A stretch of DNA of 64,000 nt from assembly GCA_963760795.1 (NCBI GenBank), contig CAVXEP010000032.1, positions 256,001-320,000 on the forward strand, in the 5' to 3' direction. The DNA comes from an uncultured delta proteobacterium (GTDB taxonomy: Bacteria > Desulfobacterota > Binatia > UBA9968). A program made the translations under genes and the position numbers. Below, in pieces: positions 1-64,000 of this stretch (the stretch's first letter is position 1; every line of letters starts with the position of its first letter). The notes below the pieces were generated by a model. It was not told where the DNA came from. It did no database searches and saw only the letters and a program-made list of their open reading frames with translations.

Positions 1-313
1 CACCGAGGCTTCTCGCTGATCGATGCCTTCAGTCCTTGCGTAACCTTCAATCTCGAAAACGATCACGATTTTTTCAAACAGCGCACGTTCAAGCTGGAGG
101 ATAAGAAGCATGATCCGACCGACTTCGCCGCCGCCATGAAGTATGGTTACGATTGGGGCGATGAGATCGCCATCGGTTTGTTCTGGAAACGCGACGATCT
201 GCCCGCCTTGGATCAGCTCGAGCCCGTGCTCGACGAAGGCGGTCCGCTGGCGCGCCGCTCCCTCGGAATTTCTCCGGATGTCGGCAAAATCGTTGATTCG
301 AGAGTTGATGTAA
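1..313 (+). CDS. 2-oxoacid:ferredoxin oxidoreductase beta subunit, C-terminal part (5'-truncated by window edge)
   Basis: Frame 1 from base 1 reads HRGFSLIDAFSPCVTFNLENDHDFF; SPCVTFN is the beta-subunit motif. A probable extra A near 287 shifts the true end to TAA at 311-313 (GKSLIRELM*). As written the frame runs to 387. Confidence 0.85.
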
Positions 314-323
314 CGGACCGCGT

Positions 324-390
324 CCGTCATACCGTTGAAGAACGGTATCCAGATTCTGGGGATGGACCCCGGTTTTCACCGGGGTGACGG
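324..390. repeat. REP-like double-hairpin palindromic element (GTCAT...TGAC family)
   Basis: Outer inverted repeat CCGTCA/TGACGG encloses hairpins ATACCGTT-GAAG-AACGGTAT and ACCCCGG-TTTTCA-CCGGGGT. Same architecture as 12753-12834. Confidence 0.75.
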
Positions 391-495
391 TCAGTTCGGA
401 ATGACTGAATTAAGATTCGATCTTTAGTTCACGAATTCAGCGCCCTTTGGAATAGAGCCAACGGACTTTAGTTTGCCCTCGGTTTACCCGCATCG

Positions 496-524
496 GTACG
501 GGGCAGGTTTCAAACCTGCCCTAC
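496..524. repeat. GTAG-family REP palindrome
   Basis: GGGCAGGTTT-C-AAACCTGCCC followed by TAC (reads GTAGGGCAGGTTTGAAACCTGCCC on the minus strand). Confidence 0.75.
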
Positions 525-624
525 GAAGATCCGCGCACCTCAACTTAGTCTCGCTTCCCACATAGTTGGCATCCCGCTATCGCCTCGTGATACTCCTGAA
601 ACAAAAATTTACGGGAGCGATCAC

Positions 625-1734
625 ATGAAAGATGGTTTTAAGATTCTCGATTCCGACATGCACCTGCGCGAGCCGGGGAATCTGTGGGACAAGTACATGG
701 AGCCCGAGTGGCGCGAGCGGGCGCCGAAGATTTTAAGCTCGACGGCGCGCAGCTCGGCGATGGTGATGATCGAGGGCAAGATACTTCAAGGTTACAAGCC
801 GGCTTATCGCGGCGGTATTTTCGACGCCACGCGCATCGACGAGGAGATCAAAGACTACCGGGCCAACGGTTTCGATGCCAAGAGCCAGCTTCAAGCCATG
901 GACCGCGAAGGACTCGATGTCGCGGCGCTGTATCCATCCATCGGATTGGGCATCATGATGCGCGACGAAATGGATCCTAAACTGGCCGCGGCCATCGCGC
1001 GGGCTTATAACAATTGGCTTTACGATTTCTGCCAGACCGATCCCAAGCGGTTGAAAGGCGTCGGCATGTTGCCGCTGCAAGATCCCAACGAGGCGGTGAA
1101 GGAAGCCCAGCGCGCCGTCGGCAAGCTGGGCTTTGTCGGCGTCTTCGCCCGGCCGGAGCCGATGCGCAATCTGCCCTGGCATTCGCGTTACTTCGATTCC
1201 GTGTGGTCGGCCTTGGAAGAGCTCGGTGTGCCCATCGGTTTTCACTCGGCGACGGCGGCCGGCGAAGTGGCGCAGATCGGCGATCGCTTCGGCGATAATT
1301 TGCTCCTGCGCCATGTGGTGTCGCATCCGTTGGAAAATATGGTGGCGATGGTCGACACCATCGGCGGTGGCGTCTGCGAGCGCCATCCAAACTTGAAGCT
1401 GGCATTTCTCGAATGTTACTGCGGCTGGGTGTCTTTCTTGCTTCACCGCATGGACAATGCCATGGCGAAGGGACGTTTCCCGACTGCGGGTAAGTTAAAG
1501 CCCAGCGAATATTTTCAGCGCCAGTGCTGGATCTCCACCGAGCATGAAAAAGAGTTGCCGATGATTATCGACTTAATCGGCGACGACAAAATCGTTTTCT
1601 CGACGGATTATCCCCACGGCGATTCGGATTTCCCCGAGGCGGTGGAAGAATTTCTTGAAATGAAAAACGTTTCGAAAGAGAGCCAGAAGAAAATTCTCTG
1701 GGACAATTGCGCGGCGCTGTATAACTTAACGTGA
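625..1734 (+). CDS. Amidohydrolase_2 family metalloprotein
   Basis: DSDMH, YNNWLYDFC, GFH and FSTDYPHGD motifs; GGAG Shine-Dalgarno upstream. Paralog of 14149-15285. Confidence 0.9.
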   Translation: MKDGFKILDSDMHLREPGNLWDKYMEPEWRERAPKILSSTARSSAMVMIEGKILQGYKPAYRGGIFDATRIDEEIKDYRANGFDAKSQLQAMDREGLDVAALYPSIGLGIMMRDEMDPKLAAAIARAYNNWLYDFCQTDPKRLKGVGMLPLQDPNEAVKEAQRAVGKLGFVGVFARPEPMRNLPWHSRYFDSVWSALEELGVPIGFHSATAAGEVAQIGDRFGDNLLLRHVVSHPLENMVAMVDTIGGGVCERHPNLKLAFLECYCGWVSFLLHRMDNAMAKGRFPTAGKLKPSEYFQRQCWISTEHEKELPMIIDLIGDDKIVFSTDYPHGDSDFPEAVEEFLEMKNVSKESQKKILWDNCAALYNLT

Positions 1735-1836
1735 TCAAAGTTGGCGCGTTAAGTGGTTACGAATGACAGAGTGATCAATTTTGTGATTTTCGACTTGCTC
1801 GGAATGACAACAAGGATTGGCGGGCATCGCGAACGC

Positions 1837-2893
1837 ATGAAAGTATCTCGACTTCGAAGCAAGTTTCCAAGTCATGTTCCAGATAATCAAAAATCCAAAA
1901 TGCCAAAATCCAAAATGGGTGGGGCTTTTTGCAATCGTCGTCGCGCTCACGTGTGCTGGGCGAGGGTCGACGCGCAGCAGCCGGAGAAAATCTTCCGCAT
2001 CGGTTTGCTGGATTCAAGCAATGCTTCCGGTAGGGCAGGGCTTTTGGAGGCGTTCCAGCAAGAGCTGAACAAGCTTCGATGGATTGAGGGAAAGAATATT
2101 ATCATCGAGTACCGATTTGCAGAGGGGAAACGTGAGCGCCTTCCTGATCTCGCGGCGGAGTTGGTTCGTCTTAAGGTCGATCTGATCGTGGTCGCAGGGA
2201 CGCCATCGGCGTTAGCGGCGAAGAAAGCGACTACTACCATCCCCATCGTGATGACGACCGCCGGTGACCCCGTGGGTGCAGGTTTGGTTGCCAGTCTGGC
2301 GCGGCCGGGAGGCAATGTCACGGGGTTTTCGAGTTTAGGTCGAGCTAAATACCAAACGGCTAGAGATACTGAAGGACGCAGTTCCCAAGCTCAGCCGAGT
2401 TGGACTTTTGCGTCTGTCGCAAGGCGGTATATCACACGAGCTCCAATTGAAAGATCTCAAGCCTGCGGCTCTGGCACTGAAGCTAAAATTGGAGGAGATC
2501 GAGACTCAACCCGACGCCAAAGGTTTAGCGAGCGCCTTTCAAACCGCAAAGCAAAAGCAGGTCAACGCGATGACGATGATCCCCACTGGTCCCTTTTTCG
2601 CCGAAAGAAAGCGGATCGTCGAGCTTGCCGGCAAATACCGGTTGCCGGCTATTTACCCAGACAAGGAGTTTGTCGATGAGGGCGGTTTCATGTCCTATGG
2701 GGCGGACCTCATTGACCTCTATCGGCGCACGGCTGTTTACGTGGACAAGATCTTGAAAGGCGCCAAACCGGCTGATTTGCCGGTGCAGCAGGCAACGAAG
2801 TTTGAGTTTGTCATCAATCTGAAGGCGGCGAAACAGATCGGGCTGACACTCTCGCCGGAGTTTCTCTCGCGGGCGAATCGGGTCATCAAGTAA
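1837..2893 (+). CDS. ABC transporter substrate-binding protein (ABC_sub_bind type), frameshifted
   Basis: Pieces in several frames join up: signal peptide KWVGLFAIVVAL, AQQPEKIFRIG, IEYRFAEG, DPVGAGLVASLARPGGNVTG, GGFMSYG, VDKILKGAKPADLPVQQATKFEFVINLK. Indels near 1900-1960 and 2340. Confidence 0.85.
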
Positions 2894-3001
2894 TTTTGGA
2901 TTTTAGATTGCCGATTTTGGATTGGGGGACTAGGACATGACAAAGATATTTTGGACTGGAATTCGGTGGCGTAGATCCGCTAATCTAAAATCCAAAATCG
3001 A
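2894..3001. repeat. Heptamer (CAAAATC/GATTTTG-type) short tandem repeats in inverted arrangement
   Basis: TTTTGGATTTTAGATTGCCGATTTTGGATT at 2894 and its inverse AATCTAAAATCCAAAATC at about 2982. The same unit occurs at about 1886-1917. Confidence 0.7.
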
Positions 3002-3015
3002 ATTGGAGGTGGACA

Positions 3016-5262
3016 TTGGCTTATCGCACCATTGGTAAAACATTACCCCGAGTCGAGGGGTACGGCAAAGTAACTGGGCAGACCAAGTACGCGGCGGATT
3101 TGCCGTTTGAAGGGCTGCTCTGGGCGAAGGTGTTGCGCGCTTCGGTGGCCCATGCGCGCATCGTCAAGGTCGATACTTCGAAGGCCAAGGCGTTGAAGGG
3201 CGTGCACGCGGTGCTTACCGGCGCGGACGTGCAAGACATCTTCGTCGGCACGCGGGTGAAAGACCAGCCGGTGTTGGCTTATGACAAGGTACGCATGGGC
3301 GGCGATGCGATCGCCGCGGTGGCGGCGGACAGCGAGGCGATTGCCGATGAGGCGATCGGTTTGATCGACGTTGACTATGAAGAGCTGCCTTACGTCGACG
3401 ATCCGGTGGAGGCGCTGAAGCCGAGCGCGCCGCTGATCCACGAGGATCGCAACAAATATAAAAACACGCCGAAGCTGCCGGAAGGGATGTCCGGCCATAA
3501 TCTGCAATCCTACGTGCGCTGGAAGAACGGCGATGTCGAGGCCGGCTTCGCTCAGGCGGCGCGGGTTTTCGAGCACACCTTTCGCACGCCGCTGTCGCAT
3601 CATGGCTACATCGAGCCGTGCGCCTGCACGGTGCAGGTTCACGCCAATGGTCAGGTTGAAGTCTGGGCGTCGAACAAGGGGCCTTGGGGCTTGCGCGAGC
3701 AGATGGCCGAAGACTTCGGCGTGCCGCAGGAGAAGATCAAAGTTCACATCGTCCACGTCGGCGGCGATTTCGGCGCCAAGGCGTCGTTGATCGACGTGCC
3801 GATCGCTTATTACTTAGCCAAAGCTGTCGGCGGCAGGCCGGTCAAGTTAGTGCTCGACTACAACGAGGAAATCTTGATCGGCGGCCATCGCCATCCGTCT
3901 GTAATCACGGTGAAGACCGGTGTCGCCGCGGATGGCACGCTGCTGGCGGTGAAAAGCGATATTTACTTCAGCGGCGGCGCTTACGGATCGCAGAAGGCCA
4001 ATCCGCAAGTCACCGTGCTTGGCGGGCGGCGTTTGGCGAGCATGTATCGCTGTCCGGCCATCGATGTGCAGACTTTCTGTTCGTACACCAATCAAGTGCC
4101 TTGCACCCAGACGCGCACGCCGGGGAGTCCGCAAGTCGTCTTCGCCTTCGAATCGCAGATGGACATTATCGCCAAGGAGATGGGCATCGATGCCCTGGAG
4201 CTGCGGCGCAAGAATATTTTGCACGACGGCGACGCCAATCCCATGGGCGAAAAGTGGAATCACATCCTCATGGGCGAAGTGCTGGAGCGCATCGTCAAAA
4301 CTTCCGGTTGGAAAAAAGGCGGCGCCAAGAAGAATCGCGGCTGGGGCATGGCGCTCTACGATCGCGGCACGCCGGAAGGCAAGGCGAGCTCGGCGTTGAC
4401 GCTTGAGGCCGACGGCCGAGTGAATATTCTCACCGGCGTGCCCGACGTCGGACCGGGCTATTACACCGTCAGCCAGCAGATGGTTTGCGAGGCGCTCGGC
4501 TTGCCACCGGAAAAAGTCGGCGTGGTTTTCAAAGACACCGACAGCTTGCCCTTCGATCCGGGCACGGGCGGCAGCAAGCAAACCAATACTTCCGGCCACG
4601 CGGTCAACCAGTCGGCGCAGGAAGTGCGCGCCAAGTTAGTCGCCCTGGCGGCGCGCGAGTTGGGTTGCCAGGCCGAGGAGATTCAGCAACAGGGCGGCAA
4701 ACTCACGGCGCCCAACAAGCAGTCGACGACCACCGAGAAGATGATCGCGCTCGCCGTCAAAGAAAATGGCGGCCCGGTATTTCATCTGACCAACTATGTG
4801 CCGAAGGATATGCCGAAAGTCACCGGCTTCGCCGCTCAAGTGGCCGAGGTTGAAGTCGATCCGACCACCGGCGGGGTCAAGGTTTTGAATCTAACCACGG
4901 CCCACGACACCGGCACGGTGCTCAATCATCTGACGCTCACAGGGCAGATCGAGGGCGGTATCGTTACCGGCTTTGGCTTCGCCTTGATGGAAGAGAATCC
5001 GCTGGTGGACGGCAAGATCGCGACCCTGAACCTGGGCGAAGCGAAACTGCCGTGCATCGCCGACGTGCCGCCGTTGAAGACGGTCCTGGTCGAAAGCCCG
5101 ACGGGGCCGACGCCCTATGGCGGCAAGGCCATCGCCGAGAATCCCAACGTGCCGACCGCGGCGGCGATCGCCAACGCTATCGCTGATGCCTGCGGCGTGC
5201 GACTGTTCGAGCTGCCGCTCAACGCCGAGAAAATTTACTGGGCGATGAATCGGAAGAGTTAG
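3016..5262 (+). CDS. Xanthine dehydrogenase family molybdopterin-binding large subunit
   Basis: TTG start after GGAGG; KVTGQTKYAAD, HGYIEP, GGDFGAK, AEVEVDPTTG, GQIEGG and KAIAE motifs; 748 aa. Confidence 0.93.
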   Translation: MAYRTIGKTLPRVEGYGKVTGQTKYAADLPFEGLLWAKVLRASVAHARIVKVDTSKAKALKGVHAVLTGADVQDIFVGTRVKDQPVLAYDKVRMGGDAIAAVAADSEAIADEAIGLIDVDYEELPYVDDPVEALKPSAPLIHEDRNKYKNTPKLPEGMSGHNLQSYVRWKNGDVEAGFAQAARVFEHTFRTPLSHHGYIEPCACTVQVHANGQVEVWASNKGPWGLREQMAEDFGVPQEKIKVHIVHVGGDFGAKASLIDVPIAYYLAKAVGGRPVKLVLDYNEEILIGGHRHPSVITVKTGVAADGTLLAVKSDIYFSGGAYGSQKANPQVTVLGGRRLASMYRCPAIDVQTFCSYTNQVPCTQTRTPGSPQVVFAFESQMDIIAKEMGIDALELRRKNILHDGDANPMGEKWNHILMGEVLERIVKTSGWKKGGAKKNRGWGMALYDRGTPEGKASSALTLEADGRVNILTGVPDVGPGYYTVSQQMVCEALGLPPEKVGVVFKDTDSLPFDPGTGGSKQTNTSGHAVNQSAQEVRAKLVALAARELGCQAEEIQQQGGKLTAPNKQSTTTEKMIALAVKENGGPVFHLTNYVPKDMPKVTGFAAQVAEVEVDPTTGGVKVLNLTTAHDTGTVLNHLTLTGQIEGGIVTGFGFALMEENPLVDGKIATLNLGEAKLPCIADVPPLKTVLVESPTGPTPYGGKAIAENPNVPTAAAIANAIADACGVRLFELPLNAEKIYWAMNRKS

Positions 5263-5390
5263 CCACAGCTTCGACTGTTTCAGGACGATCAGGAATTCAA
5301 AGGAATGCAGAAAAGAAATCGGAGGAATTGCCGCAATGGCGTTACAAAGTTGACGGGCTGCCCTGTCATCCCGAATGTGGGTTTATTTAT

Positions 5391-6560
5391 ATGAATAAGA
5401 TCGAATGGGCAAAAATCCTACTGGCGTTTTCGCTGTCGAGGCTGGTCCTGGCCATTGGCATAGCCTGGTTCATCATCGGAGAAATACGCCCGACTCTTGC
5501 CGCTGAATCAAAGTGGCAGGCCGAGTGGGATCGCACGGTGCGCGCTGCCGAGCAAGAGGGGCAGGTCAGCGTATCCATCGGCGGCTACGGCGCGCTTATC
5601 GAATTCGGCGCATTTCAGAAGGCCTATCCCAAGATCAAGGTCAATTACATCACCGGCGCGGGCACCGATATTACCCAGCGCATCGTTGCCGAGCGGCGGG
5701 CTGGCAAGTATCTGCTCGATGTCTACAACGGCGGCGGCGTCTCGCTCCACCAAACCCTCTACTTGGGCAAGATGCTCGAGCCGATCAAGCCGGCGTTGAT
5801 CCTCCCGGATGTCTTGGACCCCAGCAAGTGGTGGGAAGGCAAACATAAATACTCCGACAAAGAAGGCGAGTATGTTTTCGTCTACGAAGGCAATGTCTCG
5901 GCCGGCGCAGGCGCCGCCTTCAATACGCAGCTTCTCGATGCGCGCGAGTACAAGAGTTACTGGGATTTGTTCAATCCAAAGCTCAAGGGCAAGATCCTTT
6001 CCAGCGATATTCGCCGCGTGCGCGGCGCGGGAATTCCCTGGCAATTCCTCTACTATAGTCCTGAGATGGGGCCAAAGTTTTTGCGCCGCTTCTTCAGTGA
6101 AATGGACGTGACCATGAGCGCCGACATTCGTCAATCGGTGGATTGGTTGGGCACGGGTAAATATAGCCTGATCCTGCCGATCCAAGGTGGCCAGGTTCAT
6201 CGGGCCAAAAATCAAGGGCTGCCGGTGGAAGAATTCGAACCTTATCATTTCAAGGAAGGCGTAAACTTGTCCTCGGCTTTCGGCTCCCTGGCCCTGATGA
6301 ATCGCGCGCCCCATCCCAACGCGGCCAAGGTGTTCATCAATTGGCTGTTGTCACGCGAAGGCCAGACGCTGTTTCAGAAAATCATCAGCGTCCCCGGCGA
6401 CGCGCGCAATTCGCGGCGTATCGACGTGCCCAAGGATCATGTGCCGGCCAGCGAAACGCGCAGGGACAAGATGGCCTATTTCGATACCGACGATCCAGAT
6501 ACCAAGGATCTGGCGCCGCTCTACAAATTGCTTGACGAAGTCCTGCCGGCGAAAAAGTAG
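5391..6560 (+). CDS. Extracellular solute-binding protein (AfuA/SBP_bac_6-like)
   Basis: Signal peptide, AAEQEG, SYWDLFNPKLKGK and APHPNAAKVFINWLLSREGQ. Confidence 0.88.
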   Translation: MNKIEWAKILLAFSLSRLVLAIGIAWFIIGEIRPTLAAESKWQAEWDRTVRAAEQEGQVSVSIGGYGALIEFGAFQKAYPKIKVNYITGAGTDITQRIVAERRAGKYLLDVYNGGGVSLHQTLYLGKMLEPIKPALILPDVLDPSKWWEGKHKYSDKEGEYVFVYEGNVSAGAGAAFNTQLLDAREYKSYWDLFNPKLKGKILSSDIRRVRGAGIPWQFLYYSPEMGPKFLRRFFSEMDVTMSADIRQSVDWLGTGKYSLILPIQGGQVHRAKNQGLPVEEFEPYHFKEGVNLSSAFGSLALMNRAPHPNAAKVFINWLLSREGQTLFQKIISVPGDARNSRRIDVPKDHVPASETRRDKMAYFDTDDPDTKDLAPLYKLLDEVLPAKK

Positions 6561-6569
6561 CGTGAAGCC

Positions 6570-7713
6570 ATGAGCCCAAGAATCGTTGTCTATTTGCGGA
6601 TGGTTGCCGCCTTGGCGGCGGCGCTTTGGGCGGCTGAGCCGCTACTGGCGGCGCAAAGCGAGGCTAACTGGCAGGGGCAATGGGACAAGACGGTGGCCGC
6701 GGCCAAAAAGGAAGGGCGGCTCAATTTCTACGTCGGCCGCTATGGCAGCGAGAAATTGTTGAATGAGTTTCGCAAGGAATTCCCCGAGATCAAGATCGTC
6801 AGCACCAACGGCGCCGGCAACTCGCTGGGGACGCGGATTGTCGCTGAAGCGCGCGCCGGCAGTCATGGTTGCCGATCTCTACAGCGGCGGCGCGGTGACC
6901 AACTTCGAGTTTCTTTACAAGGGCAAGGTGCTCGACTCGATCAAGTCAGCTTTAGTGTTGCCGGAAGTGCTCGACGAGTCCAAATGGTATGGCGGCAAGC
7001 ACCGCTACAACGACCCGGAACAGCAGCATGTGTTTATCTACATCGCCAATCCGACTTCGGCGAGCTTTTATTACAATACCAATATGGTCAATCCCAAGGA
7101 GTTCAAATCGTTCTGGGATTTGGCCCAGCCCAAGTGGAAAGGCAAATTCGTCTCCCAAGAGCCGACCGGAACTGGCATCGGGCCGTCGCTGCAATTTTTC
7201 TATTATCATCCGGAGCTCGGGCCGGAGTTTTTGCGCAAGCTGTTTGTCGACCAGCAGCCGGTCTATTCGAAAGACCGCCGCCAGATGACCGATTGGCTGG
7301 CCCAGGGAAAGTTCGCGTTGTGCATGGGCTGCCGGGATTCGGAGAAGGCCAACAAGCAGGGACTGCCGGTGGATGATCTGGACATGGTCGATTGGAAGGA
7401 AGGCGCGCATATTTCTTCCGGCGGCGGTTCTCTCGGTTTGATCAAAGGCGCGCCGCACCCCAACGCCGCCAAGTTGTTCATCAATTGGTTTTTGTCGCGC
7501 CGTGGCCAGATCGCCCTGCAGACCTACGAAGATCTCTATGGTGAAGACCCGCCCAACTCGCGGCGCGTCGATATTCCCAAAGACGCTCTTCCGGCTACCA
7601 GCAGGCTCGTGGAAGGGCGGCGCTACTTCGACTTCTCCGACCCCAAGCATTCCGATATGACGCCGATCTTTCAATTGACCAGGGAATTTATGAAAGGGCG
7701 TGAAGGAAAATAA
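6570..7713 (+). CDS. Extracellular solute-binding protein, one frameshift near 6865
   Basis: N-terminus in ORF 6570-7376 and the rest in ORF 6763-7713; colinear with the intact paralog at 7716-8843. Confidence 0.88.
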
Positions 7714-7715
7714 AC

Positions 7716-8843
7716 ATGATAGCTGTTCAGTTGATCATTCTGATTCTCGCTGCCCTTGGCTGGGTGCCGTCTGGTGTTGGCGCCGATGCCAAACCGGTCT
7801 GGCAAGCGAGTTGGGAGAAAACCGTCGCCGCGGCAAAGAAAGAGGGCAAGCTCAACTTCTACGTCGGGCGTTACGGTAGCGAGCCGTTGCTGAACGAGTT
7901 CCGCAAGGAATTTCCCGAGATCAAACTGGTCACGGTGAATGGCGCCGGTAATACGTTGGGCACGAGAATCATAACCGAGACCCGTGCCGGCCATGTGCTC
8001 GCCGATCTGTTCAGCGGTGGGGCGAATACCAATTACGAAGTGCTCTATGAAGGCAAGGCGCTCGATTCGATCAAATCGCTGTTGGTTCTTCCCGAAGTCC
8101 TCGACGAAACTAAATGGTTGGAAGGCCGGATTCGCTACACCGATCCCGAGCAGCGCCATGTGTTGATCTATATCGCTAATCCGTCGTCCTCGGGCTTTTA
8201 CTACAATACGAACTTAGCGAGTCCGAAAGAGTTCAAATCCTATTGGGATTTGGTTAATCCGAAATGGAAAGGCAAGTATGTTTCTCAGGATCCGTTGGAA
8301 ACGGGACTGGGCGCGTCGCTGCAGTTCTATTACTATCATCCCGAGTTGGGCGCCGATTACATCCGCAAGCTCTTCGGTGATATGCAGCCGGTATACGGCC
8401 GTGACCGCCGGCAGATCACCGATTGGCTGGCGCAGGGACGTTATGCCATGTGCGTCGGTTGCCGCGATACCGCCCGGGCCAAGTCGCAGGGACTGCCGGT
8501 GGACGAACTCGACAACGTCGACTGGAAAGAAGGCGTGCAGCTAACCTCCGGCGGCGGTTCCATGAGTTTCATCAAAGGCGCGCCCAATCCCAACGCGGCC
8601 AAGGTTTTCGTCAACTGGTTTCTCTCCCGCCGCGGCCAGATCGCCCTGCAAAAGTATCAGGACCTCTACGGCGAAGACGCCCCCAACTCACGCCGCACCG
8701 ATATCCCCAAAGACGTCTTAGTCCCGGTCAACCGCATGCAAGCCGGCAAACGGTATTTCGATGTCTCCGATCCCAAGTACGCCGACATGACGCCGATGTT
8801 CGATCTGCTCAAGCAGATAGTGAAGGTGAAAGAGGGGAAGTAG
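7716..8843 (+). CDS. Extracellular solute-binding protein (tandem paralog)
   Basis: Signal peptide, AAKKEGKLNFY and APNPNAAKVFVNWFLSRRGQ. Confidence 0.9.
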   Translation: MIAVQLIILILAALGWVPSGVGADAKPVWQASWEKTVAAAKKEGKLNFYVGRYGSEPLLNEFRKEFPEIKLVTVNGAGNTLGTRIITETRAGHVLADLFSGGANTNYEVLYEGKALDSIKSLLVLPEVLDETKWLEGRIRYTDPEQRHVLIYIANPSSSGFYYNTNLASPKEFKSYWDLVNPKWKGKYVSQDPLETGLGASLQFYYYHPELGADYIRKLFGDMQPVYGRDRRQITDWLAQGRYAMCVGCRDTARAKSQGLPVDELDNVDWKEGVQLTSGGGSMSFIKGAPNPNAAKVFVNWFLSRRGQIALQKYQDLYGEDAPNSRRTDIPKDVLVPVNRMQAGKRYFDVSDPKYADMTPMFDLLKQIVKVKEGK

Positions 8844-8858
8844 CCGGTCGCTAAATTC

Positions 8859-9149
8859 ATGCCGACGCAGATTCATATCTATACCATCAATCGCGGCAGT
8901 CTCGATGAGTTTGCCACCGAGTGGCGCGACAAGATCAAACCATTAAGAGAGAAGTTTGGTTTTCATGTGAGTGGCGGCTGGAAGGTGAAAGAGACCAACC
9001 AATTCGTTTTGTTTCTGAGCCGCGACACTGAGGACGATTGGGAGTCGCAGAATCAAGCGTTCTATCAGTCAGACGAACGGCATTTGCTGCAACCCGATCC
9101 TGCCCGGCATATTGCCCGGGTGGAACAGTATTTTGTCGAGGTGGTGTAG
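8859..9149 (+). CDS. NIPSNAP family protein
   Basis: 96 aa with pattern QIHIYTINRGSLDEF...W...IKPLREKFGF...W...NQFV...FYQSDER, typical of the NIPSNAP ferredoxin-like fold. Confidence 0.7.
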   Translation: MPTQIHIYTINRGSLDEFATEWRDKIKPLREKFGFHVSGGWKVKETNQFVLFLSRDTEDDWESQNQAFYQSDERHLLQPDPARHIARVEQYFVEVV

Positions 9150-9169
9150 CTCGGTCGCAAAATACAGAA

Positions 9170-9303
9170 GGGCACCCCCGGGGGGTTGGCCCTACGATTC
9201 TGATTTCGCACCGTTGGTATGGCAATAGTTGGACGCGCCCGCGCATGGTGTAAACAGTTCAAATAGGTGGATCCAAGAGGCCGGGTTTAAACCACGCCCC
9301 TAC
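9170..9303 (-). repeat. Two GTAG-family REP palindromes between convergent genes
   Basis: Minus strand reads GTAGGGCCAACCCCCCGGGGGTGCCC (9170-9195) and GTAGGGGCGTGGTTTAAACCCGGCCTC (9277-9303). Confidence 0.65.
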
Positions 9304-9362
9304 AAGACTCAACTCCTTTTAACGTTTTTTGCGCCCTTGCGGTTGATTCCCAGATTCCGAAT

Positions 9363-11589
9363 CTATTTTCTTAACACCCCATAAATCTTTTCCGCCGTTA
9401 TCGGTAAATCCAAGATGCGCACACCGCAGGCGTCTTGGATCGCGTTGGCGATGGCGGCGGCGGTGGGGACGTTGGGAATTTCCGCTATGGCTTTGCCTTG
9501 ATAGGGAATCGGTCCCGCCGGAGATTCCATCAGCACCGTCGTCAGTTTCGGCACGTCGGCGATGTTGGCCATTTTGAATTCGCCGAGGTTGACGGTCGGC
9601 ATCTTGCCGTCGACGAGCGAATTGTCTTCCATCAGCGCGAAGCCTAAGCCGGTGATGATGCCGCCGTCGATTTGCCCCGTATAGCTCAAGTGATTCAAGA
9701 CCGTGCCAGAATCATGAACCGTCGTGAGTTTTGTCACCTTGACTTGGCCAGTGGCCGGGTCGACTTCGACTTCGGCGACCTGCGCGGCAAACGACGTGAT
9801 CGGCGCGCGTGCCGGTTCGTAGTTACTCAAGTGCGTCAGCGCGCCGCCGTTCTGCGCGACGGCGTGGCGGATCATGTCGGTGCATGACATCGGCTTTTGC
9901 CCTGGCACGTTATACCGGCCCTTCGATTCCGCGATCGCCTCGCGCGTGCAGCCAAATTTCGTTGCCGCTAGAGCGATGAGTTTTTCCTTAACTTCGGTGA
10001 CGGCTTGATAGGCGGCGGTGCCGACGCTGTTGGTCGACTTGCTGCCGCCGGTGCCGGAGTCGTAGGGCGAGCTGTCTGTGTCTTGCACGCGAACCGCCAC
10101 CCGCTCGCGGGGCAATTCGAGCACTTCGCTGACGATCTGCTGGACCACGGTATGGATGCCGGGTCCGACGTCCGGCACGCCTAAATGAACGCTGAGGCTG
10201 CCGTCGGCTTCGACGGTGATTGCCGCGCCGGATTTGCCGGCGCCGGATGGGCGTTCGTAGACAGCGACGCCGCGGCCGACATTCTTTGCCTTGGGCTTAT
10301 TCCAGCCGGAGATTTCCAGGGCTTTGGTCAGGGTTTCCTTGACGACGATGCCTTGGAGCTTTTGACCGAAGGGGGTTGGGTCGCCGGCGTTGAGCAGATT
10401 GTTCATGCGAAATTTCACCGGGTCGAGTCCGAGCTCGCGGGCGATGATGTCGATCTGCGATTCGACGGCGAAGGTAGTCTGTGGGCTGCCCGGCGTGCGA
10501 GTCTGGGTGCAGGGGACTTGATTGGTGTAAACGCACAAGGTTTCGACTTGGATCGCCGGAAAGCGATAGTAGCTCGCCGCGCGGCGCGGGCCTTGGACGG
10601 TGACCTCCGCGTTGGCTTTGAGCGCCGCATAACCGCCGCCGCTAAACACCGCTTTGATCGCCATGGCGCAAATCTTGTTGTCGTCATCGACGCCGGTGCG
10701 CAGCGTGATCACAGCTGGATGGCGGTGTGAGATGGCAGTAACCTCTTCGGTGTATTCCAAGACCATGCGGACTGCTTTACCGGTCTTCTTGGCGAGGAAG
10801 TAACAGATCGGCGCCTCGGCTACCGAAGTCTTGCCGCCGAAATCGCCGCCGACGGGAAGAATGTGAACTTTGACTTTCGCTTCCTCGACGCCGACATCGC
10901 GGGCAAAACGAGCGCGCAGTGTAAATGGCGCTTTATTCGACGCCCAGATTTCAACGCGGCCGTCGTCATGAATCTCGACGGTGCATGCGTGCGGCTCGAT
11001 GTAGCCGTGAAATCCCAATGGCGTGCGGAAGGTATGTTCGAAAACGCGCGCGGCCTTTTGCAAGCCGGCGTCGACATCGCCGTTGGACCATTTGCCGTAG
11101 GACTGCACATTGGGCAGATCGATGTCGCGCTCCGGGGCATTCTTGTAGGACATTGGATCGTCGTGCAGCACCGGAGCGCCAGCCGTGGTCGCTTGCACCG
11201 GGTCGGTGACGAAGGGTAACGCTTCATATTGCACGTCGATAAGATTCAAGGCCTCTTCGGCGATCTCATCGGTGTCCGCGGCAACCGCCGCTACCGGTTC
11301 ACCGGCATAACGTACCTTGTCATGGGCGAGCAGCGGCATGTCTTTCATGCGCAGTCCGACCATGACGCCTTTGACATCGGCGCCGGTGATGATGCCACGG
11401 ACGCCGCGCAACTTCGCAGCCTTGCGAGGTGTCGATGCTGACGATGCGGGCGTGGGGCAGGGATGTACGTAGTATCTTCGCCGCCAACGCGGCCGGGAAG
11501 TCTAGATCCGCTGCGTAACGCATGTTGCCGGAAACTTTATCCGCTCCTTCGATGCGCGGGACTGCTCTGTTGACGCTCTTGTAGGCCAT
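9363..11589 (-). CDS. Xanthine dehydrogenase family molybdopterin-binding large subunit, frameshift near 11425
   Basis: N-terminus MAYKSVNRAVPRIEGADKVSG (ORF 11320-11589) joins ORF 9363-11411; close paralog of 3016-5262. Confidence 0.92.
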
Positions 11590-11646
11590 CTATGTCTCCG
11601 TTGCTGTTATTAACTCACGCCGGTGCTGAGACGCGAGTAGGATTCG

Positions 11647-11710
11647 TCGAGAATAGAGGATGGAGGATCGATGTTTCGAAACCTACTGATCCTCCATCCT
11701 CAATTCTCGA
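11647..11710. repeat. 23-bp inverted repeat built from heptamer units (possible terminator or RNA stabiliser)
   Basis: TCGAGAATAGAGGATGGAGGATC (11647-11669) pairs with GATCCTCCATCCTCAATTCTCGA (11688-11710) with one mismatch. Confidence 0.85.
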
Positions 11711-11715
11711 CCGCT

Positions 11716-12696
11716 TTAGATTTTTACTTTTGTGAAAACTTTCAAAGGGTTTTTCTGGAAGATCTTCAGCTTATCCTCGGCACTCAAGAAGCTGAGACCA
11801 TCGATTACCGGGATCATGTCGTCCGATGGCTTTCCGGTATCTTTGCGCACGGCGCCGCCGGAGCCGGGGGACTCGGTGCCGAACAGGACTTGGTCGACGC
11901 CCCGTTGCTTGATGCCGGCTTCCAGATAATTGACATCGTACACGCAGGAGTCGAAGAACAGGTTCTTGCTGAAATCACCCTGGCCGACATGGTGATCGTT
12001 GGGAATAAAGCGGTTCAAGCCGCCGCCGCAGTGGCAGATGACGATCTTCAATTTCGGGAAGGTCTGGAAAATCTTGCTGTGCATGTAGAGCTGCATGGCG
12101 ACGAACTCTTCGAGATAGTTGTTCATCTGATAGTTCGCCGGGATGACTTCCAGTCTGCGATCATAAGTGGTCGACGGATGGACCATCAGCGGGACATCCA
12201 ATTGCACCGCCTTGTCGTAGAGCGGGTGCCAATACTCTTCATGCACGCCGGGAGTCTGCTTGTCGCCGGCGGGATCGGGATTCAGATAAGCGCCGACGAA
12301 GTTCAGCTCTTTGATGCAGCGCTCGAACTCGGGCAGACAATTGCGCGTATCCTTGTCGCGGGACTGCGGCAGCTGCGCCATGCCGCGGAAGCGGTCGGGA
12401 TGCAACTTGACGATGCGGGCAATTACATTGTTCGTCGTGAACGCCCAGAACTCTTGCAGGAACGGCCTCATCCAGTGCCACATGGCGATGGGCCGCGGGC
12501 CGATCAACTGAACGTCGATGCCGCGGTCGTCCATGAATTTCAGATGGCGCTGCTGGGCGGCTTCGAGCTGCTCGTCGCTCATGTCCAGTTTGCGATTGGG
12601 CGTGTTTTGCGAGACGGTTTCCGCCAGAAACTGGCGGAATACTGCGGGTGTCGTCATATGACCGTGAACGTCGACGGTGATTTGATTGTTATGCAT
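11716..12696 (-). CDS. Amidohydrolase family protein, LigJ (4-oxalomesaconate hydratase)-like
   Basis: DVHGHMTTP, PRPIAMWH, AQLPQ, LNPDPAG, DVPLMVH, FFDSCVY and LFGTE match the LigJ motif order. Start placed at MHNNQ after GGAG. Confidence 0.8.
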   Translation of the reverse strand: MHNNQITVDVHGHMTTPAVFRQFLAETVSQNTPNRKLDMSDEQLEAAQQRHLKFMDDRGIDVQLIGPRPIAMWHWMRPFLQEFWAFTTNNVIARIVKLHPDRFRGMAQLPQSRDKDTRNCLPEFERCIKELNFVGAYLNPDPAGDKQTPGVHEEYWHPLYDKAVQLDVPLMVHPSTTYDRRLEVIPANYQMNNYLEEFVAMQLYMHSKIFQTFPKLKIVICHCGGGLNRFIPNDHHVGQGDFSKNLFFDSCVYDVNYLEAGIKQRGVDQVLFGTESPGSGGAVRKDTGKPSDDMIPVIDGLSFLSAEDKLKIFQKNPLKVFTKVKI

Positions 12697-12752
12697 GAGC
12701 TTCTCCTTGTTATTGTCTGAATCGTTTTCAGTTATGAGGTGTCGGTTCCTTT

Positions 12753-12834
12753 CGTCATGCCGGCGAAGCCGGCATCCTCTTCGGTTGCACTGTAATGCAA
12801 AGAAAACTGGATTCCGGCCTGCGCCGGAATGATG
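12753..12834. repeat. REP-like double-hairpin element
   Basis: CGTCATGCCGGCGAAGCCGGCATCC...CTGGATTCCGGCCTGCGCCGGAATGATG, with a central TTGCA/TGCAA hairpin. Confidence 0.8.
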
Positions 12835-12847
12835 GCAGCAGACCACG

Positions 12848-14059
12848 TTAATCTTCTTCCGGCGCCGGCACCTGGTGCTTCAGATAAATCTCTTTTCTTT
12901 GCTTTGCCGATTCGATAATCGCCAGGCAGACTTCCAGCGTCGCCATGCCCCAGGGGCCGGTGTGGCGGATCGGTTTGTCGAGTATGACGGCATTGTAGAG
13001 TTCCATCAGCTCACCGCGCCGCGACGGACCGCCGCCGCCGATGAGCGGCACGTCTTTGGTGCCTTCGTCGCTGTGGACGAACAGGCCATGTTGCGACTGG
13101 CGGATGTCGCCTTTTTCACAGGTCGCGACCAGAATGCCCAGGTCGTTGGGCAGCCAGGGTTTGACCTTGCTGCGGTCGCGAATTTCTCCTTCGTTGGCGC
13201 CGCCGATGCGCATGGCGTCCTTGTCGGCGTTCTCGTCCCGCGTGCCGTCGAGCAAGGACTTGCGCACGGCTGCGCGTTCGGCTTCGCTGTAGCGGCTGTT
13301 CTGGCCGCCCCAGGGGACTAATTCCGATGCGAGAAAATAGCCGTAACCGTTGTGCATCAGCGTCGCCGGCGTGCCGTCTGCGAATTCCATGAAAGCCGAA
13401 TAGTAGCCGGGAATCGGCCGGCCTTTGAACCAAGCACCGGTGGAACCGCGCACGCTGCGCACCATGCCGCCGCCGAGGAGCCTCAATGTGTCGATCTGGT
13501 GCGGCCCCTGGCGGTAGGGCACGCCGCCGCCTTGATTGATGTCCAGTTCGTCCGCCGTGCGCGGTCGGAGCATCCAATCGGTATAGGCCCAGACATGAAG
13601 GGCGCAGAGGCGGCCCAGCTCACCCGAGCGGATGATTTTACGCATGGTCCTGATATGCGGCCCGAAGCTCTGGGTATGTCCGCATAGGAGCTTAGTTTTG
13701 TTCTTGATCGTCGCCTCGATCATTTTTTCGGCTTCTAGGAGCGAGATCGCCATCGGCTTTTCGACCACGACATGCTTGCCGGCGTTGGCGGCAATGATCG
13801 TGTGCGGCGCGTGAAATCGATTGGGCGTCGATATCCAGACCGCCTCGACGTTGGGATCGGCGCAAAGTTTTTCGACGCTGTCATAGGTCTTCGCTCCATA
13901 ACGTTCGCGAAATGTTTCGAGCACGCGTGGGTTGACATCTGCGGCGGCGGCGAGCTCGAACTCGGGGATTTGCTCCATGGCCGGCAGGATTTCCGAGGCG
14001 CCGACGCCGATGCCGACGATGCCGAGTTTGAGCTTTCTGATTGGGCTTTCATTCGCCAT
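12848..14059 (-). CDS. Gfo/Idh/MocA oxidoreductase, phthalate 4,5-cis-dihydrodiol dehydrogenase-like
   Basis: GIVGIG Rossmann motif, HVVVEKPMA, YTDWMLRPR...ELD...GGGVPYRQGPHQID. Confidence 0.85.
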   Translation of the reverse strand: MANESPIRKLKLGIVGIGVGASEILPAMEQIPEFELAAAADVNPRVLETFRERYGAKTYDSVEKLCADPNVEAVWISTPNRFHAPHTIIAANAGKHVVVEKPMAISLLEAEKMIEATIKNKTKLLCGHTQSFGPHIRTMRKIIRSGELGRLCALHVWAYTDWMLRPRTADELDINQGGGVPYRQGPHQIDTLRLLGGGMVRSVRGSTGAWFKGRPIPGYYSAFMEFADGTPATLMHNGYGYFLASELVPWGGQNSRYSEAERAAVRKSLLDGTRDENADKDAMRIGGANEGEIRDRSKVKPWLPNDLGILVATCEKGDIRQSQHGLFVHSDEGTKDVPLIGGGGPSRRGELMELYNAVILDKPIRHTGPWGMATLEVCLAIIESAKQRKEIYLKHQVPAPEED

Positions 14060-14148
14060 GAGATTAGTTCTTCCGTTGGAGAATTCCTCTTTGTTAGCAG
14101 GAGTGCGCACCAGCCGCAAGCAAGCGTTACGTCTGAGCGCTAGAACGA

Positions 14149-15285
14149 CTAGCTAACTTTGTAGAACTCGGCGCAATTGTCCCAGAGTATTTTGCGCTTG
14201 TCGTCGTCTGAGATTTTTAGCTCGAGAAAGCTCTCGATGGCGTGGGGGTATTTTGAATCGCCGTGGGGGTAGTCGGTGGAGAAGACCAATCGATCGGTGC
14301 CGATATAGTCGATAACATATTTCACGCCGGCTTCGTCCGGTTCGACGGAGACGAACACTTGGCGTTTGAAGTATTCGCTAGGCTTCATGGTCAGGTCCTT
14401 GGCCCAGATATCCCCTTCGCGTTCCCAGCCTTCGTCCAGGCGCCACAGGAGCCAGGGCAGCCAGGTGCAGTTGGCTTCGAGAAAGGCGACGCGCAGCTTG
14501 GGGTGGCGGGCGAGGACGCCGCCAGAGCAAATCGCCACCAGTCCGAGCATCTGTTCCATCGGCTGGGCGACGGCGCGGCGCAGCATGAAGTTGGGCTCGA
14601 ACCAATCGCCGGTCTGACGCGCGGCGGAGGACGACGATTCGTGAAAACCCACCGGCACCGCCAGCTCTTCCAAGGTGCTCCACAGCGGTTCGTAATAAGC
14701 GTCATACCAATTGCGTTCGTTCATAATGTTGGAGCGCAGAAACACGGCGCGAAAGCCCAGCTCTTTGACACAGCGTTTGGCTTCCTTGACCGCGTCGTCG
14801 ATGTCGAAGGGCGAAAGCATGCCGGCGCCGAGAAGCCGGTTGGGATCCTTCTCGCAAAAATCATAGAGCCAGTTATTATAAGCGCGGGCCAATGCGGCGG
14901 CGAAGTTGGGCTCCATATGCGGCTCGCTCAGCACATTCAGCCCCCGGGTAGGAAAGAGCACGGCGACATCTATGCCTTCGATATCCATGGCTTCGAGTTG
15001 GACTTCGGCGGTCCAGCCGCGCTCGGAGTGGTCGCGGTAGGTGCCCTGGTTGCGATTGAAATTTTGACCGCGGTTGGGAGCACCGCTACGCACACCCTGC
15101 GATTGGAAGACGCCCCACGCCCGGCCGTCGTCGGGATGGGCCATGCGAAGATCGCGGACATTCTCGCTCGTCAGGCCGCGCGGTGCCATGGCTTTGAATT
15201 TGCTGTCGATGTAGCGGTCCCACAGATCCACCGGCTCCATCAGGTGCATGTCGCTATCCAAAACTTTCATGCCGTTCTTGGTCAT
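14149..15285 (-). CDS. Amidohydrolase_2 family metalloprotein
   Basis: AAGGAGG Shine-Dalgarno then MTKNGMKVLDSDMHLMEP; FSTDYPHGD. Confidence 0.9.
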   Translation of the reverse strand: MTKNGMKVLDSDMHLMEPVDLWDRYIDSKFKAMAPRGLTSENVRDLRMAHPDDGRAWGVFQSQGVRSGAPNRGQNFNRNQGTYRDHSERGWTAEVQLEAMDIEGIDVAVLFPTRGLNVLSEPHMEPNFAAALARAYNNWLYDFCEKDPNRLLGAGMLSPFDIDDAVKEAKRCVKELGFRAVFLRSNIMNERNWYDAYYEPLWSTLEELAVPVGFHESSSSAARQTGDWFEPNFMLRRAVAQPMEQMLGLVAICSGGVLARHPKLRVAFLEANCTWLPWLLWRLDEGWEREGDIWAKDLTMKPSEYFKRQVFVSVEPDEAGVKYVIDYIGTDRLVFSTDYPHGDSKYPHAIESFLELKISDDDKRKILWDNCAEFYKVS

Positions 15286-15376
15286 GGCAGCCTCCTTTGA
15301 ATGTTCAATGATCGTTACAACAGCACTCGTATTTATGTCAACGTATCTGATAAATTGCTCTGCGGTGGGAGGATCT

Positions 15377-15844
15377 ATGCGAATTAGCCGTTTTGCCTCT
15401 TGTTGCGTGCTCGCTTTGGGCCTGTTCCTGGTTGCTCCGACGTTAGGCCAAGCGCCGTCGAAATCGGCGGCAAAATCCATCACGGTCTACAAGACCCCGA
15501 CCTGAGAATGCTGCGATGGCTGGGTCGTGCACCTGGAAAAAAACGGATTCAAAGTGGAAAAGAAAATCTTATTTGGCAACGCGTTTACCGACCTTAAGCG
15601 CCAGCGTGGTGTGCCGCAACAACTTTTTGCTTGCCATACAGCTTTGATCGATGGCTACGTGATCGAAGGCCACGTGCCAGCCGACGTAATCGAAAAATTA
15701 CTCAAGGAAAAACCGCCAGTCGTCGGTCTCGCAGTTCCTGGCATGCCAGCCGGGTCACCGGGGATGGAAGGCGGCAAGCCAGAGCCGTACAACGTGCTCA
15801 CGTTCGACAAGAACGGCAAGACCGCCGTGTATGCGAAAAGGTGA
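15377..15844 (+). CDS. DUF411/CopG-family periplasmic metal-binding protein with in-frame TGA (putative selenocysteine at 15503-15505)
   Basis: GGAGG, ATG at 15377, signal peptide, then ITVYKTPT-TGA-ECCDGWVVHL in one frame, continuing to CHTA, EGHVPA and GLAVPGMPAGSPGME. The TGA aligns with the first Cys of the family CxCC motif. Confidence 0.85.
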
Positions 15845-15856
15845 GAGAAACAAGCT

Positions 15857-15896
15857 TGGAGTGCTGGAGTAGAGGAGTGATGGAATGATGGGTATT
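15857..15896 (+). repeat. Octamer tandem repeat (TGGAGTRN)
   Basis: TGGAGTGC TGGAGTAG AGGAGTGA TGGAATGA TGGGTATT; the same family is at 61340-61371. Confidence 0.7.
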
Positions 15897-16889
15897 CGGA
15901 AAATACTGCAAGTTGGGATTTGCCTTATCGTCGTGGTTCTTTGCGGCGGGCTTGCGTCGGCGCAGGAGAAGAAGAACATCCGCATGGTGTTCGTCAGTCT
16001 GGCCTGGAATAGCGAGATTCCGTTCCGGGCGGCGTTGGCGCGCGGCTATTTCAAGCAGCAGGGGTTGCAGATCGAGCCGATCTTGATTGGCGGCGGTCCG
16101 GCGGCGATCGCGGCTTTGATCTCCGGCGAAGTGGACTTTGCCAGCATCGGCGGCGCGCAGGCGATATTTCGCGGCAAATCGCGCGGACTCGACTTGACGA
16201 TACTTGGCTGTATCTCGAGCACGACCAACTATATCCTGCTCGGCAATAAGCAGACGCGCACGGTGGAAGACTTGCGCGGCAAGCCGATCGGTGTCACCGG
16301 CGCGGGAACCTATTCGGAATTCGCAGTCAAGGCGTTTCTGCGCAAACACAATCTCAATCCCGATAAAGACGTGATCCTGCGCGCCATCGGCGGCACGGTG
16401 CTGCGCGCCGCGGCGATAGAAAAAGGCATGATCGCGGCGGCGCCGTTCTCCCCCGAAGACGGCGTGCGCTTGATGCGCGCCGGCTACTCGGTCATCAGCA
16501 ACATGAGTGAATCGCTGGGAATCCCGCAGAATATTCTCGTCACGCGCAACGAAGTGCTCGACAAATATCCCGAAACCAGCAAGCGCATGCTCAAGGCCTA
16601 CATCCAGGGCATGCAGTTGGCCAAGTTCAACAAGAAAGAAGCGCTCAAAGCCGGCTTCGATGCCGGTCTGAAGGGCGACCCGGACATCGTTAGCACGGCT
16701 TGGGATCTCTACTCGGGCGGGTTGCAAGGCGACTTGTCCGTGGCCGTGCCGGGTCTGCAACAAATGCTCGACGAAGATATTCGCGCCGGCCTGGTGGACA
16801 AAAACTTTACCCTGGACCGAGTGGTCAACGACCGTATTTTAAAAATCGCCCAGCAGGAGCTTCGCGCTGAAGGCAAACTGAGACAGTAA
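15885..16889 (+). CDS. NitT/TauT (NMT1/SsuA-like) ABC substrate-binding protein
   Basis: Signal peptide ending ASA-Q, GYFKQQGL, AALISGEVDF, EDLRGKPIGV and LNPDKDV. Confidence 0.9.
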   Translation: MMGIRKILQVGICLIVVVLCGGLASAQEKKNIRMVFVSLAWNSEIPFRAALARGYFKQQGLQIEPILIGGGPAAIAALISGEVDFASIGGAQAIFRGKSRGLDLTILGCISSTTNYILLGNKQTRTVEDLRGKPIGVTGAGTYSEFAVKAFLRKHNLNPDKDVILRAIGGTVLRAAAIEKGMIAAAPFSPEDGVRLMRAGYSVISNMSESLGIPQNILVTRNEVLDKYPETSKRMLKAYIQGMQLAKFNKKEALKAGFDAGLKGDPDIVSTAWDLYSGGLQGDLSVAVPGLQQMLDEDIRAGLVDKNFTLDRVVNDRILKIAQQELRAEGKLRQ

Positions 16890-16898
16890 GCGGCGGTC

Positions 16899-17900
16899 AT
16901 GATGCACAGAGCTTTGACGATTCGAGTCTTGCTAGCGCTCCTATCGGCCCTATCGGTCGGATCGCAGCTCTCGGCACAGGATAGGAAAGCTCTCCCGGTC
17001 GTCTTCACCGGCTTGGCATGGAACAGCGAGCTGCCGTTTCGGGTGGCGTTGGCGCGCGGCTATTTCAAAGCGCAAGGTCTCGAAATCCAGCCGATCTTCG
17101 TGCGTGGCGGGCCGATGGCATTGGCGGCATTGTCGTCGGGCGACGTGAACTTCGCCGAGATCGGCGGTGCGCAGGCCGTGATGCGCAGCCGGGCGCGTGG
17201 TCTAGAGGTGTCGATCATCGCTTCCATCGCCAACGCGACGACGTTTCAGTTGATCGGCGGCCGAGCCGCGCGCAGCCTCGAAGACTTGAAAGGGAAGATT
17301 ATCGGCGTCACCGGCGCGGGAGCGTTTTCCGACTTTGCCATGAGAACGTTTCTGCGCGTCAAGGGCATCGATCCCGACAAGGATGTGACGCTGCGCGCCG
17401 TCGGCGCCGGCAGTGGGCGCATTAGCGCTTTGGAAAAGGGCATCATTGCCGCGGCGCCATTTTCGCCGGAAGACACTGTAAGACTGCTGCGTCTCGGCTT
17501 TCCAATGATCGCCAACATGGGCGACAGTTTGAACATTCCGCAAAGTATCGTCGTCACGCGCAACGATGTGCTGGTGAAAACGCCGGATACCGCCAAGCGA
17601 TTTCTAAAAGCATTGCTGCTTGGCATGCAGCACGCCAAATCCAACAAAGCCGACGCGATCAAAGCGGGATACGAAGGCGGACTTCAAGGCGAGCCGGATA
17701 TCGTCAGCCAGGCATACGACCTTTTTGCGCCGGCCTTTTCCGCAGATCTTTCATTTAACCTTGCTGGTTTTCAGTTCATGCTCGATGAAGACAAGCGCGC
17801 CGGATTGATCGACGGCAAATTTATCCTCGAGCGCGTGCTCAACGATCGTATCTTAAGGACCGCTCAGCAGGAGCTGCGCGCAGAGGGGCGGCTCAAGTAA
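16899..17900 (+). CDS. NitT/TauT ABC substrate-binding protein (tandem paralog)
   Basis: Shares LAWNSE.PFR.ALARGYFK, AAPFSPED and AQQELRAEG with the upstream gene. Confidence 0.9.
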   Translation: MMHRALTIRVLLALLSALSVGSQLSAQDRKALPVVFTGLAWNSELPFRVALARGYFKAQGLEIQPIFVRGGPMALAALSSGDVNFAEIGGAQAVMRSRARGLEVSIIASIANATTFQLIGGRAARSLEDLKGKIIGVTGAGAFSDFAMRTFLRVKGIDPDKDVTLRAVGAGSGRISALEKGIIAAAPFSPEDTVRLLRLGFPMIANMGDSLNIPQSIVVTRNDVLVKTPDTAKRFLKALLLGMQHAKSNKADAIKAGYEGGLQGEPDIVSQAYDLFAPAFSADLSFNLAGFQFMLDEDKRAGLIDGKFILERVLNDRILRTAQQELRAEGRLK

Positions 17901-17903
17901 GCG

Positions 17904-18311
17904 GTGATGATGGATCCACATGTTTCGCTGCGTCAACTTTCCGCAACGCAAGCTGGCGCCATGGGTTTCTGGAATATTCGCTGGCAAGTCGAGAATCTTG
18001 GGGCGGAGGGTCTAAGAATTAATTCAGCGCGCTTGCCGCATGGGCAATTCAAATCGGATGAGCAGTCTTTTGCTCCGGGCCTCGATCTGGCACCGGGCGG
18101 GAGCGCACAGTTTCACAGCCTCGTGCAATGTCATGAGCCGGCGGGACTGGTTACGGAAAACGCTTTCGTCATTTTTCACTGCCAATGGCGCGGCGAAGCA
18201 TGGCGAATTTTCGTTCGTATTCGCGTCACTGTAACGGCTGACGGCGCGCCGGAAACGGCGGCTGAGCTGATCACCACACAGAAGGTTGGTTTTTCCGGAA
18301 TCTCGAATTGA
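17904..18311 (+). CDS. Hypothetical protein (about 134 aa, beta-rich)
   Basis: Tightly packed co-oriented ORF, 3 nt after the previous stop, with protein-like composition; no recognised domain. Confidence 0.7.
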   Translation: MMMDPHVSLRQLSATQAGAMGFWNIRWQVENLGAEGLRINSARLPHGQFKSDEQSFAPGLDLAPGGSAQFHSLVQCHEPAGLVTENAFVIFHCQWRGEAWRIFVRIRVTVTADGAPETAAELITTQKVGFSGISN

Positions 18312-18322
18312 GGTGCACCGAC

Positions 18323-18544
18323 ATGGCTAGCAAAGAAGAGGATCTGTACATTCTCAAGCGGATGCGCGGCTGACACAGCAATTGAGGCCTCGGCTTCGAA
18401 GAGACCACGGGTATGGTCTCCAACGCGGTGAAGCAGGATCAGAAGGAAGTTGTCGCGGCGCTCAAGCGGTTGCGCGCCCAGCACAGCGACGACGCGGAAT
18501 ACAAAAAGCTTAGGAAAGATCTGCCGAAGGAGTGGCCGTGCTGA
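18323..18544 (+). CDS. Unannotated 73-aa protein with two in-frame TGA codons (putative double selenoprotein, UxxxU)
   Basis: GAGGTG Shine-Dalgarno at 18310-18315, ATG at 18323. Reads MASKEEDLYILKRMRG-U-HSN-U-GLGFEETTGMVSNAVKQDQKEVVAALKRLRAQHSDDAEYKKLRKDLPKEWPC*. TGAs at 18371-18373 and 18383-18385. Confidence 0.7.
18401..18420 (+). promoter_or_regulatory. Candidate bacterial SECIS hairpin
   Basis: Perfect 7-bp stem GAGACCA/TGGTCTC with loop CGGGTA. The loop starts 22 nt after the second TGA and 34 nt after the first. Confidence 0.6.
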
Positions 18545-18600
18545 AAGCAGTTTCGGGTTACGGGTTTTCTGCCAGGGGCACAGAAGAGATTCGCAAGAAC

Positions 18601-18632
18601 CGTAGGATGGGTGGAGCGCAGCGATACCCATC
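18601..18632 (+). repeat. GTAG-family REP palindrome
   Basis: CGTAGGATGGGT-GGAGCGCAGCGAT-ACCCATC, between convergent genes. Confidence 0.8.
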
Positions 18633-18650
18633 GATCATATTCCGCGCAGG

Positions 18651-19406
18651 TTAGTCGGTCAATTTCACACGCGGTTGGCGAAGCTGTAGATCCTTAACCC
18701 CGCCCCAAAATTCACGTTTGCCGGTCATCGCCTGGACATGGCCGTCCCATTCGAGCGTGAAGGCGGTCAATCCCAACTTAACCGCCGCGCGAATTTTATT
18801 TTGCGTTACATCGTCGGTGGCAAGAAGGCGGATAGCGTCAATCTGTCGGCTGCCATGGCCTTCGTCCTGGGCCGCGTGAAGTTGATAGGTCGCCGCGGCC
18901 CGCGGCGAGAAGCCGTAGTGGCCGGTCAATTCGCGATAGACCTTCTCGGAGATTTTTCCCTCGCCGCCGAGTTGGCTTTCGACAAAGGCGAGCATGGCGA
19001 CGCCTTCGAGGGCGGAGCGGCGCTGGCAGCAGCCAACGATCATCTCGATCGCAGCCAAGGTGCCTGGCGCCGGTTCGGCATTGTCCGCCTGTTCGCGCGA
19101 AATGCCGCCTGCTTCGAGAAATTGCAGCATGATGTCGACGTGGGTACGCTTGCCGCCGAGTTCTTCCATGAAGTTTTCTAAGACCGTCGCCATCACGGTG
19201 TATTCCTTTGCCGACACCGCGTTGATCGCCATATGGCCGAAGAAGATCGGGTTGGTGCGCACCCGCAGATAGTGCTGCACTTCGCCGAGAATGATTTGTT
19301 CCTTGGTCCAACGGTGCTTGATGATGCCGTCGAACCAGGGATGTTGCTCCATTGGCACTTCCGCGGCGTAGCTCCACAGTTCATCGATAAATTCTTCTGG
19401 CTTCAT
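18651..19406 (-). CDS. Heme-oxygenase-like diiron protein (PqqC/CADD/TenA superfamily, iron-containing redox enzyme)
   Basis: HPWF, ENFMEE...H, AFVESQ and HAAQDEGH diiron-ligand pattern. The start could alternatively be 19436. Confidence 0.8.
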   Translation of the reverse strand: MKPEEFIDELWSYAAEVPMEQHPWFDGIIKHRWTKEQIILGEVQHYLRVRTNPIFFGHMAINAVSAKEYTVMATVLENFMEELGGKRTHVDIMLQFLEAGGISREQADNAEPAPGTLAAIEMIVGCCQRRSALEGVAMLAFVESQLGGEGKISEKVYRELTGHYGFSPRAAATYQLHAAQDEGHGSRQIDAIRLLATDDVTQNKIRAAVKLGLTAFTLEWDGHVQAMTGKREFWGGVKDLQLRQPRVKLTD

Positions 19407-19559
19407 GGCCAACCAAGTAGCGCAAGTGTTCGCCATTGTCCACCCCATGCTAGCCCTGATACCTGTGCCATGCCTTTGATATGGCTTGATTGCACCGACA
19501 CTTCGGCGCTAGATAGCTAAGGGAAACGATTCGGCCGATTGTGCGCTTGGGAGGGAATT

Positions 19560-20090
19560 ATGGCAGCAGTCGTTGGGCTCGGACATGTCGGGATTTACGT
19601 TCGGGACCTGGAAGCAATGGCGGCGTTCTACCGCGATACCCTGGGTATGCGCATCACCAAGCAGAACTGGCGCGCCGGGATCGTTTTCTTTAGCACGGAC
19701 CCGGACAAGGCCGATCATGAGATCGCGCTGTTTCGCGGCCGGCCGGAAGACGCCGATTCACGGTTGATCAATCAAATCTCACTGCGTGTCGAGACACTGG
19801 AAGATTTGCGCATCATGCACAAAAGACTCGTTGCTGCCGGTTTACGCATAGATGCCGTAGTCAATCATGTCAGCGCTCTGGGCTGCTACTACTTCGATCC
19901 CGAAGGTAATCGATCGGAAGTGTTCTGGCTAACCGGGCGGGCCTGTTGGGTGCCGATCGCGCACTTGATCGATATTCATCGTGCCGACGCCGCCGTGCTG
20001 GCGGAAGTCGACGCCTTGTGGGAAAGGTTGCGCCATGTCGGCATGGGTGAGCGCATGGCCAATGAGCCGGCGACGTTGCAGTTGGATTGA
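19560..20090 (+). CDS. VOC/glyoxalase family protein (catechol dioxygenase-like fold)
   Basis: LGHVGIYVRDLE...FYRDTLG, HEIAL and YYFDPEGNRSE. Confidence 0.88.
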   Translation: MAAVVGLGHVGIYVRDLEAMAAFYRDTLGMRITKQNWRAGIVFFSTDPDKADHEIALFRGRPEDADSRLINQISLRVETLEDLRIMHKRLVAAGLRIDAVVNHVSALGCYYFDPEGNRSEVFWLTGRACWVPIAHLIDIHRADAAVLAEVDALWERLRHVGMGERMANEPATLQLD

Positions 20091-20098
20091 GGTAATCA

Positions 20099-20970
20099 AT
20101 GGAAACAATCAAAATTGGCATCGGTACTTCGAGCATCGGCCGGTTCCTGCCCTATGTGGCTGAGGCGGCCGGTTTGTTTGCCGAGCAAAATATCGCCGTT
20201 GAGATCGTCAACCAGCTCGACGAAGAGAAAGTTGTCGAGGACATCGTCTCGCAAACTATCCCCATCGGCACCCCCAACGCGCCGTCGCTGATTTTCTCCC
20301 AGCTCAACGGCAACGACCTGGTCATGATCGGCGGCCTGTTGAACCGTCCGGCATTTTATTTGGTGGCCAATCCGAAGATCGAATCGATCGCCAACCTGAA
20401 AGGCAAACGAGTCGGGATCAATCAACCCCGCCGGATGGCGGGCATGATGATGCTGGCGCTATTGCGGCGCTGGCAGTTCGATCGCGACAAGGATCTCGAA
20501 CTGGTCGATCTCGGCCTCAACGATCGCAGTTTCGAGGCGCTTCAGTAGCGGCGATCTCGACGCCGCGCTCTTGCCGCCGGAGAAAGCCTTCATGGCCGAG
20601 GCCGAATGGCTTGCGCATTGTCGCCGATACTCTCGCACTCGATAGCCAATGGGTGCCGCTGGCGACCACGCGGCGTTTTCTCGCCGGTAACCGCGACCTG
20701 GTTGGCAAGGTCGCGGCGATCTACCGCGACAGTGTCCAACTATTCAAGAACGATGCGCCATTGGCGCGCGCTACCATCGGGCGCCAACTGCCGGCTTTGC
20801 GCAACCAACCGCAGGTGCTCGACAAATGTTACCGCGTCTTCGCCGAGCTGTTTGAGCCGACGTTAATTGTCGCGCCGGCCGCGCTCACCGCCGTGCTTGC
20901 CGAAGTCGCCTTGCAGGATGCACGAGCCAGCCGCCTGGTGCCGGAGAATCTGATTGCTGAGCTGGGCTAG
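20099..20970 (+). CDS. NitT/TauT-type substrate-binding protein without signal peptide, two frameshifts (about 20546 and 20606)
   Basis: PYVAEAAGLF and ANLKGKRVGI; after +1 shifts it continues SGDLDAALLPPEKAFMAEAE / GLRIVAD into ORF 20611-20970. Confidence 0.75.
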
Positions 20971-21014
20971 TCTCGGACATTAGCGGTGTTGCCGCGCCGC
21001 AAGGAAGGATGACC

Positions 21015-21098
21015 ATGCTTGAACTCTATCACGGATACACTTCCGTCTGTGCCCAGAAGGTGCGGCTGACGTTTTCATCGAGCTCGAGGGTAGTTTAA
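21015..21098 (+). pseudogene. Glutathione S-transferase N-terminal remnant
   Basis: AAGGAAGG Shine-Dalgarno then MLELYHGYTSVCAQKVRLT, a GST N-terminus (LYH...SxCxQKVRL). Similarity stops after 19 aa and TAA follows at codon 28. Confidence 0.7.
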
Positions 21099-21139
21099 TC
21101 GGCGATTTGTTACCGCTATTCAAAAAAAGGAGAACCACG

Positions 21140-21982
21140 ATGGCCAAGAAGAAAGAATACACCTGTGTGCTTGTCGAGACCGACGATGAAGGCATTACCT
21201 GGATCACCTTCAATCGGCCGGAGAAGCGCAACGCCATGAGTCCGACGCTCCATGTCGAGATGGAAGAGATTCTTTACGGCCTGGAGACCGATGATGAGAC
21301 CAAAGTCATTGTGCTCACGGGGGCGGGGAATAGCTGGAGCGCGGGCATGGACTTGAAGCAGTATTTTCGCGAGACCGACAAAGATCCGGTGGCGCGCTTT
21401 CGCGCCGCGACGGCGCACCGGCGCTGGGCGACCGAGTTGCTGGCCTGGTCGCGCAAGCCGACCATCGCCATGGTCAATGGCTACTGTTACGGCGGCGCGT
21501 TTGTCTCGCTGGCGGCCTGTGACATCGTCATCGCCGCGGACAGCGCCACCTTCGGTTTGTCAGAGGTCAATTGGGGCATCATTCCCGGCGGCAATGTCAG
21601 CAAAGTCTTCGGTGAAATGGTGGGGTTCCGCAACGCCATGTTCTACGCCATGACCGGCCGCACCATCGATGGCCGTAAGGCTGCCGAGATCGGCATTGCC
21701 ACTATGGCGGTGCCGGCTGAAAAATTGCGCGATGAGACGGTCACGATTGCGCGTGAACTAATCGCCAAAAGCCCGATGGTTCTGGCCTACACCAAGCATG
21801 CGATCCGCGCTGTGCGCGGCATGGATATGGATCAAGCGTACGAGTATTTGGGGGCGAAGAGTATGGCGTTGCGCGCTGCCGACCCCGAACGCACGCGAGA
21901 ACGCGGCATGCGCGAATTCTTGGACGAAAAGAGCTACCGCCCTGGATTGGAGCCGGTAAAGCGGCCGACGGGCGAGAAATGA
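21140..21982 (+). CDS. p-Hydroxycinnamoyl-CoA hydratase/lyase (crotonase family)
   Basis: NRPEKRNAMSPTL, WSAGMDLKQYFRE, FGLSEVNWGIIPGG and C-terminal FLDEKSYRPGL match the HCHL signature. Confidence 0.88.
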   Translation: MAKKKEYTCVLVETDDEGITWITFNRPEKRNAMSPTLHVEMEEILYGLETDDETKVIVLTGAGNSWSAGMDLKQYFRETDKDPVARFRAATAHRRWATELLAWSRKPTIAMVNGYCYGGAFVSLAACDIVIAADSATFGLSEVNWGIIPGGNVSKVFGEMVGFRNAMFYAMTGRTIDGRKAAEIGIATMAVPAEKLRDETVTIARELIAKSPMVLAYTKHAIRAVRGMDMDQAYEYLGAKSMALRAADPERTRERGMREFLDEKSYRPGLEPVKRPTGEK

Positions 21983-22033
21983 GCTAGTTCCTTGGCAAAC
22001 TTGCACTGCTAACAAGAATTAAGGAGGAAGAGC

Positions 22034-23050
22034 ATGGATCGCTTCCGTTCGGTTCTTGTCTCAATGGTTTTCCTACTACTCACGGCGGCGCAGTTTTCGC
22101 TGGTGTCGGCGCAAACCAAGCTTACCATCGGCTATGCCGCCGTTAGTCCGCGTACCACTCCGCTATATCTCGCCCAGGAACAGGGTCTGTTCGCCAAGTA
22201 TGGTCTCGATCCGAAGATCGTACTGGTGCGCGCCGCGGCAACGCTTGTGGCGACTTTAGTTACCGGCGAAATGGACGTGGGCTACACCGGCGGCACTTCC
22301 GTATTGGGCGCGGCGGGGCAGGGATCGTATCTGAGAATTCTCTCGTCGATCTCCAGCACCCTGACCCATACCTTGGTCGCATACCCGAGCTTCAAGCGCG
22401 CAGAGGAGTTGCGCGGCAAACGCTTCGGCATCCAAAACCCCGGGGGCACCACCTGGATCAACACAATCTTGGCCTTGGAGCATGTCGGCCTAGATTACAA
22501 GAGGGACAACATCAATTTACTAGCGATCGGCGATTCGGTTTTGGTCGGACAGGCACTCGAAGCTGGTCGGGTAGACGCAGCGGTTCTCGACGGCGCATTG
22601 GTGCGCCGGTTGCGCAGCAAAGGATTCACCATCATCGCGGAGCTCCAGCCGGCGAAGATTCCCTTGCTCAGCCAAGCGATCGTTGTGTCACCGGAGTTCC
22701 TGCAAAAGCGCGCGGACATCGCTGAAAAACTCCTCATGACGCTGGTCGAGAGCCTGGCCTACAGCATGGCGCCGGCGAACAAAGCGGTGGTGATCAAAAC
22801 TATGATGCGCAAGTTTCAGATCGCTGATCCCGCGGTGGCGGAGGAGGGCTATCAAGATTATTTGAGCAGCGTCGAGCGCCGGCCGATTCCCATGGTGGAC
22901 GGGATGCACAACATTCGCCGCCTGCTAGCCACGCTCAATCCGAAAATTGCCAACGTCAAAGTCGAAGATCTGATCGATAGCCGCTTGATTCGCAAACTTG
23001 ATGACAACGGTTTCATCGATAAAATCGCCGCCAGTTACGGATTGAAATAG
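22034..23050 (+). CDS. NitT/TauT ABC substrate-binding protein
   Basis: AAGGAGG Shine-Dalgarno, signal peptide, GLFAKYGLD, ELRGKRFG and LDDNGFIDK. Confidence 0.9.
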   Translation: MDRFRSVLVSMVFLLLTAAQFSLVSAQTKLTIGYAAVSPRTTPLYLAQEQGLFAKYGLDPKIVLVRAAATLVATLVTGEMDVGYTGGTSVLGAAGQGSYLRILSSISSTLTHTLVAYPSFKRAEELRGKRFGIQNPGGTTWINTILALEHVGLDYKRDNINLLAIGDSVLVGQALEAGRVDAAVLDGALVRRLRSKGFTIIAELQPAKIPLLSQAIVVSPEFLQKRADIAEKLLMTLVESLAYSMAPANKAVVIKTMMRKFQIADPAVAEEGYQDYLSSVERRPIPMVDGMHNIRRLLATLNPKIANVKVEDLIDSRLIRKLDDNGFIDKIAASYGLK

Positions 23051-23130
23051 TCATCGGCACGAGGCGCACATTCGGTGTTATTGCACCGCTCGCGCTTTTC
23101 TTCACGCCAAGTTTTCGTTAAGTCTAACCC

Positions 23131-23802
23131 ATGGCAAAAAACTTTAGCGTCGAACTGCGGCAGCGCAGCGAGCGTATCTGGCGGGCAATTGACGGACATC
23201 CGTTTCTCTGTGAGTTGGCGGCGGGGAGTTTGCCGATGAATCGGTTTACCTACTTCATCTTGCAAGACTATGTTTACCTTCTCGACTTCGCTCAGGTGCT
23301 CTGCCTTGGCGGCGCCAAGGCGTCGAATTTGGAAATCTTAGAACTCTTTTGCCGTCACGCTTTAGGCGCGGTGGAGGTCGAGCGCAGCTTTCACGCGAGC
23401 TTCGGCAAAACGTTGAGGCTGTCGCGTAAACAGTTGGACGCCGTGCCCAAGGGACCGCGCACGCAGGCGTACATCGATCACTTACAGTCGGTGGCGCGCG
23501 GCGGCAGTCTGGGTGAGTTGGTGGCCGCGGTATTGCCTTGTTATTGGATCTACGGTGAAACCGGCAAGCGCTTATTCAAGAGCCGGCCCGCCAAGCCGAA
23601 AATCTATCGCCAGTGGATCGAGACCTACGCGTCTGAGGCTTTTTGGCAACCGGTGCGCGAGCAGATTCGCCTGATGGATCGGCTCGCCGCGATGGCGAGC
23701 CCGGCTGAGAAAAAACGCATGGTCGAGTTGTTCATTCTCAGCAGTCGCTATGAACTATTGTTTTGGGAACAGGCCTATCGGTTGGAGAGCTGGCCGATTT
23801 GA
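23131..23802 (+). CDS. tenA: Thiaminase II / TenA
   Basis: HPF, YFILQDYVYL, catalytic LPCYWIY, WIETY and SSRYELLFWEQAY. Confidence 0.9.
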   Translation: MAKNFSVELRQRSERIWRAIDGHPFLCELAAGSLPMNRFTYFILQDYVYLLDFAQVLCLGGAKASNLEILELFCRHALGAVEVERSFHASFGKTLRLSRKQLDAVPKGPRTQAYIDHLQSVARGGSLGELVAAVLPCYWIYGETGKRLFKSRPAKPKIYRQWIETYASEAFWQPVREQIRLMDRLAAMASPAEKKRMVELFILSSRYELLFWEQAYRLESWPI

Positions 23803-23855
23803 CCATTCCTTCAATACACTGCTGTTGCCAATAACGAAGGGCGGGTTTGTCGATA

Positions 23856-24224
23856 CTATCCGACTGCTGCCCGGCGGTGGCGCGCAGCGGCCATATGGTT
23901 GACACCGATGCTTAGGATGCCCAGGACTAAATGGCTGAGTTGAACCAGCCAGTGATGTTCCCCAGCAACCATAGCGGCTTGATTTAGGCCGATGTAGATC
24001 GTTAGCGCTCCGACAATGAATGCGATCGCCGCCAAAATCCAGCTTCCGCCGGTCGAGAGGGCTTGAGCAATGCCGACGGTCCACAGCCCAATTACCGTTA
24101 AAAAGCCCAGCAACATATGCATCGACACTAAACTTGGCGGCCCGCCGGCCCAGAATACCAGACCGGAGGCGAGCGCGAGTATTCCCGCAATAGTCACGAC
24201 GGCGGATGCGTAACGAATCACCAT
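23856..24224 (-). CDS. Hypothetical four-helix membrane protein
   Basis: Four hydrophobic segments with His residues in HMLLG and HLVLG. Confidence 0.65.
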   Translation of the reverse strand: MVIRYASAVVTIAGILALASGLVFWAGGPPSLVSMHMLLGFLTVIGLWTVGIAQALSTGGSWILAAIAFIVGALTIYIGLNQAAMVAGEHHWLVQLSHLVLGILSIGVNHMAAARHRRAAVG

Positions 24225-24519
24225 GGCGCATTTTGTATAGACTTGGGCTGGCGGTATTGCAATCCCGATACGCTCGGACTGCACGGAATTATACGACAAA
24301 GCTAGTTGGACCTAAGTTTGCTTCATGCGGGGTGTTCCTATAGAGTACTTTAGATCATGTCTCGATCCTATTGGCGCGAAAGAGGTCGAAGACCGGGGCT
24401 ACACCTTCGAATGGCATGGTTGGCGGCGTCGATGCTTCGCCGCAAGATTTCCTGGTCTTGCACCCCATCCCTCTTCCTATATCCGCGGATTTCAAGCATC
24501 CGTTTGCGGAGGGAGTAAT

Positions 24520-25062
24520 ATGCATCCTATTGTTATCGTGCTCATACCCCTGGTTTTGATCATCGTCGGCATGGTTTTAAACAGCATGGGCTTATCGTTC
24601 GATCAACCGCCGAGCTCCGCCGAGCAAGATCCAACCAAGCGGCTGACCCTCGAACGCGACACTTTTCGCCAGTTTTTTGATCGCCAGCGTATAACTGTCA
24701 TGAACCGACAGAAGCGGGTCGGGCAATTCGCTTGGTTGCTAATGTTCGCGACCATCGGTTCGTTTGTCTGGTTGTATAACTATACCGTCGACAAGACCGT
24801 CGGTTTGAATCGCATCGCGTCGTTGCAGACGCTGGGTGCGCAAGAGGTCAAGGATCTGATTCTTTCCGTGACACTGGTCGACGGCAGTAATGTCAAGTAC
24901 ATCATCAAACTTCCGGCAGCCGATCAGAAGGTCGATCCGAAGGTCAAGGAAGCGATCTCGACAGAGAAGGTTTCCTCCTGGGAGATGGAAAAGCTAACCA
25001 CCGCCTTGAGCATCGGCGACAACGTTTTGCCAATGGGCGTCGCCTTGAAGATTGCCAACTGA
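24520..25062 (+). CDS. Hypothetical membrane protein (2 TM)
   Basis: GGAGGGAG Shine-Dalgarno before MHPIVIVLIP; two hydrophobic helices. Confidence 0.7.
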   Translation: MHPIVIVLIPLVLIIVGMVLNSMGLSFDQPPSSAEQDPTKRLTLERDTFRQFFDRQRITVMNRQKRVGQFAWLLMFATIGSFVWLYNYTVDKTVGLNRIASLQTLGAQEVKDLILSVTLVDGSNVKYIIKLPAADQKVDPKVKEAISTEKVSSWEMEKLTTALSIGDNVLPMGVALKIAN

Positions 25063-25199
25063 CGGATCACCCAGCGATGTCGCGACGGCCGCTGCCATGT
25101 CGCTAGGTGCGACTATCGAAGGCGCGTTCGCTGCCCCTGCGGGCTAATGCAACACCTGTCGTGGTGTGAGCGTGCGACGCTTGAGAAGGGAGCTGTGAG

Positions 25200-25490
25200 A
25201 TGGCGGACGAGTCTAAGCCGTTGTTCGTCGGGATCAAGATATCGAAGGCGTTACAGAACGACCTCGATAGCCCCGCACCGGGGACGAAGCATTACTTCGA
25301 TGGCAACGAGAACAAGGACTATCTCCAGATCATCGACGTGGGCGAGGATAAGTTCATCGGTCGTTATATCAAGAGCGGTTACCCCGCAGCGGGAATCACG
25401 GACGTGAGCCGCAATATTTGCAGTATCATCAAGCTCATCGCCCGTGGCCGCCGGATCGAGGAAAACGACGTGCATATTTATTCCTCGTGA
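25200..25490 (+). CDS. Hypothetical protein (96 aa)
   Basis: GGAG Shine-Dalgarno and good codon bias; no recognised domain. Confidence 0.7.
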   Translation: MADESKPLFVGIKISKALQNDLDSPAPGTKHYFDGNENKDYLQIIDVGEDKFIGRYIKSGYPAAGITDVSRNICSIIKLIARGRRIEENDVHIYSS

Positions 25491-25544
25491 GGGTCGAAAG
25501 CGTTATGACATGGCAATGAGAACCTGAGGCTTTTTACAGAGAAG

Positions 25545-25991
25545 GTGTCTATGGAAGAAAAACATGAGATTAGTTTGCGCGACGGCACAGTCGTGCGCCA
25601 CAAGAATAAGGGGTACGAAGGCAAGATCGAAGGTACGACGGCGATCAAGGCCTGCTTCACTAGGGGCGGGATGCTGTTGGATACGCCGCTCTCGAAAGAA
25701 GCATTTCAATATAGAGTGGTGGTAAACGGTGAAGCTGCGCGTTGTATCGCTCCCGCTGAAGATCTAGAAATCCTCGATGCCACCAGCGCAATTATCTGTG
25801 TCCGTTGTCAAAAGAACTTTAATACCAAACCCGGCTTAGCCGGCAAACCGGGCGGTCGATGCACCTGCGGCGGCTGGATCTGCCCCGCTTGCCAGGGTTG
25901 CCGCGTCGAAGTTAGCGGCGAAGATAAAAAAAAGGCATGTCTCAATCAGCGCAAGCGTTTTCTGCGCAAGACGGCTAGTCTGAAGAAATAG
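25545..25991 (+). CDS. Hypothetical protein: SH3/HspQ-like N-terminus plus Cys-rich C-terminal domain
   Basis: GTVVRHK...G.I N-terminus; CVRC, CTCGGWICPACQGC and a further Cys. Confidence 0.7.
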   Translation: MSMEEKHEISLRDGTVVRHKNKGYEGKIEGTTAIKACFTRGGMLLDTPLSKEAFQYRVVVNGEAARCIAPAEDLEILDATSAIICVRCQKNFNTKPGLAGKPGGRCTCGGWICPACQGCRVEVSGEDKKKACLNQRKRFLRKTASLKK

Positions 25992-26040
25992 CCAAATAAA
26001 GTGGCGGGGATTTGCTCAACCTTGCAGGTAATGAGCTTGT

Positions 26041-26340
26041 TTAGCTTTCTAGCTTAGCGTATTCACACCGCGGGCAAGCGGCTCCGACCAACACCGGCCA
26101 GCCGCAGTCATTGCAGGTCGTCACCGGTTCACCGAGCATGCCGCGCACGAGAGAGCCGCAGCGCCGCCCGCCGCAGGGGCCGGTGCCGACGCCGGTGCGC
26201 TTACCAATCTGTTCAAAGGTTTTAGCGCCGGCTTGAATCGCTTTGGCCACGGTACCGCGGCGGATCTTGTTACAGATGCAGGCGGGTTTGAAGTTATCGA
26301 TGACCGCTTGCTGCCGGGCTTTTTGTTCTTGCTCGTCGAT
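26041..26340 (-). CDS. BFD-like [2Fe-2S] protein fused to a C-terminal zinc-ribbon-like double CxxC; non-canonical start
   Basis: The frame extends upstream of the tracked GTG to include CICNKI (first two BFD ligands), then GTGPCGGRRC, CNDC and CPRC. No ATG/GTG/TTG lies between the upstream TAA and CIC; ATC at 26340 follows AAGGA by 8 nt. Confidence 0.75.
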   Translation of the reverse strand: MDEQEQKARQQAVIDNFKPACICNKIRRGTVAKAIQAGAKTFEQIGKRTGVGTGPCGGRRCGSLVRGMLGEPVTTCNDCGWPVLVGAACPRCEYAKLES

Positions 26341-26403
26341 GGTCGGGTTCCTTGCCTTTGCCGTTTAATGAAACCACTCTAGCATAAAATGCCCTGAGAC
26401 TAA

Positions 26404-27393
26404 CTACTTCGAAGCGACGACGAGGGACGAAGTCATCGGCGCCGGCAGGTCGATGTGTTCGACGCGGTTCATTCCCGCCTGTTTCATCCAAGTTTCAATC
26501 TCTCTGAAACTATAACAACGGCCGCCGTCGGTGGTGAGGAGCATGAGCAGACTGAAGATCGCGCCGACGGGCGGCTGGGAGCGGCTGTCGTCGAGAATAT
26601 GGTCTTTAACGATCAAGAGCCCGTCGGGCTTTAGATTCGCCGCCAACTTGCGTATCAGCGCGCCATTGCGGTCGTAGTTCTCACCGTGAATGATGTTCGA
26701 TAGTAAGATTGCGTCGTAGCTGCCAGTGATCGGATCGGTGCGGTAATCGCCGGCGATCAGTTCGATACGCGCCGATAGATTCGCGCTCCTCACGAAGCGG
26801 TCGGTGATTTCCAACGTTCCAGGCAGATCGACGATGGTCGCGCGCAGTTGGGGAAATTTTTGACATAAGGCGATCGGATAAGTGGCGGGTCCGGAGCCGA
26901 CATCGAGAATCGACTCGACCTTGGACCAGTCAAGGTCAGTGGCCAAAACTTCCGCGTCGCCGCGCGCTTTGACCAAAGAGTCCATGGCGTTGATGAAGAC
27001 CTCGGTTTCCCGCGCATCGGACTGATACATGTTGGGCGGGCGGGTTGGCAAACCGGTACGGATCGCTTCGGGAAGTTTTTCCCAGTCGTGCCATAACATG
27101 GCATCGAAACCGATCATGCCGCCGACGTAATTCGGCGATCTGCGCAGCAGATGGCGCCGGCTAACCTCGGTCAATGCAAACTCTGTGCGATGTTTTGCCA
27201 GCAAGCCGACGGCGGTGAGCGCGTTGAGCAACAGCTCCGTTGCTTGTTCATCCAGTTCTAAGTTTTGCGCCAGAGCTGGTGCGTTAAGAGCCGTGGCTTC
27301 GAGTGCGTCGAAAATGGCGAGTTCAACGGCCGTCTGAACGATGCGCGCCTCGACATGGCCGGCGGCCAGACCCATGAGCTGGGAGAAATTCAT
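26404..27393 (-). CDS. Class I SAM-dependent O-methyltransferase (Methyltransf_2 with dimerisation domain)
   Basis: TAVELAIFDAL, ILDVGSGPA, IVDLP, AGDY and LSNIIH. Confidence 0.9.
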   Translation of the reverse strand: MNFSQLMGLAAGHVEARIVQTAVELAIFDALEATALNAPALAQNLELDEQATELLLNALTAVGLLAKHRTEFALTEVSRRHLLRRSPNYVGGMIGFDAMLWHDWEKLPEAIRTGLPTRPPNMYQSDARETEVFINAMDSLVKARGDAEVLATDLDWSKVESILDVGSGPATYPIALCQKFPQLRATIVDLPGTLEITDRFVRSANLSARIELIAGDYRTDPITGSYDAILLSNIIHGENYDRNGALIRKLAANLKPDGLLIVKDHILDDSRSQPPVGAIFSLLMLLTTDGGRCYSFREIETWMKQAGMNRVEHIDLPAPMTSSLVVASK

Positions 27394-27405
27394 CGCCTGG
27401 TTCGC

Positions 27406-28851
27406 TTAGAGCTTTTCGACGATGCGATAGCTGCGGCTTTTCGGTTTGAGCGGCGCGACGATGCCGCTCTTGACCATCAGGCGAATGTCGCGGTAGGCGG
27501 TGTCGCGGTCGACCTCGGCGATACGCTCGTACTCCGTGGTCGAAAAGGTCTTGCCATGGCAGTAAGCGTAAGCCAGCAAGCGGCGTTGGCGCAGATTGAC
27601 TTGATTGTTGGCGAACTGGCTCAGCCAGCGCAGCGTGGCTTCGTCGTAGACCGGCGCGTTGCGCAGAGTCACGGTAAAAACGAATCCTTCGGCGGAAAGC
27701 TCCGGCGGATGCAGTCCGTAAGTTTCCATTTCTTGATAGATGCGCGGCACGCCTTCGCCCATGTCGCGCACAAAGCCCAGGTCGGCGAGCACGCGGACGA
27801 TCAATGGATTACGCGAGAAATGAATGCTTTTCTGTAGGCGCAACTGTTCGAGCGTCACCGGCGCCGGCGGCAAGCCGGGGCTGCGCACACAGATGTGATC
27901 GTCGAACATCCACACTTCCACCGGCGCGCCGGTGAGCGAATAATCGCGGTGGGCCACAGCATTGACCAGCGCTTCCTGCCAGGCAAAGGTCGGATACTCC
28001 AAGCGTTCGCGGAAAAACAGATCGTGGAGTATGGTGCGCCCGCGCACCTGTTCTTTGATCCGGCCCACCGCTTCGTCAATCAAGCGCACCAGCGGCGCTT
28101 CAAAGCGCATCCGTTTAACGACGTTGAGCGATGCGCCATGCTGCCGTTCATTGCCTTCGTACTTGACGAAGTCAATGCCGGCGCGCGGATGCCAGCGCGT
28201 CGGATCTTTGGCGAACAGCAGCAGCGCCGCCATGTTGGGGCAGGGGATGGCGCGCGAGTTGTCGAGCAAATGATAGGTCTGGCTTAACACCGTCTGGGGA
28301 TCTTGACCGGGATGAAGTTTGTTGACGAACTGGCTCACCAGATCGGTGTCGAGGTCGAACCAAGTGGCGTTTAAGGTTTGCTGGCGCTCATAAAAAACGT
28401 TGCGCTTGGCTTCTTTCAACGAGTGAATCTGCTCGGCCGGCAGAGCCGGTGTTTCCGCGGCGATGCGATAAAACGAGCGGCCGCCGGCGATGCGGTGAAT
28501 GTCCATGCTCGAAGCGACTTCGAACTTGAGCAGTTGCAGGCTGCCCAAGCGAATTTTTTCACAGGCGGGAGTGAGCTGGGGGCGCAGCAAATTCTGCGGC
28601 GCCTGAATCAAGGTTTGCAGCTCGTCTCCATCGTGGGGGATGCCGGTGACGCTCTTATCGGGCTCGACTCCGACTAAAACCGTGCCGCCGTCGGCATTGG
28701 CCATGCCAGACAAGACTCGCACCAGCTCGCGGGAAAGCTCCTCTTCGCGTTTCTTCTGTCCGGATTTGCGCCGATACTCGAAGGCGCTGATGAATTCAAG
28801 GAATTGGCCGCGTTCTTGTTTGAGTAAAAGGCCGATTTCTTCGGTTTTCAT
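27406..28851 (-). CDS. AlbA_2 (Schlafen-like) + HATPase_c_4 + wHTH protein (RecG-related ATP-binding regulator family)
   Basis: MANADGGTVLVGV, EYP...EALVNAVAHRDYS, SPG, SRNPLI, GEGVPRI and C-terminal HTH (DTAYRDI). Start placed at MKTEEIG. Confidence 0.88.
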   Translation of the reverse strand: MKTEEIGLLLKQERGQFLEFISAFEYRRKSGQKKREEELSRELVRVLSGMANADGGTVLVGVEPDKSVTGIPHDGDELQTLIQAPQNLLRPQLTPACEKIRLGSLQLLKFEVASSMDIHRIAGGRSFYRIAAETPALPAEQIHSLKEAKRNVFYERQQTLNATWFDLDTDLVSQFVNKLHPGQDPQTVLSQTYHLLDNSRAIPCPNMAALLLFAKDPTRWHPRAGIDFVKYEGNERQHGASLNVVKRMRFEAPLVRLIDEAVGRIKEQVRGRTILHDLFFRERLEYPTFAWQEALVNAVAHRDYSLTGAPVEVWMFDDHICVRSPGLPPAPVTLEQLRLQKSIHFSRNPLIVRVLADLGFVRDMGEGVPRIYQEMETYGLHPPELSAEGFVFTVTLRNAPVYDEATLRWLSQFANNQVNLRQRRLLAYAYCHGKTFSTTEYERIAEVDRDTAYRDIRLMVKSGIVAPLKPKSRSYRIVEKL

Positions 28852-28860
28852 GTTATTAGA

Positions 28861-28927
28861 CAGTAAGGAGTCAGGAGCAAAGGCTTCAATCCGATTCTCC
28901 TTACTCCTAACTACTGACTCCTTACTG
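28861..28927. repeat. 14-bp perfect inverted repeat of heptamer units overlapping a stop codon
   Basis: CAGTAAGGAGTCAG (28861-28874) pairs with CTGACTCCTTACTG (28914-28927); units CTCCTTA CTCCTAA CTACTGA CTCCTTA. Confidence 0.8.
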
Positions 28928-30073
28928 GGTTTCGGCTGCATTGAGTTTGACGACTTCGAGAACCATCTGCGCCGACAGATAGAGATCTTTCAGATCGAGC
29001 CATTCGTTGACCGTGTGGATCTCGCGCATGCCAGTGCCGAGGTTGGCGACTACCAGCCCTTTTTGATTCAAAACATTGGCGTCGCAGCCGCCGCCGGTAG
29101 CGTGGGTTTTGACGTCGAGATGCAAATTTCTCGCGGCGGCATGAACCAGCTGGACGATGGGAGCGCTTTCCGGCACATCCATGCGGTCGTAATCGCGCTC
29201 GATCTTGGCTTCGACCCGCGCTTGATGGCGCTTGCCGTCGAACTCCAACGAATGTCTGGCGGCGGCAGCTTCGAGGCAGCTCTGCATATGTTCGGTCTGG
29301 CGTTTGAGTTTGTCCGAGTCATGACTGCGCGCCTCGCCTTTGAGGACGACTTGATTGGGCACGATATTGACCGCCATGCCGCCTTCGACGACGCCGATGT
29401 TCGCCGTGGTCTCGTGATCGATGCGGCCAAGCTGCATTTGCGCGATACCTTCGGCGGCGACTTTGATCGCGTTGATGCCTTTCTCGGGACAGACCCCGGC
29501 ATGGGCTTCCAGGCCGTGGACGCGAAACTCCATGCGGTTGGCCGCCGGCGCTCTGGTGAACAGGAAGCCGACCGAGTCGCTGTCGAGCACCAGGCCGGTG
29601 CGTGCGCGCAGGCTCGCGATGTCCAAACACTTGGCGCCGATCAGCCCGGCCTCTTCGCAAATCGTGAAGACGACGTCGACGGCGGAGCAGGGCAGGCCAT
29701 TCTCCTTTATAACACGCATGACTTCGCAGATGATCGCGACGCCGCTTTTGTCGTCGCCGCCGAGCACGGTGGTGCCGTCGGTGCGCAGGATATCACCGTC
29801 GAGGATCGGTACGATGCCTTCGCCGGGGACCACCGTGTCCATGTGAGCGGAAAGCAGCAGCGGCTGGCTCGCCGGCGCGTTACCGGGAAACTTGGCGATC
29901 AAATTGCCGACGTTGCCGCCGACCTTCGCACCGGCGTCATCGATGGAGACCGCCGCGCCAAGTTCTTCGAGCTCCCGTTTAAGGCGCATGGCGACGTCAT
30001 ATTCGCGCCGCGACAAGCTGTCGATCTTGATCAGCTCGATGAGAAAATTCCTTATTCGTTGTCGATTTATCAC
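28922..30073 (-). CDS. M20 family peptidase T-like metallopeptidase
   Basis: SAHMDTVVPG, LGGDDKSG, CEEAGL, GGGCDAN and IHTVNE. Confidence 0.92.
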   Translation of the reverse strand: MINRQRIRNFLIELIKIDSLSRREYDVAMRLKRELEELGAAVSIDDAGAKVGGNVGNLIAKFPGNAPASQPLLLSAHMDTVVPGEGIVPILDGDILRTDGTTVLGGDDKSGVAIICEVMRVIKENGLPCSAVDVVFTICEEAGLIGAKCLDIASLRARTGLVLDSDSVGFLFTRAPAANRMEFRVHGLEAHAGVCPEKGINAIKVAAEGIAQMQLGRIDHETTANIGVVEGGMAVNIVPNQVVLKGEARSHDSDKLKRQTEHMQSCLEAAAARHSLEFDGKRHQARVEAKIERDYDRMDVPESAPIVQLVHAAARNLHLDVKTHATGGGCDANVLNQKGLVVANLGTGMREIHTVNEWLDLKDLYLSAQMVLEVVKLNAAETQ

Positions 30074-30216
30074 GGTGAACTCCTCGCATCGGTGGCGGGG
30101 ATAGATTGGAGTTGAGACTCCGTAGGGATTTTCCCCCCGGCTGGTTCAATCTGCCATAGTTCCCGGTTCAAAGCCAAGCCGTTGACAGGGGATTTTACCA
30201 GCAGGGTCAGAGCGAT

Positions 30217-31101
30217 TCAGCCGCCGTTTTCGATGAGCCTGACGAGGTTGGTGAATTCCAGTTCAGTAAACAGCGTGCGGGTTTTTTCCAGATTGAAGCC
30301 GGTAAATTTCAATTCTTCGAGTCCCGTGTCGAGGGGCACATCGCGTTTGACTGTGGCCAGAGCGCGGCTCAGAAAGGCTTGGTCTTTGCCGGCTTGGAGA
30401 ATTTGCCGGATGCGCGCCGCACCGCGCAGTTTCATCTGCTCCATGTCGTCGAGATGATCGAAGAGGTTTTCTAAACTTTGAAACTGCTGGATCAAGGCGC
30501 TGGCGGTCTTTTCACCGATGCCTTTGACGCCGGGAATATTATCGGACGCGTCGCCCATCAGGCCCATGACTTGGGTGATTTGCTCCGGGGTGACGCCGAA
30601 CTTTTCGCGTACCTCGTCGGTGCCGATCCAACGGTCTTTGGCGCTGTCTAACAGCTTGATCCCGTCGGTGACGAGCTGCATTAAATCCTTGTCGCTCGAC
30701 ACGACCACCAGCTCGCAGCCCTGGTTCGCCAAGCGCTCGCACAAGGTCGCGATGATGTCGTCGGCCTCGTAACCCGGTAATTCGAGCAACGGCAAGTTTA
30801 GGGCGTCGAGGACTTTGCGAAAATAGGGAAACTGCGGAATCAAATCGGCAGGAGCTTCGGGACGGTTGCCTTTGTAGTCGGCGTACATTTCGTTGCGAAA
30901 GGTCAGCCGGCCGGCGTCCAATGCGACTGCGACATACTCGGGCCGGTACTGTTTCAAGAACTTCAGCAGGATGTTGGTGAAACCGAAGATAGCGTTAGTT
31001 GGCAGGCCGCCGGCATTGGTCAGCGGCGGGATGGCAAAAAAGGCGCGAAAAATATAAGCGCTGCCGTCGATCAGGAACAGCTGCCGCGCTTGATCCGTCA
31101 T
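30217..31101 (-). CDS. Stand-alone 5'-3' exonuclease / flap endonuclease (PolA N-terminal domain)
   Basis: LIDGSAYIFRAFFA, YKGNR, GYEADD, SDKD and GDASDNIPGVKGIGEKTA. Ends at 294 aa with no polymerase domain following. Confidence 0.9.
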   Translation of the reverse strand: MTDQARQLFLIDGSAYIFRAFFAIPPLTNAGGLPTNAIFGFTNILLKFLKQYRPEYVAVALDAGRLTFRNEMYADYKGNRPEAPADLIPQFPYFRKVLDALNLPLLELPGYEADDIIATLCERLANQGCELVVVSSDKDLMQLVTDGIKLLDSAKDRWIGTDEVREKFGVTPEQITQVMGLMGDASDNIPGVKGIGEKTASALIQQFQSLENLFDHLDDMEQMKLRGAARIRQILQAGKDQAFLSRALATVKRDVPLDTGLEELKFTGFNLEKTRTLFTELEFTNLVRLIENGG

Positions 31102-32516
31102 GACGCACTGCGCCGCGACATAGTGTGCGTCGCCGTGCCGTAGAAAGACTCCGCCGCTTCCATGAAGGTTTCCGACAGCGTCGGATGCGGATGCACCGAG
31201 TCGGCGATGTCGCGTGCCGTGGCGCCCATCTCTACGGCCAATACCCCTTCGCTAATCAACTCGCCGGCGCCGACGCCAACAACGCCGACACCGAGAATGC
31301 GTTCAGTCTCCGGTTCGATAATTAGCTTGGTCAAGCCATCGGGGCGGTCGAGGGTCAGCGCTCTGCCCGAGGCGCCCCACAAGAACTTGGCGACTTTGAT
31401 GCCGATGTTATTCTGCTTGGCTTCGGCTTCGGTGAGGCCGCACCATGCCACCTCCGGGTCGGTATAGACGACCGCCGGGATGACAATATTTTCAAAAGCG
31501 CTGGGCTCGCCGAGAATCGCTTCAACGGCGATTTTGCCTTCCCGGGTCGCCCGGTGCGCCAGCAGCGCGCCGCCGTTGACGTCACCGATGGCATAGATGT
31601 TGGGATCTTCGGTCTGCTGCTGGGCGTTGCAGTGAATAAACCCTTTGTCGTCCTTGGTGACCTTGGTGTTTTCCAGACCGAGGTCGGCGAGATTGGGCGT
31701 GCGGCCAACACTGACGAGTACGCGATCGTAAAGCTCTTCGCGCGGCTGTTTATCCATTTCGATCGTGACTTTGATCTGTTTACCTGCGGTGGCCATCTTC
31801 AGAACTTTGGTATTGAGGCGGATTTCTTTAAAGGCCTTCTGTGCCGCGCGCATTACCGGGCGGGCGAGGTCAGCATCGACGCCGGCAAGAATCGACGATA
31901 AGGCTTCCAGCACGACGACGTTGCTGCCGAGGGCAGCATAGACCGTGCCGAGCTCCATGCCGATATAGCCGCCGCCGACGACCAGTAGGTTTTCCGGAAT
32001 ATCGGGAATCTCCAGGGCTCCGGTGGATGTCATTACTCGAGGATTGCCGAGATCGAAAGCGTTGGGCAGGACAGGTTTGGAGCCGACGGCGATGATCGCC
32101 TTTTCATAACGGACAAACTTTTGCCCTTCGGTAGTTTCGACCCTGAGCGTCTGCGAATCTTCAAAGTGGCCGCGGCCGTGGATGACCTGAACCTTGCGAT
32201 GCTCGGCGAGCGTCTTGATCCCTTGGCCAAGCTTGTCGAGAATGCCAGTTTTCCAAGCACGCAGTTTGTCGAGATCGATCTGCGCCGCTCCAAAGGCGAT
32301 GCCGCGGGCTGCCGACTCTTTACTCTCGCGGAGGATTTCGGTGGCGTGGAGTAAGGCTTTCGACGGAATGCAGCCGACGTTGAGGCAGATACCGCCGAGA
32401 CGTGGGCTTTGCTCAACCAGCGTAACCTGCTTGCCTTTGTCCGCCGCATAGAAGGCGGCGGCGTAGCCGCCTGGACCGGCGCCCAGGACTAAAATTTCCG
32501 TCGTAATCGGTTCCAT
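31098..32516 (-). CDS. lpdA: Dihydrolipoyl dehydrogenase (E3)
   Basis: GAGPGGY, GGICLNVGCIPSK, GGGYIG and HPHPTLSE. Confidence 0.96.
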   Translation of the reverse strand: MEPITTEILVLGAGPGGYAAAFYAADKGKQVTLVEQSPRLGGICLNVGCIPSKALLHATEILRESKESAARGIAFGAAQIDLDKLRAWKTGILDKLGQGIKTLAEHRKVQVIHGRGHFEDSQTLRVETTEGQKFVRYEKAIIAVGSKPVLPNAFDLGNPRVMTSTGALEIPDIPENLLVVGGGYIGMELGTVYAALGSNVVVLEALSSILAGVDADLARPVMRAAQKAFKEIRLNTKVLKMATAGKQIKVTIEMDKQPREELYDRVLVSVGRTPNLADLGLENTKVTKDDKGFIHCNAQQQTEDPNIYAIGDVNGGALLAHRATREGKIAVEAILGEPSAFENIVIPAVVYTDPEVAWCGLTEAEAKQNNIGIKVAKFLWGASGRALTLDRPDGLTKLIIEPETERILGVGVVGVGAGELISEGVLAVEMGATARDIADSVHPHPTLSETFMEAAESFYGTATHTMSRRSAS

Positions 32517-32528
32517 AGTTCAGTCGAG

Positions 32529-33854
32529 CTATTTCACTTTGATGTCGGCTTCAGCGAAGGCTTCGAGGCCGGTGATGATGTCTTTGAGAAAGCGCACGGC
32601 GTCGGCGCCGTCGAGCACGCGATGATCGTAGGCTAAGCAGAGCGGCAGGATGGTCCGGATGGCGATCTTGCCGTCAATGGCGACCGGTTTCGCTTGACCT
32701 TGGCCGATGCCCAAAATCGCCACCTGGGGCGCGTAAATGATCGGCGTGAAGTGGCCGCCGCCGACGCTCCCTTGGTTGGAGATGGTGAAGCTGCCGCCTT
32801 GCAGTTCTTCGATGGAAATCTTGCGCTCCCGGGTTTTCTCCGTCAGCGCGTGCAAGTCCGAGGAGATCTGCAGCAAGTCGTTTTTGTCGGCATCGCGCAG
32901 CACTGGCACGATCAAGCCGCCGTCGGTGTCGACGGCAACGCCGATGTGGCAGTAGTCTTTGTAAACGATCTCCAGCGATACTTCGTCGATGCTCGCATTG
33001 GCGCGTGGATGGTTTTTCAGCGCGCGGCCAAGAATGAACAGAATGAGCGATGTCAAGGTCAGATGCGTGCCGTTTTTCTCATAGGCTGGCGCGTATTTTT
33101 TGCGCAGGGCGAGCAGCGCAGTGATATCGGCGTCGGCAAATTGATTGATCTTCGGAATCGACGTCCAGGACTCCAACATGCGCCGGCTCACCGTGCGCCG
33201 CAGCGGCGACATCTTTTCGCGCCGGACTGGACCCCACTTGGCGAAGTCGATTGTCTCCGTTGGCCTTGCTGCGGGTGATGGCGCGGCAACCGGAGCCGCC
33301 GGCGCTGTGTTTTGAAAGGCGAGATCCTGGAGCTTGCGAACGTAGGCTCTTAGATCGGCCATATTGATGCGCCCGCCGGCTTCGCTACCGCGAACCCGGG
33401 TCAAGTCGAGGTCGAGTTCGCGGGCGATTTTGCGGATCGCCGGTGCGGCGGGCGGCGCCATGCCGCTACTCGATTGGTAGCGGTAGTCGTCAACGGGCGC
33501 GGCGGTTGACGCTTGAACCGAGCTCGACGGTTGTCCACTGCTTGGCGTTGGAGCGCTGCTTGGGTTAACTGGCGAATCCGCAATCGCTTGCGTTACGGGG
33601 GCTGCATCTGGAGTTTCGATAGCCGCGGCCTCGATGGAGATTAGCGTCTGGCCGATATTAACTTCCATGCCTTGCTTAACATGGATCTTAGTCACGACGC
33701 CGGCGCTGGGCGCGGGGATGGAGCCAACGGCTTTTTGGGTTTCGAGTTCCATGAAAGCCTGGCCCTTCTCGATCGCCTGGCCTTCGGCGACCAAGATGCT
33801 GACCACCGTACCGCCCTCTACACCTTCAGCGAGTTGGGGAAGTTTTACGTCCAT
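32529..33854 (-). CDS. aceF: Pyruvate dehydrogenase E2 dihydrolipoamide acetyltransferase (single lipoyl domain)
   Basis: Lipoyl domain (ETQKA), E3-binding domain (GSEAGGRI) and catalytic DHRVLDG. Confidence 0.93.
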   Translation of the reverse strand: MDVKLPQLAEGVEGGTVVSILVAEGQAIEKGQAFMELETQKAVGSIPAPSAGVVTKIHVKQGMEVNIGQTLISIEAAAIETPDAAPVTQAIADSPVNPSSAPTPSSGQPSSSVQASTAAPVDDYRYQSSSGMAPPAAPAIRKIARELDLDLTRVRGSEAGGRINMADLRAYVRKLQDLAFQNTAPAAPVAAPSPAARPTETIDFAKWGPVRREKMSPLRRTVSRRMLESWTSIPKINQFADADITALLALRKKYAPAYEKNGTHLTLTSLILFILGRALKNHPRANASIDEVSLEIVYKDYCHIGVAVDTDGGLIVPVLRDADKNDLLQISSDLHALTEKTRERKISIEELQGGSFTISNQGSVGGGHFTPIIYAPQVAILGIGQGQAKPVAIDGKIAIRTILPLCLAYDHRVLDGADAVRFLKDIITGLEAFAEADIKVK

Positions 33855-33887
33855 GGAGAATGTCGCTGCTGCTGATCTTTGAACTTT

Positions 33888-36614
33888 TTATATGTAGAAC
33901 GGGAATGGTTTTTCCGGGTCGATGCCGAGCTTGCGGATCGCTGCTTCAACGACTCGCGCCGGAAACGCCTCTTTCTGGTGCAATGCGTAGAGTGTGGCGA
34001 GGGTGGTCAGTTCGGCGTCAACTTCAAAAAATCGCCTAAGGTTGGCACGGGTATCGCTGCGGCCGAAACCGTCGGTGCCGAGTGTCATCAATCCGCCGGG
34101 AATCCACGGCGCGACTTGATCCGGCACCATCTTCATATAATCGGAAACCGCGATATACACGCCTTCTTCGTTCTCTAAAACCGATTCGAGATAGGACTTC
34201 TTCGGCGCCGCCGTGGGATGAAGCATGTTCCAACGTCTGGTGCGCAGGGCATCGCCGCGCAATAACTTGTAGCTGGTCGCGCTCCAGACATCGGCGCTGA
34301 CATCGAATTGCTCGGCCAGGACTACCTGGGCGCGCAACGCTTCGCGCAGGATCGGGCCGCTGCCGAACAGATGCGCTTTGTATTTTTTGCCTTTAGTCGC
34401 CGCTTTCACTTTGTACAGGCCCTTGAGTATGCCTTCTTCAGCTCCCTCAGGCATCGCCGGCATCTCGTAGCTCTCATTGTAGAGGGTCAGGTAGTAAAAA
34501 CTTTCCTCGCCCTCGGCGTAGAGCCGGCGCATACCGTCCTTGACGATCACGGCGATTTCGTAGGCGAAGGCGGCGTCGTAGGTCAGCAAGGTTGGAATTG
34601 TGCTCGCGAGCAAATGGCTATGGCCGTCTTGGTGCTGCAACCCTTCGCCATTCAACGTGGTCCGGCCCGCGGTGGCGCCAAGCAGGAAGCCCTTGCTCTT
34701 GCTGTCGGCGGCGGCCCAGATGAGATCGCCAATGCGCTGAAAGCCGAACATCGAATAGTAAAAGTAGAAGGGAACCATATTGACGCCGAGATTGGCGTAG
34801 GCGGTGCCGGCGGCGATGAACGACGACATGGAACCGGCCTCGGTGATGCCTTCTTCGAGAATCTGGCCATCTTTCACTTCGTTGTAAAAGAGCAAAGTCT
34901 CTCTATCGACCGGTTCGTAGAGCTGCCCTTTGGAAGAATAAATGCCGATCTGGCGAAACAAGGAATCCATGCCAAAGGTCCGGGCTTCGTCGGGGATGAT
35001 CGGCACGATACGTTTGCCGATGCCTTCGTGGCGCAACAGCTTGGTTAGCAACCGCACGGCCGCCATGGTGGTTGACATCGAATGGCCGCCCGAACCCTTA
35101 TAAAATTCTGCGTATTCCGAGTCGGCGGGGACGTTTAACGGTTCGGCACGCACCTTACGTTCGGGCACGAAGCCGTTCAACTGCTTTCGCCGCTCCAACA
35201 GATACTCGGTCTCCGGGCTGTCGAGCGGCGGGCGGTAAAAAGGCGTTTCGACAACTTCTTCATCCGGCAGGGGAATATCGAAGCGCGTGCGAAACTCGCG
35301 CAGCTCCCGTTCGTTCAACTTCTTTTGCTGGTGGGTGATATTGCGGCCTTCGCCGGCTTCGCCCAGTCCGTAGCCTTTGACGGTTTTTGCCAGGATGACC
35401 GTCGGTGCGCCTTTGTGTTCCACCGCGGCTTTATAGGCGGAATAGACTTTCATCGGATCATGTCCGCCGCGCAGGAGCTTATGAATCTGGTCGTCGGACA
35501 TATGGTTGACCATCTCGAGCAGCTCAGGATACTTGCCGAAAAAATGCTTTCTGGTATAGCTGCCGGGCTCCACGGAGTATTTCTGATAATCGCCGTCGAC
35601 GGCCTCTTCCATGCGCTTGAGTAAAAGTCCTTTATCGTCCTTGGCGAGCAGAGGATCCCAGTCGGAGCCCCAGATTACTTTAATGACGTTCCAACCGGCG
35701 CCGCGAAACAGCGCTTCGAGTTCTTGAATTATTTTGCCATTGCCGCGCACCGGTCCGTCGAGGCGCTGGAGATTGCAGTTAACCACCCAGACTAAATTGT
35801 CGAGATTTTCCCGCGATGCCAAAGTTATCGCGCCGGAGGACTCCGGCTCATCCATCTCGCCGTCGCCGGCGTAACAAAATATCCGCGGCTCTTCGCCGCT
35901 AATCAGGCCGCGGCTCTTGAGGTAGCGGACGAATCTCGCCTGGTAAATCGACATGATCGGCGCCAACCCCATGGATACCGTGGGGAACTGCCAAAATTCG
36001 GGCATCAGATAAGGATGTGGATAGGAGGATATACCGTCGACGCTGGAGAGTTCCTGGCGGAAATGATGCAACCTTGGCGCGTCGATGCGCCGTTCGACGT
36101 AGGCGCGCGAGTAGACCCCCGGCGAGGCATGGCCCTGAAAGTAAACCATGTCGCCTAAATTGCTGCCATCGCTGCCGCGGAAGAAATGATTTTGCCCGAC
36201 CTCGTACAGCGTTGCCGACGATGCATAGGTAGAAATATGGCCGCCGATATCGGCATGAAGCCGATTGGCTTTGACCACCATGGCCATGGCGTTCCAGCGT
36301 ACATAACTCTTGATGCGCCGCTCGATCTCGCGTTTGCCTGGATAGGGTGGCTCCTTTTCCGGCGCGATCGTATTGATATAGGGCGTGCTGACTGACAGAG
36401 GAATCTTGAGGCCGGATTGGCGCAAACGGTCGGATAGCTCCTCGACCAGCAGCGCTGCTTGTTCCGGTTCTTCGTTCTTTAAGATAGATTCCAGAATGTA
36501 TTCCAGCGACGCGACCCATTTACGACGGTCCGACTTGGTGGATTTGCCATTGTCCTGTTCGCCGATGACGGTGCTGCCGTCGGTAGTGGGTTTGTTCTCG
36601 AATTGCATGAGCAC
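33888..36614 (-). CDS. aceE: Pyruvate dehydrogenase E1, homodimeric type
   Basis: GGHIST, QGHASPG, GDGEMDEPES...NCNLQRLDGP, GEGLQHQDGH and GTDGFGRSD. Confidence 0.97.
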   Translation of the reverse strand: MLMQFENKPTTDGSTVIGEQDNGKSTKSDRRKWVASLEYILESILKNEEPEQAALLVEELSDRLRQSGLKIPLSVSTPYINTIAPEKEPPYPGKREIERRIKSYVRWNAMAMVVKANRLHADIGGHISTYASSATLYEVGQNHFFRGSDGSNLGDMVYFQGHASPGVYSRAYVERRIDAPRLHHFRQELSSVDGISSYPHPYLMPEFWQFPTVSMGLAPIMSIYQARFVRYLKSRGLISGEEPRIFCYAGDGEMDEPESSGAITLASRENLDNLVWVVNCNLQRLDGPVRGNGKIIQELEALFRGAGWNVIKVIWGSDWDPLLAKDDKGLLLKRMEEAVDGDYQKYSVEPGSYTRKHFFGKYPELLEMVNHMSDDQIHKLLRGGHDPMKVYSAYKAAVEHKGAPTVILAKTVKGYGLGEAGEGRNITHQQKKLNERELREFRTRFDIPLPDEEVVETPFYRPPLDSPETEYLLERRKQLNGFVPERKVRAEPLNVPADSEYAEFYKGSGGHSMSTTMAAVRLLTKLLRHEGIGKRIVPIIPDEARTFGMDSLFRQIGIYSSKGQLYEPVDRETLLFYNEVKDGQILEEGITEAGSMSSFIAAGTAYANLGVNMVPFYFYYSMFGFQRIGDLIWAAADSKSKGFLLGATAGRTTLNGEGLQHQDGHSHLLASTIPTLLTYDAAFAYEIAVIVKDGMRRLYAEGEESFYYLTLYNESYEMPAMPEGAEEGILKGLYKVKAATKGKKYKAHLFGSGPILREALRAQVVLAEQFDVSADVWSATSYKLLRGDALRTRRWNMLHPTAAPKKSYLESVLENEEGVYIAVSDYMKMVPDQVAPWIPGGLMTLGTDGFGRSDTRANLRRFFEVDAELTTLATLYALHQKEAFPARVVEAAIRKLGIDPEKPFPFYI

Positions 36615-36668
36615 TAGCTCCGGGATTTTTAGGAGATAACAAAACTACGGTAAAATCAACTAAAGCGT

Positions 36669-37388
36669 ATGAAATACCTTGATCTAACTTTTCCTGATGC
36701 GGCGCAAAATCTCGCTTGCGACGAAGCCTTACTAGAATTTTTCGAACAAGCCCGCGGTAGCGAGGAGTTGCTGCGTATCTGGCAACCGGTCCAATACTTT
36801 GTCGTGCTCGGTCATGGCAATAAATGGCGCGATGAAGTCGAGAGTGTCCTCTGCGTTGCCGACGCCATTCCGGTATTGCGCCGCTGTAGCGGCGGCGGAA
36901 CAGTCATGCAGGGCCCCGGTTGTTTGAACTACTCGCTGATTCTCCGGCAGGATAGCTTTTCCAACGCCAGTGTCCAAGCAGCCTTCGATTTTGTGCTCTG
37001 CCGTCATCGCTGCTCTCTGGAAGCGCTGACCCGCCAACCAGTGTCGGTCAAAGGTCAAAGCGATCTCACCCTCGGCGAACGAAAGTTTTCCGGCAACGCG
37101 CAGTATCGCAAACGTGAGTATGTGTTGGTTCATGGCACATTCTTGCTGCATTACGACTTTTCCTTAATTGACCGTTATCTCTCTATGCCGGCTAAGCAGC
37201 CAGATTATCGCCGCCAGAGAAATCATGGCGATTTCTTGGTTAACCTGGAAATCGACCCGGCAAAGCTGCGCGCGGCTTTACGGTTAGAATGGGCTGCCGA
37301 AGAGCTCTTCAGCGCGATCCCATGTGACCGGATAAATCGCCTACTGCATGAACGCTACCTGCGCGCGGCGTGGAATGAAAAATTCTGA
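36669..37388 (+). CDS. Lipoate-protein ligase A family protein
   Basis: NLACDEALL, RRCSGGGTV, KFSGNAQ and HGTFL; divergent from the PDH operon. Confidence 0.9.
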   Translation: MKYLDLTFPDAAQNLACDEALLEFFEQARGSEELLRIWQPVQYFVVLGHGNKWRDEVESVLCVADAIPVLRRCSGGGTVMQGPGCLNYSLILRQDSFSNASVQAAFDFVLCRHRCSLEALTRQPVSVKGQSDLTLGERKFSGNAQYRKREYVLVHGTFLLHYDFSLIDRYLSMPAKQPDYRRQRNHGDFLVNLEIDPAKLRAALRLEWAAEELFSAIPCDRINRLLHERYLRAAWNEKF

Positions 37389-37416
37389 CGATTGCCTCGC
37401 GAAGCTAATAAGCCGT

Positions 37417-37472
37417 CCCCCGAGAATCCCTCAAGTTGCAATATCCTCTGGAATCGTTCGGATTCTCGGGGG
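37417..37472. terminator. 13-bp inverted repeat between the convergent lipoate ligase gene and tRNA-Met
   Basis: CCCCCGAGAATCC pairs with GGATTCTCGGGGG across a 30-nt loop. Confidence 0.5.
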
Positions 37473-37478
37473 GAGATT

Positions 37479-37555
37479 TGGTGGCGGTGGACAGAGTCGA
37501 ACTGTCGACGCCGCGGATATGAGCCGCGTGCTCTGACCATCTGAGCTACACCGCC
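37479..37555 (-). tRNA. tRNA-Met (CAT), elongator type
   Basis: GGCGGTGTAGCTCAGATGGTCAGAGCA-CGCGG-CTCATAT-CCGCG-...GTTCGA...CACCGCCACCA. The G1-C72 pair rules out initiator; CCA is encoded. Confidence 0.93.
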
Positions 37556-37597
37556 AAACCGTGCGATAAGCCATGACGATATGGGGGATAGATCAAC

Positions 37598-38326
37598 CTA
37601 CCTGAAAGTGGTTGGAGCTGCATTCCACTTCTGCTGAATGGAGGTTTTACTGACGCGCTTTTTGCCTCGGCCGATTTGATAAAGGATCTTCTCATCTGTG
37701 TCCAAGCAAGTCAACATATTGCCATAAACCAACCCAGTATCGAGGCCGATTTTGTAGGGCAAGTGGTAGAGGACAGCGTGTTGAGGGGTGTGACCGAAGA
37801 TTATCGTGTAAGGCAGAGTGTGGGAACTACGCAGAAACGGATCGCGAATCCACAACAGATCTTCATCGCTCTGTTCCTGCAAGGATTTGTCGGGATGTAC
37901 CCCGGCGTGAACGCACAGGTAGGGCTCGGTCAAATAATAATTTTCCAGAGCCTGATAAAACGCTAGGTGCGCGGGCGGCATCGCGGCCTGGAGTTGATTC
38001 GGCGACGGGTTGTCGGTGATGACGCCATAGCTTTGCACGGTGGCCCGCCCGCCATTTGGCAAAAACATATTGCCATGATGGCCGCTCAATCCTAGATAGG
38101 AGAGCAGCATGTCCTCGTGGTTGCCTTTTAGAAATACCAGTTTATTCTCACCCAGAGACGCCTTGAGCTCAATGAGGAACGAAACCACCCCGCTGGAGTC
38201 GGATCCGCGGTCGATGTAATCGCCGAGGAAGACGATTTCATCGCCAGGCCGAACCGGTAAGGCGTCAACCAAATGACGCAGCTCCGCCGAACAGCCATGG
38301 ATATCGCCAATTACGAAACTGCTCAT
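37598..38326 (-). CDS. Serine/threonine protein phosphatase (PPP-family metallophosphoesterase)
   Basis: GDIHG, GDYIDRG, GNHE, VHAG, GHTP and LDTG. Confidence 0.93.
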   Translation of the reverse strand: MSSFVIGDIHGCSAELRHLVDALPVRPGDEIVFLGDYIDRGSDSSGVVSFLIELKASLGENKLVFLKGNHEDMLLSYLGLSGHHGNMFLPNGGRATVQSYGVITDNPSPNQLQAAMPPAHLAFYQALENYYLTEPYLCVHAGVHPDKSLQEQSDEDLLWIRDPFLRSSHTLPYTIIFGHTPQHAVLYHLPYKIGLDTGLVYGNMLTCLDTDEKILYQIGRGKKRVSKTSIQQKWNAAPTTFR

Positions 38327-38391
38327 CGTCTTAAGTCTAAGCTACTCGTTCTGGCAGTGCAAATTAACCAGCGGCTCCTCGGTGAGATTGA

Positions 38392-38808
38392 ATGGGTATC
38401 CGCTTTAATCGGGAAGTGCGACTTGGCATGAAGGTACGCGAACTCTACGCCAATTATTTCATGATTGCTGGACTAGGTTGCCTGCTGCTCGGCTTGGGCA
38501 ATTGGATTATTGGTGCGGTAGAAACCGCCAAATATCAAAACCTTTTGCTCAAAACCGCCCAAACCGGACTCGAAGAGTCCTATCGCAATTTTCAACAGCT
38601 CGATCAGCAGCGCAACGAAGAGGTGTTGCGCCGCCTGACTGAGAATCGAGAAAAATACAACGCCGCGCGGGTAAAGCTAAACTTTTTCTACGTCGTTCTG
38701 ACCGGGGGGAGGCTATTGTTCCTAATCGGATCGTTGATCGCGGTGGTTACGCTGTTTCGTTTGATTCGGCGCGATGCCCAATCGAAGATTCAAAAACTTG
38801 AGTTTTAA
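38392..38808 (+). CDS. Hypothetical membrane protein (2 TM)
   Basis: Two hydrophobic helices flanking a coiled region; the start may be 38428. Confidence 0.7.
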   Translation: MGIRFNREVRLGMKVRELYANYFMIAGLGCLLLGLGNWIIGAVETAKYQNLLLKTAQTGLEESYRNFQQLDQQRNEEVLRRLTENREKYNAARVKLNFFYVVLTGGRLLFLIGSLIAVVTLFRLIRRDAQSKIQKLEF

Positions 38809-38829
38809 CGGCTTATGCCGCGCGTCGCA

Positions 38830-39852
38830 TCACTTCGCTGGTTTTGATTTCTGGTATTTTCGATAGTCGTATCCGGTCGCCATCGCCAGTAAGATATCTT
38901 CCATGCCGCCGCTTTTTTCCCGCCTTAAGATTAATAATCGGTCGTAAAACTCTTTGTAGTCTTTATGAACCCGCAGGCTTTCGTCCATTTTCTTGAGATA
39001 AAAATCCTTGATTCGAGTAACGGTAAAACGCAGGGCGGAAAACCTCAATTCGTTGGGGAAGGAGTCCCATTCGGGCAGCGACAGGGGCCGTAAGCTTTCA
39101 TAACCGGCGATCAATGCTTCGAAGCGGTCGATTTGGTAGCGATCGTCGATGAAGCATAGGGCGTTAACCGCGGTGGCTAAGTCATAAATCAGCTTGCCAC
39201 GGCAGGAAGCTTCGAAGTCCATCACACCGGTAAGACGATTCCCTTTGAATTTCACGTTGTCGGGGAAGAGGTCGCCGTGAATAATCCCTTTGGGCAAGTT
39301 ATTGTCCAAGTAGTTTTCCAGGTAGCCGAACTCATCGTCGAGAACTCTAATGATGTTCTTTAAATGGGGCGGCAGCTGACGCCGGACGTCGCGGTAGATG
39401 CCAACGATGCGATTGAAGCCGAAACGATTATCAATGCCCTTTTTATAGCTTCTGCCAAGCAGGTGCAGGTTCGCCAATGCGTGACCGATCGCGGTCAAGT
39501 GGGTGGGGGTGATGGTGGTTACCGGAAGCTCGACACCGTCGATATAGCGAGTCACGGTCAAACACTTACCCTGAAGATCAATCGTGAATCGGCCGGTCTT
39601 AGTTTTCTGTGGTTGATGGCAAGGATAATTTTGCTTGCGTAGGTGCAATAACAGATCGAGTTCCTGTTTTACCTCTAGTTCGCCTTTCACTTCATCTATT
39701 TTCGCGAAGAATCGCCCTTTTTTTGTCTCAATGAGGTAGTGCGTATTGACGGAGCCATTTTTAACGCCGGTAAATGAAACCAGGTCGCCGAGCATGAATT
39801 CATCGACAATATTCACGATCTCTTTTTTCGTCACTGTTGTGTAAATAGCCAT
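38830..39852 (-). CDS. thrB: Homoserine kinase type II (APH-fold)
   Basis: MAIYT N-terminus, GSVNTHY, LPKGIIHGDLFPDN, MDF and ALRF..TR. Confidence 0.82.
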   Translation of the reverse strand: MAIYTTVTKKEIVNIVDEFMLGDLVSFTGVKNGSVNTHYLIETKKGRFFAKIDEVKGELEVKQELDLLLHLRKQNYPCHQPQKTKTGRFTIDLQGKCLTVTRYIDGVELPVTTITPTHLTAIGHALANLHLLGRSYKKGIDNRFGFNRIVGIYRDVRRQLPPHLKNIIRVLDDEFGYLENYLDNNLPKGIIHGDLFPDNVKFKGNRLTGVMDFEASCRGKLIYDLATAVNALCFIDDRYQIDRFEALIAGYESLRPLSLPEWDSFPNELRFSALRFTVTRIKDFYLKKMDESLRVHKDYKEFYDRLLILRREKSGGMEDILLAMATGYDYRKYQKSKPAK

Positions 39853-39988
39853 TAATCGCTTTCTTGGAGTGGGCTGAGCAGTTTATCGTCAACGCGTGAT
39901 CGTCAGCCAACAGCGTGAAATAGTAACCTTCCTTACTTATATAGGAATTGCCTAGCCAGGTCAAGGTTTATATAGAAATATGTAATTA

Positions 39989-40001
39989 AATCAATTTGTT
40001 A
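39989..40001 (+). promoter_or_regulatory. IHF-binding consensus in AT-rich intergenic region
   Basis: AATCAA-TTTG-TTA matches WATCAANNNNTTR exactly, with an AT-rich tract upstream. Confidence 0.45.
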
Positions 40002-40542
40002 TGTGTATAAGCTAATTTTTTAGTTTGGCTGTAATCGGGAAATCTCCCGGGCAAGTTGGGTTGTTACTTTTTGGTTTTAACGCGCTAGACAAGGCGGCGG
40101 CTCTTTGCTGATTTTCCTACTCGCGGGTTCATAATAGCGTGTATTTGCTTGCCGCATCGATAAGAATTTGCTGAAAATCTTGAAGCAATCTGTCTATGGT
40201 GCAACGTTGACGGGCTGTACTATTCGTTGGCGAGGCTGGCGCGCATTCTTGAATCTCGGCGGTTGCCGAAGCAAGGCCGGGACGCCTTCAATATTACGTA
40301 ATCAAGGAATCAGGGCTCAAGCGGGGAACGGCGTTATCAAATGAGCGCTCGATGTATTTCACGTCATATGAAGTTCTAGTTTCTTGGTTTGGGGCCTGAA
40401 GTTACTCTTCCCACGGGCGCATCTGCAACTGTCCATCGACCCGGTAGTCAGGTTGATTTGTCAACAACATAAAAACAGAGTACCGTCAGTTACAAATTCA
40501 TTTGAGATTGAAGGTGGTCAATTGAATCCAACAGTTCGAGGT

Positions 40543-41040
40543 ATGACGAAGGCGGATTCGCACTCCGGCCAGGACCGGTTGCTGGCCGATTCGGTGGTAT
40601 TGACGCGATTGGACAAAGCGTTGGGTTGGGCGCGCAAGTATTCGTTGTTCCCGTATCCATTTGCCACGGCCTGTTGCGCCATGGAGTATATGTCGTTATC
40701 CATGTCGCCCTACGATATCGACCGGTTCGGCGCCTTATTGCCGCGCTTTAGCCCGCGTCAGGCGGATCTTCTGATGGTGATTGGAACGGTCAACCATAAG
40801 CTTTCGCCCGTGCTGAAAAGAGTTTACGAGCAAATGTCCGAGCCCAAATGGGTCATGGCATTCGGCGCTTGCGCCGCCAGCGGCGGCTTTTACGACAACT
40901 ACGCGACGGTTCAAGGCATCGACCGAATTATTCCGGTTGACGTCTATGTGCCCGGCTGCCCGCCACGTCCAGAGGCCGTCTTGGACGGGCTCATGGAGTT
41001 ACAAGGCCGGATTGCGCAACAAAAACATCCCGTCACCTGA
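40543..41040 (+). CDS. nuoB: NADH-quinone oxidoreductase subunit B (orphan copy)
   Basis: TACCAME, DRFG, SPRQADL, GACAASGG and VDVYVPGCPPRPE. Confidence 0.93.
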   Translation: MTKADSHSGQDRLLADSVVLTRLDKALGWARKYSLFPYPFATACCAMEYMSLSMSPYDIDRFGALLPRFSPRQADLLMVIGTVNHKLSPVLKRVYEQMSEPKWVMAFGACAASGGFYDNYATVQGIDRIIPVDVYVPGCPPRPEAVLDGLMELQGRIAQQKHPVT

Positions 41041-41125
41041 ACGTTTGGACAATCTTGCGCCGCTGTTCGGCGGTTGCCGCCAAGACGCCTTGCCAAACGA
41101 TTCTGGTCCACTTTCCGCACACTCA

Positions 41126-41390
41126 ATGGCTGAACCAGACAAAGACCCGTTGCTGTCAAACCGCGGTGATATGTATCACCAAGGCGTGGTCACGAAGTTG
41201 TTTCCGTCAAATAACACCGGCGTGGTGCGTACCGAGAGCGGTCGTGAGCTGACGTTTTCCTACGACTTGGTGGATCTGGTCGGCGACGGTCAAGTCAGCG
41301 CTTGATTTGCGGGTTGGCGAACAGGTTGGTTACGACCTGGGTTGGACTTCGGCGGGCTTGCGCGTGACTAAGATAAAAACCTATCGTTAA
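41126..41390 (+). CDS. Small OB-fold/cold-shock-like hypothetical protein, frameshift near 41288
   Basis: YHQGVVTKLF...GVVRTESGRELTF, then after a +1 shift VKSALDLRVGEQVGYDLGWTSAGLRVTKI*. The layout resembles a cold-shock domain but without RNP motifs. Confidence 0.6.
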
Positions 41391-41415
41391 GCGGCGAATG
41401 ATCTGCGCACGGAGA

Positions 41416-42246
41416 CTAAAATGGCAGAGCCGTGAGCGCGAGAATCTGCCGGCCCAATATCTCGCCGACAAAAACCCCCAACAGCGCGATATAAAATAAC
41501 CCGGTTGCCGCCATCGTGTGGGGAATTTGCAAAGTCCGCCAGATCATCCACGACAATATCAGCGGTGCGATTTGTCCGGCCATGAGTCGGGTGACGAGCA
41601 ACGTCGAATGGTGTTGCCAGAGACGATCGAGGGCCGTGACACTGGCTGCGTTTCCGGCCAAATATAGGAGCGGGGCTGCAACCAGATAAAATAGCCATTG
41701 CGAGGCCAAGGCGTAGATAAAGAATTTAAAAATCCGAATAAACGGCTCCAGGCTTTGGCCGGTGTCGATCAAATACCAGTGGCCGATCAGCATGCCCACG
41801 GTGACCCCGCCGAGGAGCAACGACGAGAGAAAAAACGCTATCGGATAAATCACCGTCTCCACGGACAGTAGCGGCGCGCTGGAAAAACTAGCGGTGGTGC
41901 AGAGCAAGCCGGCGAGGCCGGTGAGGACGGTGGCGGCGAAACTGCGGGCGCGAAAGACTTGCCGTTCGCCCCAGAGAGAAATCATGTAAGCGGTAAACGC
42001 CGTAATGAATGCGCTGTGAAAGAATATCTCAAAGCCCAGGCCCGGGCTTATGGGTTGGCTGAAAGCTTGCAAATAAAAAACGCTCTTGCCGAACAATCCC
42101 AGCAGGGCGATGAAGTACAAGACGCCGGCGGTGGATTTGTAAAAACCTCGCTCGATTTCGTGAAACGGTGTGCCGGCCAGGGCGAACATGCCGCCCAAGG
42201 CGATCTGGTAGAAGAAAATCAAAAAGCTGCTGGAAAAACCTTGCAT
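41416..42246 (-). CDS. Polytopic membrane protein, unknown function
   Basis: About 8 TM helices; GMLIGHWYL and TMAATGLFYIA motifs; starts 4 nt after the ubiE/menG stop. Confidence 0.75.
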   Translation of the reverse strand: MQGFSSSFLIFFYQIALGGMFALAGTPFHEIERGFYKSTAGVLYFIALLGLFGKSVFYLQAFSQPISPGLGFEIFFHSAFITAFTAYMISLWGERQVFRARSFAATVLTGLAGLLCTTASFSSAPLLSVETVIYPIAFFLSSLLLGGVTVGMLIGHWYLIDTGQSLEPFIRIFKFFIYALASQWLFYLVAAPLLYLAGNAASVTALDRLWQHHSTLLVTRLMAGQIAPLILSWMIWRTLQIPHTMAATGLFYIALLGVFVGEILGRQILALTALPF

Positions 42247-42250
42247 CTTC

Positions 42251-42985
42251 TTATGCAGAGCCTTCGCCGCGCGCTTTTTCAGCGATGTGCATGCATACCG
42301 CACCGTTTAGGAATTTACGCAGGGCGACCTGGGCAAAGCCGGCTTGGCGAATCTTATCGCAAACCACTTCCGGCGGATGAAATTGGCGCACCGAGTCGGA
42401 GAGGTAGAGGTAGGCACTGCGGTCGCCGGCGAGCAAGCCGCCGATCCACGGCATCACGCGATAAAAATAGACGCAATAGAGCGGCGAGAACCAATTCTTT
42501 TGCGGCGGAAACATATCTAAAGTCACTAATTTGCCGCCGGGCTTGAGGACTCGATAAGCCTCGGTAAAAAATCCGCCGAGATCCGATACGTTGCGCAGAA
42601 CGAAAGCGCTCATGGCGCCATCGAAGGCGGCGCTTTTGAAAGGCGACGCCATGGCGCTGCCCTGCACGAACGTAGTACGCCCACTGATTGGCTGTTGCGC
42701 GCGCTTGGCTTGCGCCAGGTGCAGCATGTTCAGGGAAAAATCGAGGCCGACGATGCGGGCATTGCCTCGAGCGCTTTTCATGGCGCTAAAGACCATATCT
42801 CCGGTGCCGGTGCCGAGATCGACGATCAGCGGCGCGTTACCCTGGACAAGGATTTCGATCGCTTGCTTGCGCCACCAATTATCGAGCTTGAAGCTGATGA
42901 CGCGATTGAGCAGATCGTAGCGGCCGGCGATCCGGTCGAACATTCCCTGAACCGCTTGGTCGCGCGGATGGCTTTGGACGGACAT
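42251..42985 (-). CDS. Ubiquinone/menaquinone biosynthesis C-methyltransferase (UbiE/MenG)
   Basis: MFDRIAGRYDLLNRVIS, VDLGTGTGD, FVLRNV, RVLKPGG and AYLYLSDS. Confidence 0.93.
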   Translation of the reverse strand: MSVQSHPRDQAVQGMFDRIAGRYDLLNRVISFKLDNWWRKQAIEILVQGNAPLIVDLGTGTGDMVFSAMKSARGNARIVGLDFSLNMLHLAQAKRAQQPISGRTTFVQGSAMASPFKSAAFDGAMSAFVLRNVSDLGGFFTEAYRVLKPGGKLVTLDMFPPQKNWFSPLYCVYFYRVMPWIGGLLAGDRSAYLYLSDSVRQFHPPEVVCDKIRQAGFAQVALRKFLNGAVCMHIAEKARGEGSA

Positions 42986-43048
42986 GAATTGAAATGCAAA
43001 TCGGCATTGGTCCGCAGCGAAGTCGCCGGCACAAGCCGTTGTGGCTTT

Positions 43049-44093
43049 CTAAAAGTCTCGATCGATGATGAGTTGAACCAGGGTTTTCAAACCGTTTCGG
43101 TACTGCGAAGGGGGGAGTTTTCGAATTGACTTTAACGCGTCCTGTGCGGCATTTTTGGCCAAGGCCTTGGCCTCGGCGATGGCCGGACCGCTTTTGATCG
43201 CTTGTATGGCTCGGTCGATTTGCGCTTCGGACGGGTTGTCGCAATCGAACGCCGCGCATACTGCTGGGTCGCTATATTTGAGCGCCAAGATGATTGGCAA
43301 CGCCGGATTGCCATCGCGCAGGTCCATGCCGATCGGCTTGCCGAGAAGATCCGGGTGGCCGACCACATCGAGAATGTCGTCGACCATCTGGAAGGCGATG
43401 CCCATGTTCAGGCCATACCGTTCGGTCTCGTCGATCATGGCTTGGCTCGCCCCCGCAAGATAGGCGCCCACTTTAGTGCCGGTGTGAAATAGCGAGGCGG
43501 TTTTGCGCTTGACGATTTCGATATAGTCGTCAAGGGTCACAGCGCGATTGCGATTGAAATGACTTTGCAGAATCTCGCCTTCGGTTAACAATGTGCAGGC
43601 ATCGGCGGTCCACTGCACCACGGTTTCATCGAACTTGCCAGCGAATTCAAAAGCTTTGATGAACAGAAAGTCGCCGGCGACCAGCGTCGATTTCAAGCCG
43701 AATTTTTTATAAGCCGAAACCTTGCCGCGGCGGGTATCCGCGCCATCGATAATATCGTCATGGAGCAACGTCGCGGTGTGAATCAACTCGATGGCCGTGG
43801 CAATATCGACGATGTCTCGAACCCGATTGCCGCCGAAGGCGGCGTAGGCGAGGAGTGTCACCATCGGCCGTACGCGCTTACCGCCGCCGATGATCAGGTG
43901 ACCGGAGATGTCGGTGAGTTGCTGTTCGCGCGAGCGGATCGCCCGCGTGAGATTTGCTTCGACGAGATTGAGTTCGTCAGCTGACATAGCTGAACGGATC
44001 GTTGAGTCCCGTCAGTAGCGGGATTTTCCGTTCACCATCGGACGGTGCGGCCGATTTCGCCGTCAGCGTCCCAGATTCGCTCTCTTGGATCAG
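43049..44093 (-). CDS. Polyprenyl diphosphate synthase
   Basis: GGKRVRP, LLHDDIID...RRG, KTA and FQMVDD. The tracked ORF starts at 43987; a probable frameshift near 43981 extends it upstream (…LNDPFSYV/ADELNLVE) to a GGAGA site near 44100. Start uncertain. Confidence 0.88.
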
Positions 44094-44270
44094 ATAATCT
44101 CCACGGGCCGGCCAGAAAAGATAGCAGGGAAAATGTCATAGATCCCTAGTCAGGTCAAGCTAATCGTGATGGTCACACCGACGCTTGCGCTGTGTCGATC
44201 GCTGCCGGCGCATGGGGCCTGGTGCGGCGCTGGGAAACTTCTCGCCTAACCCGAAAGACGTGAATATTCC

Positions 44271-44300
44271 TTGACAAAAATGACCATCCCCGAATATATA
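44271..44300 (+). promoter_or_regulatory. Putative sigma70 promoter for the PuuD-like gene
   Basis: TTGACA (44271-44276), 18-nt spacer, TATATA (44295-44300). Confidence 0.45.
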
Positions 44301-44372
44301 AACGCAACATACCGATTCGGTTTGTTTGTCAACCATACAGTTCAAACGATACGACAAAAGGAGAGATGAGCG

Positions 44373-45071
44373 ATGCATGAATTTACTTTATTTTTCTTGC
44401 GGTGGATTCATTTTCTAGCCGGCGTGACTTGGATTGGAATTCTTTATTATTTCAATTTTGTCCAGACCCCGTTTTTTGCCGAAACCGAAGCGCCCGTGCG
44501 TGTCGGGGCGATTCAAAAACTCTTGCCGCGTGCTTTGTGGTGGTTTCGCTGGGGCGCGATGGTTACGTTCCTGGCCGGTATTTTGATCTATATCATGCGC
44601 CTCGGTGAGATGGGCGGCAGTGTGTTCTTTGCATCGCCCTACGGCGTGACGATTACCGTGGGCGGACTGATGGGAACCCTGATGTTTCTCAATGTTTGGC
44701 TGGTGATTTGGCCCAACCAGCAGATCGTCATGGCTTCGACCAATCAGGTTGCTTCTGGCGGACAAGCGTTGCCGGCGGCGGCGGGAGCGGGTCGGCGCGC
44801 GGCTCTGACATCCAGAACCAATACAGTGTTTTCAATTCCCATGCTCTTCTTCATGGGCGCCGCCAGTCATTACGGTGCCATGGTCCATCAAACGGATTCC
44901 CGTGCAGTCTACTGGTTGGTGGTCATTGTGATTATCGCGGCGGTCGAAGCGAACGCTTTGGTCGGCACCCAAGGCGCAACCAAAAAGCCCTTAGACTCCG
45001 TCAGCGGCGCCCTGTGGTTCGGTTTTCTCTTGACCGGGATTATTTTCTTGTTAACGCTCGCGCTGACCTAA
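44373..45071 (+). CDS. Urate hydroxylase PuuD-like membrane protein (Urate_ox_N domain only)
   Basis: RWIHFLAGVTWIG..YYFN, FRWGAM.TF, GTLMFLNVW.VIWPNQ and SRTNT.FSIPMLFFM..SH. Confidence 0.82.
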   Translation: MHEFTLFFLRWIHFLAGVTWIGILYYFNFVQTPFFAETEAPVRVGAIQKLLPRALWWFRWGAMVTFLAGILIYIMRLGEMGGSVFFASPYGVTITVGGLMGTLMFLNVWLVIWPNQQIVMASTNQVASGGQALPAAAGAGRRAALTSRTNTVFSIPMLFFMGAASHYGAMVHQTDSRAVYWLVVIVIIAAVEANALVGTQGATKKPLDSVSGALWFGFLLTGIIFLLTLALT

Positions 45072-45080
45072 GCGTTCACT

Positions 45081-45420
45081 CTACTTCGTCAGATAAGCGG
45101 CCAAATAAGGTATCTCTTCTTTCAGAAATGGGAATTGGGGCATGACCTTAGTTGGCCGCTTCGGTTTATAGTTGGGCGGATAGCTGGTGGAGAGCACTCG
45201 GGCTTCGAGTAGTTCTTTGGATGAGCCGGCGATCGCCGGGCCGATGGAACCGTCCTTCGGATGGGTCGTTGTTATGGCAAGCGACGCAGTTTGCCAGATA
45301 AACACCCCTGCCTCGTTGCCAATCCGAATTTTTCTCTGAAGTTTGATCGCTATCTTTTGAACAGCCGGCGACGGTGGTCAGGAGTAGGGCGGCGACGATG
45401 AACTGGCCGATCCAAGGCAT
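45081..45420 (-). CDS. Monoheme cytochrome c lipoprotein, frameshift near 45262
   Basis: Lipobox VAGC and CVACH heme motif, continuing in ORF 45081-45305 with GPAIAG...VMPQF (axial Met). Confidence 0.85.
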
Positions 45421-45599
45421 GAGAGGCTCCCACTAATTACAGCGATGATTCACCGCAGCTTTGCTGCTCCCTCGCAATCGTATTGTGCGCCCAGGCGGTT
45501 TAGCCCCAGGAGAAGCGTGGCCGGACTACCGCGACGTTTCTTGGCAGGATGAAAGCGGCGAACGTTAGAGAATCGCTGACTTGTATGTTAAATATTTGT

Positions 45600-45686
45600 T
45601 GGTGCGAAAGGGGGGAATCGAACCCCCACGGCTGTTACCCCACAGGATTCTGAGTCCTGCGCGTCTACCAATTCCGCCACTTTCGC
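45600..45686 (-). tRNA. tRNA-Leu (CAG)
   Basis: GCGAAAGTGGCGGAATTGGTAGACGCG-CAGGA-CTCAGAA-TCCTG, long variable arm, GTTCGATT, CTTTCGCACCA. Confidence 0.96.
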
Positions 45687-45764
45687 GCACTAGCTCGATG
45701 ACAACCATATGTTTCTAACTTGGGGGTATGGGGTTGTCAAGATTGGTGAGCGTGATTGGCCGAG

Positions 45765-46264
45765 ATGAGTCGATTATTAGTCATAGAATCCGAACCTTAT
45801 GCTGCGTTATGCAGTGGCCGTGGCGCTGACGCCGGATCATGGGATTCAGTTTTTCGATTCGCTGCCCGAATCATCGGCGTTAGAAGATGTCGATGCGGTA
45901 ATCGTCGATGCGGCGACGTTGCGGTTGGGTGAGAATCCGCCGCTGTTAGACTTCAAAGCCATTGAACGTTGGCAAGTTCCGACGGTGTGGATCGATGACA
46001 GGGAACTGTCTGTGCCGCCGGCGCGCGCCAATTGGGTAAATCTAAAACCGCCGGTGCAACGCGATCAGTTGCACAAAGCGCTGTTCGAGTGTCTCAAGCC
46101 ACCGGCAGGAGCGCCGCCGGCAGCAAGAAAGATCGAACCCCGCGCCGCGGCGCCGGTAAAGGCGCGCGGCAAGAAAAGCGAAGAAGTCTGCTGCTGCGCC
46201 GCCAGCTGCAGACAACGTAATTGAATTGGTCGACGTGGTGGAAGACGAGGAAGAAAACAGCTGA
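45765..46264 (+). CDS. Degenerate receiver-domain protein with Pro/Ala/Lys linker and acidic tail, frameshifts near 45798 and 46175
   Basis: [21 protein letters not shown]...DAVIVD...[10 protein letters not shown] shows receiver topology; corrected tail [29 protein letters not shown]. Confidence 0.6.
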
Positions 46265-46283
46265 GCTCCAGGATTAGACAAAA

Positions 46284-49054
<2,771 letters not shown>

Positions 49055-49058
49055 TTTT

Positions 49059-49907
49059 ATGGACATCCATGTCAGCCCACAGATTGAAAGGTTGATTCGC
49101 GACGCGCTGGACGAAGATATCGGTGCCGGCGATCTGGCCACCATGGCGACGATATCGGCCGACGCGCGGGGCAAGGGACTGTTCCGCGCCAAGAAGGACG
49201 GCGTGGCCGCCGGTTTGGTGCTGCTCGACCGGATTTTTTATTTCATCGATCATCGAGTCGAGGTTCGTTTGCTGGTCAAAGACGGCAGTCCAGTGAAGTC
49301 GGGTACTGTGGTCGCCGAAGTCATTGGACCGGTGCGCGCGTTGCTCCTGGGCGAGCGCACGGCGCTGAATTTCTTGCAACAACTGTCTGGCACGGCTACT
49401 TTGACAAGAAAGTTGGTCGATGCGGTCAAAGGTTTTCCCTGCAAAGTCCTCGATACGCGCAAGACCACGCCGGGTCTGCGAACCTTACAGAAGTACGCCG
49501 TGCGCATGGGCGGCGGCACCAATCATCGCATCGGTCTCTATGACGCCGCCCTGGTTAAGGATAATCATATCGAAGCCACCGGCTCCATCGCCGAAGCGGT
49601 GAAAGCGGTGCGCCGCAACGCGCCGTTCATGGCCAAAGTCGAAGTCGAGGCGGGCAATCTAAAACAAGTGCAGGAAGCTATCGATGCCGGCGCCGATGTC
49701 ATCATGCTCGACAACATGAACTTGGCGCAGATGGCCGAAGCGGTGAAGCTAATTAACAAGCGGGCCGGCGTCGAAGCTTCGGGCGGCATTACTTTGGAAT
49801 CGATTCGCCAAGTCGCGGAAACCGGTGTCGATTTTATTTCCTCCGGCGCGCTCACCCATTCGGCGCCGGTGGTCGACTTCAACATGAAAATCACCATGAA
49901 TGTCTGA
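49059..49907 (+). CDS. nadC: Nicotinate-nucleotide diphosphorylase (carboxylating)
   Basis: ERTALN, DTRKTTPGLR, NHRIGL, KDNH, IMLDN and EASGGI. Confidence 0.96.
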   Translation: MDIHVSPQIERLIRDALDEDIGAGDLATMATISADARGKGLFRAKKDGVAAGLVLLDRIFYFIDHRVEVRLLVKDGSPVKSGTVVAEVIGPVRALLLGERTALNFLQQLSGTATLTRKLVDAVKGFPCKVLDTRKTTPGLRTLQKYAVRMGGGTNHRIGLYDAALVKDNHIEATGSIAEAVKAVRRNAPFMAKVEVEAGNLKQVQEAIDAGADVIMLDNMNLAQMAEAVKLINKRAGVEASGGITLESIRQVAETGVDFISSGALTHSAPVVDFNMKITMNV

Positions 49908-50736
49908 GCCCAAGGTGGTTTCATCGGCGCAGGATACCGAGCCAGGCTCCCTCGACATTGCCCAGATTACCCAGGGCCTGGGCGCCAGCCGCTTGGCTAC
50001 TATCATTCACTATTTTCCCGAGATCGGTTCGACTAACAGCTACGCCAAGGAGCGCGCCGAGTCTGGCGCCGGCGAGGGAGAGGTGGTGGTCGCTGAATCC
50101 CAGAGCCAAGGGCGCGGCCGCTTGGGGCGGCGCTGGGAATCGCCACCTTTCGCCAATCTCTACGTCTCGATCTTACTTCGTCCGAAACTTTCCCCGGCCC
50201 ATGTGGCGCAGATTACATTGATGGCGGCGGTAGCCCTGGCTGAAGTGGTCGAGGGATTCGTCCCGGAGAAGCCCGCGATCAAATGGCCCAACGATATTCT
50301 CATCGGCGGCAAAAAACTCGCCGGCATACTCACCGAAGCGGCGTGCTCGGCCGAGCGCGTGGAATACGTGATTTTGGGCATCGGTGTCAATCTCAACTAC
50401 GCTTGTTCGGCGATGCCGGAGGAGATTCGCCGGCGCGCCACTTCGGTGCTGGAGGCGGCCGGCCGGCCGGTGCAGCGGGAAAGCTTTCTGCAACGATTGA
50501 TTCAAGGTATCGAGCGGTGTTATGGAGAGCTTGAACAAGCTGGCTTCGATGCTTTGGCGGCCCGTTGGGAGAGTTATTTCGCCTGGCGCGGGCGGCGCGT
50601 ACGGGTCGAGTTGCTCGATCAAGTGACCACCGGAACTGCCAGAGGCATCGATCGCGATGGCGCCCTGATAATCGTTGATGACGGCGGCGTCGCGCACAGA
50701 ATTCTCGCCGGCGATGTAATTTTAGCGGAGAATTGA
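49900..50736 (+). CDS. birA: Biotin--[acetyl-CoA-carboxylase] ligase (no N-terminal HTH)
   Basis: [22 protein letters not shown] and KLAGILTE. Confidence 0.94.
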
Positions 50737-50746
50737 CACGCACTTC

Positions 50747-51523
50747 ATGCTGCTTGCCATCGACATCGGTAACACCAACATCGTTCTTGGCCTCTATGAA
50801 GGCAAGAAACTCATCACCCACTGGCGCTTGGCGACCCAAGCGGAACGCACCGCCGATGAGTATGGCGTAATCTTAACCCAGCTGGTCGAGCATGGCGGTT
50901 TTCGCTGCGCGCAAATCTCGGCCATCGCGGTTTCCTGCGTGGTGCCGCCCATGCTCACCACGACGCAAGAATTCGCCACTAGGTTTTTCGATCGCGAGCC
51001 TCTCTTCGTCGGCCCCGGAATCAAAACCGGCATGCCGATTCTTTACGAGAACCCCAAGGATGTCGGCGCCGACCGCATCGTCAATGGAATCGCCGCCTAC
51101 GAAAAATATCGTGACGCTTGCATCGTCGTCGATTTCGGCACGGCTACGACCATCGATCTGATCTCCCCAAAAGGCGAATACATCGGCGGCGCGATCGCGC
51201 CCGGCCTGTCGATTTCCCTCGAAGCGCTGGTGCAGCGGGCGTCGAAGCTGCCGCGCATCGAAATCATCAAGCCCAAAGAGGTGGTCGGGCGCAATACCGT
51301 CAATTCGATTCAGGCGGGAATTTTCTACGGTTATGTCGGGCTGGTCGACGGCCTGGTCAAGCGCATTCAAAAGGAGCAGAACGTCCGGGTCAAGGTCGTC
51401 GCCACCGGCGGCCTGGCGCCGTTGGTGGCGTCGGAGTGCGCGACCATTGACGAGGTCGACGAATTTTTAACTCTTGACGGCCTGCGCATCATCCATGAAA
51501 GGAATGCAGTAACGAGGCAATAA
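50747..51523 (+). CDS. coaX: Type III pantothenate kinase
   Basis: [27 protein letters not shown] and ATGG. Confidence 0.96.
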
Positions 51524-51567
51524 CGAAAATAGTCAACCGGCAGAATTTGTAAGGAGGAATCCTTTTT

Positions 51568-53679
51568 ATGGCTGCAACCGAGTTCGATAAACTGCGTAAC
51601 GTCGGCATCCTGGGTCAGGGAGGTTCAGGGAAGACCTCTTTAGGCGAGGCGATGTTGTTTGCCGCGGGGGCGACTCAGCGGCTGGGCAAGGTCCTAGACG
51701 GCACTTCGGTGCTCGATTATGAGCCGGAAGAGATCAAACATCGGGTCACGATCTCGACGGCGTTTCACTCCTTGGCTTGGAAGAAACATGGCATCACGTT
51801 GATCGACACGCCGGGCTACGCGGCGTTTCTGGCCGACTCGGTCAACAGCATCCGCGCCATGGGCGTTGCCGTGTTCGTGCTCAATCCCAGCGTCGGCGTG
51901 CGTGTCGAATCGGAGCGCTTATGGGCGCGCGCTAATGACGAGGGTGTGAGCCGTTTGTTGTTTGTCAGTAAGATGGATCACGAGCAGGCCAATATCCGCG
52001 AACGCATCGCCCCCATGCTGGAAACTCTGGAAGCCAAGGGGCTTTACTTGCAGATGCCGATCGGAACCGAGCTCGGCTTCAAGGGAGTCGTCGATCTCTT
52101 GTCGATGAAGGCGTTTATCTACGAGGGCGACACGGGCAAATATGCCGAAGCCGATATCCCCGCCGAGCTCAAGGAGGAGGCGGACGAGTGGCGCGAGAAA
52201 TTGATCGAGGAGATTTCCGAACTCGACGACGCGTTGATCGAGAAGTATCTCGACGGTAAAGAGTTTTCTATCGATGAAATGAAAAAGGCCATCCGTGACG
52301 CCACCCGGGAGCGGCGGGCGTTTCCGATCCTGTTCGGTGCGCCGCTGCGCCAGATCGGCGTAGCGCAATTGCTCGATGCGGTAATCGACTATTTGCCTGC
52401 GCCTCTCGATGAGACGGCGTCTGAAGGCAAGAATCCGGCGAACGGCGAAACGCTTACGCGCAAACATGATCCCGACGCGCCGTTTTCGGCCTATGTATTT
52501 AAGACCGTGATCGATCCGTTCGCCGGCAAACTGTCGATCCTGCGCGTGCTCTCGGGCAAGCTCACCTCCGACCTGACGGCCTATGTGCCGAACCGGCAAA
52601 TTCGCGAAAAGGTCGGCCATATATTTCGCCTCGAAGGCAAGAAGCAGGAGGCGGTCAAGGAAGCACTGGCCGGCGAGATCGTTGCTGTCGCCAAGTTCAA
52701 GGACGTCGCCACCGGCGATACGCTGTGCGACGAAAAGGCGCCGATTCAATACGACGGACCGGTGCACTTCACGCCCAACATTTCCTTTGCCTTGGAACCG
52801 AAGAGCAAAGCCGACGAAGATAAGCTGCCCAATGGTTTGCACCGCATGCGCGAGGAAGATCAGACCATCGAACTGCATCGCGACGAGGAGACCCGCGATT
52901 TTATTTTATCCGGCATGGGCCAGCAGCATGTTGAAATCGCCGTCGAGAAATTGAAACGCAAATATGGCGCCGAGGTCGTGCTCAAAGCGCCCAAGGTGCC
53001 GTACAAAGAAACCATTCGCGGCAGCGCCAGCGCCCAAGGCCGACAAAAAAAACAGACCGGCGGCCACGGCCAGTTTGGCGATACCTGGATCAAAGTCGAA
53101 CCGCTGCCCCATGGCGCCGGTTTTGAATTCGTCGACAAGATCGTCGGCGGCGCGATCCCGCGCAATTATATCCCGGCGGTGGAGAAGGGGATTAGAGAGG
53201 CGATGGCGGGCGGCTACCTGGCCGGTTATCCCATGGTCGATGTTAGGGCGACGCTCTATGACGGCTCCTATCATGATGTCGATTCTTCGGATATGGCGTT
53301 TAAAATCGCCGCGTCCATGGGATTTAGAAATGCCGTCGAGAAAGCCAAACCGGTGCTGCTCGAACCGATCATGAATATGGAAGTGTCGGTGCCCGACGAA
53401 TGCATGGGCGACGTCATCGGCGATCTCAACAGCCGGCGCGGCAAGGTGGTGGGTATGGAGACCAAGGGCCACACCCAGGTCATCAAATCCAAAGTGCCGA
53501 TGGCGGAGGTGCTCAAGTACGCCGCCGATCTACGCGCCATCACCAGTGGCCGCGGTGAGTTTCACCTGGAGTTCGCACACTATGAAGAGATGCCGGCGCA
53601 TTTGGCGGAGAGAGTCGTTAAGGAAGCAAGCGCGCGCAAGATGGCCGAACACGACGGTGGCATCAAGGCCCACGGTTAA
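51568..53679 (+). CDS. fusA: Elongation factor G paralog (EF-G2 type)
   Basis: GQGGSGKT, DTPG, SKMD, KKQTGGHGQF and DGSYHDVDSS; located outside the str operon. Confidence 0.93.
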   Translation: MAATEFDKLRNVGILGQGGSGKTSLGEAMLFAAGATQRLGKVLDGTSVLDYEPEEIKHRVTISTAFHSLAWKKHGITLIDTPGYAAFLADSVNSIRAMGVAVFVLNPSVGVRVESERLWARANDEGVSRLLFVSKMDHEQANIRERIAPMLETLEAKGLYLQMPIGTELGFKGVVDLLSMKAFIYEGDTGKYAEADIPAELKEEADEWREKLIEEISELDDALIEKYLDGKEFSIDEMKKAIRDATRERRAFPILFGAPLRQIGVAQLLDAVIDYLPAPLDETASEGKNPANGETLTRKHDPDAPFSAYVFKTVIDPFAGKLSILRVLSGKLTSDLTAYVPNRQIREKVGHIFRLEGKKQEAVKEALAGEIVAVAKFKDVATGDTLCDEKAPIQYDGPVHFTPNISFALEPKSKADEDKLPNGLHRMREEDQTIELHRDEETRDFILSGMGQQHVEIAVEKLKRKYGAEVVLKAPKVPYKETIRGSASAQGRQKKQTGGHGQFGDTWIKVEPLPHGAGFEFVDKIVGGAIPRNYIPAVEKGIREAMAGGYLAGYPMVDVRATLYDGSYHDVDSSDMAFKIAASMGFRNAVEKAKPVLLEPIMNMEVSVPDECMGDVIGDLNSRRGKVVGMETKGHTQVIKSKVPMAEVLKYAADLRAITSGRGEFHLEFAHYEEMPAHLAERVVKEASARKMAEHDGGIKAHG

Positions 53680-53687
53680 GTGTCCTG

Positions 53688-53906
53688 ATGGCAGAATCCT
53701 ACGGTCAATTCAATGCCAGTTTGCTCTACTGCAATAAGTGCGGCCAGGCGATGCCGGTGCGCCAGCGTTTATTGCTGGTATTACCCGACGGTGAGATGTA
53801 CGACTACACCTGTCAGCGCTGCAATAGTTCGGTCGGTTCGAAAACCGAGAAAGCCGGTGTGAATCCAAACAGCGGCGGCGCAAAATCTCGCTTAGGAGGA
53901 CTTTGA
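53688..53906 (+). CDS. Small zinc-ribbon protein
   Basis: LYCNKC...PVRQRLLLVLP.G..YDYTCQRC...VGSK. Confidence 0.8.
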   Translation: MAESYGQFNASLLYCNKCGQAMPVRQRLLLVLPDGEMYDYTCQRCNSSVGSKTEKAGVNPNSGGAKSRLGGL

Positions 53907-53908
53907 CG

Positions 53909-54941
53909 ATGGCAGTGATCGATTCCGATGCCCATGTGCTCGAGACCGAACATACCTGGGATTACATGTTGGAGTCTGAGCGGTCGCTCAAACCTCGGAT
54001 CGTCCCGACACCCAACGACCCAAGCTCGGGCGGTGAATCCTGGTTGATCGACGGCACCTATCTCGGCAAAGCGCGCAACGTCGGCGCCGATACTTCCCGT
54101 GAAGCGCGCGAGATGGAGGATATCAACGCCCGCCTTCGCCATATGGACGAGCTCAATATCGATATCCAAGTGTTATATCCGACGGTTTTCCTCCGGCCGT
54201 TTACGCGCCGTCCGGAGGTCGAACTCGGGGTCACGCGCAGCTACAACCGCTGGCTTGTCGATATCTGGAAAAAAGCTCCCGAGCGGCTCCGTTGGGTGGC
54301 GGTGTTGCCGTTGCTGTCCATGGACAAAGCCTTGGAAGAAGCGCGCTTCGCCAAGGCAAACGGCGCCTGCGGCATTTTTATCCGCGGCCTCGAAGGCGAC
54401 AAACGGCTGCATGATGACTATTTTTATCCGCTCTACGAGGAAGCCGGCAAACTCGACCTGCCGGTGTGCGTGCATTCTGCCACCGGCAGTTTTGCCGTGC
54501 ATGATTATTTCGCCGACGAGTGCGGCTTCAACCGTTTCAAGCTCGCCGTGGTCGGTTCGTTTCATTCGCTGATCTTTCTACAAGATTCCGGAAAAATTTC
54601 CCAAGACCAAATGGGCGTTTATCGAGGTCAGCGCCCAGTGGGTGCCCTACGCGATTCACGATTACGCCCGGCGCTTCGAGCGCAGCGGCAGCGCCAAGAT
54701 CGACAAATCTCAAGTGCTGCGCAAGAACAAAATCTGGGTGGCCTGCCAGACCGATGACGACCTGCCCTACGTGCTAAAATATTCCGGCGACGACATGCTG
54801 GTGATCGGCACCGATTACGGCCACAACGATACTTCGTCGGAGATTCTGGCGCTGCGTAAACTCAAAGAAGACGGGACGATTCCGACCCCGGTGGTGAACC
54901 GGATTCTCGACGACAACGCGCGCGCGTTATACGGCTTATAG
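53909..54941 (+). CDS. Amidohydrolase_2 family protein, frameshift near 54580
   Basis: IDSDAHVLE, YNRWL and CVH; C-terminus GTDYGHND lies in ORF 54642-54941. Confidence 0.88.
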
Positions 54942-54970
54942 AATAGCTTTTCAGGAGCGGCAGCTTTAGC

Positions 54971-55996
54971 ATGATCATCGATTTCCAAGCCCATGTTTTT
55001 CCCGAGGCCTATCTCGCCGAGATGAAGCGTCTCGACGGCGCGGTGATTGTCGAAGCGCCCGATCCGAATAGCGGCATGACCTATTTTTATGACAAGAAAC
55101 TCGCCTGCCGGATCAACACCTGTACGCTGCAAGGGCAGAACATCGAACGCCGCTTACAGCATATGGATCAGCATGGTATCGACATCCATGTGCTGACGAT
55201 CCCGGCGCCGGGGGCGGACCGTTTCGAGGGCAAGGGCGCGGTTCAAATCGCCCGCATCGCCAACGACGCCATCGCCGCCATCGCGCGTCAGCATCCGAAA
55301 CGTTTCATCGGTTTCTTCACCCTGCCGACTTGTAGTATCAAGGCGTCGCTTGACGAGTTGGAAAGATCGGTCAACGAGTTGGGCTTGCGCGGTTTCGCTG
55401 GCTTCGCCAATCTCAACAGCCAGGCTTTGGACCGCGAAGAACTGTTTCCGATCTATGAGCGGCTGGCTAAATATAGACTGCCCGTTTATATCCATCCGAC
55501 CGCGCCGCTAGCGACGGCTTCAAGCGGCATCGACATCATGCCGACTCTGATCTTCGGCTGGGCCTACGATTGCACGGTGGCGATGACCCGGTTGGTTTAT
55601 GGCCGAGTGCTGGAGCGCTTTCCGGATATCAACTGGGTGGTTGCCGATGTCGGCGGCGTCTTGGCGTTCTTTGCCCAGCGGGCGATTAATATTTATACCG
55701 GCCGCACCGAGGAGATTCGCCACAAGTACGGCTTGAAAGAGAACCCGCTCGATTCCTTCCGGCGCTTTTACGTCGACACGGCGGATCATCCGGCGTCGAC
55801 GCTGCGTTGCGTCAAGGATTTCTTCACGCCGGAGCGGATGGTCCTGGGAACCAATTATCCCTATGGCCCGGAAGAGGGCTGCATCCTGCTGCGCAATAGT
55901 CTGCAAGCAATTGACGGCCTCGATCTCGACGCCGCCGACAAGCAAAAGATTCTTGGCGGCAATGCCGCTAAAATTCTTGGATTAGGAGCGCAATGA
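54971..55996 (+). CDS. Amidohydrolase_2 family protein (ACMSD/decarboxylase-like)
   Basis: IIDFQAH, ANDAIA, YIHP, FYVDTA and LGTNYPY. Confidence 0.88.
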   Translation: MIIDFQAHVFPEAYLAEMKRLDGAVIVEAPDPNSGMTYFYDKKLACRINTCTLQGQNIERRLQHMDQHGIDIHVLTIPAPGADRFEGKGAVQIARIANDAIAAIARQHPKRFIGFFTLPTCSIKASLDELERSVNELGLRGFAGFANLNSQALDREELFPIYERLAKYRLPVYIHPTAPLATASSGIDIMPTLIFGWAYDCTVAMTRLVYGRVLERFPDINWVVADVGGVLAFFAQRAINIYTGRTEEIRHKYGLKENPLDSFRRFYVDTADHPASTLRCVKDFFTPERMVLGTNYPYGPEEGCILLRNSLQAIDGLDLDAADKQKILGGNAAKILGLGAQ

Positions 55997-57598
55997 GGTT
56001 TCAAAAAGCGGCCCGGCCGGTGATCATGGGCCAGAACGGCATGGTTTCGTCCGGTCATTATCTGGCGTCCCTCGCCGGCGTCGAGATTCTCAAGGAAGGC
56101 GGCAATGCGGTTGATGCCGCGCTCGCCGCGGCTTTCGTCTCCGCGGTGGTTAAACCCGAAACGAGCGGGCCCGGCGGCGATCTGTTCGCCCTGGTGTCGA
56201 TGAAGAAATCCGGCAAGGTCGAAGCGCTCAACGCCAGCGGCCCGGCGCCGGCCAAGGCGAGCATCGAAGAGTTTCACCGTCTGCGGTTTAAAGAGCATTC
56301 CCCAATACGGGCCGCTCGCCATCGCGGTACCCGGCGCCGTCGATGGCTGGCTCGAACTGCACAAGAAATACGGCACCGTGGATTTGCCGCGCTTGACCGC
56401 CGACGCTGTGCGCATCGGCCGCGAGGGCTTTCCGATTTCTCTGGAATTCTCCGAAGCGGTGCATGAGTTGGCGCCGAACTATCCTTGGGTCGACAAATAT
56501 TATCGCCAGCCCTTCGGCGCGGCCAAGCCGGGTAAGATTCTCGTGCAACCGGGCTTGGCCGGCGTCTTCGAAAAGATCGCGCGCCAGGGCCGCGCCGGCT
56601 TTTATTCCGGTGAGATTGCCGAAAAGATCTGCGCCACGGTCAAAGCCGAAGGCGGGCTGCTCGCCCAAGAAGACTTGCAGCCGGTGGTTTGCCAGTGGCG
56701 GGAGCCGCTGGTGTCCACCTATCGCGATACCACCGTGTATGAGCAGCCGCCGGTGTCCCAAGGCTTCATGGTTTTGGAAATGCTCAACATCGCCGAGGCC
56801 TGGCCGTTTCACGATGGCAGCATGAGCCAGGCGGAGATGGTGCATTTTCAAATCGCCGCGAAGAAGCTGGCTTTTGAGGATCGCATCAAGCATCTCGAAG
56901 ATCCGGCGTTTGGCGATGCCAAGATTATTGCCCAATTGATCTCCAAAGAGCATGCGGCGCAGCGGCGTCTGCTCGTCGACGAAATCCTGCGCCGGCCCGC
57001 GGCGCCGGCGGGTCATCAGAGCAGCGACACGACTTATCTTTGCGCCACCGACCGCGATGGCAACGCGATCTCGTTCATTCAGAGCGTCTTCGCGCCCTTC
57101 GGCTCGCGGGTGATCGCCGGTGACACCGGCGTGATCATGAACAACCGGTTATGCAGTTTCGGTCTCGATCCGAGCAAGGCCAATGCGCTCAAGCCCGGCA
57201 AACGGCCAGCGCACACCCTCAACACATACATGGTGTTTCGCGGCGGCGAAGTTTTCGCCGTGGGCGGTAGCCCCGGCGCCGACGAACAGCCGCAGACCAA
57301 CTTTCAGATCATTCACGACTTGGTCGACCTCGACATGGACCCGCAGTCCGCCGTCGAAGCGCCGCGCTGGAGCCACATGCCCGGCACGCCGCCGCGCGAT
57401 CAGCTGCCCGAGGCCTTGCGCATGGAAGACGGCTATCCGAGCGCGACACTCGATGCTTTACGCGCCAAGGGTCACATAGTCACAGTGGTCGACCGTTGGT
57501 CCTTCGGTAGCGCCAAGGTGATCGTCCGCGACCGTGACAATGGTTCGTGGTTGGGCGGCGCCGATCCGCGCCGCGTCGCGTACGCGCTGGGTTGGTGA
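55993..57598 (+). CDS. Gamma-glutamyltransferase family protein, frameshift near 56290
   Basis: GGNAVDAA, GGDLF, VPGAVDGW, autocatalytic DTTY, PGKRPAHTL and GGADPRR. Confidence 0.92.
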
Positions 57599-57648
57599 GC
57601 ACCAGCCCGATTCCTTTCCAAACAATTTCAGATCGCGAGGATAATCCG

Positions 57649-58078
57649 ATACGCGGCAGAGTTAACTTTGGGGCCGCCTTGGCACTAAGTTTAGTCGTTG
57701 GATCGTTTGTTTCACGCGCTGCAGCCGCCGCCGAGGCGGGAATTTTCTCATCACCGAACGACCCTCAAGGCGGGCCACGCCGGACTGAAAGAGTTGGGCA
57801 ATATCACGGAGAAGAACGTGCCGATGATCCACGCGGCGAAACAAGTAATCGCCAAGTACACCAAGACCGACGACAAGCAGGATTTGGACGATTTCTACAA
57901 GACCAACTTCACCGCCTGGGAACGCGCGCCTTATGTATCGCTGCCGGCGGTGCAAACCATGCTCGACTTCGCCAATCATCCGGCGGGCAAGAGCGCGAAG
58001 TCCGAGCAGTTCGTCGACAATTCGGTGATCGCCGAGCTGGAAAAGTCCGGCTTCATTGATCGACTCTACAAACAATAG
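57649..58078 (+). pseudogene. Internally deleted NitT/TauT substrate-binding protein relic
   Basis: GAGGA site then ATA in place of ATG. A signal peptide is joined directly to a mid-protein piece (AGIFSSP/TTLKAGHAGLKELGNI) and the family C-terminus (FVDNSVIAELEKSGFIDRLYK). About 140 aa versus about 335 aa for paralogs. Confidence 0.7.
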
Positions 58079-58228
58079 CTGCTATCTGGTTGGGTAATTG
58101 TCGGGGTACGGTCGACCGCTGCACCAGTGTCGCTGTGCCAGTGATTGAATAGCTGGGCAAGGGCCATTGGCCGGTGGCGAGAATTTTGCTATCTAAATTT
58201 GGGGCTCGTAGTGGAGTTTTATTAGCTT

Positions 58229-58720
58229 ATGTTTGAGGGATGGTCTTATTCCCAAGTCCTGCGCATCATCGGACAATCTCTGGAAGAACGCGATGTGCAG
58301 GATTTTTGGCTGGTATGGCAGGAGGGCGAATTCGTCCTGCACTGCAAACGGGTCGCGCGGTTGGAGCAACGTTGGCTCGACAAACTCCGCGGTCAAAAGG
58401 TTGGCCGCACCGAGCGCAGCTTTGAACTTCACTACCCGCTGAAGAGTCTTGTTTGGCTCCAGATCCGCGGCGAGACGATGCGCAGAGACCCTAATCAGAT
58501 TCCCGATTACTTTCGCTTGTCGCAAACCCTGCGTACCGTGGGATGCTACCTTGAGAACCGTTCCATGGCGATCGTGTCGCTGCGGCGAGGCGGAGGGATT
58601 TTGTATCTGGAGTTCATGGATCGCAGCGGCAAGACACGTATCGAAGAACATACCATGGGCTCCTTTGAACATTATTTTCTGCGTACCTATCTGCGCCAGC
58701 GCAAAGAGCGTCAGGCTTGA
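58229..58720 (+). CDS. Hypothetical protein with internal duplication
   Basis: SYSQVLRIIGQSLE and RLSQTLRTVGCYLE begin two similar halves. Confidence 0.72.
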   Translation: MFEGWSYSQVLRIIGQSLEERDVQDFWLVWQEGEFVLHCKRVARLEQRWLDKLRGQKVGRTERSFELHYPLKSLVWLQIRGETMRRDPNQIPDYFRLSQTLRTVGCYLENRSMAIVSLRRGGGILYLEFMDRSGKTRIEEHTMGSFEHYFLRTYLRQRKERQA

Positions 58721-58744
58721 AGCGCTGCGGCGCGGGAAGATGAG

Positions 58745-59587
58745 ATGGAACAAGTAGGCATGATCGGTACTGGCGCCATGGGTTTGGCGCTGTTGGAGCG
58801 GCTCAATTTGGCCGGTGTCGGCGACGTGGTCTGCTACGATGCCCATGCGCCGGCGCTGGAGGATGCGCGCAAGCTCGGCTTTACCGCAGTTGCCAGTGTT
58901 GCGGAAGTTGCCCAGCGCGCCACCCTCATCGACGTGGTTGTGCGTACGGATCAGGATATCCTCGATTGCATGATCGGTCCGGCCGCGGTTATCGAATCGG
59001 CGGCGTCCGGGACTTTGGTGCTGCTCCACAGTTCGATTTTGCCGCAGACGGTCAAGACCGTCGAAGCCGCGGCGCGCGCCAAAGACATTCACGTCGTCGA
59101 CGCCTGCATGACCGGTGTGCCGGACACTGTGCGCGCCGGAAAACTTAGTTTCGTCGTCGGCGGCGCGGATGACTTAGTCGAGCGCGCCAAGCCCCATCTG
59201 CTCAAGATGAGCCAGGAAGTGTTTCATATGGGGCCGGTGGGCACGGGAGCCGTGGGCAAGTTGATCAAGAATATGCTCGGCGGCGCCGAGGTGCTAATCG
59301 TCGATGAAGCGATTCGCATTGGCATCGCCGGCGGCATTCCTTATCCCAAAGCTTTGGAAATGATGCGGCGCATCGGCCATGACAGCGTGCTCAATCGGTG
59401 GCAGCGCACCTTTGATCCTTCGGGCAATGATCCGCTGCCCCGGTCCGGGCGCAATGTCTTGAACAAAGATATTCCGCTAGTAGCTGAACTGGCACGGCTG
59501 CTCAATACCGACACGCCGATCACCCAACAGTTAGCCGCCGCGGCCGATCGCGTCGTTAGCGCCAACGAAAAAAGAAACAAGGGTTGA
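58745..59587 (+). CDS. NAD(P)-dependent oxidoreductase, 3-hydroxyisobutyrate dehydrogenase family
   Basis: GMIGTGAMG, DACMTG, FVVGG, catalytic KLIKN and KD. Confidence 0.9.
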   Translation: MEQVGMIGTGAMGLALLERLNLAGVGDVVCYDAHAPALEDARKLGFTAVASVAEVAQRATLIDVVVRTDQDILDCMIGPAAVIESAASGTLVLLHSSILPQTVKTVEAAARAKDIHVVDACMTGVPDTVRAGKLSFVVGGADDLVERAKPHLLKMSQEVFHMGPVGTGAVGKLIKNMLGGAEVLIVDEAIRIGIAGGIPYPKALEMMRRIGHDSVLNRWQRTFDPSGNDPLPRSGRNVLNKDIPLVAELARLLNTDTPITQQLAAAADRVVSANEKRNKG

Positions 59588-59615
59588 GCCAAACTATAAC
59601 CGACACTCGAAATAT

Positions 59616-59746
59616 CTCCCGCAAACGCGAAAAGGTGATGGGTCGATGGCGTCAGCAGAGCGAACCCGAGGGAGCCATAAAGAATTTCTCCCTGCGGCCG
59701 AAATGACAACGATTCCCAAGGTGACGCCTTTGCGCCCTGGCGGGAG
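59616..59746. repeat. Nested degenerate palindromic elements
   Basis: Outer imperfect inverted repeat CTCCCGCAAACGCGAAAAGG / CCTTTGCGCCCTGGCGGGAG around a decayed ...TTTCTCCCTGCGGCCGAAATGACA REP-like unit. Confidence 0.5.
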
Positions 59747-59803
59747 GAATATTCATCCGTAAACCCTGTCGATCATCGTAATAAAGAGAGGAATAATTTT
59801 ATC

Positions 59804-60859
59804 GTGAAATGCAGCCTGTTTACGGAAATCCAATGTCCCGAAGGTTCATCGCCACTGCAACGCTTGGCCGAGTTCATGGAGCAGGCTGAACTGGCCGACC
59901 GCCTTGGGTATGACACTTACTGGGTCGCCGAGATCCATTGTCAGCCGAAGTTTTCCTTGATGTCGGCGCCTTACGTCGCGCTGGGCGCCGTGGCGCAACG
60001 GACCAAAAGACTGCGCCTCGGCGTCGCCGTCAACACTTTGCCGGTGCATCATCCCGTGCAGCTGGCGGAACAGTCGGCGATGTTGGATCTGGTCAGCGGC
60101 GGGCGCATGGAGTTCGCCTGTGGCGGCGGTCATCCGCATAGCCGGGCTTACGAGTGTTTCGGCGCCGATCACAATTCGACCCATGAGGTCATGGCCGAGG
60201 CGATGGTAGTGATCCGCAAGGCTTGGTCCGACGAAAAATTGGTTCACAACGGCAGGTTTTTTCAAATCCCCGAAGTGATTGTCAATCCCAAGCCGGTGCA
60301 AAAGCCGCTGCCGCCGTTTTGGATGGCGACCAGCTCTCTCGACGGCGTCGAAGTCGGCGCGCGGCTGGGGGTGAATATTTTTCTGCCGATCCATACGCGC
60401 ATGCCCGATCAAGTTTACGAGTTCGCCGACGCCTATTGGGCGGGATTAAAAAAGCATGGCCATGACCGCAAAAGCCGGTCGCTCGGCTTGCTGGTGCCCA
60501 TGCATATCGCCAAGACCACCGGCGAAGCCAAAGCGCGCGCTGAAGGCGGCGTGATGAGCTATTTCAAGACCATTCTCGACCTGCGGTTGGATTACACCGA
60601 TTGGCTCAATCGACGCGGCGTCGAGCTGCCGGCGCGCTCTGCGCACGGCGGCGGGCGCAATGGTTGGCTACGACACGGTCTGCGAAAAACACGCGGTCAT
60701 CGGCGATGCTCCAGTTCGCCGTGGAGAAACTGAAGTCCTTATGCGAGCGAACCGGCGCGACGCAGCTCCTCGGTTGGTTCAACATCGGCACCATGCCGCA
60801 ACACCGATGTCAAGGACGCTATGCAGCGCTTTGCCGACGAGGTGATGCCGAATTTTTGA
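59804..60859 (+). CDS. LLM-class flavin-dependent oxidoreductase, C-terminal frameshifts (about 60637, 60712, 60803)
   Basis: ADRLGYDTYWVAEIH, TKRLRLG, HPVQLAEQSAMLDLVSGGR and PKPVQKP; the tail MQRFADEVMPNF* is in a shifted frame. Confidence 0.9.
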
Positions 60860-60885
60860 GTTCACGATTAAAGATGACTAAGAGG

Positions 60886-60951
60886 TTTCACCACGAAGGA
60901 CACGAAGATTCGGACAGAATTATTCCGACCTTCATGCTCTTTGTGGTGAAA
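60886..60951. repeat. Long imperfect hairpin of the CACCACGAAG-CACGAAG type
   Basis: TTTCACCACGAAGGACACGAAG pairs with CTTCATGCTCTTTGTGGTGAAA, with an inner TCGGA/TCCGA stem. Confidence 0.7.
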
Positions 60952-60976
60952 AGGAATTTCTTAAAAGGAGCCTGAC

Positions 60977-61324
60977 ATGGAAGAGCTGACTGAACAGAAA
61001 TGCGTCGCGTGCCGGGTTGGCGCGCCGTCGGTGACCGAGGATGAAATCAAAGAGCTGCATCCCAAAGTTCCCGACTGGCAGATTATCAGCGAAGACAGCA
61101 TTCCCAAACTCGACCGCCTGTACAAGTTCAAAAACTTCAAAGATGCCATCGCTTTCACCGATGCCGTCGGCGCCGCCGCCGAAGAGGAAGGGCACCATCC
61201 GCGTCTCACCACCGAGTGGGGCAAAGTCGCCGTCACCTGGTGGACGCACAAAATCAAGAACCTGCATCATAACGATTTCATCATGGCGGCGAAGACCGAT
61301 GCGATCTACAAAAACTTCGCCTAG
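60977..61324 (+). CDS. phhB: Pterin-4-alpha-carbinolamine dehydratase
   Basis: CVACR, FKNF, AEEEGHHP, WWTH and NDFIMAAK. Confidence 0.94.
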   Translation: MEELTEQKCVACRVGAPSVTEDEIKELHPKVPDWQIISEDSIPKLDRLYKFKNFKDAIAFTDAVGAAAEEEGHHPRLTTEWGKVAVTWWTHKIKNLHHNDFIMAAKTDAIYKNFA

Positions 61325-61380
61325 GACGAGCCGGCGCGTTGGAGTAGTGGAGTGATGAAGTAATGGGTGAGCGGATATTG

Positions 61381-62403
61381 ATGAAAAGCTTTCTGTTGTT
61401 AGCCTGTGTATCGGTTTGTCTCGCAGAAGTCAGTTACGCCGCAACCAGCGACGACGGATTTTACCGGGGGAAGACTATCCGATTGATCGTCGCTTTCTCC
61501 GCGGGCGGCGGTTATGACACTTATTCGCGCACCATCGCGCGCCATATTGGCAAATATATTCCCGGCAATCCGACTGTGGTCGTCGATAATATGACCGGCG
61601 CCGGTGGGTTTATTCACGCCAACTACATGTTCAAACAGGCCAAGCCGGATGGGCTGACCATCGGCAACAACTCCGGCGGTTTGTTTTTGCAGCAGGTGAT
61701 GGGCGCCAAGGGCATCGAGTTCGACGGCAAGAAATTCGAATATCTCGGCGCGCCGGCGGTGGATCACTTAGTCTGTGCCATTGCCAAAGCCAGCGGCGTC
61801 ACATCGGTGGACCGGTGGTTCGCAGCCAAGGAGCCGGTGCGTTTCGGCGGCGTCGGTCCCGGCGGATTCGCGTCCGACTTACCACGTGTGTTGCAGGCGG
61901 CACTTGGCCTGCCGATTCGCGTGATCGACGGTTATAAAGGAACTTCGGATATTCGCCTGGCGACCGAGAGCGGCGAGCTGGCCGGCAGTTGCCTGTCCTG
62001 GGATTCCTACAAAACCACCTGGCGCAAACAGATCGAGTCCGGCGAAGTCAATCCGATCATTCAAGTCATGCCGAAGAAGCATCCGGAGCTGGCCGCCGTC
62101 GCTTCAGCGATGGACTACGCGAAAACCGATGAAGCAAAAAAGCTGATCAAACATGGCGCCTACGATCTCGCCTATTCGGCGCGGCCATATTTCCTGGCGC
62201 CCGGGACGCCAAAAGGGCGGGTGGAGATATTGCGAAAAGCGTTTGCCGATGTGCTCAAGGATGCCGACTTGCTCGCCGAAGCGAAGAAGGCGAACTTCGT
62301 CGTCGAGTATGTTACCGGCGAGGAGTTAGAAGGAATCGTTCACGGTCTCTACAAGATCGATACGGCCTTCGCGGCGAAGATGAAGCAGATTCTCGTGCCG
62401 TAG
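61381..62403 (+). CDS. Tripartite tricarboxylate transporter substrate-binding protein (Bug/TctC-like)
   Basis: FYRGKTIRLIVAFSAGGGYDTYSR, NMTGAGG, AKPDGLT and GYKG. Confidence 0.9.
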   Translation: MKSFLLLACVSVCLAEVSYAATSDDGFYRGKTIRLIVAFSAGGGYDTYSRTIARHIGKYIPGNPTVVVDNMTGAGGFIHANYMFKQAKPDGLTIGNNSGGLFLQQVMGAKGIEFDGKKFEYLGAPAVDHLVCAIAKASGVTSVDRWFAAKEPVRFGGVGPGGFASDLPRVLQAALGLPIRVIDGYKGTSDIRLATESGELAGSCLSWDSYKTTWRKQIESGEVNPIIQVMPKKHPELAAVASAMDYAKTDEAKKLIKHGAYDLAYSARPYFLAPGTPKGRVEILRKAFADVLKDADLLAEAKKANFVVEYVTGEELEGIVHGLYKIDTAFAAKMKQILVP

Positions 62404-62454
62404 GGACGGTAAGAATCGTTCAAAAGTTCAAAGGTTCAATGCGTCGGGGCCGGC

Positions 62455-63474
62455 ATGATTACGAAACTACTATTGCTGATACTTGTTGCGGGTACGGTTA
62501 ATAGCGCGAGTGGCGCGTTGGGGCAGGATCAGTTTTACCGCGGCAAACTACTGCGCATCATCGTCGGCTTTCCGCCCGGCGGCGGCTACGATACCTATGC
62601 GCGGCTTTTGGCGCGTCATTTGGGCAAGCATATTCCAGGCAACCCAACCATCGCCGTCGACAATATGAGCGGCGCGGGCAGCATGATATCGGCCAATCAC
62701 ATGTACAAAGTCGCCAAACCGGACGGCTTGACGGTTGGCCATTTCATCGGCGGGTTGTTTTTGCAGCAGCTACTTGGCAAACCGGGCATCGAGTTCGACG
62801 CGCGCAATTTCGAGTATGTCGGCGCCCCGGCGCAGGACGTATTTATCATCGGTGTTTCGAAAGCTTCCGGTATCACGAGCATGCAGCAATGGCAGGCTGC
62901 TAAGACCGCGGTAAAGTTTGGCGGCGCTGGGTTCGGCGCCGGCACCGACGACATCCCCGCCATGGTGCGCGAGGTATTTGGCGTGCCGATTCAAATCGTC
63001 GCCGGCTACAAAGGCACGGCGGATATCCGCTTGGCGTTTAATAATGGCGAGATTCACGGCATCGGTAACTCCTGGCAATCGACGCGCTCGACCTGGCGCA
63101 ACGAGATGGACTCGGGACAATTAAATATCCTGCTCCACGTCGCCTTCAAGTCACACCCGGAGCTGACCAAATATCCGCTGGCAGGCGACTTGGTGAAAAA
63201 CGAAGAGGCGAGGAAGCTGATGCAAGCAGTGACGTTCGCCCATGGCGCCTCTGTGCGCCCCTTTGTCTTGCCGCCCAACACGCCAAAAGAACGCGTCCAG
63301 CTTCTGCGCAAAGCTTTCATGGACACCCTCGCCGACGGCGATTTCGTCGCCGAGGCGAAGAAGGGCAATATCGAAATCAATCCGGTTAATGGCGAAGATC
63401 TGGCCAAGAGCGTGCTGGCTGTGTTGCAGTTAGAGCCGGGATTGGTGGGGCGGTTGAAGGATATCCTGAAATAA
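62455..63474 (+). CDS. Bug/TctC-like substrate-binding protein (tandem paralog)
   Basis: VGFPPGGGYDTYAR, NMSGAGS, AKPDGLT and GYKG. Confidence 0.9.
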   Translation: MITKLLLLILVAGTVNSASGALGQDQFYRGKLLRIIVGFPPGGGYDTYARLLARHLGKHIPGNPTIAVDNMSGAGSMISANHMYKVAKPDGLTVGHFIGGLFLQQLLGKPGIEFDARNFEYVGAPAQDVFIIGVSKASGITSMQQWQAAKTAVKFGGAGFGAGTDDIPAMVREVFGVPIQIVAGYKGTADIRLAFNNGEIHGIGNSWQSTRSTWRNEMDSGQLNILLHVAFKSHPELTKYPLAGDLVKNEEARKLMQAVTFAHGASVRPFVLPPNTPKERVQLLRKAFMDTLADGDFVAEAKKGNIEINPVNGEDLAKSVLAVLQLEPGLVGRLKDILK

Positions 63475-63615
63475 TTCTATCGCGACGGTTATAATTAAGT
63501 TTACATACCCTCACCCTGTTCCCCTCATGCAAGAGACTACGCCGTAACGCGAAAATCTCCTATTCCTTTCATCCCGAGCACAGCGAGGGACCGGGCAAGG
63601 GTTCTAAGGGTCGCG

Positions 63616-63777
63616 TTATTTCCCGGCCTGCCGGTATTGCCGCATCACTGGGTCCAGCACGACAGCGGCATTCATCTCCTCTTTCTCCGCCGGATTCTTC
63701 TTGTACTCACCCGTCTTGTTCGTCGGCGGTAGTCGGCGGTAGATGATACGACCGATCTGTTTTGATGATTTCGTCAT
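63616..63777 (-). CDS. Small hypothetical protein (53 aa)
   Basis: GAGG before ATG; MTKSSKQIGRIIYRRLPP...; no recognised domain. Confidence 0.4.
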   Translation of the reverse strand: MTKSSKQIGRIIYRRLPPTNKTGEYKKNPAEKEEMNAAVVLDPVMRQYRQAGK

Positions 63778-63850
63778 GCCGCCTCTTCGACAAATCGCGA
63801 AAGCTGGTATACTTAATTGCACAGCTGGGAGTCCCGAAAAGAGAGGATAA

Positions 63851-64000
63851 ATGTTCAATCTTGCGGTTAAAATAGTATTAGCGTTGGCTCTTTGTGGTGT
63901 CTTGCCGGCTTGCGCACAATTTAAAGAAGCTGGTCGAACGGTTGGCCACACGACCCGCGATGTCACCAAAGAAATCGGTCATGGAGCGCGGGATATTACC
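63851..64000 (+). CDS. Small lipoprotein, 3'-truncated by window edge
   Basis: GAGGA Shine-Dalgarno, signal peptide with lipobox LPAC, and an 11-aa periodic repeat VGHTTRDVTKE/IGHGARDIT. Confidence 0.7.
   Translation, partial: MFNLAVKIVLALALCGVLPACAQFKEAGRTVGHTTRDVTKEIGHGARDIT

What the first reader, a model, noticed from the sequence alone, without database searches (positions are those of the whole stretch)
18310..18544. Hidden 73-aa ORF with two in-frame UGA codons (U-H-S-N-U) and a SECIS-like hairpin: candidate new double-selenoprotein family
Seen: the region after the 17904-18311 gene has no plus-strand ORF in the track. It does have a strong GAGGTG site 7 nt before ATG 18323, and one frame reading MASKEEDLYILKRMRG-TGA-HSN-TGA-GLGFEETTG...KDLPKEWPC-TGA with normal GC3-rich codons on both sides. 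A perfect stem GAGACCA/TGGTCTC with a G-rich, GU-containing loop (CGGGTA) starts 15 nt after the second TGA. The antisense frame 18176-18631 is open, as often shadows a real gene in GC-rich DNA. The only internal ATG after the TGAs (18413) is buried in the hairpin and has no good SD. Established: bacterial Sec insertion needs a stem-loop just 3' of UGA with G early in the apical loop, and proteins with two Sec a few residues apart are rare. Inference: a small helical protein with a UxxxU (CxxxC-like) redox or metal site, where one hairpin (loop 22 and 34 nt from the two UGAs) may serve both codons. I do not recognise the family.
Basis: partly seen in the sequence, partly recalled or inferred. 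Interest (0 to 1): 0.92.

Follow-up and report, generated by a model that had tools for sequence, protein, structure and literature searches.

The report
New two-selenocysteine small protein family
This is a real, overlooked gene for a small protein that carries two selenocysteines four residues apart, belongs to an undescribed family common in soil bacteria, and always travels with an iron-dependent oxidase-like gene.

Summary
Window 18323-18544 (+) encodes a 73-residue protein with in-frame TGA at codons 17 and 21. Of 102 distinct full-length copies from other genomes, 100 keep TGA at both places, one has Cys/Cys and one Cys/TGA. The real stop varies between TAG, TGA and TAA. Codon-position variation shows one reading frame on both sides of the TGAs. 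22 of 27 fetched database relatives are 60-133-aa proteins with C-x3-C at the same columns. The genome has selA, selB, selD and tRNA-Sec.

Two tandem hairpins follow. Hairpin B (18401-18420) fits the published bacterial SECIS model for both UGAs. Hairpin A (18383-18398) contains UGA2 and does not fit. No compensatory pair changes exist; support comes from synonymous sites, frozen in stems and free in loops.

No Pfam, NCBIfam or Rfam model matches, and my literature searches found no U-x3-U family. Databases mostly hold it as a 43-aa stub.

The gene co-occurs with an upstream beta-sandwich gene and a convergent CADD-like dimetal oxidase gene. Archaeal-type Cys forms sit directly before a related oxidase. 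Biochemical role is inferred, not shown.

The parts
17904..18311 (+). Upstream partner gene: a 135-aa protein of no known family, predicted to be an 8-strand beta sandwich. Its stop overlaps the ribosome-binding site of the selenoprotein gene.
   Evidence: ORF. No Pfam or NCBIfam hit. AlphaFold2 model pLDDT 95.2, all-beta. Only generic Ig-like PDB matches, TM 0.47 or less. Its family lies just upstream in 94 of 94 loci with at least 450 nt of upstream sequence, and in 48 of 48 related genomes that have the Sec gene.
18310..18315 (+). Shine-Dalgarno-like GAGGTG, 7 nt before the ATG.
   Evidence: Read directly from the sequence.
18323..18544 (+). Selenoprotein gene: 73 codons plus stop, with Sec at residues 17 and 21 (U-H-S-N-U).
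   Evidence: Translation. 49 full-length places with two in-frame TGAs in 48 of 61 related genomes. Coding periodicity in one frame on both sides of the TGAs. Cys homologues. Model of four helices, pLDDT 86.7.
18371..18373 (+). First Sec codon (UGA, residue 17).
   Evidence: TGA in 100 of 102 distinct sequences, and TGT or TGC in the other two. The column is Cys in all 16 database Cys forms of alignment A3.
18383..18385 (+). Second Sec codon (UGA, residue 21).
   Evidence: TGA in 101 of 102 distinct sequences and TGT in one. The column is Cys in the Cys forms.
18383..18398 (+). Hairpin A: a 5-bp core (18383-18387 with 18394-18398; up to 7 bp in the window) with a variable 4-6 nt loop. It contains UGA2.
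   Evidence: MFE and consensus folds. -8.2 kcal/mol on its own. Core pairs are kept in 89 of 89 sequences with only one-sided GU/AU and GC/GU changes. Synonymous sites of codons 22, 24 and 25 are frozen, while the loop codon 23 varies.
18401..18420 (+). Hairpin B: GAGACCA-CGGGUA-UGGUCUC, the likely SelB-binding SECIS.
   Evidence: -9.2 kcal/mol. 99.8% of cells paired in 89 sequences. Synonymous sites in the stem and loop G at position 2 are identical in 99 of 99 Sec forms, while loop position 5 varies. It fits the bSECIS model quoted in PMC13188914.
18651..19448 (-). Convergent partner gene: a haem-oxygenase-like dimetal oxidase (HDO) relative. The true start is probably Met15, at 19406.
   Evidence: Pfam PF14518 at 3e-17 and PF03070 at 1e-7. 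Nearest solved structure is Chlamydia CADD (1rcw/8va9), E 3e-14. Present next to the Sec gene in 47 of 48 related genomes that have it.

Best explanation
Window 18323-18544 is an expressed protein-coding gene for a 73-residue selenoprotein. Both in-frame UGAs (codons 17 and 21) are read as selenocysteine by the cell's SelB/tRNA-Sec system. The signal is hairpin B (18401-18420), a 7-bp stem with loop CGGGUA whose G-rich loop lies 22 nt from UGA2 and 34 nt from UGA1, inside the known working range for both. Hairpin A (18383-18398), which contains UGA2, is a conserved helper. I infer that while it is folded it shortens the path between UGA1 and hairpin B. Once the ribosome has moved four codons and melted it, hairpin B sits 15 nt from UGA2, so one SelB-binding hairpin serves both codons. 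The product is a four-helix protein with a helix-turn-helix-like topology. The two Sec residues lie one helical turn apart at the end of helix 1, forming the family's invariant U/C-x3-U/C site. It works as one module with the upstream beta-sandwich protein and the neighbouring CADD-like dimetal oxidase. Most likely it is that enzyme's redox or metal-handling accessory. Shown here: the gene is real, Sec/Cys interchange occurs at both positions, the hairpins are conserved, the Sec machinery is present, and the three genes co-occur. Inferred: which hairpin binds SelB, the fold-and-melt spacing idea, and the biochemical role.
For: (1) Two in-frame TGAs occur at the same codons in 49 full-length places in 48 of 61 related genomes spanning three families, down to 43% identity. 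The tally is 100 TGA/TGA, 1 TGT/TGT and 1 TGC/TGA among 102 distinct sequences, while the true stop is TAG 41, TGA 40, TAA 20.
(2) Per-position entropy is 0.82/0.60/1.37 for codons 2-16 and 0.86/0.46/1.29 for codons 37-73, so the same frame is read on both sides.
(3) A profile search of 1.84 billion proteins found 124 hits. 86 are 43-aa stubs starting at Met31. 22 of the 27 I fetched are longer proteins with C-x3-C at the Sec columns. The invariant residues of the joint alignment are C17, C21, F25, T28, M31, R64, P68 and P72.
(4) The genome holds tRNA-Sec at 76.7 bits, which ARAGORN calls SeC, selB at 410 bits, selA at 612 bits, and selD at 379 bits with its own in-frame TGA. selB is over its cut-off in 43 of the 48 gene-bearing relatives. 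No selB over cut-off was found in the genome with the Cys/Cys form.
(5) Third-position entropy is 0.00 at codons 22, 24, 27, 28 and 32 (stems) and at codon 29 (loop G). It is 0.14 at codon 25, against 0.78-1.18 at loop and linker codons and a flank mean of 1.48. 97.4% of cells are paired, against 27-56% when partners are slid.
(6) Hairpin B meets all four constraints of the bSECIS model as given in the Fig. 2 legend of PMC13188914. The fdhA and selD Sec codons of the same genome are followed by G+C-rich hairpins with GGU or GGG loops 12 nt downstream. In selD a first hairpin starts inside the UGA, as here.
(7) Across 61 relatives, all three genes are present in 47, none in 10, and the picture is mixed in 4 at contig ends or broken copies.
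(8) In 6 of 6 archaeal-type metagenome loci with enough downstream sequence, a TenA/PqqC/HDO-family gene directly follows the Cys form, overlapping it by 4 nt in L142. That oxidase is homologous to the bacterial one (hhalign 93%, E 2.6e-7).
Against: There is no protein-level evidence of Sec insertion. No base pair shows a compensatory double change (0 of 14 pairs). The structure therefore rests on invariance and one-sided changes, and part of that invariance is also imposed by the conserved peptide GFEETTGMVSN. The Cys/Cys copy L103 keeps most of hairpin B. selB was not found over cut-off in 5 of 48 gene-bearing relatives (60-92% complete) or in G063, the 2.7-Mb MAG with the Cys/TGA form. In bacteria the oxidase gene is convergent, not co-transcribed. 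L103 has a different downstream gene. Fold matches are weak: no PDB hit at E 0.001 or better. The role of hairpin A and the functional assignment are untested. Transcription is only hinted at by contigs from RNA libraries of relatives about 90% alike.
Confidence: 0.82

Rival explanations
1. The UGAs are ordinary stops. The real gene is the 43-aa ORF from ATG 18413, as gene callers annotate it, and the upstream part is a 16-codon leader or untranslated.
For: 86 of 124 database hits are 43-aa calls that start at this Met. ATG 18413 exists.
Against: Codons 2-16 and 18-30 are conserved as protein in the same frame. Residues 22-30 (GLGFEETTG) lie before that Met and are nearly invariant. Homologues have Cys at both TGA columns in continuous 60-133-aa ORFs. 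The ATG sits inside hairpin B with no Shine-Dalgarno sequence. The true stop varies among three codons while the internal ones are always TGA.
Confidence: 0.03
2. The UGAs are read through, but not as selenocysteine. Near-cognate or suppressor decoding inserts Trp, Cys or Gly, and the hairpins merely stimulate read-through.
For: No direct evidence of selenium in the product. selB was not found in 5 of 48 gene-bearing MAGs or in G063.
Against: The replacement residue in homologues is always Cys, the hallmark of Sec/Cys pairs. A complete Sec machinery is present. Hairpin B fits the SECIS model. The genomes where selB was not found are incomplete MAGs. TGA also serves as the gene's own terminator in 40 of 101 copies.
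Confidence: 0.04
3. The double UGA is chiefly a selenium-sensing gate. Translation of the C-terminal domain, or of something downstream, is made conditional on Sec-tRNA supply, and the chemistry of the two residues is secondary.
For: Two UGAs four codons apart would give a steep dependence on Sec-tRNA supply. Hairpin A buries UGA2.
Against: The two columns are the most conserved of the whole family, including Cys forms that need no such gate. No co-directional gene follows the ORF, since the next gene is convergent.
Confidence: 0.05
4. The conserved block is a non-coding structured RNA and the open frame is incidental.
For: About 40 nt are almost invariant at nucleotide level.
Against: No Rfam family matches at E up to 1. 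Outside the 40-nt block the sequence varies with clear third-position periodicity and conserved amino acids. Protein-level homologues reach archaea-labelled records.
Confidence: 0.01

Closest known systems
Bacterial selenoprotein families with two nearby Sec residues, as tabulated in the 2026 review PMC13188914: UxxU metal-binding protein NF041115, FmdB-family TIGR02605 (UxxU), and TsoB NF045694 (UxxxxU)
   Same: They are small or modular proteins with two Sec residues in a short motif, Cys-containing homologues, and in-frame UGAs that cause truncated database entries.
   Different: There is no sequence relationship: hmmscan of the C-substituted protein and of ten Cys forms against NCBIfam release 20 and Pfam gave no family hit above noise. 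The spacing here is x3, on one face of a helix. I saw the review only as searched passages, and in them 'UxxxU' occurs 0 times.
Consensus bacterial SECIS (bSECISearch model; E. coli fdhF type)
   Same: It is a stem-loop inside the coding region 3' of UGA. Hairpin B has a 6-nt loop, a 7-bp stem, G at loop position 2 followed by G, a spacing of 22 and 34 nt, and -9.2 kcal/mol. All four constraints quoted in PMC13188914 Fig. 2 are met.
   Different: One hairpin apparently serves two UGAs 12 nt apart. It is preceded by a second conserved hairpin that contains UGA2 and does not fit the model (15 nt from UGA1, no G in the first two loop positions in the window).
CADD / CT610, the self-sacrificing 4-aminobenzoate synthase of Chlamydia (HDO superfamily), as the nearest characterised relative of the partner enzyme
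   Same: The fold family and the aligned metal-ligand motifs match (E..H, E, D..H in the alignment). E is 3e-14 to 1rcw and 8va9.
   Different: The residue aligned with CADD Tyr27 is Phe in the window enzyme and is invariant in 29 of 29 homologues. Tyr27 is the sacrificial substrate, and Y27F abolishes pABA formation (PMC9522330, passages read). The TIGR04305 score is 57 against a cut-off of 200. So the partner is not a CADD-type pABA synthase, and its substrate is unknown.
GerE/LuxR-type and related three- or four-helix HTH domains
   Same: The helix topology is similar. ESM Atlas structure neighbours have TM 0.55-0.65 (GerE, HTH_23, Sigma70_r4). PDB neighbours NarL, DosR and MntR have TM about 0.5.
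   Different: No sequence-family match exists, and no PDB hit reaches E 0.001. TM values of this size mean little for a 73-residue helical protein, and none of those domains has a C-x3-C site.

Membership tests
Bacterial selenoprotein gene (Sec-UGA recoding) | In-frame UGA conserved at the same codon among orthologues while the true stop codon varies | tested here: met
   100 of 102 distinct sequences are TGA/TGA. Terminal stops are TAG 41, TGA 40, TAA 20. 49 places in 48 of 61 relatives.
Bacterial selenoprotein gene (Sec-UGA recoding) | Homologues with Cys in place of Sec, with conserved flanks | tested here: met
   L103 is TGT/TGT and L117 is TGC/TGA. 22 of 27 fetched database relatives carry C-x3-C. 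C17 and C21 are invariant in the 33-row alignment A3.
Bacterial selenoprotein gene (Sec-UGA recoding) | SECIS stem-loop meeting the bSECIS model: 3-9 nt loop, 4-16 bp stem, G in the first two loop positions, 16-37 nt from the UGA, and -7.5 kcal/mol or lower | tested here: met
   Hairpin B has a 6-nt loop CGGGUA, 7 bp, sits 22 nt from UGA2 and 34 nt from UGA1, and folds at -9.2 kcal/mol. The criteria were read in PMC13188914. bSECISearch itself was not run.
Bacterial selenoprotein gene (Sec-UGA recoding) | selA, selB, selD and tRNA-Sec present in the genome | tested here: met
   all are over the curated cut-offs.
Bacterial selenoprotein gene (Sec-UGA recoding) | Selenium demonstrated in the protein | not testable with these tools
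   This needs 75Se labelling or mass spectrometry.
bSECIS consensus, applied to hairpin A as a separate SECIS for UGA1 | G in the first two loop positions and 16-37 nt between the UGA and the loop | tested here: not met
   The loop is CUCG in the window and variable elsewhere. It begins 15 nt after UGA1.
RNA structure supported by covariation (hairpins A and B) | Compensatory changes on both sides of pairs | tested here: not met
   0 of 14 pairs have a double change. There are only one-sided GU/AU/GC changes, in 30 cells. Support comes instead from synonymous-site invariance.
Known two-Sec or small selenoprotein families with NCBIfam or Pfam models | Match to the family model | tested here: not met
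   No Pfam or NCBIfam family at E up to 10 for the window protein. Only noise for ten Cys forms.
CADD-type self-sacrificing pABA synthase (for the partner oxidase) | Substrate tyrosine equivalent to CADD Tyr27, and the family model cut-off | tested here: not met
   The aligned residue is Phe and is invariant (F25 in A5). TIGR04305 scores 57 bits against a cut-off of 200.
Haem-oxygenase-like dimetal oxidase superfamily (for the partner oxidase) | Pfam PF14518 over its gathering score, and metal-ligand motifs aligned with a solved member | tested here: met
   PF14518 scores 63.4 bits against a cut-off of 28.9. The E/H/E/H-D-H positions align with 1rcw. The ligand identities of CADD are recalled, not taken from a call.

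The most novel reading that the evidence does not exclude
This is an undescribed two-selenocysteine protein family, widespread in soil Binatia-like and Chloroflexota-like bacteria with Cys forms labelled as archaeal. It would be the dedicated partner of a haem-oxygenase-like dimetal oxidase, the first link between selenocysteine and that enzyme class. Its mRNA would use a compound signal in which a melt-able helper hairpin containing the second UGA lets a single SelB-binding hairpin decode two UGAs four codons apart.
Probability: 0.3. Interest if true: 0.8.

Novelty: new member of a known kind. Interest (0 to 1): 0.62.

Why it matters
It adds a selenoprotein family that current annotation misses. 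The databases I searched hold it mainly as 43-residue fragments (86 of 124 profile hits), and no Pfam or NCBIfam model covers either the Sec or the Cys form.

Two UGAs 12 nt apart, with one model-conforming hairpin and a conserved second hairpin, form a natural test bed for how strictly SECIS distance limits Sec insertion in bacteria.

The fixed association with a CADD-like dimetal oxidase, seen in bacteria and again with Cys forms in archaeal-type contigs, points to an unknown accessory function (electron, metal or substrate delivery). This enzyme superfamily's physiological partners are largely uncharted.

It also flags selenium use in Binatia-like soil lineages. My searches found no paper that mentions selenoproteins together with Binatia.

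Tried and rejected
Complex prediction. A second job on the natural archaeal-type Cys pair returned 'no answer' (score 0.00 against a mark of 0.32; controls not folded). It says nothing either way about binding.

Fold searches. The small protein has no PDB match at E 0.001 or better. The beta-sandwich has only generic Ig-like matches with TM 0.47 or less, such as TRAP-beta, ApaG and Asf1. ESM Atlas gave only unnamed clusters for the beta-sandwich and HTH-like structure neighbours for the Cys form. None of this supports a functional assignment.

Covariation. No compensatory pair was found.

Archaeal genomes. I tried to reach them through the MAG titled Bathyarchaeia (L128 = G061). Its 'phylum' sample of 301 genomes gave 9 hits, all two-TGA forms. 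That bin does not behave as archaeal and gave no archaeal context.

Beta-sandwich and bacterial oxidase in archaeal-type loci. hmmsearch with A4 and phmmer with the window oxidase found nothing at E up to 1. The oxidase there was recognised only through Pfam and profile comparison.

Reads. All runs are kept as contigs. Contigs from RNA libraries of two rhizosphere runs overlap 18265-18433, at about 90% likeness. None of the 40 listed differences falls on either TGA, but 44 further rows were not shown, and DNA carry-over cannot be excluded. I treat this as a hint only. Parts without cover mean nothing.

CADD-like self-sacrifice was considered for the oxidase and rejected, because Phe stands at the Tyr27 position. 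I also considered that the small protein's near-invariant Tyr60 could be a substrate supplied in trans. Nothing tests this, so I do not claim it.

Literature. 'selenoprotein' with 'Binatia' gave 0 papers. 'selenoprotein' with 'UxxxU' gave 0. 'selenocysteine' with 'heme-oxygenase-like' and 'diiron' gave 0. Of Haft and Gwadz 2022 I saw the outline only, and it concerns the unrelated SAO system. Of deep-Sep (PMC12013277) I read passages; its nine new families are single-Sec and come from Desulfobacterota isolates. Haft and Tolstoy 2025 (PMC12013261) is not held, and Deng et al. 2026 was not read.

Unpublished genomes. G004 and G035 are flagged unpublished. They are included in the counts, in alignment A2 (rows L018 and L024), and in the tally. 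No conclusion depends on them. Without them the counts become 46 of 59 genomes with the gene.
Full report
**What is in the sequence**

Reading 17800-18800 and translating 18323-18544 with TGA as U confirms each detail of the finding.
- GAGGTG lies at 18310-18315, 7 nt before ATG 18323.
- In-frame TGAs are at 18371 and 18383 (codons 17 and 21), and the terminal TGA is at 18542.
- A perfect 7-bp hairpin GAGACCA-CGGGTA-TGGTCTC lies at 18401-18420.
- Under table 11 only a 43-aa ORF from ATG 18413 and a 151-aa antisense ORF are listed.

**Is it a gene, and are the TGAs read?**

A six-frame search of 61 related genomes (three families of one order, own genome included) found 49 full-length matches in 48 genomes. 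Every one has exactly two in-frame TGAs, down to 43% identity. One further genome has a partial copy with a TAG.

A scan of one genome per species (185,579 species) found 233 candidate stretches, of which 216 encode a relative; the best 80 were kept. Their record titles name these groups:
- Binatia
- 'delta proteobacterium'
- Syntrophobacter(aceae)
- Thermodesulfobacteriota
- Chloroflexota/Limnocylindria
- Verrucomicrobiia
- Acidobacteria
- Eisenbacteria
- one Nocardioidaceae MAG
- one Bathyarchaeia MAG

MAG labels may be unreliable.

I pooled all loci and removed duplicates, leaving 102 distinct full-length sequences.
- 100 are TGA/TGA. 99 of these are in register, and L130 has a shorter N-terminus.
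- One is TGT/TGT (L103, a Chloroflexota MAG) and one is TGC/TGA (L117).
- The terminal codon is TAG 41, TGA 40, TAA 20.

Positional entropy in 40 sequences is 0.82/0.60/1.37 for codons 2-16 and 0.86/0.46/1.29 for codons 37-73. That is the signature of protein coding, in one and the same frame on both sides of the TGAs. A pseudogene, two separate ORFs or a pure RNA element are therefore not tenable.

**Cys homologues**

A profile of 25 sequences was run against 1.84 billion representative proteins and gave 124 hits at E 0.001 or better.
- 86 are exactly 43 aa and start at profile position 31. These are the stub that gene callers produce from the Sec forms.
- Of the 27 other hits that I fetched, 22 are continuous proteins of 60-133 aa with C-x3-C at the two Sec columns.
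- Their sources call them only 'hypothetical protein'. The labelled ones come from Chloroflexota and from Heimdall-, Hod- and Mars-archaeota, Sulfolobaceae and Thermoplasmata MAGs.
- In the joint alignment the invariant columns are C17, C21, F25, T28, M31, R64, P68 and P72.

**Sec machinery**

The own genome (89% complete) carries:
- tRNA-Sec at 76.7 bits, which ARAGORN calls SeC with anticodon tca;
- selB at 410 bits, selA at 612 bits and selD at 379 bits, the last itself with an in-frame TGA.

selB is over its cut-off in 54 of the 61 relatives, and in 43 of the 48 that carry the gene. The five exceptions are 60-92% complete.

The genome with the Cys/Cys copy has no selB over cut-off (best 187 bits), which fits a Sec-to-Cys switch after loss of the machinery. 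However, the 2.7-Mb MAG with the Cys/TGA copy has none either, which is unexplained or reflects incompleteness.

**The RNA signal**

The stretch from UGA2 to codon 34 is almost invariant at nucleotide level. The MFE fold of 18365-18448 and the consensus fold of 89 sequences give two tandem hairpins.
- Hairpin A has a core of 18383-18387 pairing with 18394-18398, so it includes UGA2. Its loop is variable.
- Hairpin B is at 18401-18420.

Counting pairs on 89 sequences:
- 97.4% of cells are paired, against 27-56% when the partners are slid.
- Hairpin B is 99.8% paired.
- Not a single pair has a change on both sides. There are only one-sided changes that keep pairing: GU/AU 17, AU/GU 11, GC/GU 2.

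Covariation in the strict sense is therefore absent, and I say so plainly.

The better evidence is at synonymous sites in 99 Sec forms.
- Third positions in stems (codons 22, 24, 27, 28, 32) and the loop G of codon 29 have entropy 0.00. Codon 25 has 0.14.
- Third positions in the A loop, the A-B linker, loop-B position 5 and just after B have 0.78-1.18.
- The flank mean is 1.48.

Hairpin B (-9.2 kcal/mol) meets the four constraints of the bSECIS model as printed in the 2026 review, for both UGAs at 22 and 34 nt. Hairpin A (-8.2 kcal/mol) does not: its loop begins 15 nt after UGA1 and has no G in its first two positions in the window.

I also looked at two other Sec codons in the same genome.
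- The fdhA Sec codon is followed 12 nt later by GUCCCC-GGUCU-GGGGAC.
- The selD Sec codon is followed by a hairpin that starts at the G of the UGA, and then by GGUC-CGGGC-GACC.

A proximal hairpin plus a distal hairpin with a G-rich loop thus has a parallel in selD of this genome. These two were read by eye and by single-sequence folds only.

From this I infer that B is the SelB site for both UGAs. I also infer that A, while folded, shortens the distance from UGA1 to B and is melted before UGA2 is decoded. This is a hypothesis and has not been tested.

**The protein**

AlphaFold2 on the 33-row alignment gives four helices (4-21, 25-35, 40-54, 58-65) with mean pLDDT 86.7. Both Sec residues lie in the last turn of helix 1, at positions i and i+4.
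- No PDB structure matches at E 0.001 or better. The weak neighbours are HTH domains.
- The ESM Atlas structure neighbours of the natural Cys form are likewise HTH families, with TM 0.55-0.65.
- No Pfam, NCBIfam or Rfam model matches.

**Context**

Among 97 distinct loci:
- A gene of about 140 aa ends 10-40 nt upstream on the same strand in 94 of the 94 loci with enough upstream sequence.
- A gene of about 255 aa lies convergently downstream in 71 of the 87 loci with enough downstream sequence.
- In 15 more loci my greedy ORF choice picked what I take to be that gene's antisense shadow.

The upstream protein has no family. It models as an 8-strand beta sandwich with pLDDT 95.2 and has only generic Ig-like neighbours.

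The downstream protein is a haem-oxygenase-like dimetal oxidase relative.
- Pfam PF14518 matches at 3e-17.
- It is nearest to Chlamydia CADD, E 3e-14, with the ligand motifs aligned.
- It is below the CADD family cut-off.
- Phe, invariant in 29 of 29 homologues, stands where CADD has its sacrificial Tyr27 (PMC9522330 passages).

Whole-genome searches in the 61 relatives show that the three genes come and go together. All three are present in 47 genomes and none in 10, including three genomes of 98-99% completeness (one a single contig) whose genus otherwise has them. The picture is mixed in 4, at contig ends or in broken copies. Relatives are not independent, so this is a pattern and not a statistic.

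Independently, I fetched eight metagenome loci with a Thermoplasmata-type Cys form.
- In 6 of the 6 with at least 350 nt downstream, a TENA/PqqC plus PF14518 gene with an N-terminal C2H2 zinc finger follows directly on the same strand. It overlaps by 4 nt in L142.
- That oxidase family has 823 database members at E 1e-10 or better, and all 120 listed have this architecture.
- It is homologous to the bacterial one (hhalign 93%, E 2.6e-7).
- The beta-sandwich gene is not present in those loci.

The Cys/Cys bacterial copy L103 has the beta-sandwich gene but a different downstream gene.

**Function**

What is shown is a conserved pairing of the small U/C-x3-U/C protein with an HDO-type oxidase across very distant lineages. 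In bacteria it is also paired with the beta-sandwich protein. My best inference is an accessory role for the oxidase: a redox partner (diselenol/diselenide) or a metal-handling partner. A redox-sensing DNA-binding role is the main alternative suggested by the fold. I rate the accessory reading at roughly 0.4-0.5 and the regulator reading at about 0.15. Neither has been tested.

**Novelty**

The family hits no model in NCBIfam release 20 (June 2026) or in Pfam. The family table of the 2026 review, seen in searched passages, contains UxxU and UxxxxU two-Sec families but no UxxxU. Three targeted literature searches gave nothing. Two recent papers and all supplements could not be read, so 'not in print' holds only for what I searched.

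I file it as a new member of a known kind, namely bacterial selenoprotein families with Sec/Cys pairs and an in-frame SECIS. It has one unusual feature, two UGAs 12 nt apart with a compound hairpin signal.

Noticed in passing
window 18602-18632: A 31-nt palindromic element (arms GGATGGGT / ACCCATC) lies between the convergent selenoprotein and oxidase genes. In a soil-metagenome run its depth is about 1478, against about 9 for the flanks, with loose ends on both sides. That pattern indicates an interspersed REP-like repeat shared by many organisms. There are three exact copies of the 28-nt core in the own genome and one in the window.
   Followed up: partly
G000:C11:1948-2862 (locus L051), selD: The selD Sec codon reads G-U-A-A-K. 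A second in-frame TGA lies nine codons upstream, and the only in-frame ATG, GTG or TTG lies before that TGA. The start of selD, or a second recoded UGA, is therefore unresolved.
   Followed up: no
window 23131-23799 (+); also 15885-16889, 16899-17900, 20099-20548 and 22034-23050: A canonical TenA-family gene (PF03070, 3e-46) and four NMT1/THI5-like substrate-binding-protein ORFs (one a 149-aa fragment) surround the locus. An NMT1-like gene precedes the beta-sandwich gene in 33 of 97 loci. This could point to pyrimidine/thiamine-type or sulfonate-type substrates, but I did not pursue it.
   Followed up: partly
protein databases: 86 of 124 profile hits are 43-aa 'proteins' that begin at Met31 of this family. 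The Sec forms are systematically mis-called as stubs in public gene predictions.
   Followed up: yes
L097 (same contig as G020:C559), L123, G004: Three odd copies were seen. One has an in-frame TAG and runs off the contig end. One has a C-terminus that diverges after residue 62, which may be a frameshift. One genome (G004, flagged unpublished) has two full copies, each with its own beta-sandwich gene.
   Followed up: no
L142 5126-5431: In the archaeal-type locus the oxidase gene is followed by a Ta0938-family gene (PF11494, 1.6e-28), which also gives weaker matches below Pfam's own cut-offs to the TRASH and YHS metal-binding domains. This is a further hint that metal handling is part of the archaeal module.
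   Followed up: no
G000:C10:54434 (loci L149/L150): The formate dehydrogenase alpha subunit has an in-frame TGA (ENQARI-U-HSS). A 6-bp G+C-rich hairpin with loop GGUCU begins 12 nt downstream, a textbook-like SECIS in the same genome.
   Followed up: partly
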